Both the position numbers and the translations under genes were made by a program. Of a stretch of DNA of 46,582 nt, positions 1 through 46,582 are shown one piece after another. Numbering within the stretch: the first letter of the stretch is position 1; the number at the start of each line of letters is the position of its first letter. The stretch is from a virus (taxonomy: Duplodnaviria > Caudoviricetes), in the IMG/VR virus record IMGVR_UViG_3300005323_000012, positions 1-46,582 of that record. One strand, given 5' to 3'. A model generated the notes under the pieces. The model made no database searches. It was not told the origin of the DNA and was given only the letters and a program-made list of their open reading frames with translations.

Positions 1-117
1 ATCCATGCACAGCGGGCCGTTGCTGCCCTCGTTCCAGTCGCTTGGATCCTCATCGATCATATCTAGGAGCAGATCGATGGCCACTTTCCGCTCTTCTGTG
101 ATCTGCCAGACAGGCGG
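1..117. repeat. Terminal direct repeat (copy 1), circular-assembly overlap
   Basis: Bases 1-117 are identical to 46466-46582; a minus-strand ORF reads through the junction. Confidence 0.97.
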
Positions 118-408
118 TGATCGCCACGAATTCACAAATTTCTCAAGATGACATCCAACAGATATCACAAATGTAATCTCGCCGCGCTCTTCCTCAGGAA
201 CATCGAGCAGTCTTGCAAGTTCTTGGCTCCATGCGATTAGCTCAGGAGTTCCGAAGGCCTCAACTGGCTCCGAGATTGCCTTTTCCAGCTCAGCTATGTG
301 ATCTAACGCGCCCGCGAGAAGCGTTCGTATATCACATTGGCAAAAATTTTCATCATGCAGATCCCCAAGCTCCGATCGGGCCGCCTGCATATCGAATTTC
401 TGGCTCAT
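1..408 (-). CDS. Hypothetical protein spanning the circular junction (408->1, then 46465->46424; 149 aa, MSQKFDMQAARSELG...MLAEAEAQP)
   Basis: Hand translation is open across the junction; ATGA overlaps with both neighbours. Confidence 0.75.
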   Translation of the reverse strand, partial: MSQKFDMQAARSELGDLHDENFCQCDIRTLLAGALDHIAELEKAISEPVEAFGTPELIAWSQELARLLDVPEEERGEITFVISVGCHLEKFVNSWRSPPVWQITEERKVAIDLLLDMIDEDPSDWNEGSNGPLCMD

Positions 409-623
409 GGTGTCACCGCCGTGATGGTCCAGCCGGTGCCATTCTGCAGGAGTGAAACGTTTAAGGCCTCACCAACGAAGCTGAGGTTCTGCAGACCGGT
501 CCCACTGGAGCTGCCCGTGATATGCAGCTCGACCGCCTCGGCCAATATCGAGAGGCACAAAACGAGCATCCAGAGGCCAGCAGCCCCGGCAACGATGCCT
601 ACGGCGTACATGAAGCGGCTCAT
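405..623 (-). CDS. Small membrane-anchored hypothetical protein (probable start MSRFMYAVG)
   Basis: Hydrophobic N-terminal segment; start overlaps stop of the upstream ORF. Confidence 0.5.
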   Translation of the reverse strand: MSRFMYAVGIVAGAAGLWMLVLCLSILAEAVELHITGSSSGTGLQNLSFVGEALNVSLLQNGTGWTITAVTP

Positions 624-895
624 AAGGCATCCTCCCCCATTCGCCACATCCGATATTTCCAGCGAAGCGTATCGCAGAAGTCTAAAAGGACCCTTCCGGG
701 GTAGCTCCATTTTAGCATGAGTATCGCGTGTGAGAACCATTTTGGGAAACGGAGTATAATCCCGGCCTGGTTCGGGGCTATGCCGATGATCAGGGCAGCA
801 TCATCTCGCGACAGATGATGGTAGATCCCCGTCCGGACTTTTCCGGATTGGCACAAAGTAATCCTCTGTCTGCCCAATTTTATTAGGCGAGTCAT
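620..895 (-). CDS. Hypothetical protein (probable start MTRLIKLG)
   Basis: ORF coupled to both neighbours by ATGA overlaps. Confidence 0.45.
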   Translation of the reverse strand: MTRLIKLGRQRITLCQSGKVRTGIYHHLSRDDAALIIGIAPNQAGIILRFPKWFSHAILMLKWSYPGRVLLDFCDTLRWKYRMWRMGEDAL

Positions 896-1200
896 AGAAT
901 CGCCTCGATCGTTTTCAGGCTCTTCTTCAGAGCCTTTCGGCAGTCTTCGCCGGCTGGAGTGAGATACCACTTTCGAGTTCTCTCATTCCATGCAACGCTT
1001 CCAGTCTCAACCAATCGCTCTAGGTGCCGATTGGTGACGACGAAACTCAGATTTAGGCTGTAGACGATTGCCGTCTTGTGACGATCTTCCGCGGCCAAAA
1101 AATCCAAAATGTCCAAAATAATGCGCTCTCGTGAGCGCCTGATTCGCTTATTCTCTACCGGCCTCATGTATCCTCCTGGCCGGTAAAACGCTATGCGCAA
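892..1200 (-). CDS. Archaeal winged-helix regulator (HTH_45/COG3432-like)
   Basis: RRSRERIILDIL...KTAIVYSLNLS...HLERLVETG...WYLTPAG pattern typical of this family. Confidence 0.8.
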   Translation of the reverse strand: MRIAFYRPGGYMRPVENKRIRRSRERIILDILDFLAAEDRHKTAIVYSLNLSFVVTNRHLERLVETGSVAWNERTRKWYLTPAGEDCRKALKKSLKTIEAIL

Positions 1201-1498
1201 AGCTACAGGAAACTTAATATAGTTCCGAATCGCTATTACGTCTTAGCGTCGTGAGACATGCCCTCGTCTTGGCAGATATTGGCGTGTCTCCCGGCCTCTT
1301 TGTCTACTGACTATGTTTTCTGATTCATGATATATACTTTCCTCAAGAGTGCGCGCCGCGAAAGTGATCGACTTGACGGCCATCACATAGCCGCGCCTCT
1401 TAGCTTGCTTTCGAAAGTCCCACAGTCGCGAGATTTTCCGCTCACTGCTAGGCTTTCCTGCAGAGGTGAAGCGCAATCATGCCGCACGCACACTATAT

Positions 1499-1592
1499 TG
1501 CTTGCAGCTGGCAAGCACCCCGCACTACAAGCAATAGATACATGCTATTGTATATATAGTTACTGGCTGGCTGGCAGCCAATGTATATATAC
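1499..1592. promoter_or_regulatory. Divergent promoter region with two TGTATATATA boxes and two palindromic operators
   Basis: TGTATATATA at 1549 and 1582; TGCTTGC-N5-GCAAGCA (1499-1517) and TGGCTG-N5-CAGCCA (1564-1580). Confidence 0.55.
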
Positions 1593-1593
1593 T

Positions 1594-1794
1594 ATGCAGG
1601 CGGAAAATACCACCATGAAGGTACGCGATATCATCAGAGGCGCATCTGAAAAAGAGCTGCTCATCCCGGCGAAAGTTTGTGCGCCGGATAAGCAGGGCCG
1701 TATATATGTGGGAGTAGACCATGCTAGAAAAAAAGGTCTACTGCTATTCGTAGCCCTATCCGATGAGGAGATGGCTGAGATAGAGGGCCGCTAA
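1594..1794 (+). CDS. Small AbrB-like (swapped-hairpin) DNA-binding protein, putative
   Basis: 66 aa downstream of TATA boxes; DKQGRIYVG resembles the AbrB/MraZ hairpin motif. Confidence 0.45.
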   Translation: MQAENTTMKVRDIIRGASEKELLIPAKVCAPDKQGRIYVGVDHARKKGLLLFVALSDEEMAEIEGR

Positions 1795-2523
1795 AACCCA
1801 CATGCTCCAGCCATCGACCAGCAGATCATAGCTGAGGCTGTCGCGCTCCTTCCTGAAATAGTAGATGAGAATGGCCCCATAAGCCGCCGCGGGCCAGTAG
1901 AGGCACGCGAGAAGAGCATCCAGCCCGACCAGCAGCGCGAGAGTCCGGGGCCGACCGAGGATCACGGGCAGAGTTCTGACGCCGTTGGCCGCGTCTCCTT
2001 TTATGTCGCGGATGTCGAAAACGATGGTATCTGTGCCGATGAGCAGGAATTCCAGCGCATAGAGCCACCACGGACCACCAACGAGCCCGGCGAAGCATAT
2101 CGAGGTTGCGCCGGCCACAACCACGGTTTTAGCGCCCGGAATATCCTTGACTCGGAATTTCCCAATTCGGCGGGCATATATCCAGCCAGCAACGCCGAAA
2201 GCCAGCGGAAAGGGAAGCTTCCAGATATCGATAGCTGCAACTATCAGAATGGCAAGAGCATACGTGACAGTAGCTAATTGCTTTACGGGATAGTGAGCCA
2301 GCCAGCCCCGCTCAGGAGTGTTGATAAGGTCTTCTGCAGATCCAGACACTTTGTCAGCTGCATAAACTGCGAAAGTGACCAGGAAAGCCACTACCATGTA
2401 TTCAGGTGTAATTGCCTGGTGGCTGGCATACTGCAGGAGAGCTGGTTGAAACGCCGATACAAAGGATATCCACAGTGACGAAACACTGAGGAACAAGAAA
2501 AGGCTTCTTGCATTTCGTTTCAT
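1756..2523 (-). CDS. UbiA-family membrane prenyltransferase / possible UbiA-type terpene synthase
   Basis: Multi-TM protein; motif 1 YAADKVSGSAEDLINTPER and motif 2 FDIRDIKGDAANGVRTLPV. Confidence 0.88.
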   Translation of the reverse strand: MKRNARSLFLFLSVSSLWISFVSAFQPALLQYASHQAITPEYMVVAFLVTFAVYAADKVSGSAEDLINTPERGWLAHYPVKQLATVTYALAILIVAAIDIWKLPFPLAFGVAGWIYARRIGKFRVKDIPGAKTVVVAGATSICFAGLVGGPWWLYALEFLLIGTDTIVFDIRDIKGDAANGVRTLPVILGRPRTLALLVGLDALLACLYWPAAAYGAILIYYFRKERDSLSYDLLVDGWSMWVLAALYLSHLLIG

Positions 2524-2556
2524 ACTTCAGCACTTGGCGCTGAAGTATATAGGTTA

Positions 2557-3285
2557 TTATAGCCTTTTTGCTATTTTTCGATAGTGCCTGTATAGATCTC
2601 TGCCCCATCGGATAGAACTCTCTCCCATACAATCCAGATCGGTGAGTGGATCGTACTGGCCTCTCAGCCCATACAGTCCAAGCGAAAGCATTTTTTCAGT
2701 CACAGCGAACGCGACCGTGGCCGCTGGAATGTCATAGAGCTGCACTCCTGAGTCCAGCCAGCGCCTTATGACGGCATGGCCGATGGCACCAATAACAGGC
2801 GTCGTCAGAACTAAGGACACTTTCGACCCTAACTCAATCAGGCCATCGATCAGGAAGATGTAATCAGGGATCACATGAGGCGATACTCCACATAGCTCCT
2901 TGGCTTTCGACATTTCTCCCAAGAAGTACTGGAGACAATGGAAATGATCCTCTACAGTTTCTCCCACCAGTTCATATTGCTCCAGCTCTCCGATCCTGGC
3001 CAGGAGATGATCAGGGATGCCCGAAAGATCGTGCCCGGCCCAGAATGGATTTCGGAGAATCTCCTGGCGGGCATCGTATCCAGCCTGGATAGCAAGTGTC
3101 GCCCGGCCTATCCCAGTGAGGCGGTAGCCCGTGGGTGATCTGGTCACGGTGCCCTCTGTGACCATCGCCCGCAAGCTGTGGCTGACTGTGGTGGTGCTTG
3201 CGCCCGTTTGGGCCGCGAGTTCCGAGAGGACGGCAGGCCCAATAGATAGGGCATGTAAGATCTTAAGCTGAGTGGGAGGGATCAT
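2557..3285 (-). CDS. wHTH + DUF1724 (FilR1-like) transcriptional regulator
   Basis: N-terminal ArsR-like HTH then FWAGHDLSGIPDHLLARIGEL, AFAVTEKMLSLGLY, YD...L...S..WGRDLYRHY, characteristic of methanogen/haloarchaeal DUF1724 regulators. Confidence 0.85.
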   Translation of the reverse strand: MIPPTQLKILHALSIGPAVLSELAAQTGASTTTVSHSLRAMVTEGTVTRSPTGYRLTGIGRATLAIQAGYDARQEILRNPFWAGHDLSGIPDHLLARIGELEQYELVGETVEDHFHCLQYFLGEMSKAKELCGVSPHVIPDYIFLIDGLIELGSKVSLVLTTPVIGAIGHAVIRRWLDSGVQLYDIPAATVAFAVTEKMLSLGLYGLRGQYDPLTDLDCMGESSIRWGRDLYRHYRKIAKRL

Positions 3286-3482
3286 GCCCCACCCCATTCT
3301 GCCTTTAGCGCCGCGTCAGCCGCCCGGATCTGTGTCAGGATCTCTGGCAGGCTTGCGCCGGCGCAGGAGATCTCCCACCCGTAGGAGGACTTTTGCCCCT
3401 TCACGAGTTTGATCTTCAGGTTTTCGGCATTGCGGTGGACATGCTCTACCGTTTTCGCCTCATTTACTACGACTTCAGCCAT
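3282..3482 (-). CDS. Hypothetical protein (66 aa)
   Basis: ORF overlapping the start of the DUF1724 gene. Confidence 0.6.
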   Translation of the reverse strand: MAEVVVNEAKTVEHVHRNAENLKIKLVKGQKSSYGWEISCAGASLPEILTQIRAADAALKAEWGGA

Positions 3483-3483
3483 C

Positions 3484-3645
3484 TTATTCCCCTCGCCTCT
3501 CTGCTTCTTGTAGCATCACGAAGCTCAGCGTCTTCGTCAGCTCAGCCAGAATGTAAGCCGTTTCGCACGGCTTAAAATCCTTCTCCAAGTCCTGAAAAAT
3601 AAAGCTGGCTTTCTGCTCCAGCTCGCGGCGAGATTTCACTTTCAC
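3484..3645 (-). CDS. Hypothetical protein (53 aa, MKVKSRRELEQKASFIF...)
   Basis: Hand-translated GTG-start ORF abutting the next gene. Confidence 0.5.
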   Translation of the reverse strand: MKVKSRRELEQKASFIFQDLEKDFKPCETAYILAELTKTLSFVMLQEAERRGE

Positions 3646-3810
3646 CTCAGAACCCCCATCTCTCGCTGAGGGCTAAGATAGCTTTCCCATGCCGCTCATA
3701 ATCTTCTGGCTCATGGGACAGATGGTAATCTAGCGATCGCTTCACATAATCAGGAATCTCCTGAGCATCTTTTCTTATTCGTCCTGGCATAGACTATAGT
3801 AGGTGCATAT

Positions 3811-3850
3811 CCTATATATACCCATCGGTCAACCGACTAATATAAATAGG
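3811..3850. promoter_or_regulatory. Divergent TATA boxes with central palindrome TCGGT-CA-ACCGA
   Basis: CCTATATATA (3811-3820) and TATAAATA (3841-3848) flank an inverted repeat at 3825-3836, between divergent genes. Confidence 0.6.
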
Positions 3851-3870
3851 ATGCCAACAGAATACAAAGC

Positions 3871-4023
3871 ATGAAACCTGTGAGATGGCCGGTTCAGATC
3901 AATGTAGCGATATCAGAAGAGCTTAAAGCAGAATTAGATAGGCTGTCAGAGGCCCGAAAGGAGAGCGTCGCAGAGATTGCGCGGCGAGGGATCGAGGCAG
4001 AAGTGGCGAGGATGAAGGCATGA
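3871..4023 (+). CDS. Ribbon-helix-helix (CopG/Arc-like) regulator, 50 aa
   Basis: MKPVRWPVQINVAISEELKAELDRLSEARKESVAEIARRGIEAEV matches the RHH pattern; TATA about 25 bp upstream. Confidence 0.8.
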   Translation: MKPVRWPVQINVAISEELKAELDRLSEARKESVAEIARRGIEAEVARMKA

Positions 4024-4214
4024 TGCCATTGTGTGTATCGGATCGGCCAGAGCGGCTTATTCCAGTCGTACCAAATGACGTCCTATTGCGGCTGGTAAAG
4101 AATTGTAATATCGCCATCGATGCCCGAGTTCGCCAGGCGGGGTGGGAATATATCAATATCGAGTTCTGGAAAGAGGACTCCGAACAGTCAATAGTACTTG
4201 GGTGGACGCCATGA
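4020..4214 (+). CDS. Hypothetical protein (64 aa)
   Basis: ATGA overlap with the RHH gene; followed by a T-tract. Confidence 0.55.
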   Translation: MMPLCVSDRPERLIPVVPNDVLLRLVKNCNIAIDARVRQAGWEYINIEFWKEDSEQSIVLGWTP

Positions 4215-4237
4215 AAATATCGAGTGCGTGTAACTCG

Positions 4238-4250
4238 CTTTTTCTTTTTC
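4238..4250 (+). terminator. Oligo-T archaeal terminator, putative
   Basis: CTTTTTCTTTTTC just downstream of the + strand operon. Confidence 0.45.
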
Positions 4251-4341
4251 CATAAAAGCCCATAACATATTTTTATAAGATATCTTTCCAGGTCGAAAGG
4301 TATGGGGTCGCGCGACGGATAGTTAATTGACTTTTCGCGGC

Positions 4342-4369
4342 CACTGATATCGAATAATCGATATCAGTG
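4342..4369. repeat. 28-bp inverted repeat CACTGATATCGA-ATAA-TCGATATCAGTG
   Basis: 12-bp perfect arms in the intergenic gap between convergent genes. Confidence 0.85.
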
Positions 4370-4468
4370 AATTGTAAACCATCTGTTCCATAGTCTATGG
4401 AATAATCAGGTAGATCGATTCGAATTAAGACGAACCAGCCACGAATATGTTTAACATTTTTAAAAAAG

Positions 4469-4660
4469 TCATTCGGGCGATTTCTCGCCCACAGTGGCCG
4501 TCCACCATCTCTGAAATTCCGGGGTGGCCTCAACCAGCTCGTTCAGCCACGGCGAGCGCCCGCCCGGCTGCATGGTGGAAAGAAACTCATCCACCCAGGG
4601 GCGCCAGCTCACTTGCCGGACCACTGCCTTTTCGGCGGCGGTTTTGCGAGGGGCGGCCAT
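4469..4660 (-). CDS. Hypothetical protein (63 aa)
   Basis: ORF directly downstream of 4662..4943 with a GGAGGTG SD-like site. Confidence 0.55.
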   Translation of the reverse strand: MAAPRKTAAEKAVVRQVSWRPWVDEFLSTMQPGGRSPWLNELVEATPEFQRWWTATVGEKSPE

Positions 4661-4661
4661 C

Positions 4662-4943
4662 TTAGGCCACCTCCTTCTCCATCGCGGCCACTGCCTGTTC
4701 GATTGACATGGCCATGAACTTCTCTGCCTTCTTCGCAGATATCGGAAAGTAGCAGTGTGGCATTCCCTGCTGGTTCACCTGAGTCTCGATCAGGTATGTT
4801 CCTGTCGGGAACCTTCTATATCGGTCTACGCTGCCATCGGTCGTTCTGAGGGCCTTATCGCCCTCTTCTGTCTGCATCAGATTGGTCCAGTGGCGCAACA
4901 TTCCGATTTCCGAGCTATTGATTATTGTTTTCATCTTTCTCAC
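4662..4943 (-). CDS. Hypothetical protein
   Basis: ORF diverging from the TATA-rich 4950-4990 region. Confidence 0.55.
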   Translation of the reverse strand: MRKMKTIINSSEIGMLRHWTNLMQTEEGDKALRTTDGSVDRYRRFPTGTYLIETQVNQQGMPHCYFPISAKKAEKFMAMSIEQAVAAMEKEVA

Positions 4944-5037
4944 CTTCGCATTCTATACTATACTATATCGTATGAGTATATATAGCTTACGGTCGAGAGC
5001 CGCAAAATCTATCTGCCCTCCGAGCCCTCTGCCCCCC

Positions 5038-5469
5038 ATGACTCGAAAGCCACGTATAGCCATAGATGCTGATGTCCTCCGAGCCCTCCGGGCGTGGGCT
5101 GCGAGGGATGGAAGGGACGCTGACACCCTCGCGACAGAAGTCTTACGGGCTGCTCTGCCTGCCGAGGTCGCGAGCTTCGCGAAGCTCGGAGGCACGAAGG
5201 CTCCGAAAGAAAAAGCTCCGCTGGATATCGAAAGTCCACGCGAAGAAAAAGCGCGAAAAGGTGCGCGACCCTGGCACGGCGGGCCACGGCCATATGAGGA
5301 TCAGCACCCGGAGATAGCCGCGCGAGTCCTGGAGCTGTGGGCTGGGGGGAGAAGAAAAGGCGGAATGAGCCGGGACGCCGTGGCCAAGGCGCTACGGGCC
5401 GAAGGAATACCGATATCAGCAGCCCAAATTGATAAGATTACTACCAGGGCACGCAAAAAGGATATATAG
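5038..5469 (+). CDS. DNA-binding protein, RHH N-terminus and HTH-like C-terminus
   Basis: MTRKPRIAIDADVLRALRAWAARDG..DTLATEVLR is RHH-like; MSRDAVAKALRAEGIPISAAQI is HTH-like. Confidence 0.65.
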   Translation: MTRKPRIAIDADVLRALRAWAARDGRDADTLATEVLRAALPAEVASFAKLGGTKAPKEKAPLDIESPREEKARKGARPWHGGPRPYEDQHPEIAARVLELWAGGRRKGGMSRDAVAKALRAEGIPISAAQIDKITTRARKKDI

Positions 5470-5565
5470 AGCTGGAGCGAAAGGCTTCAGAAAAGGAATT
5501 TGGGTCAGGGAGGTAGCACTCCCTGACAGCTCCCGGTAGGAGAAAATGCCCAGGAGAACACACGT

Positions 5566-5985
5566 ATGATAGAGATAGCCCCCGCTGACATAAAAAGCTT
5601 TGGGCCGAAGCCCGAAGAACAGATTTTCGTATTGACTTCAGACCAGCTCAGGGCGATTGTCCAGGACGCCGTTAAACAGGCGATCATCCCCTTTCAGGAA
5701 GAGATACTAGCCCTCCGAGAAGAAATAGCCCTGGAGAGGGCCGCAGACCGCCGCAGAATAGCCGAGCTGGAGCGCGGCCACATCCAGCCCATGCAGGCTG
5801 ATCGAGGTGAGATCTTGAGAGCCTTGCTCGCGGCCAATGGCGGAAAGATGCTCGCGAAGGAAGCCAGACAGAAGATGCACCTGTCGAAGCAGGCCTTTTC
5901 GAACCTTCTCGCGACCATGAAAGATGAGATCCACTCCAGGCCATATCATCTCGATCGGAGGCAGGTCATCTTAGCTCTGAAATAG
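5566..5985 (+). CDS. Coiled-coil + wHTH protein
   Basis: Coiled coil followed by GKMLAKEARQKMHLSKQAFSNLL...HLDRRQ wing; GGAG SD upstream. Confidence 0.7.
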   Translation: MIEIAPADIKSFGPKPEEQIFVLTSDQLRAIVQDAVKQAIIPFQEEILALREEIALERAADRRRIAELERGHIQPMQADRGEILRALLAANGGKMLAKEARQKMHLSKQAFSNLLATMKDEIHSRPYHLDRRQVILALK

Positions 5986-6222
5986 TACAGTTGTACTATG
6001 TACTATCTCAGCCACCAGACTGGAAGGGTTTAGGATCTGGTCCGCGGCGCTAAAAATCGTGCGGTTTTCTGATATCGATTAGTCTGAGATAGAGATAGAT
6101 ACAGATTAATATATTATAAATAGTTATTCTAGGAAGATCAGAGAAAAATAGTACATGGTACAATTGTATCATTCGAAATGTCTGTGTAGATAACTATATA
6201 TATGGGTACGTACCTAGTACTA
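5982..6222. repeat. GTAC-rich palindrome / inverted-repeat cluster
   Basis: ATAGTACA-GT-TGTACTAT at 5982; 21-bp IR 5986-6006 vs 6148-6168 (2 mismatches); GGTACGTACC and TAGTACTA near 6205-6222. Confidence 0.7.
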
Positions 6223-6223
6223 T

Positions 6224-6610
6224 ATGCCCAAGTGGGCAGGACTGAGAAAAATGGAAAGCAATCAAAGTGGCGCAACGGCTGAAATGTCTGTCGAACTCAA
6301 ATATCCAAGAGGAATTATCAAGGAAGCTCAGATCGATATTCAGGATGGAGATCAAGCTCTCGGCTGGAACTTCCGGGCCTGGATATACATGGCCGGCCAA
6401 ACTGTAGAATTTCTGCAGGGAGCAACGGGAAGCAGGGATGTGGAGACTTGGTATCCATTCGAAGATCATGATACCTACAGGAACGCGGGCCGGGCATACG
6501 CTCAGAACGATATCAATTCCTTCGCAGACTGGCAGGCATTCGTAAAAGAGTATGCTGCGAACATGGACCCGCGAGACGTATTCAAGTATCGCAGAGCAGA
6601 GGGCCTTTAG
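6224..6610 (+). CDS. Hypothetical protein (128 aa)
   Basis: ORF with TATATATA box about 25 bp upstream. Confidence 0.65.
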   Translation: MPKWAGLRKMESNQSGATAEMSVELKYPRGIIKEAQIDIQDGDQALGWNFRAWIYMAGQTVEFLQGATGSRDVETWYPFEDHDTYRNAGRAYAQNDINSFADWQAFVKEYAANMDPRDVFKYRRAEGL

Positions 6611-7015
6611 ATGCCCTCTCTTTTTCGGGCCACGATCAGCCTCATGCAGCGCCAATGGGAATGGCATCGAGCCAATCCGGGCCAGCTATCCAGGATGGCT
6701 CAGGAAGCAGTCGATCGCCGGATGACCATCGAGGCTCTGCCAGAATCGGTCGTCGATCAGGCCATAGAAGACGCAGATCAGACCTTCTGGGATCGGTACC
6801 CCCTGACCGGCGAGTATGCGATCTGTGACGAGCATATCATCCTCGATGGTGCAACGGATGTACAGATGGCCGCGGACGCTCGCACGCTCGAAGTCCCCGT
6901 CGAGCAACTTCTGCCACTCTTGGATGAGCTGTATGATGTCGAGCGAGAGGCAGCTCTCCGGAGGAAGATATATACTCAATCAATCAATGAGTCATCGTGC
7001 CGATTAGAACGATAG
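6611..7015 (+). CDS. Hypothetical protein (134 aa)
   Basis: Abuts the previous stop codon. Confidence 0.6.
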   Translation: MPSLFRATISLMQRQWEWHRANPGQLSRMAQEAVDRRMTIEALPESVVDQAIEDADQTFWDRYPLTGEYAICDEHIILDGATDVQMAADARTLEVPVEQLLPLLDELYDVEREAALRRKIYTQSINESSCRLER

Positions 7016-7122
7016 CCCTTTGGCTGGATGAGGGGGAGTTCAAGGCCTTGAAGGCCAAAAAGAGGCCGAGAGAATCATGGGAAAATATGGTCTGAAGAGA
7101 ATTATTGGAGCAGAAAAAATGA
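6997..7122 (+). pseudogene. RHH/antitoxin-like micro-gene interrupted by an in-frame TGA at 7093
   Basis: MPIRTIALWLDEGEFKALKAKKRPRESWENMV*RELLEQKK*; second stop overlaps the next ATG. Confidence 0.45.
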
Positions 7123-7397
7123 AGCTACTGTATGCACTTTTGGCATTGGCCTTTCTAGCCATGCCCGGAATCGCTATGAACGAGACTGATGTCGCTTACC
7201 TTGAGGGCATCCAGGACGGTTACGCCCTCGGCTATGCCGCGATCGTGGGCCAGCAGGACCCAGCCTACGAGGCTGTCTACAACCAGGGCGTAGCGATCCT
7301 GAACGGCTGGATGGATGCCGTGGGCTACACCGGCCAGAGATGGGAGAACCTGGCAGTCACCCGGAACAGCTATGTTCTACCGGAGGGGCTGAGATGA
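7119..7397 (+). CDS. Small secreted protein (signal peptide)
   Basis: MKLLYALLALAFLAMPGIA signal peptide; GGAG SD upstream. Confidence 0.7.
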   Translation: MKLLYALLALAFLAMPGIAMNETDVAYLEGIQDGYALGYAAIVGQQDPAYEAVYNQGVAILNGWMDAVGYTGQRWENLAVTRNSYVLPEGLR

Positions 7398-7636
7398 GGG
7401 CGGATCCAGAAAAGTTCAATCGTTTGGTGGCTGAGATGTCCTATTCTGCCCCAATTACGGAGGAGACTATCCGGGAACTCATCCCGAAAAATTCCCTAGT
7501 ATCGATGGAAAGAGCAGCTGCGATAGTGGGCATGGCTGATATGGGAATGATGCCTGCGGCGATCCGTGATATGCTCGATCGATATGATAGGGCAGAAGCG
7601 CATCTGAGAAAACGACTAGGAGTTGAATTTGAATGA
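7394..7636 (+). CDS. Hypothetical protein (probable start MRADPEKF)
   Basis: ATGA overlaps on both sides. Confidence 0.55.
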   Translation: MRADPEKFNRLVAEMSYSAPITEETIRELIPKNSLVSMERAAAIVGMADMGMMPAAIRDMLDRYDRAEAHLRKRLGVEFE

Positions 7637-8076
7637 AGTCTATTATTATAATTTGTGTGGCCCTCATAGCCGGGCTTTCTCTAGCTTCGGCCTACACCGC
7701 TGAGCAGCAGGCCATGATCGACGGCTCAACGCTGTCCTGGAAGATGGCCATAGCCTACGACCAGCAGGATATCCCGACCTTCAACGCCCTGGCCGACCAG
7801 TGGAACGCCTGGGTACGGACATACTTCGGAGAAGATGCCAACCTGATCATGCACCTGCTCACCGGCCCGGTGGACCTCAGCAAGCCCGTCATCTCTGGCA
7901 ACAATACGACCAGCGGAATAGTCCATGCCATTGATGGTAATCGGGCTGGGAACAAGACCTACACCACAAATGACATGAACCTGCTGCCCGCGGGCTCGGC
8001 AGAAAAAAGGGAAAAGATGATCGGAACCTACCCGGATGGTTCAAGCATCGGCGGGCAGTATCTGGGCGGGGTCTGA
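7633..8076 (+). CDS. Secreted protein resembling a Methanothrix-type exported family
   Basis: Signal peptide MKSIIIICVALIAGLSLASA; AYTAEQQ...WNAWVR..FG...YLGGV pattern (recalled, not searched). Confidence 0.7.
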   Translation: MKSIIIICVALIAGLSLASAYTAEQQAMIDGSTLSWKMAIAYDQQDIPTFNALADQWNAWVRTYFGEDANLIMHLLTGPVDLSKPVISGNNTTSGIVHAIDGNRAGNKTYTTNDMNLLPAGSAEKREKMIGTYPDGSSIGGQYLGGV

Positions 8077-8096
8077 TAGCGTGAGACGGGGTCGAT

Positions 8097-8378
8097 CTAG
8101 TCTCGGCCCATACTTGTTTTTTGGACGTCGAGTAGCATCCTGACTCTATCTGCTCGTATTCCTGCCAGACGAAAAGCCCTCTGGGCAGCCACCAATTCAG
8201 GCTGCAGTTTCGCCAGGCGGGCTTTTGCGGCGACCTCGGCTTTGCTTCCTTCCTTAAAATTGTTCATGTTTTCCAGACATTCTGCCTGCTTGTCTTCAAT
8301 TTTTTCAAGCGTGTGAAAGGCTTTCTCCAGATTATCGAAGGCCACATTTACGTTGTCTTCTGTTATCATTTTTATCAT
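8097..8378 (-). CDS. Coiled-coil hypothetical protein
   Basis: Last gene of the late minus-strand operon. Confidence 0.6.
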   Translation of the reverse strand: MIKMITEDNVNVAFDNLEKAFHTLEKIEDKQAECLENMNNFKEGSKAEVAAKARLAKLQPELVAAQRAFRLAGIRADRVRMLLDVQKTSMGRD

Positions 8379-8381
8379 CTC

Positions 8382-9098
8382 CTATATTTTCTGAATGTAA
8401 CATAACGCGATCGCGTAAGGCAATAAAGTGATCGACCCGACACTAACCGATCCTCCGTGAGTGTGTGCTGCACCACCCCCCGCAGAAGGTGATGTGCGCG
8501 TGGAATAGACATCAGTCGATGGAGATCCTACACTAGTCGATCCCCACTCCCAGTCGAGATTCCACATAGCATCGGTGTAAGGGTGATTGTGCGCAGGCAT
8601 CTCAGTTATCGTGAGTGCATGTCCGCTGATCGTCATCGACCCAGTGGCAGTGAAGGAACTGCTCCCCCCAGTCCCTCCGACAGAGAAATACGCCGCCCCA
8701 GTGCCTGCGCCGACTGTGAAGCGGCCCCTCAGATCGATAGTTCCGCTGGTGCCGTCGCACAGATGCCAGCCCGAGGGGATTGATGCAACGCTGCCATACC
8801 AGAGCACTACTAGCCCAGTCGGCACGCCCATTCCTGCAAAAGCTGATGCATGCAGGTTTCCAGACGATCGATACAGCAGATCCGCATCAGAACCAGAACC
8901 AGGACCGTCGTTCCCTGCATGCCAATATGCATCATCCATCTCCTCGATCCGTGGATACAATGCATCGTGATCATGTGTGTAGAGATGGCCCACTATAGGA
9001 GACGTGATGTCCTCGTAAATAGTCTCAAAATTATTTAGAACTGTCGTAGTTAAAAGATCACCCGACGCCCAGGGATCGTGATTTTTCGTATAACCCAT
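8382..9098 (-). CDS. Tail fibre protein with tail-collar domain (paralog 3)
   Basis: VPTGLVVLWYGSVASIPSGWHLCDG...DLRGRFTVGAG; LTITEMPAHNH; ALCYIQK. Confidence 0.88.
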   Translation of the reverse strand: MGYTKNHDPWASGDLLTTTVLNNFETIYEDITSPIVGHLYTHDHDALYPRIEEMDDAYWHAGNDGPGSGSDADLLYRSSGNLHASAFAGMGVPTGLVVLWYGSVASIPSGWHLCDGTSGTIDLRGRFTVGAGTGAAYFSVGGTGGSSSFTATGSMTISGHALTITEMPAHNHPYTDAMWNLDWEWGSTSVGSPSTDVYSTRTSPSAGGGAAHTHGGSVSVGSITLLPYAIALCYIQKI

Positions 9099-9107
9099 CC
9101 TCGTCCC

Positions 9108-9827
9108 TCATGCATACTTCATAATATAATATAAACTGTGATACAATGGTCTGGGATCTACACCATTAAATGTTATCACTGAGCCTGAATGGCCGTGCGA
9201 TCCCCCGCCCGTGGCCTGTTCGCCTATAGTGGTCGATCCGTCTGAATAACTCGACAATGCGTGCACATGCCCCGGGAACGAATAGTCATTGGTGGTCCAG
9301 CTCGACCCATACCGAATATGATCTTCATATGAGTGGGTATGAGCGGGCAATTCGTCCGTGGTCAGCGTATGCACTGTCACTGTCACTGTTCCGGTCGGTG
9401 AAACTGTTCCGTTCCAGGTGGCCGGGCCGACCGTGGCCCCTACTGCATACGATCCTCCTGCCCCAATAACGAATCGATCTCTCAGATCGGGTGAAGCCTT
9501 TCCCCCATAGGTCCCACCATCACAGATATGCCACCCAGACGGAATGGTCGAATCCGTGCCGTACCATGCCATGATGGTGCCGGTCGGAAGAACTACTGCC
9601 AAAATATCCGAGTAATGTTTTCCGTCCAGAAGGTCGGCATCGAACCAGCCCCGATATGCCAAGCTGTAAAAAGTTGCATCTGCCATGGTCCGGGGAAGAT
9701 ATCTAGTATCGTGATTGTGAGCATCTGCATCTGCTTTTATTTCGTCCCACTGGGATTCGATGTGATTCAGTGCCTCCGCGCTGAGTCGATGCGTGCTGGT
9801 CCAAGGGTCATGATATTTTTCGTACAT
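9108..9827 (-). CDS. Tail fibre protein with tail-collar domain (paralog 2)
   Basis: LPTGTIMAWYG...IPSGWHICDG...PDLRDRFVIGAG; LTTDELPAHTH; LYYIMK. Confidence 0.88.
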   Translation of the reverse strand: MYEKYHDPWTSTHRLSAEALNHIESQWDEIKADADAHNHDTRYLPRTMADATFYSLAYRGWFDADLLDGKHYSDILAVVLPTGTIMAWYGTDSTIPSGWHICDGGTYGGKASPDLRDRFVIGAGGSYAVGATVGPATWNGTVSPTGTVTVTVHTLTTDELPAHTHSYEDHIRYGSSWTTNDYSFPGHVHALSSYSDGSTTIGEQATGGGSHGHSGSVITFNGVDPRPLYHSLYYIMKYA

Positions 9828-9831
9828 ATTA

Positions 9832-10533
9832 TCACGACTTCATGATTATACATAAGGCGTAATATGGTGGTGTTTTCGACTGTCCAGTCGTACCCGTCCA
9901 GGTGGCCGGATGAGTATGAGAGCTGCCACCACCTGTATTCCCAGTGGTTCTGGATGTGGAACCCGCGATCGCCGTCCCTGGTGTCTGGTCGCGCGCTGCG
10001 TTCTCTTGCATGTAATTTAGATTGTTGTTGTAATCCCCTGTAATCCCGTGACCATGTTTCGGGATCTCGGCTGCGGTGAGTATATGCCCTGCTATCGTGA
10101 TCGTTGCTGTCGTGGTGACAGTGATTGCTCCGCCGCGTGCCGCTTTCGCGTAGTGACTGCCAGCACCGACTATGAATCGATCCCTCAGATCGGGGGTTCC
10201 GTTGAGGCCGTTGCAGAGATACCATCCATCCGGTATCGAAGCCTCTGATCCCGACCACCATGCTATGTTTCCTGACGGTATTCCTGCGGCGATGATCTGA
10301 TCAGCGCTGTAGCCGTCTAGAGTCGTGGCCACCAGCCCGGAGCCGGAGCCGTCCGTTGAGCTGGAGAAGAACTTCGCGGCGGCCTGAGCATCAGTATAGT
10401 AGCGGCTGCTATGGGTTATGGCATTGATGTACGTCACCGCCTCATCGTACATTCCCTCCAGAGAATCGAGAGCGGTGAGCTTCTGGGCGGTGCTGTGAGA
10501 ATGCTCCCTCCAGACATTTTTCGTGTAGCTCAT
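9832..10533 (-). CDS. Tail fibre protein with tail-collar domain (paralog 1)
   Basis: IPSGNIAWWSG...IPDGWYLCNGLNGTPDLRDRFIVGAG; LTAAEIPKHGH; PPYYALCIIMK. Confidence 0.88.
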   Translation of the reverse strand: MSYTKNVWREHSHSTAQKLTALDSLEGMYDEAVTYINAITHSSRYYTDAQAAAKFFSSSTDGSGSGLVATTLDGYSADQIIAAGIPSGNIAWWSGSEASIPDGWYLCNGLNGTPDLRDRFIVGAGSHYAKAARGGAITVTTTATITIAGHILTAAEIPKHGHGITGDYNNNLNYMQENAARDQTPGTAIAGSTSRTTGNTGGGSSHTHPATWTGTTGQSKTPPYYALCIIMKS

Positions 10534-12905
10534 ACGACCGCCCCGTTCTGGTATTCCATGTTCACTTGATAGCTCTCTAGGCCGGTTTTTGTCCGGTCGA
10601 ATGTCGCCCTGTACAGCTCGACTCCTGATCCATATGCCGCTGTGGCCGAATCGCCGCCCCAGAAAACGACTTCATCAATGTCACCGATCGCTTCCGCTGC
10701 CGCGATGAACGAATAGCTATGATATTCATCATCATCATTTATGTCCGGGGTGCTGGTGTGGGCCTTTCGGAATATGCATACACCGCTTCTCCAGAATTCG
10801 ATGTACCGTGCCCGATCAGCATGCTCAAAACATGGCCATGTGTCATCAGACACTGCCAATCCAGTACTGATAGCGGCATTCGTGAAGGGATTGGGTCTGT
10901 CTGCCAGCTCATAGATATGCGAAAAATTGTATAGCTTCGCGACGCCAACTGTACCTGATTCTACGCCTTCACTAACTGTGTCTTGGACTGCCTCGAACGT
11001 GTCACGAAAGAAGAGGTCCCATTCCTCAGACACCGGCCCATAACAGGCCGTCACCGAATATTCGGTGTCTCCTTCTTTCAGCTCTTCGCTGACATGCGTG
11101 ATGAGAAAATCCTCATCTACGTCCCGGATGGTGATGTGCTGAAGAGTCCCGGCTGCCAACCCCGACCGTCTCGTCTTGTAGCTGATGGTGAGTCCATCAA
11201 CGCCGTACTCTGTTATTTTGGCAGTCGCATACTCGCCCGCGGCGGTAATGCTGGTCAGGGTATCATCTACTGTGACGTGTTCCACTTTTCCAGAGCCTAT
11301 CCCCTGCCGAGCCGCATTGGCCGCTATGAGCGTGAGGTCTTCTGCTTTTGATTTAGCCTTCCAGAGTCCGTAGTACGTTATCGATCCGGAACCAGCCGCA
11401 GGAGCAGTCTCAAACGTCAGGGTCTCGGATTCGACCGCATAATAACAGTCATACGATCCCGAGTCAGTGCCCTTGATGCCTACCGTTTTGGTCGCACCGT
11501 TCACGGTCACTGTGGAAACTCTACTGACAGGATAGCCCAACGCAAATGTTTTGGTTGTGCCGTCTGTCACAAAAGTTTCAGTCTGTTCGGAGGTTTCCTC
11601 ATATCCGCCAACAACGACCTCGATATTGCGGTAGTCTGGATTCGTCCTGGTGATGGAAAGGCTCTCACTCAGGATATCTGTGCCATCTGCTATATTCCAG
11701 TCTGCCGCGTAGAGCGTCCTGGCATGGAAGTAGAGCTGCAGTTTGTAGTCCACATAAATGACAAATCCGCAAGCCTCGGCCAATTTTTTTAGTGCCGTGG
11801 TGGCTGAGCAATTGGCGAACGTGATTTGGGTCAGCAGCTCGCCGTTCGCTATGTAACCTTCCGTGATCCCTTCTTCCGCCAGGTATTCCTCGATGAGGTC
11901 CCGGACAGCTTCGCCCGCCAATGTATTTTCTGCAGCATAATCGACCAGCCGCCAATCCAGAATCGCCGTAAAATCTGTGGCTTCGATCGTGTGAAATACT
12001 ATCGAGGTGCCAGGAATTCTGACACTTTCACAGCTCTGGACCAGTCCGGCAAAGGATCGATTCTCGTCTAGGTCAGTGACAAGAACCAGTCCCCTCTCGT
12101 AGAATGCCATCGCCCCAGTCAGATCAAGGACAACAAAGCCTGCCGTGGCCCGACCATCAACATAGTGATCGATGGATAGTGGCTCATTCGCTAGCCACTT
12201 GTGATTCTCCACCCCGTCCACGCATCCTGCCATTCGCATTCCCAGTTCATATGCAGGAGTGGCATCATATTCTGATGCCAGAGCGGCATCATATAGCCGA
12301 GTTGTGCCGACCTGGATCAGGATCGGATCTGGGCATACTTCCGCCTCCAGTTCTAGGCCGCAGATTACGGTAGCCACCCAGTCGGCTATGATAGCATATC
12401 CAACATCGTCTGGATGCACCCCCCCAGGATAATTCTCATATGTCGCCTGGCTCATGATGCCGTCCGAGGCCACATCGCATAGAGCATCAGCCACGCTTGC
12501 CCAATTAGCACGAATCAGGGCATTGGCCCCAGCCCATGCGGTTTCATGATCCTCGACTACCCGCGGAAGAATCGTATGCAGTATGACCTTCCAGCCGAGG
12601 GCCTTTCTTGCCAGGCACCAGGTCGATATGTCTCCCCATATCTGTTCTGCCGTGCGGCCCAGCGAAATATCATTTCGTCCGGCCATGAGGACCACGATAT
12701 TTCGATCATAGCCAGGGTCATACAGCGGATCTACTTGAGTTGCTGCTTCTCCCACCATGTTCTGAATAGTGTCGCCGCCTAATGCGACGTTCGCTATCGT
12801 GTCTAAGCCGAGGAGTGCTTGAGTCAGGGTGGGATATGGTGTTGTCCCACCAACGCCTGCGGTAATCGAGTTTCCCTCGAAGACGACTTTCCGAGTTAGA
12901 GTCAT
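10530..12905 (-). CDS. Tail-tip/baseplate hub protein with N-terminal SGNH/GDSL hydrolase domain
   Basis: VVFEGNSITAG (block I), NVALGG (II), MAGRND (III), GVHP (V); remainder resembles a phage tail hub. Confidence 0.75.
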   Translation of the reverse strand: MTLTRKVVFEGNSITAGVGGTTPYPTLTQALLGLDTIANVALGGDTIQNMVGEAATQVDPLYDPGYDRNIVVLMAGRNDISLGRTAEQIWGDISTWCLARKALGWKVILHTILPRVVEDHETAWAGANALIRANWASVADALCDVASDGIMSQATYENYPGGVHPDDVGYAIIADWVATVICGLELEAEVCPDPILIQVGTTRLYDAALASEYDATPAYELGMRMAGCVDGVENHKWLANEPLSIDHYVDGRATAGFVVLDLTGAMAFYERGLVLVTDLDENRSFAGLVQSCESVRIPGTSIVFHTIEATDFTAILDWRLVDYAAENTLAGEAVRDLIEEYLAEEGITEGYIANGELLTQITFANCSATTALKKLAEACGFVIYVDYKLQLYFHARTLYAADWNIADGTDILSESLSITRTNPDYRNIEVVVGGYEETSEQTETFVTDGTTKTFALGYPVSRVSTVTVNGATKTVGIKGTDSGSYDCYYAVESETLTFETAPAAGSGSITYYGLWKAKSKAEDLTLIAANAARQGIGSGKVEHVTVDDTLTSITAAGEYATAKITEYGVDGLTISYKTRRSGLAAGTLQHITIRDVDEDFLITHVSEELKEGDTEYSVTACYGPVSEEWDLFFRDTFEAVQDTVSEGVESGTVGVAKLYNFSHIYELADRPNPFTNAAISTGLAVSDDTWPCFEHADRARYIEFWRSGVCIFRKAHTSTPDINDDDEYHSYSFIAAAEAIGDIDEVVFWGGDSATAAYGSGVELYRATFDRTKTGLESYQVNMEYQNGAVV

Positions 12906-13939
12906 GCTTCCAGGGCTTCTATTCTGGCTCTGAGGCTTTCATTCTCGGCTGCCAGCTCCTGGATAGCTCGGACCACCACCGGCAGAAGCTTTCCAGGGGT
13001 TGTCTCCCACCTGTCGGGATTGGCTTTCCCCACGAGCCCCATCCAGGCGGCAGAATGCTTATCCTGGATGGCATCCAGCTCTTGTGCGATGAACCCGGCC
13101 TCATCGGCCCCTAGCTCACCCTCTCCGAGTGACCCATCTTCTGAGGTGGCCCTGCGCTTCCATGTGAACCTCCGAGGCCTGAGGTCCTTCAGGAACTCCA
13201 GACCTAGCTCCAAGTCCGTGATATTGGCCTTGTCCCGGACATCAGAGATCGCCGTGATTGTGGTAGTGGCGCACCTGAGAGTCGTGACATTGGCATCTCC
13301 GAGAGTAACCTCATTTGTGGCCGTGGCAGAGCTGGCAGCGGCTGCATAGCCGACCACTGTCAGATTAGAACCTGTGGTGATCGAGGAGCCTGCATTATAC
13401 CCCACAATTGTGTTTTTGGCTCCCGTAGTGATTGCTGACCCTGCGGAATAGCCGATCAGAACTAATTCTGTAGCTGTAGTGGCTGCTATTCCGGCAGAAA
13501 ATCCTATTCCAATATTACCTAATGTGGTGGTAAGGGCGTATAGTGCACTCGCCCCAATTGCAATATTTCTATTTCCAGTGGTGCAGGTATAGAGAGCATA
13601 TCTGCCGATCCCGACATTGAAATCGCCGTCGATTAAGTTGGTGAGGGCTCGGTATCCAACTGCCACGTTTGCGATGGCCTCAGTGGAGTCCAACATGGCC
13701 TCGTAGCCGATAGCCGTGTTTCCATAGCCGGTCGTGATCGAATCCAGAGCATTTTGTCCGACGCAGTGATTTGTGGAATTGCCGTTATTTCCGTATCCGA
13801 CGTTGAATGTCGCTGCTGCATTCGTCAGCAGTGCATCGTCTAGCACTTCCATATTGGCATTCAGATCTGTGCGTATCGTCAGCATCAAATCCGTTGATTG
13901 TGACTTTTTCAGGCTCAGCCTGGTTGTGGTGGTTGACAT
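12902..13939 (-). CDS. Tail fibre/spike with beta-repeat shaft and C-terminal peptidase S74 intramolecular chaperone
   Basis: About 14-aa repeats (NxAIGxxAL..xTTG); SDVRDKANITDL, GFIAQEL, and terminal coiled coil. Confidence 0.88.
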   Translation of the reverse strand: MSTTTTRLSLKKSQSTDLMLTIRTDLNANMEVLDDALLTNAAATFNVGYGNNGNSTNHCVGQNALDSITTGYGNTAIGYEAMLDSTEAIANVAVGYRALTNLIDGDFNVGIGRYALYTCTTGNRNIAIGASALYALTTTLGNIGIGFSAGIAATTATELVLIGYSAGSAITTGAKNTIVGYNAGSSITTGSNLTVVGYAAAASSATATNEVTLGDANVTTLRCATTTITAISDVRDKANITDLELGLEFLKDLRPRRFTWKRRATSEDGSLGEGELGADEAGFIAQELDAIQDKHSAAWMGLVGKANPDRWETTPGKLLPVVVRAIQELAAENESLRARIEALEA

Positions 13940-13943
13940 TATC

Positions 13944-16900
13944 TCACCTCGATGATATTGCTCCGCGTAGCTGCAGTTGTTTTTTCACCCTCTCCATCAC
14001 CAAGTTTGTGACCTCCTTTCCGTCCAAATACCAATGATGCTCGGTGCAGTCCTCGATTACGATTTTAGGCGATGCCCCGGCTGCACCATTTCCTAGACCC
14101 ATGTCAGCCAACTGTAGAAACATCTTTGTAAGGTTTGCTGGTAGGATCAACTCCGGTCCGGATTCTCCGACAATATCCAGCTCCGGGCCGTTGTCCACTA
14201 GCGCTCCTTTCGCCCGGAATACTGCCGGGAGTGTGTAGCCTGTTCCGCTTGTCGTGCCGCCTGAGACAACCACACCCGTAAGCGGATTGATGTACGAAAC
14301 TACCCCGCTCGGACTCGTATATTTTAGGGCATTTACGGCAATCCCCGTACAGGCATCAGTGAAGCCTTCAAAAAGACAATCAGTAAGCGTTTTGGAGGCG
14401 ACTGCCACAGAGCTAGCGGCAGAACTCGATACTCCTGCCGTGCTGGAACTGGACGATACATTAACATTCACAGATATCTTCTTGAGTTCAGTGGTGATTG
14501 CCGCTACTCCAGCACTAATCTTCGCCTGAGCTGCGGTCATATCTGTGACGAGCCCCGTCCAGATCTCATTCCACTTCACGCGAAAAGCCTGCATTGACGC
14601 GGTGCTGTTCGTGATCATGGCGTCGATAGCGGTTTTCGAGCTAGAGGCTGCTGACGAAAACGAGCTAACGATACCCTCTTCCAGGCTTGTTAGCGAAGGT
14701 GTGATGTTCGCTAAGTAGCTCCCCCATGTGGTTTTAGCGTCAGCCAGAATAGCGGCATTGCTACTGATAGCGGTATTCCTGACATCGAGCAACGCCGACC
14801 AAGCCCCGTCTCTCATAGCCGTGGCTTCATCAGTCACAATATTTGTGATGGATTTCCAGTACTTAGCGCCCTCGCCTTTGATGATGTCCCATGTGATCCT
14901 GAAAAAGTCTTTGAGATTGTTCAGAATCTTCTTCACGGAGCTTGCCATTTCAGCCAGGCCGGTGATCCCGAAGGTGGCCGTCATGTTCTCAGCCTTGCCT
15001 TCGTCGCTGCTATCGGCTGATCCGGTAGAGGTTCCTTCGGCGAAGCCTCTCAGCCCGTAGGCCCGCATGGCCGCATAGAGGAGATCCCACCGCTTGGTTT
15101 TTGTTGGGATGACGAACTCAGGGTTTTCCGGTCCATCTTCGCCTATGACCGCCAACTCTGGACCGCTTGTCTTGGTACCAGTGGCATAATATGTATGGCC
15201 GGTATAGATTGGACTGTATGAATATTGTGTATATGTGCTCGGAAGACTAGCCCGGACGCTGGCTGCGAATGACGCCGCTGCTGACGATATGGTACTAGCG
15301 CCGGATGCCAATGAGCTATATACTAGGCTGCCACCAGATTGCAGGGAAGATCCGGCCAGGACAGCCGCGCTTTGCAGTGAGCTGCCCGCGCCGGATATTT
15401 TCGACTGCAAATCAGATCCAGCGACTATTACTTTTGAATATAGATCCCCGCCTGCGGCTGTGACTTTCTGCTGAGCCACTGAACCTATCACCGCGATCTC
15501 ATTGCCAGCAGAATCTAGGCCGATCTTCACGGCTTGGCCGCCTGATGTGAGAAAGCCTGAAGCTACTTGGATGCCTGCCTGGATGGCATTGGCCGCGGTC
15601 TGCGATCCTGTGAGGATCTTCTCGGCTGCTGCCGCTCCTGCTGCTGATATCGCGTCTGCTGTGGCTGTGCCTTTTCCGGTCACATAATCCATCAGTGACT
15701 TGATATGCTCAGAGGATGTCGATTTTGCTTCTGATAGTATGTCTCTGACAGAGGTCTTTCGAATTTCGGCTACCTCTTTTTCGGTAGCTACTGCGGTAGA
15801 ATTGGCTTTCGCCTGAGTGGCATTATAATCATCTTGCCCTTTGGTGAATGCTACGGTGAGCTTTTCGATAGTAGATGGCAGAAGAGTAGTACCTGCCGTT
15901 TTCATGCCGTTGATGATGGCTAAGAAATCTTGTGTAGTGTTCCCGGCCTTTCCCATCTCCTCGGCCCATTCAGTGGCCTTCATCCAGCCGGTGCCTTCCA
16001 TGCTAATGTACAGCTCGCCGTTTCGTGTGCTGGTGGCAGCTCCACCCTCGGATGATTCTGTGGGCCTGAGGTTAGATCCTGATGTCGAAGTATATTTTAC
16101 CTCAGTGACATTGTAAGTCACATCACGAGTTTCACCGTTGGCTGGGAGCTTGTCACCCTTCTGGGTGATATTGGCTTCTATTTCGAAATCTTCAGCCGAG
16201 AATATATCTTCAGCATCTTTTCGCCACTGAGTAGCCCGTTCTATCAGAGAGTCGCCTGCACCGTCCCAGGCCGTGTTCATCGCGTTTCCGATGATCTCCA
16301 GGAGGGCAGCGCCTATTGTGCCCTTCCCGGCTGTGATGATGGTGCTAGCGAATCCTACGGCGAAGTCATAGGCGGCAGTGAGGGCCATCTTCGCCCAATC
16401 TATCAGAGTGGTGAAAATATTTTTGAATGCCGTATATATGGTAGTGCCGAGGCTTCCGCCGTCGCCTTTTATGCCGTTCCAGAAAGCCTCTATCTTGTCG
16501 TAGATCCATTCTCCTAGAGCCTTAGCGCCTTCGGCTACGGCTTTCGCTAGATCTTCGCCGAGGGTCTTCGGACCGCCGCCTGTGATCCAGTCGTTGAAGT
16601 CCTTCTTTACGCCGTCGATGATCGACCCGGCCCAATCTGTGACCTGTTTCCATCCAGCCTTCAGCTTATCGGCTACGTCTGCGGCTGCTGCACCCCAATC
16701 TACAGCCAGGAGCCCGGCCTTGAAACTATCCCAAACAGCGGATAGAGTCTCCAGACCACCCTTGATTTTTTCCGTGATGGATGATCCTGCACCGGACCAA
16801 TCTGCAGAGGTGAGATAGTTCCAGACAATAGAACCGATATCAGCCAGCTTTGTGATAGCATCTCGGATAGCTTGGCCGAGCTTGAACCCGACAGTTCCCC

Positions 16901-18506
16901 AATCTACGCCGTCGAAATATCCTAAGATAGTTTTTCCAACATCAGAAAACTTGCCGATGGCTGTGTCCCAGGCCGAGACCAGGGAGTCCCAGACGCCAGA
17001 CCAATCGACGTCCATAACGTCATCATGCAGCCCCTGCCAGAGATCGACCCACCAATCACCCAGAGCTTCGACGCCGCCCCATATTGCAGAACCCACGCCG
17101 CCCCAATCCACATTTACCAGGGCATCCAGAAGGTCGGAACCGAGGCTCTCCAGCACATCCCATGCTGCAGAAATGCCACCAGTGACATACGATCCGAGTC
17201 CCGACCAGTTAACGCTTTTAATTTTTTCGTACAGTTGTTCTCCAATATTCTTGATTTTTTCATAGCCAGCCTTGACGCCCGATGCTAGGAGATCGCCCGC
17301 CACGTCCCAGTCCCCAGATGCCAATGCCACAGCAAACTCCTGCACCGCAGGAGCGAGACCGGTCCAGGCATTCAGCAGCTTTACGGCAGCGGGCTCCAGA
17401 GCGCCACCTATGGCAGTAGCTAGCCCCTCGGTGGCCGATTTTGCCAGGTTATAGGCCCCTGTCAGCTTCTCAGAGTCCATCATCAGGCTTGCTTGAGTGT
17501 GTGCCAACCCATTGGAGCCTATGATTTTCTGATTGAGGGCGTCTACGGCGTCACCGCTGCCCGCCAGGGCGTACATGATAGCGCCGGATGAGTCCGTAAA
17601 TATATTTCCAAAGTCACCGATGTCCGCACCTTTTGATAGCAGCAGCTCAATGGTGTCCATGAAGTTGTGCGTGCGCGGGTCTATCTGATCATACGAGATG
17701 CCCAGCTTCTCCATCGTCTCATATTGCTTTTTAGTGGGCTCGTACAATGCCAACAAAGCGGTCTTGAGAGCCGCGCCGCTCTGCTCACCTGTATAGTTCT
17801 TGTCAGCCAGGACGCCTACGATGGCAGAAAACTCCGATAGCTGCATTCCAGAAGCAGATGCGGTTGAACCGCCTTGCCGGAGAGCATAGTTGAGCGTCTC
17901 CATGCTGGCAGAGCTGCCATTCATGGCCATCGCCATCTGATCAGCTACTGTCTGGCTGTCTGCCATCGACAGCCCAAAAGAATTAATTGAGCCTGTGACG
18001 AGATCAGTTACGCTGGCCAGATCGCTTTGGGTGGCCGCCGCCAGATCAAGGAAAGGTAGAAGCTCAGTCTTTCCCACATTGGCAACATTGACGCCCTTGG
18101 CAGCAAGGACATCATATGTCTCGGCTATCTGGGTAGGATTGAAAATGGTGGAAGATCCCAATTCCTGGGAAATATCCATAATATGTTTTTGGATAGTATC
18201 ATATTGTGATTTGATCTCTTCAGCGCTCTTGCCGCTCACATCTACTGCCTTCGATGCTGCGGAGCTGGCGGCGCTCTCCAGATCCTTGAACGCCACCAGG
18301 CCGGCAGTAGCTATTCCGACAGCAGCCACGGCACCCGCTTCAAGCCCGGTCTTCAGTGCACCGCCTATCGCAGAGCCTGCGCTCCTGGCTTTTCCCTCGA
18401 TCTCGCCAATAGCGCTGGAGAACTTGGACTTGGCGGAGTTCAGGCCGCTTTCATCGACCTTGAATCCGACCGTCGCATAGGCGCTTCCGACCTGTTCAGA
18501 TGGCAT
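13944..18506 (-). CDS. Tape measure protein (TP901-type core), 1520 aa
   Basis: Ala/Gly-rich, TMP core (LDLAAATQSDL...GEQSGAALKTAL), periodic W repeats, position after the chaperones. Confidence 0.93.
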   Translation of the reverse strand: MPSEQVGSAYATVGFKVDESGLNSAKSKFSSAIGEIEGKARSAGSAIGGALKTGLEAGAVAAVGIATAGLVAFKDLESAASSAASKAVDVSGKSAEEIKSQYDTIQKHIMDISQELGSSTIFNPTQIAETYDVLAAKGVNVANVGKTELLPFLDLAAATQSDLASVTDLVTGSINSFGLSMADSQTVADQMAMAMNGSSASMETLNYALRQGGSTASASGMQLSEFSAIVGVLADKNYTGEQSGAALKTALLALYEPTKKQYETMEKLGISYDQIDPRTHNFMDTIELLLSKGADIGDFGNIFTDSSGAIMYALAGSGDAVDALNQKIIGSNGLAHTQASLMMDSEKLTGAYNLAKSATEGLATAIGGALEPAAVKLLNAWTGLAPAVQEFAVALASGDWDVAGDLLASGVKAGYEKIKNIGEQLYEKIKSVNWSGLGSYVTGGISAAWDVLESLGSDLLDALVNVDWGGVGSAIWGGVEALGDWWVDLWQGLHDDVMDVDWSGVWDSLVSAWDTAIGKFSDVGKTILGYFDGVDWGTVGFKLGQAIRDAITKLADIGSIVWNYLTSADWSGAGSSITEKIKGGLETLSAVWDSFKAGLLAVDWGAAAADVADKLKAGWKQVTDWAGSIIDGVKKDFNDWITGGGPKTLGEDLAKAVAEGAKALGEWIYDKIEAFWNGIKGDGGSLGTTIYTAFKNIFTTLIDWAKMALTAAYDFAVGFASTIITAGKGTIGAALLEIIGNAMNTAWDGAGDSLIERATQWRKDAEDIFSAEDFEIEANITQKGDKLPANGETRDVTYNVTEVKYTSTSGSNLRPTESSEGGAATSTRNGELYISMEGTGWMKATEWAEEMGKAGNTTQDFLAIINGMKTAGTTLLPSTIEKLTVAFTKGQDDYNATQAKANSTAVATEKEVAEIRKTSVRDILSEAKSTSSEHIKSLMDYVTGKGTATADAISAAGAAAAEKILTGSQTAANAIQAGIQVASGFLTSGGQAVKIGLDSAGNEIAVIGSVAQQKVTAAGGDLYSKVIVAGSDLQSKISGAGSSLQSAAVLAGSSLQSGGSLVYSSLASGASTISSAAASFAASVRASLPSTYTQYSYSPIYTGHTYYATGTKTSGPELAVIGEDGPENPEFVIPTKTKRWDLLYAAMRAYGLRGFAEGTSTGSADSSDEGKAENMTATFGITGLAEMASSVKKILNNLKDFFRITWDIIKGEGAKYWKSITNIVTDEATAMRDGAWSALLDVRNTAISSNAAILADAKTTWGSYLANITPSLTSLEEGIVSSFSSAASSSKTAIDAMITNSTASMQAFRVKWNEIWTGLVTDMTAAQAKISAGVAAITTELKKISVNVNVSSSSSTAGVSSSAASSVAVASKTLTDCLFEGFTDACTGIAVNALKYTSPSGVVSYINPLTGVVVSGGTTSGTGYTLPAVFRAKGALVDNGPELDIVGESGPELILPANLTKMFLQLADMGLGNGAAGASPKIVIEDCTEHHWYLDGKEVTNLVMERVKKQLQLRGAISSR

Positions 18507-18537
18507 TTTTACCCCAAGTTATTATTTATAAAAATAT

Positions 18538-18948
18538 TCAAATATCGCCAAGCTGCTCTGCTATCTGCATTGCTTTGGCGACATGACGATCTACTTTTGG
18601 CTTCCCGGAACTGTCTTTCTCAGGATAGAATCGTTCGAAGCTCGGGAACTTCTGTGGATTGGTGAGGAGAACTGCAAAATTGTAATCCCGGACGGCATCG
18701 CGCCTTCTGGCATCGTTCCAGGCTTCGATCTTGATATTGATCTCAGGTGGCGTCGAGGCCAAAAAGGCCCCCACACTCATATCTAGGATTCCGGTAGCGG
18801 TTCGACTGGCGTTTCCAATCCATTCTTCCCACGAGCTGCCAGCCTCTCTTTCGCTATTGCCTGAGCTTCGTAGGTCGTTGCCAGCTCCTCCGCTTTCCGC
18901 TTCTGGTCTGCCATCTTTGCCGCCATGCCCTTCTCCTGGAGCTTTTTT
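18538..18948 (-). CDS. Tail assembly chaperone frameshift extension (gpGT-like)
   Basis: -1 frame relative to the upstream chaperone, entered at A_AAA_AAG (18942-18948); WEEW...GILDMSVGAFLASTPPEI resembles chaperone C-termini. Confidence 0.65.
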   Translation of the reverse strand, partial: KKAPGEGHGGKDGRPEAESGGAGNDLRSSGNSEREAGSSWEEWIGNASRTATGILDMSVGAFLASTPPEINIKIEAWNDARRRDAVRDYNFAVLLTNPQKFPSFERFYPEKDSSGKPKVDRHVAKAMQIAEQLGDI

Positions 18949-19310
18949 GAGTCGGCCCCCACACAATTCTTGCTGAGTGCTCCGGCGAGGAGCTGCTGCA
19001 GGGCTTCCAGCTTTTCGCCTGCATCTGGCTCGCCTTCTTCGAGATAATCCTGGATCAGTTGAGCGGCGTCATCATCCGAAATCTTGCCAGAGTATCCGGA
19101 CCCCTCCCACTCCAGACCTTTCTTTAGTAAGTATGACTGCACACTGGTATCGTCCAGGTGCATGAGAATATTCATCGGGCTATTGAATCGCAGCCCTTTG
19201 ATGTGCCCGAGGAGCTTCTTGGGAGCGTTCTCTTTGATGTCGTTCTGCTGCTTGATCGTGTATCTTAGATTGTATTCTTTTCCAGCAATTACAATAGGTG
19301 TAGTGTACAT
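18783..19310 (-). CDS. Tail assembly chaperone (gpG-like)
   Basis: IVIAGKEYNLRYT start; lies between tail tube and TMP; GGAGG SD. Confidence 0.8.
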   Translation of the reverse strand: MYTTPIVIAGKEYNLRYTIKQQNDIKENAPKKLLGHIKGLRFNSPMNILMHLDDTSVQSYLLKKGLEWEGSGYSGKISDDDAAQLIQDYLEEGEPDAGEKLEALQQLLAGALSKNCVGADSKKLQEKGMAAKMADQKRKAEELATTYEAQAIAKERLAARGKNGLETPVEPLPES

Positions 19311-19316
19311 TTTAAT

Positions 19317-19378
19317 TTCCTCCTAAAAATTTGCAGGGGCCTCAGGCTGGAGGAAGTGAGCCGTCATTGGCCGCCTGC
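19317..19378 (-). promoter_or_regulatory. K-turn-containing leader hairpin whose loop is complementary to the chaperone SD
   Basis: GCAGG-C-GGCC-AAU-GAC-GGCU-[CACUUCCUCC]-AGCC-UGA-GGCC-CCUGC; SD GGAGGAA at 19317-19323. Confidence 0.6.
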
Positions 19379-19393
19379 GCTGTTTTCTATCCT

Positions 19394-20377
19394 CTACTCA
19401 CTCACATGCCTTAGCGGGTATCCGTGACCTTGAATCGAGAGCCCGGCCTTCAGAAGATCCTCCGGGCCACCAGTCCAGTCTACATCGGAGACGAAGCCAA
19501 AGCCTACATGCATGTCGCCGTTGGCATAGTCGCCATAGAACCGGAAGACGTGACGGGTGCCCTTCAGATCCGTGAAATTCACCTTGTCTGCCCCACCTGC
19601 TAGGTGGGTGTGGGTGAATGCCCCGATGGCACCAGATCCGTTTTCACCTGCGGGGAGCATGGCCCGGATACCGATGTCTGCAACATCTGACGACGTATTC
19701 ATAGCTGCAATACATTGAGATGCAGTTGCCCCTGTCGGCGGTGTCACGACAATGGCCTCATCAGTTACCGATACGTCGATGGGATCACTGCCTGAGGGCG
19801 ACGCAATCTCTAGGCTGACGAGATCCCCATCCACGCCACCAGGTGAATGTATCAGCTTGATATGGCTATTCGATGCTCCCCCGGTAGTGGTTAGCTCGGC
19901 GCACTTGTTGGCATGGAAAGCCTCGATCTTCCCGTCCCAATCGTCAATCGTCGGAGCCCTGGCTACCGCAGTGTCTCCATAGCAAGTGCATTCCTGCATC
20001 TTGGTTTTGTCTGCGAACGATCGAGTAGCACAGCCGAAGAATTCTGTGGGCGTCAGGTGGTGACCAGAGGCGCAATGAACCAAATCGTCAGAGTTCAAGG
20101 CGGCACTCAGAACGATATACCCAGCTCCATACCAGATCTCAGCGGGCGTGATGGCTACCCAATCACCAGCACCGTGTACCTGCTTTTCGAATACAGGCAC
20201 CTCGGTATCGTTCATGATTCGCTTGGCGGCATCCGCGATTCTGTAGACGGTGTACCGGGCATGACTGCCCCATTTCGAGGCCGAGAGATCGACCTCTTCC
20301 ATTGCTTCATCTGAATAGTCAGAGTCCGAGCCGGAGCCCCTGTAGACTCGGACGTAATCACCTGGCTTAGGACTCAA
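19394..20377 (-). CDS. Tail tube protein paralog with added domains
   Basis: Shares GC......KT.M.E......AVAR.PTIDD with 20396..20776. Confidence 0.7.
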   Translation of the reverse strand: MSPKPGDYVRVYRGSGSDSDYSDEAMEEVDLSASKWGSHARYTVYRIADAAKRIMNDTEVPVFEKQVHGAGDWVAITPAEIWYGAGYIVLSAALNSDDLVHCASGHHLTPTEFFGCATRSFADKTKMQECTCYGDTAVARAPTIDDWDGKIEAFHANKCAELTTTGGASNSHIKLIHSPGGVDGDLVSLEIASPSGSDPIDVSVTDEAIVVTPPTGATASQCIAAMNTSSDVADIGIRAMLPAGENGSGAIGAFTHTHLAGGADKVNFTDLKGTRHVFRFYGDYANGDMHVGFGFVSDVDWTGGPEDLLKAGLSIQGHGYPLRHVSE

Positions 20378-20395
20378 GCTCGTAGCTTATCCCCC

Positions 20396-20776
20396 CTATG
20401 TGGTTACGCAGCCCCCACTGACTGAGAAAGTCACTTCCATCGTCTGCTCATCTGAGGGGCCATTGGGCCGGGAGATCTGCTCTACGTATGCGCTGAGTGT
20501 GTAGGTACGACTACCCTTGGTCACGACATACTGCAGGAGAGTGTGAGCTGGCTTGCTTGCCCGGATCTTGTCTTGGCCGGCGTCTGTATCATCTTCAACA
20601 AAAGTAGCCGAGAAATCGGCGTCATCGATAGTTGGAAATCGAGCAACCGCGCCGTTGTCATCAGCGGTGATTTCCTTCATTGTGGTTTTTTCAGTAATCT
20701 TTGCATCCTTGCAGCCGATAGCGGTAGTGCTATCGACCTGGAATGTTATTTCTGCTCTTTCCGGTGTTAAAACCAT
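20396..20776 (-). CDS. Major tail tube protein
   Basis: 126 aa beta-rich; YTLSAYVEQISR...MEVTFSVSG typical of tube C-termini; synteny. Confidence 0.78.
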   Translation of the reverse strand: MVLTPERAEITFQVDSTTAIGCKDAKITEKTTMKEITADDNGAVARFPTIDDADFSATFVEDDTDAGQDKIRASKPAHTLLQYVVTKGSRTYTLSAYVEQISRPNGPSDEQTMEVTFSVSGGCVTT

Positions 20777-20790
20777 GTTTGCCTCATCTC

Positions 20791-21147
20791 CTATGTGCTC
20801 TTAATAATCTTGAACTCTATTGAAAAAATGTGAATGTTGTTGGCATCCTGCCAGTAATCCGGCGCTCTGCCGTCCCATATGCAGGTCACAGTTCCTGATA
20901 TCGACTCGTTCTTGTGCAGAAGCGTCCGGATTGCCAGAGCCCGCGCTTCTGCCGTGGCCAGATCAGCATCCCTGACCTGGATCTGGACGTTCGGCTTCTC
21001 GATGTCACCGCCGCTCACGATGTATGCAGATCCACCACCAGGAATAATGCAGATCTGAGGAACGGTCGAGCTATCAAATCGATATGCACGAATATCACGG
21101 TAGCCCGATGCAGTCAGAACGGCGGCAATATCAGAGGCGAGTGTCAA
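20791..21147 (-). CDS. Tail terminator (Minor_capsid_3-like)
   Basis: PNVQIQVR...AEARALAIRTLLH...DANNIHIFSIEF pattern; synteny. Confidence 0.75.
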   Translation of the reverse strand: MTLASDIAAVLTASGYRDIRAYRFDSSTVPQICIIPGGGSAYIVSGGDIEKPNVQIQVRDADLATAEARALAIRTLLHKNESISGTVTCIWDGRAPDYWQDANNIHIFSIEFKIIKST

Positions 21148-21383
21148 ACCAGATACACCACCTGCATTGTGCCGTTGAGCCTGATGACCTCACCATTGAA
21201 GCCCTCCGCATACATGTTTCCAGAATCGTTGAACGCCGTCCTTGCCAGGATCACGATCTTTTGAGGGGGAGCGGAAACTGGCGGCGGAGCATCATCCGGC
21301 CCCACCATGTCCAGCATCGTCAGGCCGAACCCCAACACCGCCGCCAATGAAGCCAGGACGGCGAGGCCTTCTTTCCAATTCAT
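21144..21383 (-). CDS. Small membrane-anchored protein
   Basis: N-terminal TM helix; coupled ORF. Confidence 0.6.
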   Translation of the reverse strand: MNWKEGLAVLASLAAVLGFGLTMLDMVGPDDAPPPVSAPPQKIVILARTAFNDSGNMYAEGFNGEVIRLNGTMQVVYLV

Positions 21384-22051
21384 GCTGTGCTGTTCTCCGG
21401 GATGAGTTTCACCGGGCCGATGCTGGCGGGTAGAGCATCGGAGAACGATGCACAGAAACCAAGCCAGTCTTCCGGCGTCTTGATCTCCTCAGAAATATTC
21501 AGATAGCTTCTGAGGATGTACTCACCCACGGCGTCCATCTCAGCCTCGGTCACCGGCCTGCCAGTCTGACCGTTGATTATCCGGCCTCGGAACGTTGCAT
21601 TGCCGTCCATGACCACCAGGGAGTCCAGGCTCTGAACTCCGGTTTCCATGCTCACAGTAGACTCACCGCTACCGGAAAAGTCGCCGTTGATCTTGGTGGC
21701 CTGATAAGAATGCATATATCCGACCCCGGACGCCTTCACGACATACTGATCTTTGTAGCCGCCGCCCGCACCGGACACTATGAAACTGGTTGAAAAAGTT
21801 TGAGCACTTTCGTTCTTCCAGTTCCGGCTCATCTCGTACGCGATCGCCCCCCCATCACTCATGGCCCGGTCGGAAGCAGATTTCGAATAACTTGAGTGGT
21901 CGAACTGCCCCACCCCGGCGAACTTCTCTTCGATCACGTTGGCTTGCCCGGATTCTCCGATAGCGATAATGGCCAATATGAGGCAGAATATCGCGAGAAA
22001 GAAAGAAGCGTAGAAGTATTTCCTGATATCTTCAGGAGAAAATAATTTCAT
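21380..22051 (-). CDS. Membrane-anchored/secreted beta-rich protein
   Basis: N-terminal TM, Ser/Gly-rich beta body. Confidence 0.65.
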   Translation of the reverse strand: MKLFSPEDIRKYFYASFFLAIFCLILAIIAIGESGQANVIEEKFAGVGQFDHSSYSKSASDRAMSDGGAIAYEMSRNWKNESAQTFSTSFIVSGAGGGYKDQYVVKASGVGYMHSYQATKINGDFSGSGESTVSMETGVQSLDSLVVMDGNATFRGRIINGQTGRPVTEAEMDAVGEYILRSYLNISEEIKTPEDWLGFCASFSDALPASIGPVKLIPENSTA

Positions 22052-22069
22052 TCTGCCTCCGTTCGGCAG

Positions 22070-22258
22070 CTACTGGTTTTCGATTGCGTTCTGGCAGGAT
22101 CTCAGGGCTTCTCTGGTTTGCTGGAGTTCCCCCTGGAGTTTCAGGTTCTCCGATCTGGTTTTCTGCAGCTCTTCAGTGAGCGGGCCGACTTCCCGGAATC
22201 GCATAGCCAGCCAGGAGAACGCGATTGCCAGGCAGATGAGGGCCACAATCGTCCACAT
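22070..22258 (-). CDS. TM + coiled-coil small protein (spanin/lysis-like)
   Basis: N-terminal TM followed by heptad repeat. Confidence 0.55.
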   Translation of the reverse strand: MWTIVALICLAIAFSWLAMRFREVGPLTEELQKTRSENLKLQGELQQTREALRSCQNAIENQ

Positions 22259-22543
22259 CTAGCTCACCTTCTCGTCTGACTTTGTAGCTTCCGCCAAGCT
22301 TGATTTCATGCAGAGGATAGCCTTGAAAGTTGGCGAAAAGTCCCCTATATCAGTCCAAATTTCTGCAGCTTTAGATTTCAATTCCGGCACCTGGTAGGCG
22401 CGGGCAACAAAGTCGGCCACGTCACTTGTCAGCTCTTTGGCTGCATTCCATTTAGCGCTGCCTTTCTGCACTCCGATAGCAGCGGCCACTAATGCCAATA
22501 GCCCGCCACCCACTTCTGTCAATTGAGTTATATCAATATCCAT
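22259..22543 (-). CDS. Holin-like membrane protein, putative
   Basis: N-terminal hydrophobic helix; GAGGT SD; clusters with other membrane genes. Confidence 0.45.
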   Translation of the reverse strand: MDIDITQLTEVGGGLLALVAAAIGVQKGSAKWNAAKELTSDVADFVARAYQVPELKSKAAEIWTDIGDFSPTFKAILCMKSSLAEATKSDEKVS

Positions 22544-22619
22544 ATCCGTACCTCATGCATCGAGCCACCAACGGCTCACGGGGTCTATTTTTGTCATTAT
22601 GATGAAAAATAGTGTTGTG

Positions 22620-22985
22620 TTATGATTTCAGGTGCTTTTCGATCGCAGGACCAAGTTTTGAGCTATGCATTTGGACGCTGTCTCTCACGAATCCGGCCTT
22701 CTGATTGCCTCTGTGCTGTAATGTGCGGTCCAATTCTTGGCGGGCTGCATAGTCCTTGGCGGCCCCACCACAGCCGAGATAGCAGACATCCTTGGACTCG
22801 TCTCTCTCAACCCCGATAGAGCCTTTCAAGGTGCCGCCCACTCGGCCATCATCATACTGCCCGACCGGACAATCTTGCTCAGCTTGGGTCATCATGTGGA
22901 CTCTGGCCACTTCTTCCACACCGTCCAGAGCCCTTGTTTTGGTGGACTTCAGGAACTTGGAGTGGTCCCACTTGATATCAGCCAT
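22620..22985 (-). CDS. HK97 gp10-like tail completion protein
   Basis: AEQDCPV...GTLKGSI...YAARQE...KAGFVRDS motif. Confidence 0.8.
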   Translation of the reverse strand: MADIKWDHSKFLKSTKTRALDGVEEVARVHMMTQAEQDCPVGQYDDGRVGGTLKGSIGVERDESKDVCYLGCGGAAKDYAARQELDRTLQHRGNQKAGFVRDSVQMHSSKLGPAIEKHLKS

Positions 22986-23170
22986 TACTCCTCATACGTA
23001 TAGACAAGCTCTACTACGGGGCAGCGCAATTGAGCTGATGTAATCGTGCCCACACTTTCAGAAATAATAATATCCGATATCAGAAAAGATAGATCTATGC
23101 CACCCAGGATAACTCTTTTTCGCCCATCTTTGAATTTGTGAATTTCCAATTTGGGTATTTCATTCATCAT
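22985..23170 (-). CDS. Hypothetical protein (61 aa)
   Basis: Coupled ORF. Confidence 0.5.
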   Translation of the reverse strand: MMNEIPKLEIHKFKDGRKRVILGGIDLSFLISDIIISESVGTITSAQLRCPVVELVYTYEE

Positions 23171-23319
23171 ATTATGGCTCCAAATATATCTTCAGGATCG
23201 ACTATTCCGCCAACTGCAATCATTACCCACTCACAGCATGTAGGTCTATCCACGCCCTTGGATTGCCAAATCTCATGCCCGCATTCGGGGCAGCGATAAA
23301 GAATATCACCGGGATTCAT
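23167..23319 (-). CDS. Small Cys4 metal-binding protein (Zn ribbon/desulforedoxin-like, 50 aa)
   Basis: Hand translation MNPGDILYRCPECGHEIWQSKGVDRPTCCEWVM...; ATGA overlaps. Confidence 0.55.
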   Translation of the reverse strand: MNPGDILYRCPECGHEIWQSKGVDRPTCCEWVMIAVGGIVDPEDIFGAII

Positions 23320-23465
23320 CCTTCGCCCCGTACTATGGCCCTTCGTCGGACAGTTTCCGCGTCCATCTGTACTAATTTCTCATCACAGATAGAGCGGAGA
23401 TAGAGGATATCTGCTCGGCTCCAGGTATTCAGAGTATTCCGCCAATCAATATCAGTGATATTCAT
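23316..23465 (-). CDS. Hypothetical protein (49 aa)
   Basis: Hand-translated MNITDIDWRNTLNTWSRADILYLRSICDEKL...; coupled. Confidence 0.45.
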   Translation of the reverse strand: MNITDIDWRNTLNTWSRADILYLRSICDEKLVQMDAETVRRRAIVRGEG

Positions 23466-23475
23466 TCGTCCCCCC

Positions 23476-23724
23476 TCAGCCAGATCCGGCCAGCTCCAGC
23501 ATCTCTTCTCGGCTAGCGAATCCTGCTCGTTTCCATCCCGGCAGCGGATTCGGTATCTGCTGGATGTCCGGGGCGTTCTCGGTGCCCCGATCTACAGTCA
23601 CATATTCATCGTCCAGTGCAGCCAGAGCTTGCAGATCGGCTCGCGCTCGTTCGGCATGTTCTGACATCGAAAGCAGGTTGATGTAGTCCTGCTTCGAAAG
23701 TGGCAACCTTGGGTATCTTCTCAT
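23476..23724 (-). CDS. Hypothetical protein downstream of the DGR
   Basis: 82 aa; GAGGAG SD; YP..P.SKQDYINLL start. Confidence 0.65.
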   Translation of the reverse strand: MRRYPRLPLSKQDYINLLSMSEHAERARADLQALAALDDEYVTVDRGTENAPDIQQIPNPLPGWKRAGFASREEMLELAGSG

Positions 23725-23733
23725 AGTATCTCC

Positions 23734-24021
23734 TCACGAAAACGTGTAATGACGATTAATCTTCTTGATCACTACCAGAAATGGCAAGTGTGACTCGTAT
23801 TTCTTGAGCTGATCCATCAACACCATCGAGCCCGTGAAAGTGATGTGCTGCTTACCTTCTAGCTCATAGTGAATCGTGAGATATTGCGTGCCTTTCTTCT
23901 GGTGGCTATCCTTGATTTTGTATCCTGTCACCAGGATTTCTTTGTTCAGGACCTCATCGAGCCGAAGCTTCTCTCCTTCAAACGTTTCTTCTTCGGCGAA
24001 GTCCCCGAACCGTTCAGGCAT
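23734..24021 (-). CDS. DGR accessory protein, CH1-like (not Avd-like)
   Basis: Overlaps the RT stop; FEGEKLRLDEVLNKEILVTGYKI..S......YLTI..ELEG.....FTGSMVLMDQL....LPF...I resembles small proteins seen beside DGR RTs (recalled). Confidence 0.6.
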   Translation of the reverse strand: MPERFGDFAEEETFEGEKLRLDEVLNKEILVTGYKIKDSHQKKGTQYLTIHYELEGKQHITFTGSMVLMDQLKKYESHLPFLVVIKKINRHYTFS

Positions 24022-25012
24022 CGGCGAGCCTCAGAGATTGCTTGAAGTTGAAGCTATTCGCCCACATGAGCCAGCCTTCTGTCGATGCCATTGATGACCT
24101 ATACTGATCAGCGGTGATTTCTCCTCTGGCAAGCTGACCGGGAAGTGATCTCATCCGGCGCTTGATCCTCTTAGCAGTGGATTTCCGCACCAGGATGTGG
24201 TCAGGAAAGTGCCGGTATCCCAAGAAATCTATGCCCTGGCGAACTGGAAATATGTCATTCTTGCTAAGGATCAGAGCAAGCCTTTCCGCAAGGAAATTCT
24301 CTATTGTCTCGGCCATCCGGTGCAGGAACCTCTTATCTTGGTGGAGCAGAATGAAATCGTCGCAATACCGGATATAGTGCCAGATTTTCATTTCATGCTT
24401 CAGGAACTGGTCTAGCTCGTTCATGTAGAGATTGCCGAGCCATTGGCTTGTGTAGTTCCCAATCGGCACGTTCTTGCCTCCTGGAATGCTGTAGATGATA
24501 TTCTCCAGGAGCCAAAGAGTATCCGTACACTTGATTTTCTTTTGGACGATCTTGAAGAGAATGTCATGATCAATGGATGGGTAGAACTTCTGGATGTCCA
24601 TCTTCAGGCAATATGCGTTGGGTCCCACTGCTCTGATGAAGTCCATGGTTCGGCGGCTGCCTGCGTGGATGCCCTTACCCTTCCTGCAAGAATACGAATC
24701 ATAAATGAAGAGGCTATTCCAGATTGGTTCGTGAATATTCATCAGGGCGTGCTGGACTACTCGATCAGGATTGAAAGGCAGCTTGTAGATGATCCTCTGC
24801 TTAGGCTCATAGATCATCTTTTCGATATAAGGCGACGTGGTAAAGGTCTTCTCGATCAGCGAATCCCGGATATTGAAAATGTTCTCGTCCAAGTCATCAT
24901 CGAAGCGGCTGATGGTATTCTGCCAACTTTTGCCCTTCCTGGCTTTCTGGTAGGCGAGATAGATGTTGTCTACATCGACTATCTTTTCGAATAAGTTTCC
25001 ATGTCGCTTCAT
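24014..25012 (-). CDS. DGR reverse transcriptase (332 aa from MKRHGNLFEK)
   Basis: EPKQRII, DRVVQHAL, SYSCRKGKGIH, LKMDIQKFYPSIDH, PIGNYTSQ (DGR SQ motif), RYCDDF, IDFLGY. Confidence 0.96.
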   Translation of the reverse strand: MKRHGNLFEKIVDVDNIYLAYQKARKGKSWQNTISRFDDDLDENIFNIRDSLIEKTFTTSPYIEKMIYEPKQRIIYKLPFNPDRVVQHALMNIHEPIWNSLFIYDSYSCRKGKGIHAGSRRTMDFIRAVGPNAYCLKMDIQKFYPSIDHDILFKIVQKKIKCTDTLWLLENIIYSIPGGKNVPIGNYTSQWLGNLYMNELDQFLKHEMKIWHYIRYCDDFILLHQDKRFLHRMAETIENFLAERLALILSKNDIFPVRQGIDFLGYRHFPDHILVRKSTAKRIKRRMRSLPGQLARGEITADQYRSSMASTEGWLMWANSFNFKQSLRLADA

Positions 25013-25116
25013 GATGATTTTTGAGAATGGTGATACTAGCTGCCGTTCTCCTCCGTTGTGTGTTTTGCCTTTCGACAAGGTCGGCGAGTTCAGCCAGGAG
25101 TTGCTCTCCGCATTTT

Positions 25117-25235
25117 CCTGGATCTGTGCAACTGCGACTGCTGATATTCGAATTCGTGTTCCAGCGATAGTTATACGCATTCTGATACTGAGAACTGCAA
25201 TTCGCACCATTCGTCCAATAACTGCCGGCGAGCAG
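25117..25235 (-). ncRNA. DGR template repeat (TR)
   Basis: Aligns gaplessly to the VR; rich in AAY codons; 23 of 23 mismatches in 25125-25235 are at TR adenines. Confidence 0.96.
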
Positions 25236-25253
25236 TTCAAACTCGCCCAACCC

Positions 25254-25270
25254 GTAACAAATTTTGTTAC
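25254..25270. repeat. Hairpin between VR/IMH and TR (GTAACAA-ATT-TTGTTAC)
   Basis: Perfect inverted repeat about 25 nt downstream of the target stop codon, where DGR hairpins usually sit. Confidence 0.65.
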
Positions 25271-25296
25271 CCTAAATCCCGACTTCCGCACTCCGA

Positions 25297-25419
25297 CTAT
25301 GCCGGCTCCGCGCAACCGCGACCGCCGAAAGTCGAAAGCGCGCCCCAGCGAGAGTTATACGCACTCCGACACCGAGAACCGCAATTCGCACCACGCGCCC
25401 AACAACCGCCGGCGAGCAG
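25297..25419 (-). repeat. DGR variable repeat (VR) at the 3' end of the target gene
   Basis: Encodes LLAGGCWARGANCGSRCRSAYNSRWGALSTFGGRGCAEPA versus TR LLAGSYWTNGANCSSQYQNAYNYRWNTNSNISSRSCTDP. Confidence 0.96.
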
Positions 25420-27062
25420 CTTCACATCTCCATAGGTTCCCTGCGTGTACAAACTGCCCTTCGCGCCTGGCAGATCGTAGTAGCCGAATGCCTGGCTAAG
25501 CAGAGCTAGATCGATCGTTGCATTCGCAGCTCCCGGAAGGGTGGCTTCCAATCTCTCATCGGCCCCATCGTCATAGTAGAGCGCCACGCCGACTGAAGAA
25601 GCGGTCGCGGAATGTGTGATCTGCAGCGCGTACGCCGGGTTGTTAGTGCTCAGATAACATGTCTTAGCTCTCGCGAGATTGGCCAGAATCCTGCCAGGAG
25701 CCGCGCCGTCGTCATCGAAGTAGATCTGGGTAGAGTCCACCGCAGCATTGGCGTCATGCTTGACGAGGATTTTGTAGTCTGTTCCGAGCGTGATCCACTT
25801 ATCGGCGGCGTCATTGGCCATGTTGCAGCAGAGGTACGGTTCTCCGTTTGCGAGGAACTTTGCATAGATCGGATTACCGCCCGGAGATGCTGCACGATAG
25901 ACAGTGACGGTTTTTCCTGCAGCCACCACAGAACCATCGGGATTGCACTGGAAGCTCTGAGTTCGAAGCCACTGGTAGAGGGCCCCGCAGCAATCTTCAC
26001 AACCGATGTTGCTGATCATTCTCCTGGAAGCGGTATCGAGATGGCCGCCAGTGGTCACCGGATCAGCAGATCCTGCGATGGTCGTCTCCTCGTTGCTGCC
26101 GGCAGCAATAGCCTGGAACTCATCATCTTCCATCGGCCTGCAGCCAATAGCAGCAAAGTCATCAGCGAAACTCATCCAGTCGCGGGTATCTGAGATTGTG
26201 GCGCCATTCACGGATAGGGTACTCGATCCGGTGCCGCTGGCCAGATAGATCATGACCCAGATAGGCGCGAGGTTCACGGAATCAAAGTCAGTCCTCCCTG
26301 CCCAGACCATGCCGGCCTGAAGGCCAGAAGACCTATGCGCCAGATCCCACACTGAGCGAGGAATTATATCTCCAGCCAAGTATCCTGTCAGCGCGTGCCC
26401 CGCGATCGTGCCCACATTGACACACTCGCAATGGAAGCCTCCGATCATGCGGCTATTGTCGGCGGTGTAGCCAGCCGGATATGTCACAGCGGCGCTCAGG
26501 AGGATGTCGGGAGTGTAGCCACTGGTCGGAACGCAGGCATAGATATAGAAGTCCTTTCCGGCCCGGTTGGCTGCCGTGGCGTACTGGGAATCGTCCCAAT
26601 TGGCGGGGCGGTATCGAGATCCATCTCTACGGCTGCTGCCAGCTCGTAGGCGTGGTTTCCGGCCCCGCCAATGTTCACGAGCAGGTGAGAAGGAGATACA
26701 AGAGTTCGCCTGTTGGCTGCTGTATCCGATCCTTTGTTCCTCCACATTCGATTCCGGGCATAATAGGCATCGAGCCTCGCCGGTAGTCTGTTTAGAAACG
26801 TCACAAAATCACCATCCACTTCTTCATTATAATATTCAGACCATGCAGCCTCATCAGATTCATCCAGATCCACCGACCCGGCCACAAGATCGACATTGAA
26901 TCGCTTTCGGCAGACAGGACAATCACAGGTCGAGACGACCTCTCCTGGATCAACATCATAAGGGAGCGTGTGCCCATTGGGGCAGATCACATCTACCCCG
27001 ACCAGGATCGTAGCATTGAACCTGGTGTTGCAGATAGGGCAATGAAAAGACCCTGTGGTCAT
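25297..27062 (-). CDS. DGR target protein (Cys-rich N-terminus, C-terminal CLec/FGE-type fold), split by a -1 frameshift near 26605
   Basis: ORFs 26496..27062 and 25297..26745 join at ...MDLDTA/PANWDDSQY; C-terminal SNIGCEDCCGALYQW...LLAGG.W...GSR....GGRG is a CLec DGR-target signature. Confidence 0.8.
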
Positions 27063-27069
27063 GCTGCCT

Positions 27070-27243
27070 CTACGTGTCCAATTCCTCTGCTATGATCTCC
27101 AGCAGTGCGGTCATGTCGTCTATTTTCGACAGCAGAGTAGCGTCCGAGGCTCCAGTAGTCGGTATGGCACCGGCAACGAGAGCAGGGATTTTAACATTGA
27201 TGTCGTCCAGGTCATTCCGCATCGCAGTTTCATTGTCGGGCAT
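27070..27243 (-). CDS. Hypothetical protein (57 aa, MPDNETAMRNDLDDINVK...)
   Basis: Hand-translated ORF filling the gap; start overlaps the upstream stop. Confidence 0.55.
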   Translation of the reverse strand: MPDNETAMRNDLDDINVKIPALVAGAIPTTGASDATLLSKIDDMTALLEIIAEELDT

Positions 27244-27488
27244 CAGATCACCTTAGAACCAGCCAGCAGGACGCCATCAGCGATCATGCATGTGATTTCC
27301 GGGCACACAGGAACTTCATAGGTAGCTCCTGGCCGGGCTTCAGTGCCCCCCGGGAGCAGGATAGAGCCTTGCTGTTTCACGATTCGCTTATTCCAGTCGT
27401 CACATGCTCTTTTCAGGTAGCCCTGCGAGAAAGGGTGAATCAGAACGCGGAGCATGGCCATCTTAGTCAATTTATTGTTTTTAGGCAT
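27243..27488 (-). CDS. Hypothetical protein (probable start MPKNNKL)
   Basis: GAGGT SD upstream. Confidence 0.55.
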   Translation of the reverse strand: MPKNNKLTKMAMLRVLIHPFSQGYLKRACDDWNKRIVKQQGSILLPGGTEARPGATYEVPVCPEITCMIADGVLLAGSKVI

Positions 27489-27505
27489 CAGGAAAACCTC
27501 TCTAA

Positions 27506-27544
27506 TGGATGGGCGGGAATCGGACCCGCCAAAACCATGCATCC
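27506..27544 (-). ncRNA. tRNA-like minihelix (acceptor + T-arm mimic)
   Basis: GGAUG-CAUGGUUUU-GGCGGG-UCCGAUU-CCCGCC-CAUCC-A immediately after a stop codon. Confidence 0.45.
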
Positions 27545-28030
27545 TTATGTCCATGTTCCCGCGCTGCCGGTAATGAACCAGGCGGTGCCGTTGCAAGTGA
27601 CTTTCAGAACCGAGTACTGGTCACTGTTTGTCTTTGTGGTGGTTCCGTTGATGGTCTCGCTGCCTTCGCCGTCAACGATTACATTGTAGGCCCCAGGATC
27701 TCCGGCCACTACCACACAGATAGTCCGGCCAGCATTATCTGCCGCAGTTGGCAAAGTGATAGTAGCATGAGCCGATAGCGCGCCCACAAAGATCAGATCA
27801 GGATCAGTATCCAGAACGGTGTAGTTGGCGGTCTTGGATAGTGATTTCTGCTTGATCGGGCCGAGTGCCCCACTTATGTGCAGCATGGCGGCGGTCGCGT
27901 CCCACTGCATGTATGCGTCCTTGTCGTTGCCAAGGTATAGCTTGGCGTCGTCTGGTATCCAGGGAGCATCACCGTCTGGGAGGATCTGCACGCCCCGGAG
28001 CATTTCCATTGGATCAGGATATTGAGGCAT
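27545..28030 (-). CDS. Virion structural protein, head fibre/decoration-like
   Basis: KTANYTVLDTD...ATITLPTAA..AGR.....V.VDGEGSETING...QYSVL..CNGTAWFI, common in phage fibre domains. Confidence 0.65.
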   Translation of the reverse strand: MPQYPDPMEMLRGVQILPDGDAPWIPDDAKLYLGNDKDAYMQWDATAAMLHISGALGPIKQKSLSKTANYTVLDTDPDLIFVGALSAHATITLPTAADNAGRTICVVVAGDPGAYNVIVDGEGSETINGTTTKTNSDQYSVLKVTCNGTAWFITGSAGTWT

Positions 28031-28796
28031 AAGTTTCACTTCCTAAATTTATTTCTGGGTCTTGTGCCCAGTGATTATATAGCAATAAGAACCAATACCA
28101 ACGTTTATGATTTGTTTTATTGTGGCATGAATGGCACAACGGTACTAAGTTCCATGCCCGCTTACCGCAACCCTGCATTTTGTTGTAGTCGCAATGATGG
28201 ACATGTAACTTCTCGCCATTTTCCGTTAAACCACATAAAAGGCATCTGCGATCATATCTATCCCGTATTTCTTCTTTCAGAGCACAATTGAATTTGGGAC
28301 AATAAGGTTCAAAAGACTTCCCGCCTCGCCAATTAGGTGCCCTATCCCCTCTTTTAAGTTCAGACATCACATGCAAAGTATCTTCTGAATAAACGCCCTG
28401 TTTGCCTTTATTCCAAGGAGCCCTTCCTTTTCGCGTTTCAGAGATTTGCTTTCTTCGTTCATCTGAAAGTTTTCTGCCTTTCATCGGAGCAGGTTTCCCT
28501 TTGTGGGATTCCGACATCTTTCGACGCGCTTCGTCGGTATGTCTTCTGCCCAATTTTGTCTTATTTCCCTTGTTCGTGTTCGATATAATTTGTTTGACTT
28601 CATCGGACACGTGATGGCCTTTTGCATTCTTGTTGCCTTTCTGGGCAATGGACATTTTTTGGCAACTTTCTTCAGAAAACTTTCTTCCGAGATTGGGGCC
28701 GGTGCTTCCTTGTTTCGACTGGGATATTTTATCACGAACGTCCTTTGGAAGAGACTTACCTTTGTTCCAAGGAATATTACCTTTAGCAAATGCCAC
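28014..28796 (-). CDS. NUMOD3-repeat HNH homing endonuclease
   Basis: Repeated PWNKGK / HTDEARRKMSESHKG; CLLCG...LHVHHCDYNK...NLVPLCHSCHNK. Confidence 0.9.
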   Translation of the reverse strand: MAFAKGNIPWNKGKSLPKDVRDKISQSKQGSTGPNLGRKFSEESCQKMSIAQKGNKNAKGHHVSDEVKQIISNTNKGNKTKLGRRHTDEARRKMSESHKGKPAPMKGRKLSDERRKQISETRKGRAPWNKGKQGVYSEDTLHVMSELKRGDRAPNWRGGKSFEPYCPKFNCALKEEIRDRYDRRCLLCGLTENGEKLHVHHCDYNKMQGCGKRAWNLVPLCHSCHNKTNHKRWYWFLLLYNHWAQDPEINLGSETYASIS

Positions 28797-28799
28797 AAC

Positions 28800-28881
28800 G
28801 ACACCTCCGATAGTGTTTCCGAGAAAGTTTTATGAGGCAACGCCTCTCGGAAAAGGCGCTTTCGGGAGCTACCCTAGCCTC
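28800..28881 (-). ncRNA. Three-stem structured leader of the HNH gene (c4-antisense-like)
   Basis: GAGGC/GCCUC closing GGG-UAGCU-CCC and AGCGCCU-[UUUCCGAG]-AGGCGUU; the loop is complementary to CUCGGAAA upstream of the SD. Confidence 0.55.
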
Positions 28882-28911
28882 GATCTGTATTGGACTCAGT
28901 GCTATATATAT

Positions 28912-29865
28912 CTACGTGGTAACTCCCGTCACCTCATAAATATATTTGTTCTTACCGTTCTCCGATCCGTCCATGCTCGGCGACAGAGCCACTACACACT
29001 GTTTGAAGAGATTCTTCCAGCTCGTCCCCTCGATCCTGGTAGTCTCATTCAGCATGACATCAGACGGCCTGTACTCTCCGAGCCGAAGAGTATCCGGGCC
29101 CTTCACGTAGACGAGGGCGGAGGTGCCCAGCACATCAGAGCTTATCTCGCCGCCTATGTCGATCACCTTGTTCCCAGCATCGTCCTGGTAGGGCGTGATT
29201 GCGAACGGGTCCAGCTTCCAGGCGGCCTTCATGTACTGGTCGAGACGCTGCACAACCATGTTGATGAGGTTGAGGCTGGCGAACTCATCCATGACCTTCG
29301 ACGGATAGGCCACGCCGAACTCCACGGTGTTGGGGTCTATGCCCGTGGTGCTGACAATGCCCATGATGGCCTTGACAATGTCGGCCTGTCCCGCACCCTG
29401 GCCGGACACCCCCCAAACACCTTTCACGGCAGCGTGGGTGTTTGCGGTAGCCCTCTTGGCCTTCAGCTCTGTCAGGGCTTTCCAAGCACGACACTGTCTG
29501 AAGTAGTTGAGGCCATGCTGAGTGCCATCTTTGGCCAGCCGGTTGGCGGCTACTTCCGTGGCTACACTGTCCAGGATCTCGTAGTCGAACTTGTCCCAGG
29601 CATTGTGCATGTCCTTGTAGGCCCGGACATACTTGTGGGCTGTAGTGACTCCTGGCCCGTCCAAGACGCCGTTGATGGTGCCAGGATTGCCCTTCTGATT
29701 CCAGATCTCGAAGTACTGAGACTCCAGGCCGGTATCCACTGGGAATGATGCCAGGAAGCCCTCTGGTGCCTGATTCAGTTTGTCATCGAGAACTATGGCC
29801 CCCTTTCCAGCCCACCGTTTGGTGAGCTTTCCCAGGGCCTCAATTGTAATAGCGCCGGTCGGCAT
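28912..29865 (-). CDS. Major capsid protein (HK97 fold), putative
   Basis: 317 aa, position after protease/scaffold and cement genes. Confidence 0.7.
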   Translation of the reverse strand: MPTGAITIEALGKLTKRWAGKGAIVLDDKLNQAPEGFLASFPVDTGLESQYFEIWNQKGNPGTINGVLDGPGVTTAHKYVRAYKDMHNAWDKFDYEILDSVATEVAANRLAKDGTQHGLNYFRQCRAWKALTELKAKRATANTHAAVKGVWGVSGQGAGQADIVKAIMGIVSTTGIDPNTVEFGVAYPSKVMDEFASLNLINMVVQRLDQYMKAAWKLDPFAITPYQDDAGNKVIDIGGEISSDVLGTSALVYVKGPDTLRLGEYRPSDVMLNETTRIEGTSWKNLFKQCVVALSPSMDGSENGKNKYIYEVTGVTT

Positions 29866-30312
29866 TTAAGTACCTCCAATTGGAACGTCCAGAAGAACAT
29901 CGATCAGGTCACCATCAGCAGCGGTAACGAGTCCTTCCTGTCCCTTGTAATGTCCGATTTTCTGAGCCGAGTTGGCCGAGCTGGTGGATACCATGTAGCT
30001 ACCGCTTGCGGTTGGGGCCGCATAGACAGCAGCATCCCGGTGCCAAGTGAGCGCAGTGAGTGAGGCAACCTTGACGACCTTTCCGCACCCAGGATTGTAA
30101 AAGATAGCAGTCTCTCCAGCCGTCAACGTCTTGGCCGCACCAACGGCATCCAGACTGGATTCGACTGCAACGCCTGAGATCACATCATTCACGGCAGCGG
30201 CCTTTGTCATCCGATAGCTAGCCGAGCTATCCACTTTGTAGAGATAGCCCTCTTTGATCGCCTCCGATTTGCACGGCAGCTCGGAAATTCCATCTCCTCT
30301 GACTTCAGACAT
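29866..30312 (-). CDS. Capsid cement/decoration protein (DUF2190-like)
   Basis: Ala-rich 148 aa; AADGDLIDVLL C-terminus; immediately upstream of the capsid gene. Confidence 0.7.
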   Translation of the reverse strand: MSEVRGDGISELPCKSEAIKEGYLYKVDSSASYRMTKAAAVNDVISGVAVESSLDAVGAAKTLTAGETAIFYNPGCGKVVKVASLTALTWHRDAAVYAAPTASGSYMVSTSSANSAQKIGHYKGQEGLVTAADGDLIDVLLDVPIGGT

Positions 30313-30468
30313 CTATTTCGCCTCCCTCGGTGGTATTCCGTAAAGTTTGATTCGAATTACGGCCAGCTCATCTTCCAGCTTTTTTTGTCTGGCTTCAAGA
30401 GCAATGATTTTAGTTACTAAATCCCCGAATCCGGGAATATAGCATATAGGATCGCACTTTTCCGGCAT
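30313..30468 (-). CDS. Hypothetical protein (51 aa, coiled coil)
   Basis: Hand translation MPEKCDPICYIPGFGDLVTKIIALEARQKKLEDELAVI...; exactly fills the gap. Confidence 0.55.
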   Translation of the reverse strand: MPEKCDPICYIPGFGDLVTKIIALEARQKKLEDELAVIRIKLYGIPPREAK

Positions 30469-32541
30469 CTATCTCACCCTCTTCAGCTCGGCGTCAATGC
30501 CTGCATCGAATTTCGTTTCCTCCGAGTCAGCACTCGGATGGGATACGAACCTCTGACCGGTAGGCTCGATCTTCTGAGCAGCCTGTGGCCCTACCCAGTG
30601 CTTGGCGTTCTCGGAATCTGCCAGGAAGGCATTGATTCCGATCTTCTGGATAATGGGCCAATGCTTTGCCTTCCAGTCCATCTTATAAGATGGATCGAAG
30701 TAGGACATCATAGCGTCGCTGTCAGCAGCATCTTTGGCGGCTGCGTCTGCCTGAATGCGAGCATTCTCGGCCTCGGTGAGGCGCTTGTTGTCAGCGGCCA
30801 GGGTATCGATCTTCTTTTCCAGAGCTGTGAGCTTGTCCATAAGTGAATCACCCATGCCAGGGGACGGTGCAGAAGGAGCTTCCCCGGTCACGAACTCCAG
30901 AAGCAACGCCATCGCCTCCTTGGCCCTTACATACTCATCCTGAATGGCCAGGACGGTTTGAGCCTTGATCTTCAGTGCTTCCGGATCCATCTGGTCGCCC
31001 TGGGTCTTCTGCTGTACGACGGCGACAGGTACGGGCTTACCCTGCCCTTCATCGCCCAGAGTCCCCGCCTGAGCAGGGGCTCCCTCGGTGCCTGCCTGTG
31101 CAGGCGGTTTTTCTGTCATCATCAGTTCCTCTTTTCGGCTGCACTTGCAGCTATCTTTGTGTTGAGAATCGTGATTGGAGTCTGCATTCAGTCCGCATGC
31201 AGCGCACGCGGGATTTACGAAAATAGCGAAATGATCACCATAGAACGGAGGCATATATTCGAAAGTGTATTCCTCGCCGGTAGGCTGCCAGATCTGAGAA
31301 TCATCCAGCGGCTTGTATCCACAATCGTAGCCTATCGAGCCGCCTATGAACTCGCCGGAATCTATCAATTTCATTTCGTCATTACTGAAATGTGAATTGA
31401 ATAGGACGAATTCAGCGAACACGGCCCTGGTGTTCGGGTCTGGTTTGATGGCCCGGACCCTTCCGGCCAGCTCCATAGTTCCATTGACTTTCCCTTCCGG
31501 GTGGGCATACTTGATAATCGGGACGCCTTCGAACCACATGCAACCCTGAAGGCCTTCAGGATCGTAGAACGACTCCCATCGCTTGAGCCCCCGATTCTGC
31601 ACACCCTCTTCCATGAGGCGGCCAGAGACGACGGTGATCTTATCGTCCTTATAGACGACTTTCCCGCCGATCTGAACACTATCGAAGTGCATTAGACTAT
31701 CACCATGAAGTTTAATTTCACGAAGGCCCTCGACGCATCGGCATTTGACGTGTTTTTTTGCTATCAGAGAGCCAGACGAGGGATATATCCCGTCTGGCAG
31801 CGTTCGGGCCTCGCCTTCCACTGCCATACATATCTCGCATGTGCGTTCATCACCTGTGACTATCCGAAAACCTTCATACAGATTGGCATCCAGAACGCCC
31901 CGCATTACGGCGCTCTTGGTGCTTTGATATGTAGCCTGGCCTGCCGCCTCTGATGTCTCATTGACTGCTATCGTATTGGCCCGGCTCATGAGGAGTGCGT
32001 TCCCTCTTTTCTCTGCGAGCCGCCAGACCTCGGCCTCGGACTTGCCTCTGGCAAAAAGGTTCTCTGCATACTTCTGCAGGGTCTCGGAGCGTTGTGGATC
32101 TAGGCCAATATGCTCTCGGATCTGTCTGGCTTGATCCCGAACCGTAACGCCGTTCTGATAGCCATCCAGGACTATCTTCTTGATCGCTTCTTTTTGTGAA
32201 TCTGAAATGTACTTGATTTCTTGAGCGCCGTATTGCGAAATCCAATCCAGCGCGTGCGGGTCTACATAATCGAATATAGCGCCGCCTGTCACCGATCCGA
32301 TGTATTCCCCGTGCGCTTCAAGAGCGACTTCGAAAAGATTCTTCAGGACTTTCTCAGGGTCGTACTCTTCCCAAGGGAGACCATCAACAATATCAGCGCC
32401 GGTACGGTGATCTTCAAGGTCCTTTTCCAGCTTGTCCCAATCGATCTGCTTGATGGTGGTTTTCACCGAGCGAAGAAATTCTTTCTCCAGCTCCGCCGCC
32501 GCTTTGTCTTCGGCTGCCAGTAAGTCGTCAGGGAAGGGCAT
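30469..32541 (-). CDS. Fused MuF/SPP1-gp7 head morphogenesis protein + DUF2213-like prohead protease + scaffold
   Basis: RANTIAVNE...GDERTCEIC...HVKCRC (MuF); FEGVPII..HP...G.SIGY...GDHFAI...AC (protease); C-terminal coiled coil. Confidence 0.75.
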   Translation of the reverse strand: MPFPDDLLAAEDKAAAELEKEFLRSVKTTIKQIDWDKLEKDLEDHRTGADIVDGLPWEEYDPEKVLKNLFEVALEAHGEYIGSVTGGAIFDYVDPHALDWISQYGAQEIKYISDSQKEAIKKIVLDGYQNGVTVRDQARQIREHIGLDPQRSETLQKYAENLFARGKSEAEVWRLAEKRGNALLMSRANTIAVNETSEAAGQATYQSTKSAVMRGVLDANLYEGFRIVTGDERTCEICMAVEGEARTLPDGIYPSSGSLIAKKHVKCRCVEGLREIKLHGDSLMHFDSVQIGGKVVYKDDKITVVSGRLMEEGVQNRGLKRWESFYDPEGLQGCMWFEGVPIIKYAHPEGKVNGTMELAGRVRAIKPDPNTRAVFAEFVLFNSHFSNDEMKLIDSGEFIGGSIGYDCGYKPLDDSQIWQPTGEEYTFEYMPPFYGDHFAIFVNPACAACGLNADSNHDSQHKDSCKCSRKEELMMTEKPPAQAGTEGAPAQAGTLGDEGQGKPVPVAVVQQKTQGDQMDPEALKIKAQTVLAIQDEYVRAKEAMALLLEFVTGEAPSAPSPGMGDSLMDKLTALEKKIDTLAADNKRLTEAENARIQADAAAKDAADSDAMMSYFDPSYKMDWKAKHWPIIQKIGINAFLADSENAKHWVGPQAAQKIEPTGQRFVSHPSADSEETKFDAGIDAELKRVR

Positions 32542-32575
32542 GAAAAGTCTCTGTACTTTGCTTCTGGTAGGTGGC

Positions 32576-32890
32576 TCAGAGAGCCACTATGCGGAAAGGC
32601 ACTTCTGGATTGATCGCATTGGCGACTTTCACCAGGCCTTTCACTGGAAAGTCTCTGGCATCCCCCGATCCGGGATCAGTGAGTGTGAGAATATCGCCTG
32701 GCATAACAGCTTCGAAACATGTCACCAAGGCACTACAGACTATGGTGTCTGCGTTCATGGTCTGCACCTGCTTGGATACGAAATTTATGCTGCAGTTGAT
32801 AACTAAAGTCGTATAGGTCGGCCCGTAGAAACTGGAGCCCGACACATGCTTCCAGGTGCAAGTTTCCAATAATGGGCGAAGCGGCCTCAT
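32576..32890 (-). CDS. Head closure (stopper) protein, putative
   Basis: 104 aa beta-rich; YG...Y......C...... pattern; adjacent to the adaptor. Confidence 0.6.
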   Translation of the reverse strand: MRPLRPLLETCTWKHVSGSSFYGPTYTTLVINCSINFVSKQVQTMNADTIVCSALVTCFEAVMPGDILTLTDPGSGDARDFPVKGLVKVANAINPEVPFRIVAL

Positions 32891-33399
32891 ATAAAATCAT
32901 TCCTCAGCGCCGAGAGACGGAACTCGTCTGGGTAATCCTCGCTATCCCTCGTCTCTATTATGTCGCTTGTGGCTTCTGTTGGTGAATTATCTACCGAAGT
33001 GAGCTTGGAAAGCAACGCCTTGTATGCAGCGCCGTATCCTGTAATTGCCTTGTCGCCGCCGCTTGCATATGAGCGAGTGACTGATTCCTGGTAGAACGAG
33101 ACTGCCTGAGCAGCCCAATTGGGATCTATTTTTTTCGTGTGGGCATCAGCTATCAGGAGTGCATATAGCCGGATCTTCTGAGCATCGGTGGCTATCTTTC
33201 CCACGCTGGCCAGGTCCGCTTCTAGCGTGTCTTGCGCTTCCAGATAGAGGGCTGAAAAATTGCTCTGCGTCCTGCTGCTCGAATCATAAAGAATGTCTGC
33301 AGTGGTATTCGTGCTCGCTGTATCTTCAGCCTTCGTCTGTATCGTGAAAATCGAGCGATCCTTTACCGCCTGGATGACATCTGCCTCAGCGATCGTCAT
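32887..33399 (-). CDS. Head-tail adaptor protein, putative
   Basis: ALLIAD...SVTRSY...TGYGAAYKALL resembles DUF4054-type adaptors. Confidence 0.6.
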   Translation of the reverse strand: MTIAEADVIQAVKDRSIFTIQTKAEDTASTNTTADILYDSSSRTQSNFSALYLEAQDTLEADLASVGKIATDAQKIRLYALLIADAHTKKIDPNWAAQAVSFYQESVTRSYASGGDKAITGYGAAYKALLSKLTSVDNSPTEATSDIIETRDSEDYPDEFRLSALRNDFI

Positions 33400-34826
33400 G
33401 CCATCGCTCCTGCCGGTGTTGGCTGTGGGCCAGGCGCTTGGTCCGGCGGCGGTGTCGCGGCTGGTTGAGCTGCCACCTTAGCAGCCTCAAGATCAGCCCG
33501 CTCTTCTTTTGACGGTGCTTTCCTGCCAGTTTCCTCGTAGAATCGATCCAACGTGATCGCCTTGGCGATGAAAGCCTGCAAGCTGCGATCCTTCTCTTTG
33601 CCCTTATCGGACACATCCAGATCCTTGTAGGTGAATTCTACGGCCCAATCTGCGAAGCCGTTGGCCTCCAGGATCGCCGTGTAGAGCTTTTCGTAGGGCT
33701 CGGAGATAATCTCTCTCCAGCCCCGGACTACCATCATAGCAAGGTCGAGAAGAGGCGTAGATGACTTGGAGATGGCCTGCCCATTCTGTTCTACCCAATC
33801 CCTGGGAATGAGGTGCTTGAGAATGAGACTCAGAAAATAAGCATCCACCTTCGTCATGTCCTCTATGTTGGGCATGGTGAGCGGGATTGCCTCATGCTCA
33901 GGCCAGAGGATTGAGACGACGTTATTACCCCAATTCTTGGCCACCTTCACGATAGCATCATAGGCGCTCTTGAATCTGGTTTGAGCCTTCCCGAATGGGT
34001 CAGGCAGCAGATCGCCTTTCTCATCCCTCAGCTCATTGACTTTGAACATCACTGGAGGGACGCCTGTTCGGATGATTCTCTTGACAAGTGACGCCCTGAC
34101 GGTTTCCAATTGGGCTACTGTGGGAGCTATGCCGGCCAAATATGATTTTCCGTCCGGGTATCGAGCCCGGCGATCTTTGATATGCAGAATCCGGCCCGAT
34201 GGGATGCGCTTTGGCTGCTCGCCTACTCTCTGAGTTTGCCAGTATTGCATTTCCCGGTTCTTGATGTCCCAGACTATGCCACCCAGAATCCTACCAGGCA
34301 CAAATTGCTGTGGATTCATTGCAGAGGCGGGTGTGTCCTGGAAGCTAGGGGCATCCAGATACATTGCCCATTCAGGAGCCTTCCAGCCGTCGACATTACC
34401 CCATCCAGCCTGGAGGCCCTGTGCATCGACAGGGACGCCGAGTTCTACGAGCCCCGACCCCTCAGTGACCTGATCCACCCACGTCTGAGCCATGATGGTG
34501 CTGAGGTTGAGCTTGGAATCTATTCTCCAGAGCTGTTGCAGGACCTCATTGGACTTCTCGGCCAGTGCCTCTTTATCCTGGCTTTCGGGCGTGATGATCT
34601 TAATTTCTCGGCCATGCAGGATGAGCATGATGAGCTGCCAGAGAATGCGGTCTACATCCCCCATCTCTGATATAGCCAGCAGCTTCTCGGCATCGAGCCG
34701 GGTATCTTCATAGCCACTGTGATAGGCATATTCTGAGCCCGCCGGGTCGATCAAAGCGGAAGCATCCGCCTGGTGATAGATGGCATGGGCCAAACGCCTT
34801 CTTAAATTCGAGATGGGTAATTTCAT
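33396..34826 (-). CDS. Portal protein
   Basis: 476 aa after TerL; ILHIK...GKSYL, AITLDRFYEETG motifs. Confidence 0.8.
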   Translation of the reverse strand: MKLPISNLRRRLAHAIYHQADASALIDPAGSEYAYHSGYEDTRLDAEKLLAISEMGDVDRILWQLIMLILHGREIKIITPESQDKEALAEKSNEVLQQLWRIDSKLNLSTIMAQTWVDQVTEGSGLVELGVPVDAQGLQAGWGNVDGWKAPEWAMYLDAPSFQDTPASAMNPQQFVPGRILGGIVWDIKNREMQYWQTQRVGEQPKRIPSGRILHIKDRRARYPDGKSYLAGIAPTVAQLETVRASLVKRIIRTGVPPVMFKVNELRDEKGDLLPDPFGKAQTRFKSAYDAIVKVAKNWGNNVVSILWPEHEAIPLTMPNIEDMTKVDAYFLSLILKHLIPRDWVEQNGQAISKSSTPLLDLAMMVVRGWREIISEPYEKLYTAILEANGFADWAVEFTYKDLDVSDKGKEKDRSLQAFIAKAITLDRFYEETGRKAPSKEERADLEAAKVAAQPAATPPPDQAPGPQPTPAGAMA

Positions 34827-34849
34827 ATGATCACAAAGTTTGAGATAGT

Positions 34850-35116
34850 CTATTTTGCTCTGGCATGCATTATACCCGCGATTGATATGAGGTCGCAGAG
34901 GCCGCGTTCCTGCATAGAGATAAGCAGAGACTCCATTTCGGCATAGCTAAGAATATCGAGTTTTCTTGTCAAGCTAGCTATTGAGATCCAAGCGTCTTTT
35001 TCCAAATTCGATATGAATTCTAAAGCTTCCAGTTCTGGGGCAGGATCCATTTCATCTATATCATCGATTATCTGGAATTGTTCTCCGCTATAATTGGTCA
35101 ATGTATGCGATCTCAT
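34850..35116 (-). CDS. Hypothetical protein (wHTH-like)
   Basis: 88-aa ORF between TerL and portal. Confidence 0.55.
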   Translation of the reverse strand: MRSHTLTNYSGEQFQIIDDIDEMDPAPELEALEFISNLEKDAWISIASLTRKLDILSYAEMESLLISMQERGLCDLISIAGIMHARAK

Positions 35117-35129
35117 CTAATTCACTTCC

Positions 35130-36566
35130 TCAGAAAATGCCTTCGGGTTGATCGATGGGCGGAAGCCATCCGGATGACTGATACCTATATAGATGCACAT
35201 CAGCAAATAGCATCATGATCATATCGGCCTTATCCGGGCTCTTGAGCCCTCGCTTCTTCATGTCCTCTTTTGACTCTATGACGATCTGGCCACGGCTGTT
35301 GGGTTTGTACTTGATATTAGAGAGCTGAAAAGCTAGTTCCTCGTCATCATCCAAATCAATATCAGAAAATTCGAATCTTTCACGAAGGCCCCAGTACCAC
35401 TCTGCCCTGGCATTCAGGAAGCGCTCAGAGTTCTTAGCGGCTTGGCCGGCCTGCATTTCAATGGCCGGATGCCCTTGCTCCTTCAGCCTGTCGAATACGC
35501 CTGCCCCGATGCCCACCGCATCTATGCGGGCCTCTGTGGCTTTGGTGCCATGAAGGACTTGTATGATCCTGCCTGTAGTGGCCATTGTGTCTTCTTGGCT
35601 GGTCACCTTCAGGATTCGGGCCACCGGGCCTCGTCTCTGACCAATGACCGTATCATCTGAGCCGAACCGGGCGATATCAGCAGCGAGGATGTTCGGCTCG
35701 CCTTCGGGGAGCCGGTTCTTCTGCGCCCTCTCGATCCAAGAGAGCGGGATAAGTGTATCTGTTGTGTTTTCAGGGAATTGCCCTAGAACCCTCGAGATCC
35801 AAAGAGGTGAGTCCTCGCCCCATTTCGTCCATCGTTCGGCTACCCATCCGGGATCTACGAGGTAGGGGGCCGGAAGAGGGCTGGTGATTTTTGCTTTCCA
35901 TTCACCTGATCGGATGTCATCGAGAGTTATCCCGAAGGCCGTAAAGTTGGGCGTATCGAATGCGCTGATGTGGATCTTGACAGCGCCGGGCCGCTTGAAC
36001 ATCTCGTAGAATTCGCCTGAGCTTTCGGTTGGATTTCCGATGTTCAACTTGTGCGAGTTCTCAGAGGTGGTTATGCCGTCTATGCCAATCCATATCTCAG
36101 GATCTATTCCTGCCGCCTCATCGGCCACTACAAGGACATGGCCCTCGGATGAGTGAGCTCCTTGGAATCTGTTGGCATCATTTGTAGATCGGCCAGTCGC
36201 AAACCAGTTAGGCCGGAGCTCCAGCCGAACATCGAGGGGCTTGCCGCCCAGCGGCCTAAGAGCGCCGGCGTGAGCCTGCTTGATCTCTTGCCAGATGATA
36301 TCTTTGACTTGCGGGAAGGTGGGCGCAGTTGTTACAACCCGTGAATACTGATAGCAATATAAAAACCACAGAACCGCCCTAGCTGATATCCAGGACTTCC
36401 CAGCGGCGTGGCAAGATGCTACAGCGACTTCTTTGTGATCTCTGACCGCTTCCAGGATCTCTCTCTGCTTCTGCCAGGGTTTGCTTCCCAGGATGTTCTC
36501 GACGAACCAGACCGGATCTTTCTTGCAGCAGTCAGCTATCGTCTTGGCCTGCTCTTCTTTCAGCAA
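35130..36566 (-). CDS. terL: Terminase large subunit
   Basis: Walker A SCHAAGKS, Walker B VVADEAAG, GNP motif, nuclease DIARFGSDDTV and SPDKAD. Confidence 0.95.
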   Translation of the reverse strand: MLKEEQAKTIADCCKKDPVWFVENILGSKPWQKQREILEAVRDHKEVAVASCHAAGKSWISARAVLWFLYCYQYSRVVTTAPTFPQVKDIIWQEIKQAHAGALRPLGGKPLDVRLELRPNWFATGRSTNDANRFQGAHSSEGHVLVVADEAAGIDPEIWIGIDGITTSENSHKLNIGNPTESSGEFYEMFKRPGAVKIHISAFDTPNFTAFGITLDDIRSGEWKAKITSPLPAPYLVDPGWVAERWTKWGEDSPLWISRVLGQFPENTTDTLIPLSWIERAQKNRLPEGEPNILAADIARFGSDDTVIGQRRGPVARILKVTSQEDTMATTGRIIQVLHGTKATEARIDAVGIGAGVFDRLKEQGHPAIEMQAGQAAKNSERFLNARAEWYWGLRERFEFSDIDLDDDEELAFQLSNIKYKPNSRGQIVIESKEDMKKRGLKSPDKADMIMMLFADVHLYRYQSSGWLPPIDQPEGIF

Positions 36567-37056
36567 GCTCTATCAGCTCCAAGAAGCTTTCTGTCGCCTT
36601 TGTGCCACCATCTTCGCCCAGAAGTTCCTGCTTTGTCTTGATTGCCCGGCAGATCTCCGTCGCAGCTCCGTTGAGCATAGTGACGGCAGGCAAGGGAACG
36701 GAAAACTTGTCTTCCAATTCCTTGATCTGTTTGCTCAGGCCGGAATGGATCACGTGCCCGTCCTGGATCAGCTCATCGAGGATCTGGAGGTCAGTGAGTC
36801 GAGCATTGGCGTCCTCGGCAATCTGCTCTTGGCTCTTGTGATATTGCTCCCTGGCTTCAGTTTGGACATTATAATGATTATTGAAGTGTGCGCTCAAGGC
36901 CCGGTCGGAGATCTCAATGCCCATGCCCTTGAGCTTCAGAGAGATGGCTATGAAGTCCATGCCGTCTTTTGTGTGCCAAGCTTCTATCTTAGTGCGGAGA
37001 GGAGAGTTGCATGTCTTACATTTAGTAGAGTAACCGGCTGGCATAAACGATATCAC
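36532..37056 (-). CDS. Terminase small subunit, putative
   Basis: Overlaps the TerL start; CKTC + HTH N-terminus, helical C-terminus. Confidence 0.7.
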   Translation of the reverse strand: MISFMPAGYSTKCKTCNSPLRTKIEAWHTKDGMDFIAISLKLKGMGIEISDRALSAHFNNHYNVQTEAREQYHKSQEQIAEDANARLTDLQILDELIQDGHVIHSGLSKQIKELEDKFSVPLPAVTMLNGAATEICRAIKTKQELLGEDGGTKATESFLELIELAERRAGQDDS

Positions 37057-37092
37057 CGAAGGTTGTCGAAGGATAACGAAGGAAACGAAGGA
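37057..37092. repeat. Four CGAAGG direct repeats upstream of terS
   Basis: CGAAGG-TTGT-CGAAGG-ATAA-CGAAGG-AAA-CGAAGG, about 10-bp period. Confidence 0.7.
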
Positions 37093-37377
37093 ACGGCCTG
37101 GCCGGGATTGATCCAGTCAGAAGAGGCGGGAGGGACCGCCAAAGAAGAAGAACCCGGCCAGGCCGTGTCACGAGGGTGACTATCAGGCTGCCCATCTCGC
37201 GGCAGATGTCCCAGATCCGCTCTTCATGCGGGCAGCCGGTGTATAGGGTATCATCGCAAACGCCGCCCCGAAGCTCAGCGGGTGCGGCGATCCATAGCTT
37301 TTGTGTATTTTGTCATTAGAATTGGCCCGGATGGTAGTGATTGGATGAAGGGAGAAAGACTAAGAGTTCCGGGCCAG
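37093..37377 (-). ncRNA. Cluster of three GC-clamped stem-loops in the non-coding late leader
   Basis: 14-bp ACGGCCTGGCCGGG/CCCGGCCAGGCCGT; 8-bp GGCTGCCC/GGGCAGCC; 9-bp TGGCCCGGA/TCCGGGCCA. Confidence 0.55.
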
Positions 37378-37481
37378 TTGGCTCAATTCAGCTACAGGAG
37401 CCTCTTATCATCGCCGATTATCATTATTATTCGATCAATTCGTTGGCTTCAACAAAATGTTCTCCGATATCGATTATCGAA

Positions 37482-37552
37482 TGGGGTCGGGCGGAGTTGA
37501 ACCGCCCCTCTCCGCAGCCAGTGCGGCGTTTTCCACGGAAAACTTCGCCCCC
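37482..37552 (-). tRNA. Degenerate tRNA-like element (71 nt, 5-nt anticodon loop CUGGC)
   Basis: Acceptor GGGGGCG/CGACCCC-A, D stem GUUU/AAAC, AC stem CCGCA/UGCGG, T arm GGCGG-UUCAACU-CCGCC. Confidence 0.7.
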
Positions 37553-37620
37553 AAGCATTTTCGTGATACCACGAAAATGGTTATGGTTTTAGCCAGCCAC
37601 CTAAAATCAGGCAGAGGCGG

Positions 37621-38037
37621 TCAAACTCTTTCGGCTCGCCCTCGATCCTTAGCCCCTGGCCGGTGACTGTGATTTTTGGGAGCTGCTTTGCGGCCCCCGG
37701 AGCCCATAGGTCGAGGTCTATCGTTCGGTCCGGCATATTCAGCATCTTCCCAATTATAATATTGATAAATTCGTCTACCTTTCGGAAACGGCTCCATTGG
37801 CTTGATTCGCGGCTTGGACTTCACTTCCAGGCCGCATTTCGGACAGAACCTATAATTTCCCGTCAGACATTTGCACTTCGGACAAATCCAGTCTGAAATA
37901 AACGGACGCCCGCCTTCTTTAGGCTGAGAAAGTATTGGAATCCATCCGCCGCTTGTGGGCGTTCCTGGAAAAGTAGATGCCCCTGGCAGATGGTCAGCGA
38001 GTTCAACCTTTTCGGATGCTTGCTCTGACACTAACAT
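37621..38037 (-). CDS. Zinc-ribbon hypothetical protein
   Basis: WICPKC....NYRFCPKCG. Confidence 0.65.
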   Translation of the reverse strand: MLVSEQASEKVELADHLPGASTFPGTPTSGGWIPILSQPKEGGRPFISDWICPKCKCLTGNYRFCPKCGLEVKSKPRIKPMEPFPKGRRIYQYYNWEDAEYAGPNDRPRPMGSGGRKAAPKNHSHRPGAKDRGRAERV

Positions 38038-38039
38038 TA

Positions 38040-38345
38040 TTACCTCCCAATATTATTATTCGCTTTCGGAGTTGCCTGAGAGTCACTCTCACACGTTTCC
38101 CACTTCTTTACGACCCGTATCATTCCTTTTTTTTTCATTCTGTTCATCATGTTTTGGGCTGTTCGGAGATTCAGCCCTAGCGCCTCGGCTACCTCCAGAG
38201 ATGATTCTGGCCGCTCAGTACGTATGAAATCGAGTATCATCCGAGCACCCGATGAGACAGGGCGAGGTGGGCGAGAAGCAGCCTTGCCCCCCCAACTATT
38301 TGCATTTTTCTTCACATATGCGGCCAGCTTCATATCTTCCTCCAT
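38040..38345 (-). CDS. wHTH DNA-binding protein
   Basis: ILDFIR...SSLEVAEALGLNLRTAQNMMNRMKKKGMI. Confidence 0.75.
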   Translation of the reverse strand: MEEDMKLAAYVKKNANSWGGKAASRPPRPVSSGARMILDFIRTERPESSLEVAEALGLNLRTAQNMMNRMKKKGMIRVVKKWETCESDSQATPKANNNIGR

Positions 38346-38563
38346 CGGAGGACGTAGCCCACTTTCGCCCGCTTCTGTGGGCGATGCTTCACACCGGGAT
38401 ATTCGATTACTACCCGATCTACCAGCCCTGCTGCGACCAGCTCATCCAGGTGCTTTCGGGTCAGCTCAGCACCCGCATCCATGCGTTCTCGGCACTGTCG
38501 AACAGTGATGAGTTTTCCTGGCTCCATGACCTCCAAGAAGGCCTTCATAGTGGAGGCCTTCAA
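38330..38563 (-). CDS. wHTH DNA-binding protein
   Basis: TVRQCRERMDAGAELTRKHLDELVAAGLV. Confidence 0.65.
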   Translation of the reverse strand: MKASTMKAFLEVMEPGKLITVRQCRERMDAGAELTRKHLDELVAAGLVDRVVIEYPGVKHRPQKRAKVGYVLRWRKI

Positions 38564-38702
38564 TCGATCACCTCATCCGCACAGGGACAGGCATTCTGCT
38601 TCCACTTCGCCGCACATTCTCCGCATCCTCGCTCATCATCGTATGTGCAGAGCACCGCGGCGGAGGCAGTATCGAGCCGCATCCACCTACATGAGACTAA
38701 GG

Positions 38703-39587
38703 TCATGCCGTCGCCTCCTTCGCTTTCGCCCGACTCTTTCTCGGCTTCGGAGGCCTGAGAACATGCATCGAATCAATCCGGATATTTTGGGAATTGAAGA
38801 GCTGTCGAGCCAGTACATCGCCGATTCCGGCACAATCATTCAGATAGCAGTCATCCGCACAGGGCTCCAGGATCAGTTGGAATTTCTCCAGAATCGCTCT
38901 CGCCTTGGCCGGGCCGATGCCCTTTCCTGTCAGGATGCTGAGGCCTACGGCCCGTCTCTCTCCTTCGGCAGGAGCCGGAGCGAAGCCCGCCAGGTTGCCG
39001 CCTTCCAGGATCTTGCGGACCCTCAGGAGCATTCGCTTGTAGGGATCTGTCTTGAGCCGCCAAACGGGGACTCTCAGGGCGATGCAGTTCGCCTCAAATC
39101 CCTCGACCATCCTGAAGTACTCCATCAGCTTTTCAGGATCGACTCTGTGGCCTCCCTGGGCTCGGCTGGCGGCCTTTCGGATGGCTGCCCCCACATCATT
39201 GTCATCGCCGAGGATAACCACGGCTACGGGCTCCTGACGCTCCCTGGCGGCCAAGATCTGCTCGTAGAGATGGCCCGAGATGATGGAGCTGAGATAGTCG
39301 CTATTGGCATCATCCGAGAAGTCCTTCAGCTCGACATGAAATGGCTTTTCATCGATATATTGACAACAGAATGGCCTGCATACATCCATTCTTGCGTCAC
39401 ATTCTTTCATTTTGTTGCAATTTTCGGAGCAATGTCCGGCAACCACAAACCGCAGGTCGAACGGCAGCTCTCCTGGAGTGTCCAGGAAAAAGCGATCATC
39501 GGCCTCTACAGCCTGCTCGATCTTTGCGGCCCGTGGGCGCATGGCCTCGTTGGTGTCGAGAGAGATGTGGATGGGAAGGAGCTTCAT
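38703..39587 (-). CDS. ERCC4/XPF-family nuclease with HhH motifs (resolvase-like)
   Basis: LDTNE...HVELKD...DYLSSIISGHLYEQ; KGIGPAKARAIL and AGIGDVLARQL HhH. Confidence 0.8.
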   Translation of the reverse strand: MKLLPIHISLDTNEAMRPRAAKIEQAVEADDRFFLDTPGELPFDLRFVVAGHCSENCNKMKECDARMDVCRPFCCQYIDEKPFHVELKDFSDDANSDYLSSIISGHLYEQILAARERQEPVAVVILGDDNDVGAAIRKAASRAQGGHRVDPEKLMEYFRMVEGFEANCIALRVPVWRLKTDPYKRMLLRVRKILEGGNLAGFAPAPAEGERRAVGLSILTGKGIGPAKARAILEKFQLILEPCADDCYLNDCAGIGDVLARQLFNSQNIRIDSMHVLRPPKPRKSRAKAKEATA

Positions 39588-39708
39588 ATCCGCCTCTGAG
39601 GACGCAGATACACTTTCGATCGATTCTCGACCGCAGAGCAGGGCTTCATTTTCCGCATGTAGGCGAACTTGCTCGCCAAAAAGGTGATCGGGAATGCTCG
39701 GAGTCGCT

Positions 39709-40554
39709 TCATCCCCGCACCTCGTATTCGGCCTCTATAGCTTGATCCATCTCGGCCCGATCATAGCAACCCCCCAGATCTGCTGGGAAAGCTTCCCTGA
39801 GCGCCTGCACGAGAGCCACTTTCCTGATCATAGTCGCTGGCATAGTATTCCACAACTTGCGGCCAGTATTGAATTCCTTGAATGACACCTGGGACTTGAA
39901 CGACGTCTTGCGATCCTTCCGCATGACTTCAGCCCAGCCACCCAACAGCTCTTCCTTTGGTAACAGGAACGTACCCTCCCGGTCGAATTCGATCTGTCCG
40001 GCCTCGTTCCTGACTACCACACCCGCCTTGAAACCGTCAAACTGGCCATGCGCCTCGGCTTTCTTTGTGAAGGCCTCTTTGCCTGTGATGATGGATACCT
40101 GTCGTCCGTCCTTGCCTTCAAATATGACCAGGTACGCTTCTTTGGTGATGGGGTTCAGGTGCTTCTCCTGACAGAAGCGCAGGAAGAGCCATGCATCAGC
40201 CTCAGTTGCATTGGGATTGATATACTGGATGATGTCTGTCGGCGTGAGCGCGTCCAGCCCTTTGCCTTGGCCGTTTCTCATTGGAGCCGGTACGTTTGCC
40301 CGTCCAGAAGTTCTGGGGGCCGGATTTGGGGCTCTGACAGGCTCCATGTCCATGATGATCTCAATGAGCTTGTCATGGATCTCCGGATTGTTGCAGTCCA
40401 GCTTTCCCTCCGGGCTGCAGCTCACCTGGACATTGCCTGGCATGATGATGAAGCCCTTCTCATTGCTGCTGCACTCATATTCCGGATGCAGTGACACGAA
40501 GGCCTTTACAGCATCGGCGATTTCCTGTTTTCTCAGGACGCGGGCTGCCATCAC
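39709..40554 (-). CDS. bet: Bet/RecT single-strand annealing recombinase
   Basis: FLRFCQEKHLNPITKEAYLV, GGWAEV.RKDR, W.TMPATMIRKVALVQALREAFP. Confidence 0.92.
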   Translation of the reverse strand: MMAARVLRKQEIADAVKAFVSLHPEYECSSNEKGFIIMPGNVQVSCSPEGKLDCNNPEIHDKLIEIIMDMEPVRAPNPAPRTSGRANVPAPMRNGQGKGLDALTPTDIIQYINPNATEADAWLFLRFCQEKHLNPITKEAYLVIFEGKDGRQVSIITGKEAFTKKAEAHGQFDGFKAGVVVRNEAGQIEFDREGTFLLPKEELLGGWAEVMRKDRKTSFKSQVSFKEFNTGRKLWNTMPATMIRKVALVQALREAFPADLGGCYDRAEMDQAIEAEYEVRG

Positions 40555-41021
40555 TGCTCACCCGAATCGGCTTGCACGGTCGCAGCTGCTTTTTCGAATT
40601 GGCCGAACGTGGTTTTCACCGGCTCACCACCATTCACGGAGATCTCAACTTTTGTGTCTGCGAATTCATGCAAGCCATGATTGATTTGTGCCTGCTTGGC
40701 GGCCTCGGCAAACTCCATCGAGCCGAGCTGTCGGACTTTGAGCCCCTGTTTCGCATAGTCAACTATCTGCAGAAGTGATGCCTCACAGATATGGATTTTT
40801 TCGGCTCGATCTTTCAGCGTGTCCTCCGGCCCTGGCATGTTTTTGATCAGGGAGCCAAGGGCCTCATAGATCATGTCTGTGACCATCCGCATTCCATCTA
40901 TCAGTTCGGGCTCATCTCGCAGGTAGGCCACGGCCCTCTCGATCAGATTGGCCATATCATTGGGGCTTTCCAGGGATCTGGCCGTTCCCAGGAGCGCGAT
41001 TGCTCTATCTTTTCCGTTCAT
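40551..41021 (-). CDS. Hypothetical protein (156 aa)
   Basis: Coupled ORF. Confidence 0.6.
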   Translation of the reverse strand: MNGKDRAIALLGTARSLESPNDMANLIERAVAYLRDEPELIDGMRMVTDMIYEALGSLIKNMPGPEDTLKDRAEKIHICEASLLQIVDYAKQGLKVRQLGSMEFAEAAKQAQINHGLHEFADTKVEISVNGGEPVKTTFGQFEKAAATVQADSGEQ

Positions 41022-41107
41022 TCCTCATCACCCTCCTCTGGATATATGTCTGGCATCGATTCTTCTATGAGCCGGGATCGGCTCTGCCGCTCTTTCTCTG
41101 TCATGGT

Positions 41108-43267
41108 CTATTTCCTCCGATTGACTATATTTTCTAAGCAATTTTGACAATAAATAGAATCGCCCCGCACCCTCTGCCAGCTCGGCGGGAGGGGCAGTCC
41201 GCATATCTCACAGTCCTCCCAGTCGCCCTCTTCGTCCAAATTCCGGCCATCCGGGGCAAAATTGTGGCCACTGGTAGGAGTTGCGAATTTTTTCTCTTTG
41301 TTGGCATCTTGTCTTTGGATCTCGTCTATCTCTTCTTTTGCCGTCTTACCGGAATTTCCAACCAAGTTTTTACCAACATTTTCGATATCAGCGCCGGGTT
41401 CTACCGGGAAAACCCGACTTTTTAACCCCTCCTTATCCCCCCCATATTCACATACTACTCTCTCTACTATTCTCCTTAAAGTAGGTAAAGTAGGTAAACC
41501 TGGTATAGATATCGATTTTCCCGGTTGAACACTGGCAGAATCCCGGTCCATGAACTCGGTGAATGCATCCTCGTTGAACTCGATGCCCCAAAGGACCCGA
41601 ATGAAGCCCAATCCAAACTCTTCTTTTCTTTTTTCTTCCAGCTTCAGGCCTTTGATGGCATAACGATTGAACATTATAGATGATTGCGGAACTGTGTTAA
41701 TTTCTTTGCAGAATACCAGGTATTTTTCATACAACATTGCCTTTCCGGCATACGACCCCGGGTCGAACTCCGCAAACATCTCAAAGAATTCTTCGACCGG
41801 ATTCGACTGCATCTTATATTCAGCCGCCATCGTTTTTCCATCTGCTCTCCTATGGATCTTCTTCTCAGGCAGAACATCTCTTGCCCGGAGGAGGAGCAAA
41901 TTAAGCAGTCCCGACAACTCACTTTGACTGGTTATTTTTTGAATAATGAAAGGATCTCTCTCTCTATCATTCGGCTCCGTGGGATTATCAACGAATCTCC
42001 GGGTGAAATCTATTTTCACTAGCCGCCGCTGGAATGCATAGGAAGAGTCTGCAAACTTCGGTGGATTGTTGGTATCGAAAATGATCAGACACTTTGGGCG
42101 GAATTGAATATGATCCTTGCCTTTCTGGTCGGCATCAATCCTCCCACCGCCTGATATGTATTTGATCCAACGTGACTCTTTAATGTCACCTGAAACCTCC
42201 GAATTGATGAGAAACTTCTTCTTGAAAAGCTCCCTCCGGTCAAATCGGTTTTGGGTCAAGTTAACTAGATCAACTTCTGATATAGTTTCATCACCAAAAA
42301 ACGCTCTTATTAGCTCTTCAGCTATTGTTTTACCATTGCTACCCCCGCCGATTAGGGCGACAAAATATTCGAAAAGCAGATCAGTGCACTTGGCCGTAAT
42401 AATGTCTAGAAAACTGAGAACGTTGTCAATCGATCCTAGAGCAGATCCCATGAATCTTTCTGTCTCAGGGCAAGTCGCGCTGCTATCGAATTTCACAGGT
42501 GATTTGGATGTCAGATAATGGGCCGGATCATGCTCTAAAAATTTTCCAGATAGCATATTTACGACGCCGTTTTCAACGCAAAATAGATACGGATCGGCAT
42601 CGAAAACAGAATAATCTTTCATCGTCCGCAGCACTATTTTTCGGTGAGTCTCTGAAGCAGCGCGAGAATTATACAGATCGCCCACCATTCGATCCAAAAC
42701 CTGATCTACAAATACCTCCCCATCTGGCTTATAGATCCCATCTCGATATATCCATATCCGCTCGTCAGGCGTCGAAACCATGTGATATTCTTTGATCAGT
42801 GCTGCCGCTGCCTTGTCCGGGCTGAATTTTACGGACTGATCCCCGTTCTTTTTGGCACTTATCTCACAGACATCCTCTACCCTGATATGTGGGGCATCTT
42901 GCCAAGCCCGCGCCGGCCTGCCGCCTCTAGGATAATTACAATGTCCTTCTTCGCAGTATTTTCCTGCAGCCACCCTCAGCACATCACAGTTCAACCTTGT
43001 ACCATCTGCATATGTGGCCTCGATGAGCTGTGAAAGGGCATCTTGCGCGGGCCGGACGACCAGCCGCGCTGACCAATCCCAAAGGATCCTTTTCGCATCG
43101 GCCTTCCCGACTCCGGCGTCTCTGAAAAACGCTGCATAAGCCTGTAGTAGCAAGCGGGCCGAATCAGCATCATTGGCAGAAGGATATTCCCATGTCTCGG
43201 CCAGGCAGATCGGCATCTTCTGCTCATCATGGCCTGCTAATTCGGGAAGAAGGGCTAGTTCTTGCAT
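41108..43267 (-). CDS. D5/P4-family SF3 helicase with N-terminal Cys-containing PriL-CTD-like domain (probable start MQELALL)
   Basis: D5_N (CVENGVVNM...HDPAHYLT), Walker A GGGSNGKT, KYISGGGRI..D.KGK, TNNPP, AFQRRL. Confidence 0.88.
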   Translation of the reverse strand: MQELALLPELAGHDEQKMPICLAETWEYPSANDADSARLLLQAYAAFFRDAGVGKADAKRILWDWSARLVVRPAQDALSQLIEATYADGTRLNCDVLRVAAGKYCEEGHCNYPRGGRPARAWQDAPHIRVEDVCEISAKKNGDQSVKFSPDKAAAALIKEYHMVSTPDERIWIYRDGIYKPDGEVFVDQVLDRMVGDLYNSRAASETHRKIVLRTMKDYSVFDADPYLFCVENGVVNMLSGKFLEHDPAHYLTSKSPVKFDSSATCPETERFMGSALGSIDNVLSFLDIITAKCTDLLFEYFVALIGGGSNGKTIAEELIRAFFGDETISEVDLVNLTQNRFDRRELFKKKFLINSEVSGDIKESRWIKYISGGGRIDADQKGKDHIQFRPKCLIIFDTNNPPKFADSSYAFQRRLVKIDFTRRFVDNPTEPNDRERDPFIIQKITSQSELSGLLNLLLLRARDVLPEKKIHRRADGKTMAAEYKMQSNPVEEFFEMFAEFDPGSYAGKAMLYEKYLVFCKEINTVPQSSIMFNRYAIKGLKLEEKRKEEFGLGFIRVLWGIEFNEDAFTEFMDRDSASVQPGKSISIPGLPTLPTLRRIVERVVCEYGGDKEGLKSRVFPVEPGADIENVGKNLVGNSGKTAKEEIDEIQRQDANKEKKFATPTSGHNFAPDGRNLDEEGDWEDCEICGLPLPPSWQRVRGDSIYCQNCLENIVNRRK

Positions 43268-43419
43268 GTCTTCCGCCTCTCCGAGCCCCGGAGCTTCCGG
43301 GCCTTCCAGGCGCTTGTGCCGTCTGCCCTCGGAAACTGGCATTTCTCCTGGCTTTCGGTGACGAAGCATGAATGATTCCTGCACCGCCTGAACCAGTCAC
43401 AGCCGCCGCAAATACTCAT
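43255..43419 (-). CDS. Small Cys-rich protein (MSICGGCDWFRRC...)
   Basis: ATGA overlap with the helicase stop. Confidence 0.45.
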   Translation of the reverse strand: MSICGGCDWFRRCRNHSCFVTESQEKCQFPRADGTSAWKARKLRGSERRKTCKN

Positions 43420-44957
43420 TTCGCCCAAGCCTCCAGGGACATCTCGGTAGGTTTTCGCAAGGCCGCCACGAACCAGGGCTGAAAGAGCTTCCTGGATCTG
43501 TTGAAAAATCCTTGCCACGACGAGTCGAGGATATAGGTCTCTGAAAAGTCATCCACCGAGCGGGTACATCGGCCTGCTGCCTGCATGACAGCCACGGCGG
43601 CATGCATATTGTACCGCTTGTAGTTGTCCCGCTCATTCCTGGCCTTGACAAACTCATCCCCAATATTTTCGAAGGGAACCTTGGCGATAATATTCAGAGG
43701 ATAGTCAGGCCCCTTGAGATCCAGGCCTTCCTCGAAGTTGACGCTCAGGAAGATGGCCTGCCTTGCTGCCAGGAACTTGTTTTTCGAACCTTCCCGTTCC
43801 TTCTGATCTTGCAGGATGCAATATTTCCGGACGGATGATGGCATGTTGTCATGGAGCATCCTGGCGATGACGTAGGCCCCGCAATGGACCATCGTCTTCT
43901 TCCCGAATTTCTGATGTAGGTCGGCGATAGCTGCGGCCATCTTCGGCGCGGTCTGCTGCCGCTCCTTGAAATTCATCGAACCCACAGGCCGATAGTAGCA
44001 GAGCCTCTTCTCGACGGGAATGGGATGCTGTATTATGACGGGCTTGTAGTCGTCAGTGATGATGCTCGTTGCCGGCGTTCCGGATGCCAGCACGCAGAGA
44101 TCCAGATGTTCGACCAGATCTCGGAACTCGGACCTGCCGTCGAGGAGCCTAAACCTTCTCTCTTTGTCGATAATATAGGGGTGCTGCTTTTCGATATGAC
44201 CTAAGACTTTTGCCGTCTTCCTGGCCTCTCGCTCTGCGAAATTCTTAGCCTTCATGAGCTGAGCAATCCGGCCCCAATCATCGCCCGCCCCATCGATCTT
44301 GGTGTCCAGCTCTGCGGCTTCTTTCTCCAGATCATGATAGTACAGGGTCAGGCTGGGAACCAGGTCCTCAAGGTCAATCCGCTCGACAAGCGTCAACGTC
44401 GCCCGGTCGATGAGGGTCTTTTCGATGCCCGCACTCTCATCGACTAATAGCACCGTTGTCTCGTCATGGACCGCTCCACCCATTTGGTATCGGGCCAGGG
44501 TCGTGGCCCCAAAATCTCGGGCCATGAACTTCGCATAGGCCTTGTGATACTCACACATGCCACATGCCGGATTCTTGCCGATTGCATCTCGCCACGTCTC
44601 GAAAGGACAATCATCGGCGCTCTGCCACCCGCCCGTAGCTTCCCTAAGCACCTGGCATGGATAGTTCCGCTTGCCCTTTAGGACCGGCATTTTTTCGAAC
44701 GCTTTAGTCTCCTGGAGCTGGTTGACCAATGCCACAAGTGGCGTCGTATAGACGACCCGACCCACCTGCAACTCTTCGGCCAGGACCCGGCCCAGGACGA
44801 ATAGGTCTAAGCTCTTCCCTGCAGCCGTCGGAGCATTCAGCTCGACGACCTTCTGCCCGGCGTCTCGAAGCTCCAGGATCTGATTGATTGCTTCAGCCTG
44901 TCCTGGCTGGAAGGAAGGATACGGATTGTATTGCTGAATCTCGATCATCCCATCCAC
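43416..44957 (-). CDS. DinG/XPD-family SF2 helicase with Fe-S cysteines
   Basis: APTAAGKS, LKGKRNYPC..C..C..C, VDES, SGT, EGLDL, QAAGRCTRS.DD. Confidence 0.9.
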   Translation of the reverse strand: MDGMIEIQQYNPYPSFQPGQAEAINQILELRDAGQKVVELNAPTAAGKSLDLFVLGRVLAEELQVGRVVYTTPLVALVNQLQETKAFEKMPVLKGKRNYPCQVLREATGGWQSADDCPFETWRDAIGKNPACGMCEYHKAYAKFMARDFGATTLARYQMGGAVHDETTVLLVDESAGIEKTLIDRATLTLVERIDLEDLVPSLTLYYHDLEKEAAELDTKIDGAGDDWGRIAQLMKAKNFAEREARKTAKVLGHIEKQHPYIIDKERRFRLLDGRSEFRDLVEHLDLCVLASGTPATSIITDDYKPVIIQHPIPVEKRLCYYRPVGSMNFKERQQTAPKMAAAIADLHQKFGKKTMVHCGAYVIARMLHDNMPSSVRKYCILQDQKEREGSKNKFLAARQAIFLSVNFEEGLDLKGPDYPLNIIAKVPFENIGDEFVKARNERDNYKRYNMHAAVAVMQAAGRCTRSVDDFSETYILDSSWQGFFNRSRKLFQPWFVAALRKPTEMSLEAWAK

Positions 44958-45069
44958 TCCCGCAACTTCTGGATAGCGGCCTCAATGTTCTCCAGCGCTT
45001 TCGGGTGGTAGTTCCTCTCGGTGGCCAGCTCCCGTATGCGCTGCTCAGGATTCTCGCGCTGCCTGGTGT

Positions 45070-45225
45070 TCATATTACCGCCTGTGCTATCGTGCCATTT
45101 ATAAAAGTGACAATTCCATCACATGTCACATCTGATACTCCCCAAACTCCGATATGTGACGCAAGATAATAAGCGGCCTGATGGATATCGGCAAAATTGA
45201 GGCTGCTGAGGTCTATGATCATTCG
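45070..45225 (-). CDS. Hypothetical protein
   Basis: Coupled small ORF. Confidence 0.4.
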   Translation of the reverse strand, partial: RMIIDLSSLNFADIHQAAYYLASHIGVWGVSDVTCDGIVTFINGTIAQAVI

Positions 45226-45425
45226 CATCCCTCCAGCTTCATCCAGGCCCGATGCTTCAGCCAATGGCAGCAATCCTCATAGCTGCCGGATGCCTGGTAA
45301 GCTTCCCACAGGCACAGCGGCTCGTAGCAATCTTGCTCCTCGATGGACTCGCCTGCGATTGCTGCCGTGCAGATGATCATCTCCAGGCAGGTGCAGCCAG
45401 TAGAAGCGTGCTTGCAGGGCATCAT
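45219..45425 (-). CDS. Small Cys-rich hypothetical protein
   Basis: MMPCKHASTGCTCLEMIIC... Confidence 0.45.
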   Translation of the reverse strand: MMPCKHASTGCTCLEMIICTAAIAGESIEEQDCYEPLCLWEAYQASGSYEDCCHWLKHRAWMKLEGCE

Positions 45426-45671
45426 TTCCGCGCCCTCCTCGATAGTCTTTTTCCTGCAAGCCAAATCTCGTCTCGCTTCGGCACGTAGTGCTTCGGAAAA
45501 ATGATGAGCGGGCCGAGCCAGATCCGGACGGGCTGCTCGATTCTCATCCTCATTGTTTTTTCACCCCGTCCTCGACAACTTTCCAATTTTTCTTATGCAC
45601 CGGATGTGTGCGGAAAAGCATCTCTCGCCTGGCCTGCACGCATTCAGGGCAGCAGCACTGGACATGAGCGC

Positions 45672-45869
45672 TCATTTCGGCATCTCCCGAATTCCCGTCA
45701 GGCACATGATCATATCTGCTGCCAGGCCGAGCCCGCGCTCGTACTCGGCGATCTTGGCATCCCGCTTCGCGATCTCCTCCAGCAGCCGGTCGCGATCTGC
45801 CAAAAGTTCTTTGTACAGATCAGCGACGGGAATGTTGCCGGTCTGGAGAGCTTGCATAGCGGCGCTCAT
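45672..45869 (-). CDS. Coiled-coil hypothetical protein
   Basis: MSAAMQAL...LLADRDRLLEEIAKRDAKIAEYE. Confidence 0.5.
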   Translation of the reverse strand: MSAAMQALQTGNIPVADLYKELLADRDRLLEEIAKRDAKIAEYERGLGLAADMIMCLTGIREMPK

Positions 45870-46033
45870 GGTTGCCTCTCCCTGACGACGCCTTCCACAT
45901 TGTAGCCACAATGCGGGCAGTCGTAGTCATATTCATAGAATCCAAGCTGCCCGTGGGCGTCTTCTGGATTCATAGGAGTCGCTTCGAACGAGATCTCCCC
46001 ATTGCAATTCGGACACGGGCCGGTGAGCTTCAC
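45866..46033 (-). CDS. Zinc-ribbon micro-protein
   Basis: CPNC...CPHC. Confidence 0.55.
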   Translation of the reverse strand: MKLTGPCPNCNGEISFEATPMNPEDAHGQLGFYEYDYDCPHCGYNVEGVVRERQP

Positions 46034-46302
46034 GGCTCTACCTCCTGGCAATCAAAAAGCCCAAAATCTCGGCTATTGTCGGCGGCCCGGTGGTAGCTCC
46101 TGACCTCGGCCTCAAAAGGCACCCACAAGCCAGGCACAGCCCGGCCTTTCGGGAACTCCTGCAGAGGAACCCAACAGTAAGGCAGGCTGCCGCCCGGAAC
46201 CTGGACGTTCGTGAGGATCACGAAGCCCTTCCTGGAGACTCCGGCCACTTCGGCGGCTACCCGTATGCGGCGGCCACGATAGGGGGCGAGAAGAGATCTC
46301 AT
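46030..46302 (-). CDS. Hypothetical OB-fold-like protein (probable start MRSLLAPY)
   Basis: GGAGGGAG SD; beta-rich FEAEVRSY...DFGL. Confidence 0.5.
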   Translation of the reverse strand: MRSLLAPYRGRRIRVAAEVAGVSRKGFVILTNVQVPGGSLPYCWVPLQEFPKGRAVPGLWVPFEAEVRSYHRAADNSRDFGLFDCQEVEP

Positions 46303-46465
46303 AGCTCCCTCCTGCCCTGAGATCCCGGCTTCTTCCGAGCGGCCCACGGCGTTTTCTGGCCAGCCCAAAAATGTTGCTTCGGTGGCTCGCGGTAGCCCGG
46401 CCCCTTCGCGCCTCGGTGCGGGCTCATGGCTGGGCCTCCGCTTCAGCGAGCATGGCCCGAAGTAT

Positions 46466-46582
46466 ATCCATGCACAGCGGGCCGTTGCTGCCCTCGTTCC
46501 AGTCGCTTGGATCCTCATCGATCATATCTAGGAGCAGATCGATGGCCACTTTCCGCTCTTCTGTGATCTGCCAGACAGGCGG
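46466..46582. repeat. Terminal direct repeat (copy 2)
   Basis: Identical to 1-117. Confidence 0.97.

Follow-up and report, generated by a model that had tools for sequence, protein, structure and literature searches.

The window, the whole stretch of 46,582 nucleotides that was analysed, is a complete tailed-virus genome of 46.6 kb, and the host of the virus is likely to be a methane-producing archaeon. The locus described here carries a membrane enzyme gene and a regulator gene on the same strand, separated by an intergenic gap of 33 nt, within the following set of features.

892..1167, minus strand: HTH_45 / Sso10a-family winged-helix protein, a solid family assignment
1594..1794, plus strand: small AbrB/MraZ-like protein, convergent with the enzyme gene (weak MraZ match, E 0.077)
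1756..2523, minus strand: UbiA-superfamily membrane enzyme, short viral form, 255 aa (PF01040 above cut-off; UbiA fold)
1993..2016, minus strand: motif II of the enzyme, D170-x-R-D173-x-x-G-D177, intact (alignment of 70 rows)
2308..2355, minus strand: motif I of the enzyme, D57-K-V-S-G61-S-A-E-D65-L-I-N-T-P-E-R72 (register by motif spacing)
2522..2548, no strand: perfect inverted repeat, candidate operator, with 10-bp arms and a 7-bp spacer, between the TATA-like box and the ATG of the enzyme gene
2545..2552, minus strand: TATA-like box of the enzyme gene, about 26 nt before its ATG
2557..3297, minus strand: one-component regulator, winged HTH + DUF1724 (FilR1_middle), 246 aa (Pfam; TrmB effector-domain/PLD fold)
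3282..3482, minus strand: 66-aa ORF without a family, upstream in the leftward operon
3484..3645, minus strand: 53-aa ORF without a credible family
3647..3790, minus strand: 47-aa ORF that opens the leftward operon
3809..3852, no strand: divergent promoter, a 5-bp palindrome between two TATA-like boxes placed back to back
3871..4023, plus strand: ribbon-helix-helix-like regulator, first gene rightward (PF01402, E 6e-4, 20.1 bits vs cut-off 20.5)

The co-oriented pair of a wHTH-DUF1724 regulator and a UbiA-family enzyme was already recognized in the initial annotation, and the Pfam and fold matches agree with it. Among the flanking regulators named there, the HTH_45 protein is confirmed, the ribbon-helix-helix protein scores just under the cut-off, and the AbrB-like label derives from the weak MraZ match. 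Look-alikes of this last protein are present at 4 related viral-clade loci (tblastn matches: G004, G005, G306, L013, L014). No kinase was found among the window ORFs scanned. The contig depth of the cassette was lower than that of its flanks in 4 runs, a measure that cannot rank genes.

The enzyme scores 40.2 bits against PF01040 (Pfam cut-off 34.2), and its AlphaFold model (pLDDT 90.9) matches the structures of DGGGPS (7bpu) and AfUbiA (4tq3-6) with a TM of about 0.6 and E 2e-5 in Foldseek. By sequence, the only matches among solved structures were weak ones, to chlorophyll synthase and UBIAD1 (E 0.02-0.8). The best NCBIfam model is PRK13591, which is the top-scoring model for all subfamily members tested; its cut-off of 238 bits is passed by the type-B copies only (499 and 405), and the enzyme, at 57.1 bits, was rejected as a PRK13591 equivalog and belongs to a related subfamily only. 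Identification as DGGGP synthase was also rejected (PRK12882, 35.6 bits vs cut-off 296). The initial annotation had left room for clustering with this housekeeping enzyme; the two form separate clades in the tree, and all 5 of the genomes tested encode a DGGGP synthase of their own, above cut-off and separate from the subfamily enzyme. The enzyme is a member of an uncharacterised UbiA subfamily, related to PRK13591 and apart from the lipid synthase DGGGPS.

The first Asp-rich motif, DKVSGSAED (D57-D65), is atypical, as noted initially. The canonical motif I of UbiA, NDxxDxxxD, was rejected as a description of it, the enzyme reading D-K-x-x-G-x-x-E-D, and position 2 is K, R or H across nearly the whole subfamily. 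D65, Y116, K126, D170, D173, G176 and D177 are invariant in 70/70 alignment rows; four of these are catalytic residues, namely D173 and D177 of motif II DxxxD, which is retained, and Y116 and K126, the equivalents, by alignment position, of the AfUbiA tyrosine (Y139) and lysine (K146). G61 stands at the place of the Mg-binding D72 of AfUbiA, in a register taken from motif spacing and not from structural superposition; the roles of the AfUbiA residues are described in PMC4106721 (in part). Since the D72A substitution is reported there to abolish GPP binding, the viral enzyme could be impaired. At position 5 of motif I, 32 of 35 enzymes of the viral clade have Gly and 86 of 90 type-A cellular copies keep Asp; the D72 equivalent is missing from the viral clade and from 13/17 type-B copies. 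The subfamily also has its own conserved motif near the C-terminus, D-x-x-x-D-G. UbiA-type terpene cyclases are described with motif I NxxxG/AxxxD (PMC9835599, in part), and EriG, Fma-TC and Tps1A from the same source resemble the enzyme, by motif only, in the position-5 Gly, the three Asp of motif II and the conserved Tyr. The Gly and the final Asp agree with the cyclase motif I, but the first residue is Asp, not Asn; of the cyclase motif II, QDxxDxxxD, the unspecific DxxDxxxD is present and Phe replaces Gln. Unlike the cyclase signature, most cellular copies of the subfamily have Asp at position 5. The predicted activity of the enzyme is the conversion of isoprenoid building blocks to a small molecule.

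The regulator combines HTH_5/HVO_A0261_N with FilR1_middle (DUF1724, PF08350; 63.5 bits, Pfam). Its model (pLDDT 95.4) matches TrmBL2 (E 1.5e-11; Z 15.4 over 208 residues, with an rmsd of 21 that reflects a domain hinge) and the TrmB sugar-binding domain 2f5t (Z 13.1, rmsd 2.4, 126 residues aligned). According to this model the effector domain is of the TrmB effector-binding/PLD-like fold, placed behind a wHTH as in TrmB and TrmBL2 (PDB 3qph, 2f5t, 5bpd), at an identity of 13-14%. FilR1 of Methanosaeta harundinacea shares the wHTH and DUF1724 but is described, in the available part of PMC3991700, with a C-terminal REC domain phosphorylated by the kinase FilI; the window regulator has a UbiA-type enzyme as partner, and the Pfam scan of its 246 residues gave no receiver (REC) domain. 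It is for this reason not FilR1, and the link to cell density that had been drawn through FilR1 comes down to a common domain. With its wHTH and PF08350 the regulator falls within the definition of the HTH-DUF1724 (Msr-like) proteins. The Msr-family regulators of Methanosarcina acetivorans match it in architecture and size, but the accessible text of the two preprints (bioRxiv 2021.03.04.434021, 2024.10.04.616672) ties them to methyltransferase genes and sensor kinases, not to a prenyltransferase, and names no ligand for them. The recognition helices of viral regulators vary widely. Cys223 is found in 10/10 viral regulators, where 43 of 60 cellular ones have Ser.

The enzyme gene was initially placed at the end of an operon driven from a switch at 3811-3850. 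The divergent TATA-like boxes of that switch are present: 3809-3852 is an imperfect inverted repeat (76%) made up mostly of two such boxes, with about 25 nt between each box and an ATG (3790, 3871). The gene may, however, be more than an operon tail, having a TATA-like box and a palindrome of its own, and it may have its own leaderless promoter. TATA-like boxes were seen by eye at a similar distance before the enzyme genes of L006, L008, L010, L025, L026 and L027; a sigma-70 promoter scan is not applicable to archaea. The repeat at 2522-2548 is one of 3 in the window with an arm of at least 10 and a spacer of at most 12, its sequence occurs once in the window, and it was not found before other viral enzyme copies. 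The stretches 1499-1592 and 3811-3850, named as operators in the initial annotation, have only TATA-like sequence in common.

Upstream of the enzyme gene, the box TT[AC]ATC-N5-GAT[GT]AA, with 1 mismatch allowed, is present in 35/36 cellular loci whose partner has the helix STSQA(L/I)IPKIR, in 2/44 other cellular loci and in 0/15 viral ones; it was first spotted by eye in these same related loci. De novo it was recovered in 9 of 17 loci, against a shuffle maximum of 4. G056 and G294 each have a single exact copy of the box, at the enzyme promoter, and G017 alone has about 5 further intergenic sites. No shared box rose above shuffles in viral, Methanotrichaceae or ANME-like loci. The palindromic box goes with one regulator clade, and its position before the enzyme gene suggests feedback control.

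The pair is a conserved cellular archaeal module and not a virus invention. The two genes are adjacent (within 750 bp) in 42/47 and 60/71 non-halophilic archaeal loci in two locus sets that overlap by at least 5 loci, which bears out the conservation asked of the pair initially; the adjacent regulator is absent in 5/47 and 11/71. Four gene arrangements occur, and G002 and G193 each have two paralogous cassettes with the pairing kept in both. PF08350 was present in 52/52 enzyme-positive non-halophile genomes (a single match in 24) vs 4/20 enzyme-negative ones, counts that are not independent. In one haloarchaeal clade a HisKA_7TM histidine kinase adjoins the enzyme in place of the regulator (14/14), a second haloarchaeal clade (8 loci) is without a fixed partner, and a myxobacterial copy is flanked by a REC-kinase and a sigma-54 response regulator. 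The recurring neighbours are sensors, not pathway enzymes, and the conserved linkage typical of quorum-sensing synthase-sensor pairs is found here. No conserved third gene was seen beside the pairs, other clusters being lineage-specific or generic kinases. Among 2,364 candidate small ORFs beside 90 pairs, none that could be a co-encoded peptide substrate was conserved beyond close relatives, and a ComQX-like reading was rejected. The cellular enzyme copies roughly track host taxonomy.

The viral clade is supported in both trees (enzyme 100, regulator 99), and within it the trees agree (Mantel rho 0.80, p 0.0005, 12 pairs), as linked genes may by linkage alone. The stem of the clade is 1.48 for the enzyme vs 0.29 for the regulator, and the viral enzyme has no stable position in the tree. 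All 12 viral-clade loci with an intact enzyme gene and at least 600 bp upstream retain both genes. Three further viral records carry a PRK13591-type enzyme, two with the regulator and a third that ends at the contig edge; viruses are likely to have acquired the pair at least twice, in two separate clades. Single-protein scans of IMG/VR gave no match, and alignment queries were needed to find the relatives. Among INPHARED phages there was no match for enzyme or regulator, and one weak plasmid match was obtained. In one wastewater contig 1909 is joined to 3244, which hints weakly at relatives without the cassette. A literature search, mostly of openly available main texts, gave no paper that ties the UbiA subfamily to DUF1724 regulators, 7TM kinases or viruses.

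In LuxI/LuxR- and LuxM/LuxN-type pairs the synthase gene lies beside that of its cognate sensor, which may be a transcription factor in the cytoplasm or a kinase in the membrane, with a box in the synthase promoter. The arbitrium system of viruses, AimP/AimR/AimX, uses a peptide signal and a TPR receptor. The archaeal pair is like the former in the linkage of a candidate synthase with a candidate sensor of either kind, and in one regulator clade it has a candidate box in the enzyme promoter, but the proteins (UbiA fold, TrmB/PLD fold) are unrelated and the archaeal box marks few genes. The viral pair resembles arbitrium as a virus-borne candidate signal and sensor in a regulatory region, with variants that co-diverge between viruses; it differs in having neither peptide nor TPR receptor, in its cellular origin and in that no integrase was found in the window virus. 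Membership in arbitrium (which is cited in PMC12240190, in part) was rejected, the receptor fold being different and no small ORF being conserved beside the pairs. Being a cellular module that viruses captured, it is not the virus-built arbitrium analogue first proposed. The control of lysis and latency proposed with it is unsupported, since no PF00589 tyrosine integrase was found in the complete genome of the window (G000); none was found in G005, and one in G004. The virus might still be latent in some other way.

Our preferred reading, held tentatively and at somewhat less than an even chance, is that the pair consists of an isoprenoid synthase and its cognate sensor. The 7TM-kinase swap in haloarchaea and the box in the enzyme promoter fit such a synthase-sensor circuit. 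The virus would have taken the cassette, probably from a Methanotrichaceae-type host. The membrane enzyme is predicted to act on a prenyl diphosphate and convert it to a small lipophilic isoprenoid, terpene-like or a prenylated small molecule, which would leave the cell. The neighbouring TrmB-like regulator likely senses this product by binding it; it would also bind the palindromic boxes and probably control the enzyme's own promoter, giving a feedback loop. The divergent viral copy, in the early regulatory region, would supply the virus with a version of the signal of its own and might steer a viral decision such as lytic-gene timing or superinfection. Since the genes remain together in many methanogen genomes and viruses likely took them up twice, the pair may be a chemical signalling circuit, so far undescribed, which viruses exploit or disturb.

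A somewhat unlikely alternative is an inducible modification unit, which the virus would carry as an auxiliary metabolic cassette. Here the regulator would respond to a metabolite or a foreign aromatic compound by inducing the enzyme, and the enzyme would then prenylate that compound or alter a membrane lipid or an electron carrier. Quorum sensors usually have more targets, so local, substrate-induced control explains the essentially single-site box at the enzyme promoter of G056 and G294 just as well. Metabolite binding is known for TrmB-type domains (that of 2f5t binds sugar), the Msr family has been connected with methyltransferase gene activation (bioRxiv 2021.03.04.434021, in part), and the rough agreement of cellular enzyme copies with host taxonomy is also consistent with such a unit. 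Yet no transporter, tailoring enzyme or acceptor pathway recurs beside the pair, a membrane kinase replaces the regulator throughout one haloarchaeal clade, and two viral lineages retained both genes, in the window's clade among small regulators.

That the viral copy interferes with a host signalling or stress circuit, jamming it by a decoy product or a dominant regulator, or altering the cell surface to exclude other viruses, with no message between viruses, seems improbable. The enzyme did change far more than the regulator on viral entry, the viral recognition helices vary without a common box, and the wastewater contig hints weakly that some relatives do without the cassette; against this, every scorable viral-clade locus keeps both genes, and Cys223, shared by the viral regulators, looks as if they had been retuned to a new ligand. 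Quite improbable is a membrane co-sensor, in which the UbiA-fold protein would itself be the sensor of a bound isoprenoid or lipid and act on the regulator or 7TM kinase by contact, without a diffusible product. The loss of the Mg-binding D72 equivalent, the subfamily's own C-terminal motif and partners that are always sensory proteins would suit it, but Y116, K126, D65, D170, D173 and D177 are invariant, and two unrelated partners would need two interfaces where a diffusible product needs none.

A wider extension of the synthase-sensor reading, which we regard as doubtful, is that isoprenoid cell-to-cell signalling is widespread in methanogens, ANME and haloarchaea, with a UbiA-type synthase read by a TrmB-like factor or a 7TM kinase. 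In at least two methanogen lineages viruses would have captured it, and in this viral clade the synthase would be rewired towards a terpene-cyclase-like product as a private virus-to-virus channel that times infection. Archaeal quorum-sensing signals and their synthases are largely unknown, and the disk-forming signal of Haloferax is described as still unidentified (PMC12240190, PMC13464002, both in part). The present analysis names concrete candidates (one synthase, two receptor types, one operator) that are testable in tractable methanogens and haloarchaea, and proposes for the first time what kind of ligand DUF1724 may bind. Use of the pair by viruses would mean lipid-like small-molecule communication by archaeal viruses and provide a means of acting on the methanogens of digesters and sediments; even as a metabolic unit it would be an undescribed conserved regulon with viral capture twice.

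A look-alike of the 53-aa ORF (3484..3645) was seen by eye upstream of the L013 pair.

The UbiA-family enzyme and winged-HTH DUF1724 regulator that the initial annotation had proposed as a signal synthase and receptor are both found in the window, with Pfam and predicted fold in agreement. The features are:

1756-2523, minus strand: UbiA-family enzyme, Pfam UbiA cut-off passed
about 26 nt before the enzyme ATG: TATA-like box
2522-2548: perfect palindrome, between this box and the ATG
2557-3297, minus strand: regulator, winged HTH plus PF08350 (DUF1724), receiver domain absent
3809-3852: divergent element, mainly two back-to-back TATA-like boxes

A divergent element is thus present where a switch-like promoter had been described (3811-3850), but it is mainly the two TATA-like boxes. 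The enzyme had been placed at the end of the operon; its TATA-like box and palindrome were overlooked, and since these precede the ATG the gene probably has a regulated promoter of its own.

The pair is conserved and cellular, and the co-occurrence of the two genes was confirmed. When loci were fetched by the enzyme alone and the regulator was sought afterwards within 750 bp, it was present at 42/47 non-halophilic archaeal loci of a first set (two of the five misses have an upstream flank of less than 110 bp) and at 60/71 loci of a phylum sample that overlaps the first set by at least five loci. The phylum sample comprised the best 30 loci and 60 chosen among the 150 matches listed, out of 214 in all; 19 high-GC haloarchaeal loci were taken out and counted apart, leaving 71. 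The regulator lies upstream, downstream, convergent or divergent to the enzyme. Named hosts include Methanothrix, Methanocrinis, Methanoperedens, Methanophagales, Methanoregula, Methanospirillum, Methanoculleus, Methanocellales and a Methanobacteriaceae bin. The enzyme profile matches in 164/301 genomes of the phylum. PF08350 occurs in 52/52 chosen enzyme-positive non-halophile genomes (as the sole match in 24) and in 4/20 enzyme-negative genomes, the first 20 listed (Fisher p 1e-12, for genomes that are related and often incomplete). Genomes G002 and G193 each hold two cassette types, with the regulator paired with the enzyme in each. Eleven of the 71 loci lack an adjacent regulator, six close relatives among them; the five tested of these six have a single PF08350 gene elsewhere in the genome.

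The enzyme model (pLDDT 90.9) matches DGGGPS, the housekeeping lipid synthase, and AfUbiA, a UbiA of solved structure. By sequence, the enzyme is distinct from the housekeeping synthase, because each of the five genomes tested holds a separate PRK12882 gene over the cut-off, in a different clade; the clustering with DGGGPS considered in the initial annotation was not found. Residues Y54, D65, R72, Y116, R124, K126, K132, D170, D173, G176, D177, T184 and P186 are invariant in 70/70 paired copies, and Y116, K126, D173 and D177 correspond by position to AfUbiA Y139, K146, D198 and D202 (PMC4106721, in part). Motif I is atypical, as claimed: it departs from NDxxDxxxD subfamily-wide, with K, R or H at position 2. 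At position 5, 32/35 enzymes of the viral clade (that of the window enzyme) have Gly and 86/90 type-A cellular enzymes have Asp; the 17 copies of type B, the only type to pass the PRK13591 cut-off, have Gly (7), Glu (5), Asp (4) or Lys (1). Because of this Gly, the viral form appears to match in part the signature of UbiA-type terpene cyclases, whose motifs are NxxxG/AxxxD and QDxxDxxxD (sections of PMC9835599). Alternatively the Gly could reflect a weaker hold on the substrate, given that AfUbiA with D72A no longer binds GPP (PMC4106721, same part). ESM Atlas look-alikes of the enzyme structure include LytB(IspH)-UbiA fusions of Thermodesulfobacteriota, which may point to prenyl donors of short length.

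The regulator model (pLDDT 95.4) has TrmBL2 as best match. Structural alignment pairs its C-terminal domain with PLD-family folds and with the sugar-binding domain of TrmB (Z 13.1, rmsd 2.4, 126 residues), and from this TrmB/PLD-type fold DUF1724 is probably an effector-binding domain. The description as FilR1-like is apt for the shared DUF1724 domain only: FilR1 needs REC and the kinase FilI, whereas the window regulator lacks REC and has the architecture of Msr regulators. Residue 223 is Cys in 10/10 viral copies and Ser in 43/60 cellular ones.

The box TT[AC]ATC-N5-GAT[GT]AA, frequently in tandem, precedes the enzyme gene at 35/36 loci (26 exact) of the regulator clade with helix STSQA(L/I)IPKIR, the same loci in which it was first spotted by eye; it occurs at 2/44 other cellular loci and 0/15 viral-clade loci. 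It also emerges from a blind dyad count (9/17, shuffle maximum 4), which gave no shared dyad exceeding shuffles in the viral, the Methanotrichaceae or the ANME-like set. Across whole genomes, G056 and G294 each contain one exact box, at the enzyme promoter; G017 and G003 have three each and G152 one, intragenic. Genomes outside the helix clade have 0-4 each, so isolated exact matches mean little. The box supports feedback on the enzyme gene, as a candidate operator, but reveals no large regulon, a point against a global quorum system. A longer tandem pattern has about five additional intergenic sites in G017; its tandem boxes (L222 1490-1540, L237, L242, L246) precede the genes of a MinD/ParA-type ATPase and a PAS-GAF protein as well as two unknown genes, which together make up a small candidate regulon. 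In G003 and G152 a second box lies just 3' of the enzyme gene (L224 and L233, ~1500-1560), before a small Cys-containing ORF.

Neither a recurring biosynthetic or transport gene nor a recurring small peptide ORF was found beside the pair. In one haloarchaeal clade a HisKA_7TM kinase directly adjoins the enzyme in 14/14 loci (13 by Pfam, 1 by tblastn; L154, L157-L159, L166, L168, L175, L182, L184, L188, L190, L078, L082, L086), a candidate synthase-receptor pair in haloarchaeal signalling; in a second (8 loci) a fixed partner is absent. A myxobacterial enzyme copy has a REC-kinase on one side and a sigma-54 response regulator on the other; REC-kinases also adjoin several ANME-1 cassettes.

The simplest reading, tentatively held and somewhat short of probable, is that the pair is a synthase with its cognate receptor, because the diphosphate-ionising core is intact, pathway neighbours are absent, two sensor types are interchangeable and the box lies in the enzyme's own promoter. 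The main rival, prenylation induced by its substrate, is unlikely yet has to be weighed; viral interference with a host circuit is improbable, and a membrane co-sensor slightly more so. LuxI/R, LuxM/N and arbitrium are the known systems for comparison: a synthase-receptor pair would work like a known kind, but with undescribed parts and chemistry. The pairing of this UbiA subfamily with DUF1724 is undescribed in the literature searched (main texts, few of them subscription papers), where DUF1724 itself is named in 5 papers. UbiA is not mentioned in the available portions of two Haloferax quorum-sensing papers (PMC13464002, PMC12240190) or, by term search, in those of PMC9796341; one DUF1724 gene is tabulated in PMC11023807 (partial text).

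Sequence comparison indicates that the cassette is host-derived. The regulator lies 47-1,205 bp upstream of the enzyme in 5/5 IMG/VR records (4 distinct), and is likewise present in all 12 viral-clade loci besides the window with an intact enzyme gene and at least 600 bp upstream, seven with shorter flanks being left out of that count. It is convergent in L024 and absent from L042, where the enzyme gene is broken (177 aa); in this locus from a Methanothrix bin (L042 5500-9000) duplicated gene pairs flank the broken gene, and the region resembles a decayed provirus. Only six clade members are classified virus records, the others being metagenome or bin contigs assigned by tree and phage-like neighbours. 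Two sit in bacterial bins; L026 and L027, binned as Muribaculaceae and Dehalococcoidia, are probably mis-binned virus contigs. Clade support is 100* for the enzyme and 99* for the regulator, and the two trees agree with Mantel rho 0.80 (12 pairs, one an inferred join); the viral-clade stem of the enzyme is 5x that of the regulator. The viral regulators branch as the sister group of those from Methanotrichaceae (97*), hence the guess of a Methanotrichaceae-type host; the placement of the viral enzyme is unstable between trees. Over the 13-17 kb compared, L025-L027 have only the two pair proteins in common with the window. Three viral records nest inside the PRK13591 type, two with a convergent regulator, and appear to represent a second viral capture, apart from the window's clade. 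A common palindrome lies 5' of the enzyme gene in L003 (~5470-5490, beside a divergent small gene), L009 and L027; L003, a related virus, encodes an anaerobic ribonucleotide reductase NrdD (7284-9542) downstream of the pair.

The virus record (46,582 bases) is complete, with direct terminal repeats. It encodes terminase, head morphogenesis protein, tape measure, tail terminator and collar proteins, together with a reverse transcriptase, an Mtd-domain protein, RecT, a D5-type primase and a helicase; the pair sits among small regulatory genes clustered at the left end. A search of the window genome gave no tyrosine integrase, and scans of 59 and 48 ORFs showed no recombinase of any other kind; of three complete related genomes, this one included, only G004 has an integrase. 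Arbitrium-like control of lysis and latency by the pair, as initially suggested, is unsupported but may still apply. The reverse transcriptase (24014-25315) adjoins the Mtd-domain protein (25297-26745) and a 95-aa ORF, and this region (23734-27062) resembles a diversity-generating retroelement, here carried by a tailed virus of archaea. The window's two other perfect inverted repeats with arms of at least 10, at 4342-4369 (12 bp) and 37556-37579 (10 bp), are candidate operators or origin elements. In the tail region, a 791-aa protein (10530-12905) carries a GDSL lipase/acylhydrolase domain at its N-terminus and is 61% identical to its counterpart in the related virus G005. The head genes include a homing-endonuclease-like NUMOD3-repeat protein (28014-28796) with a relative in G004, another related virus.
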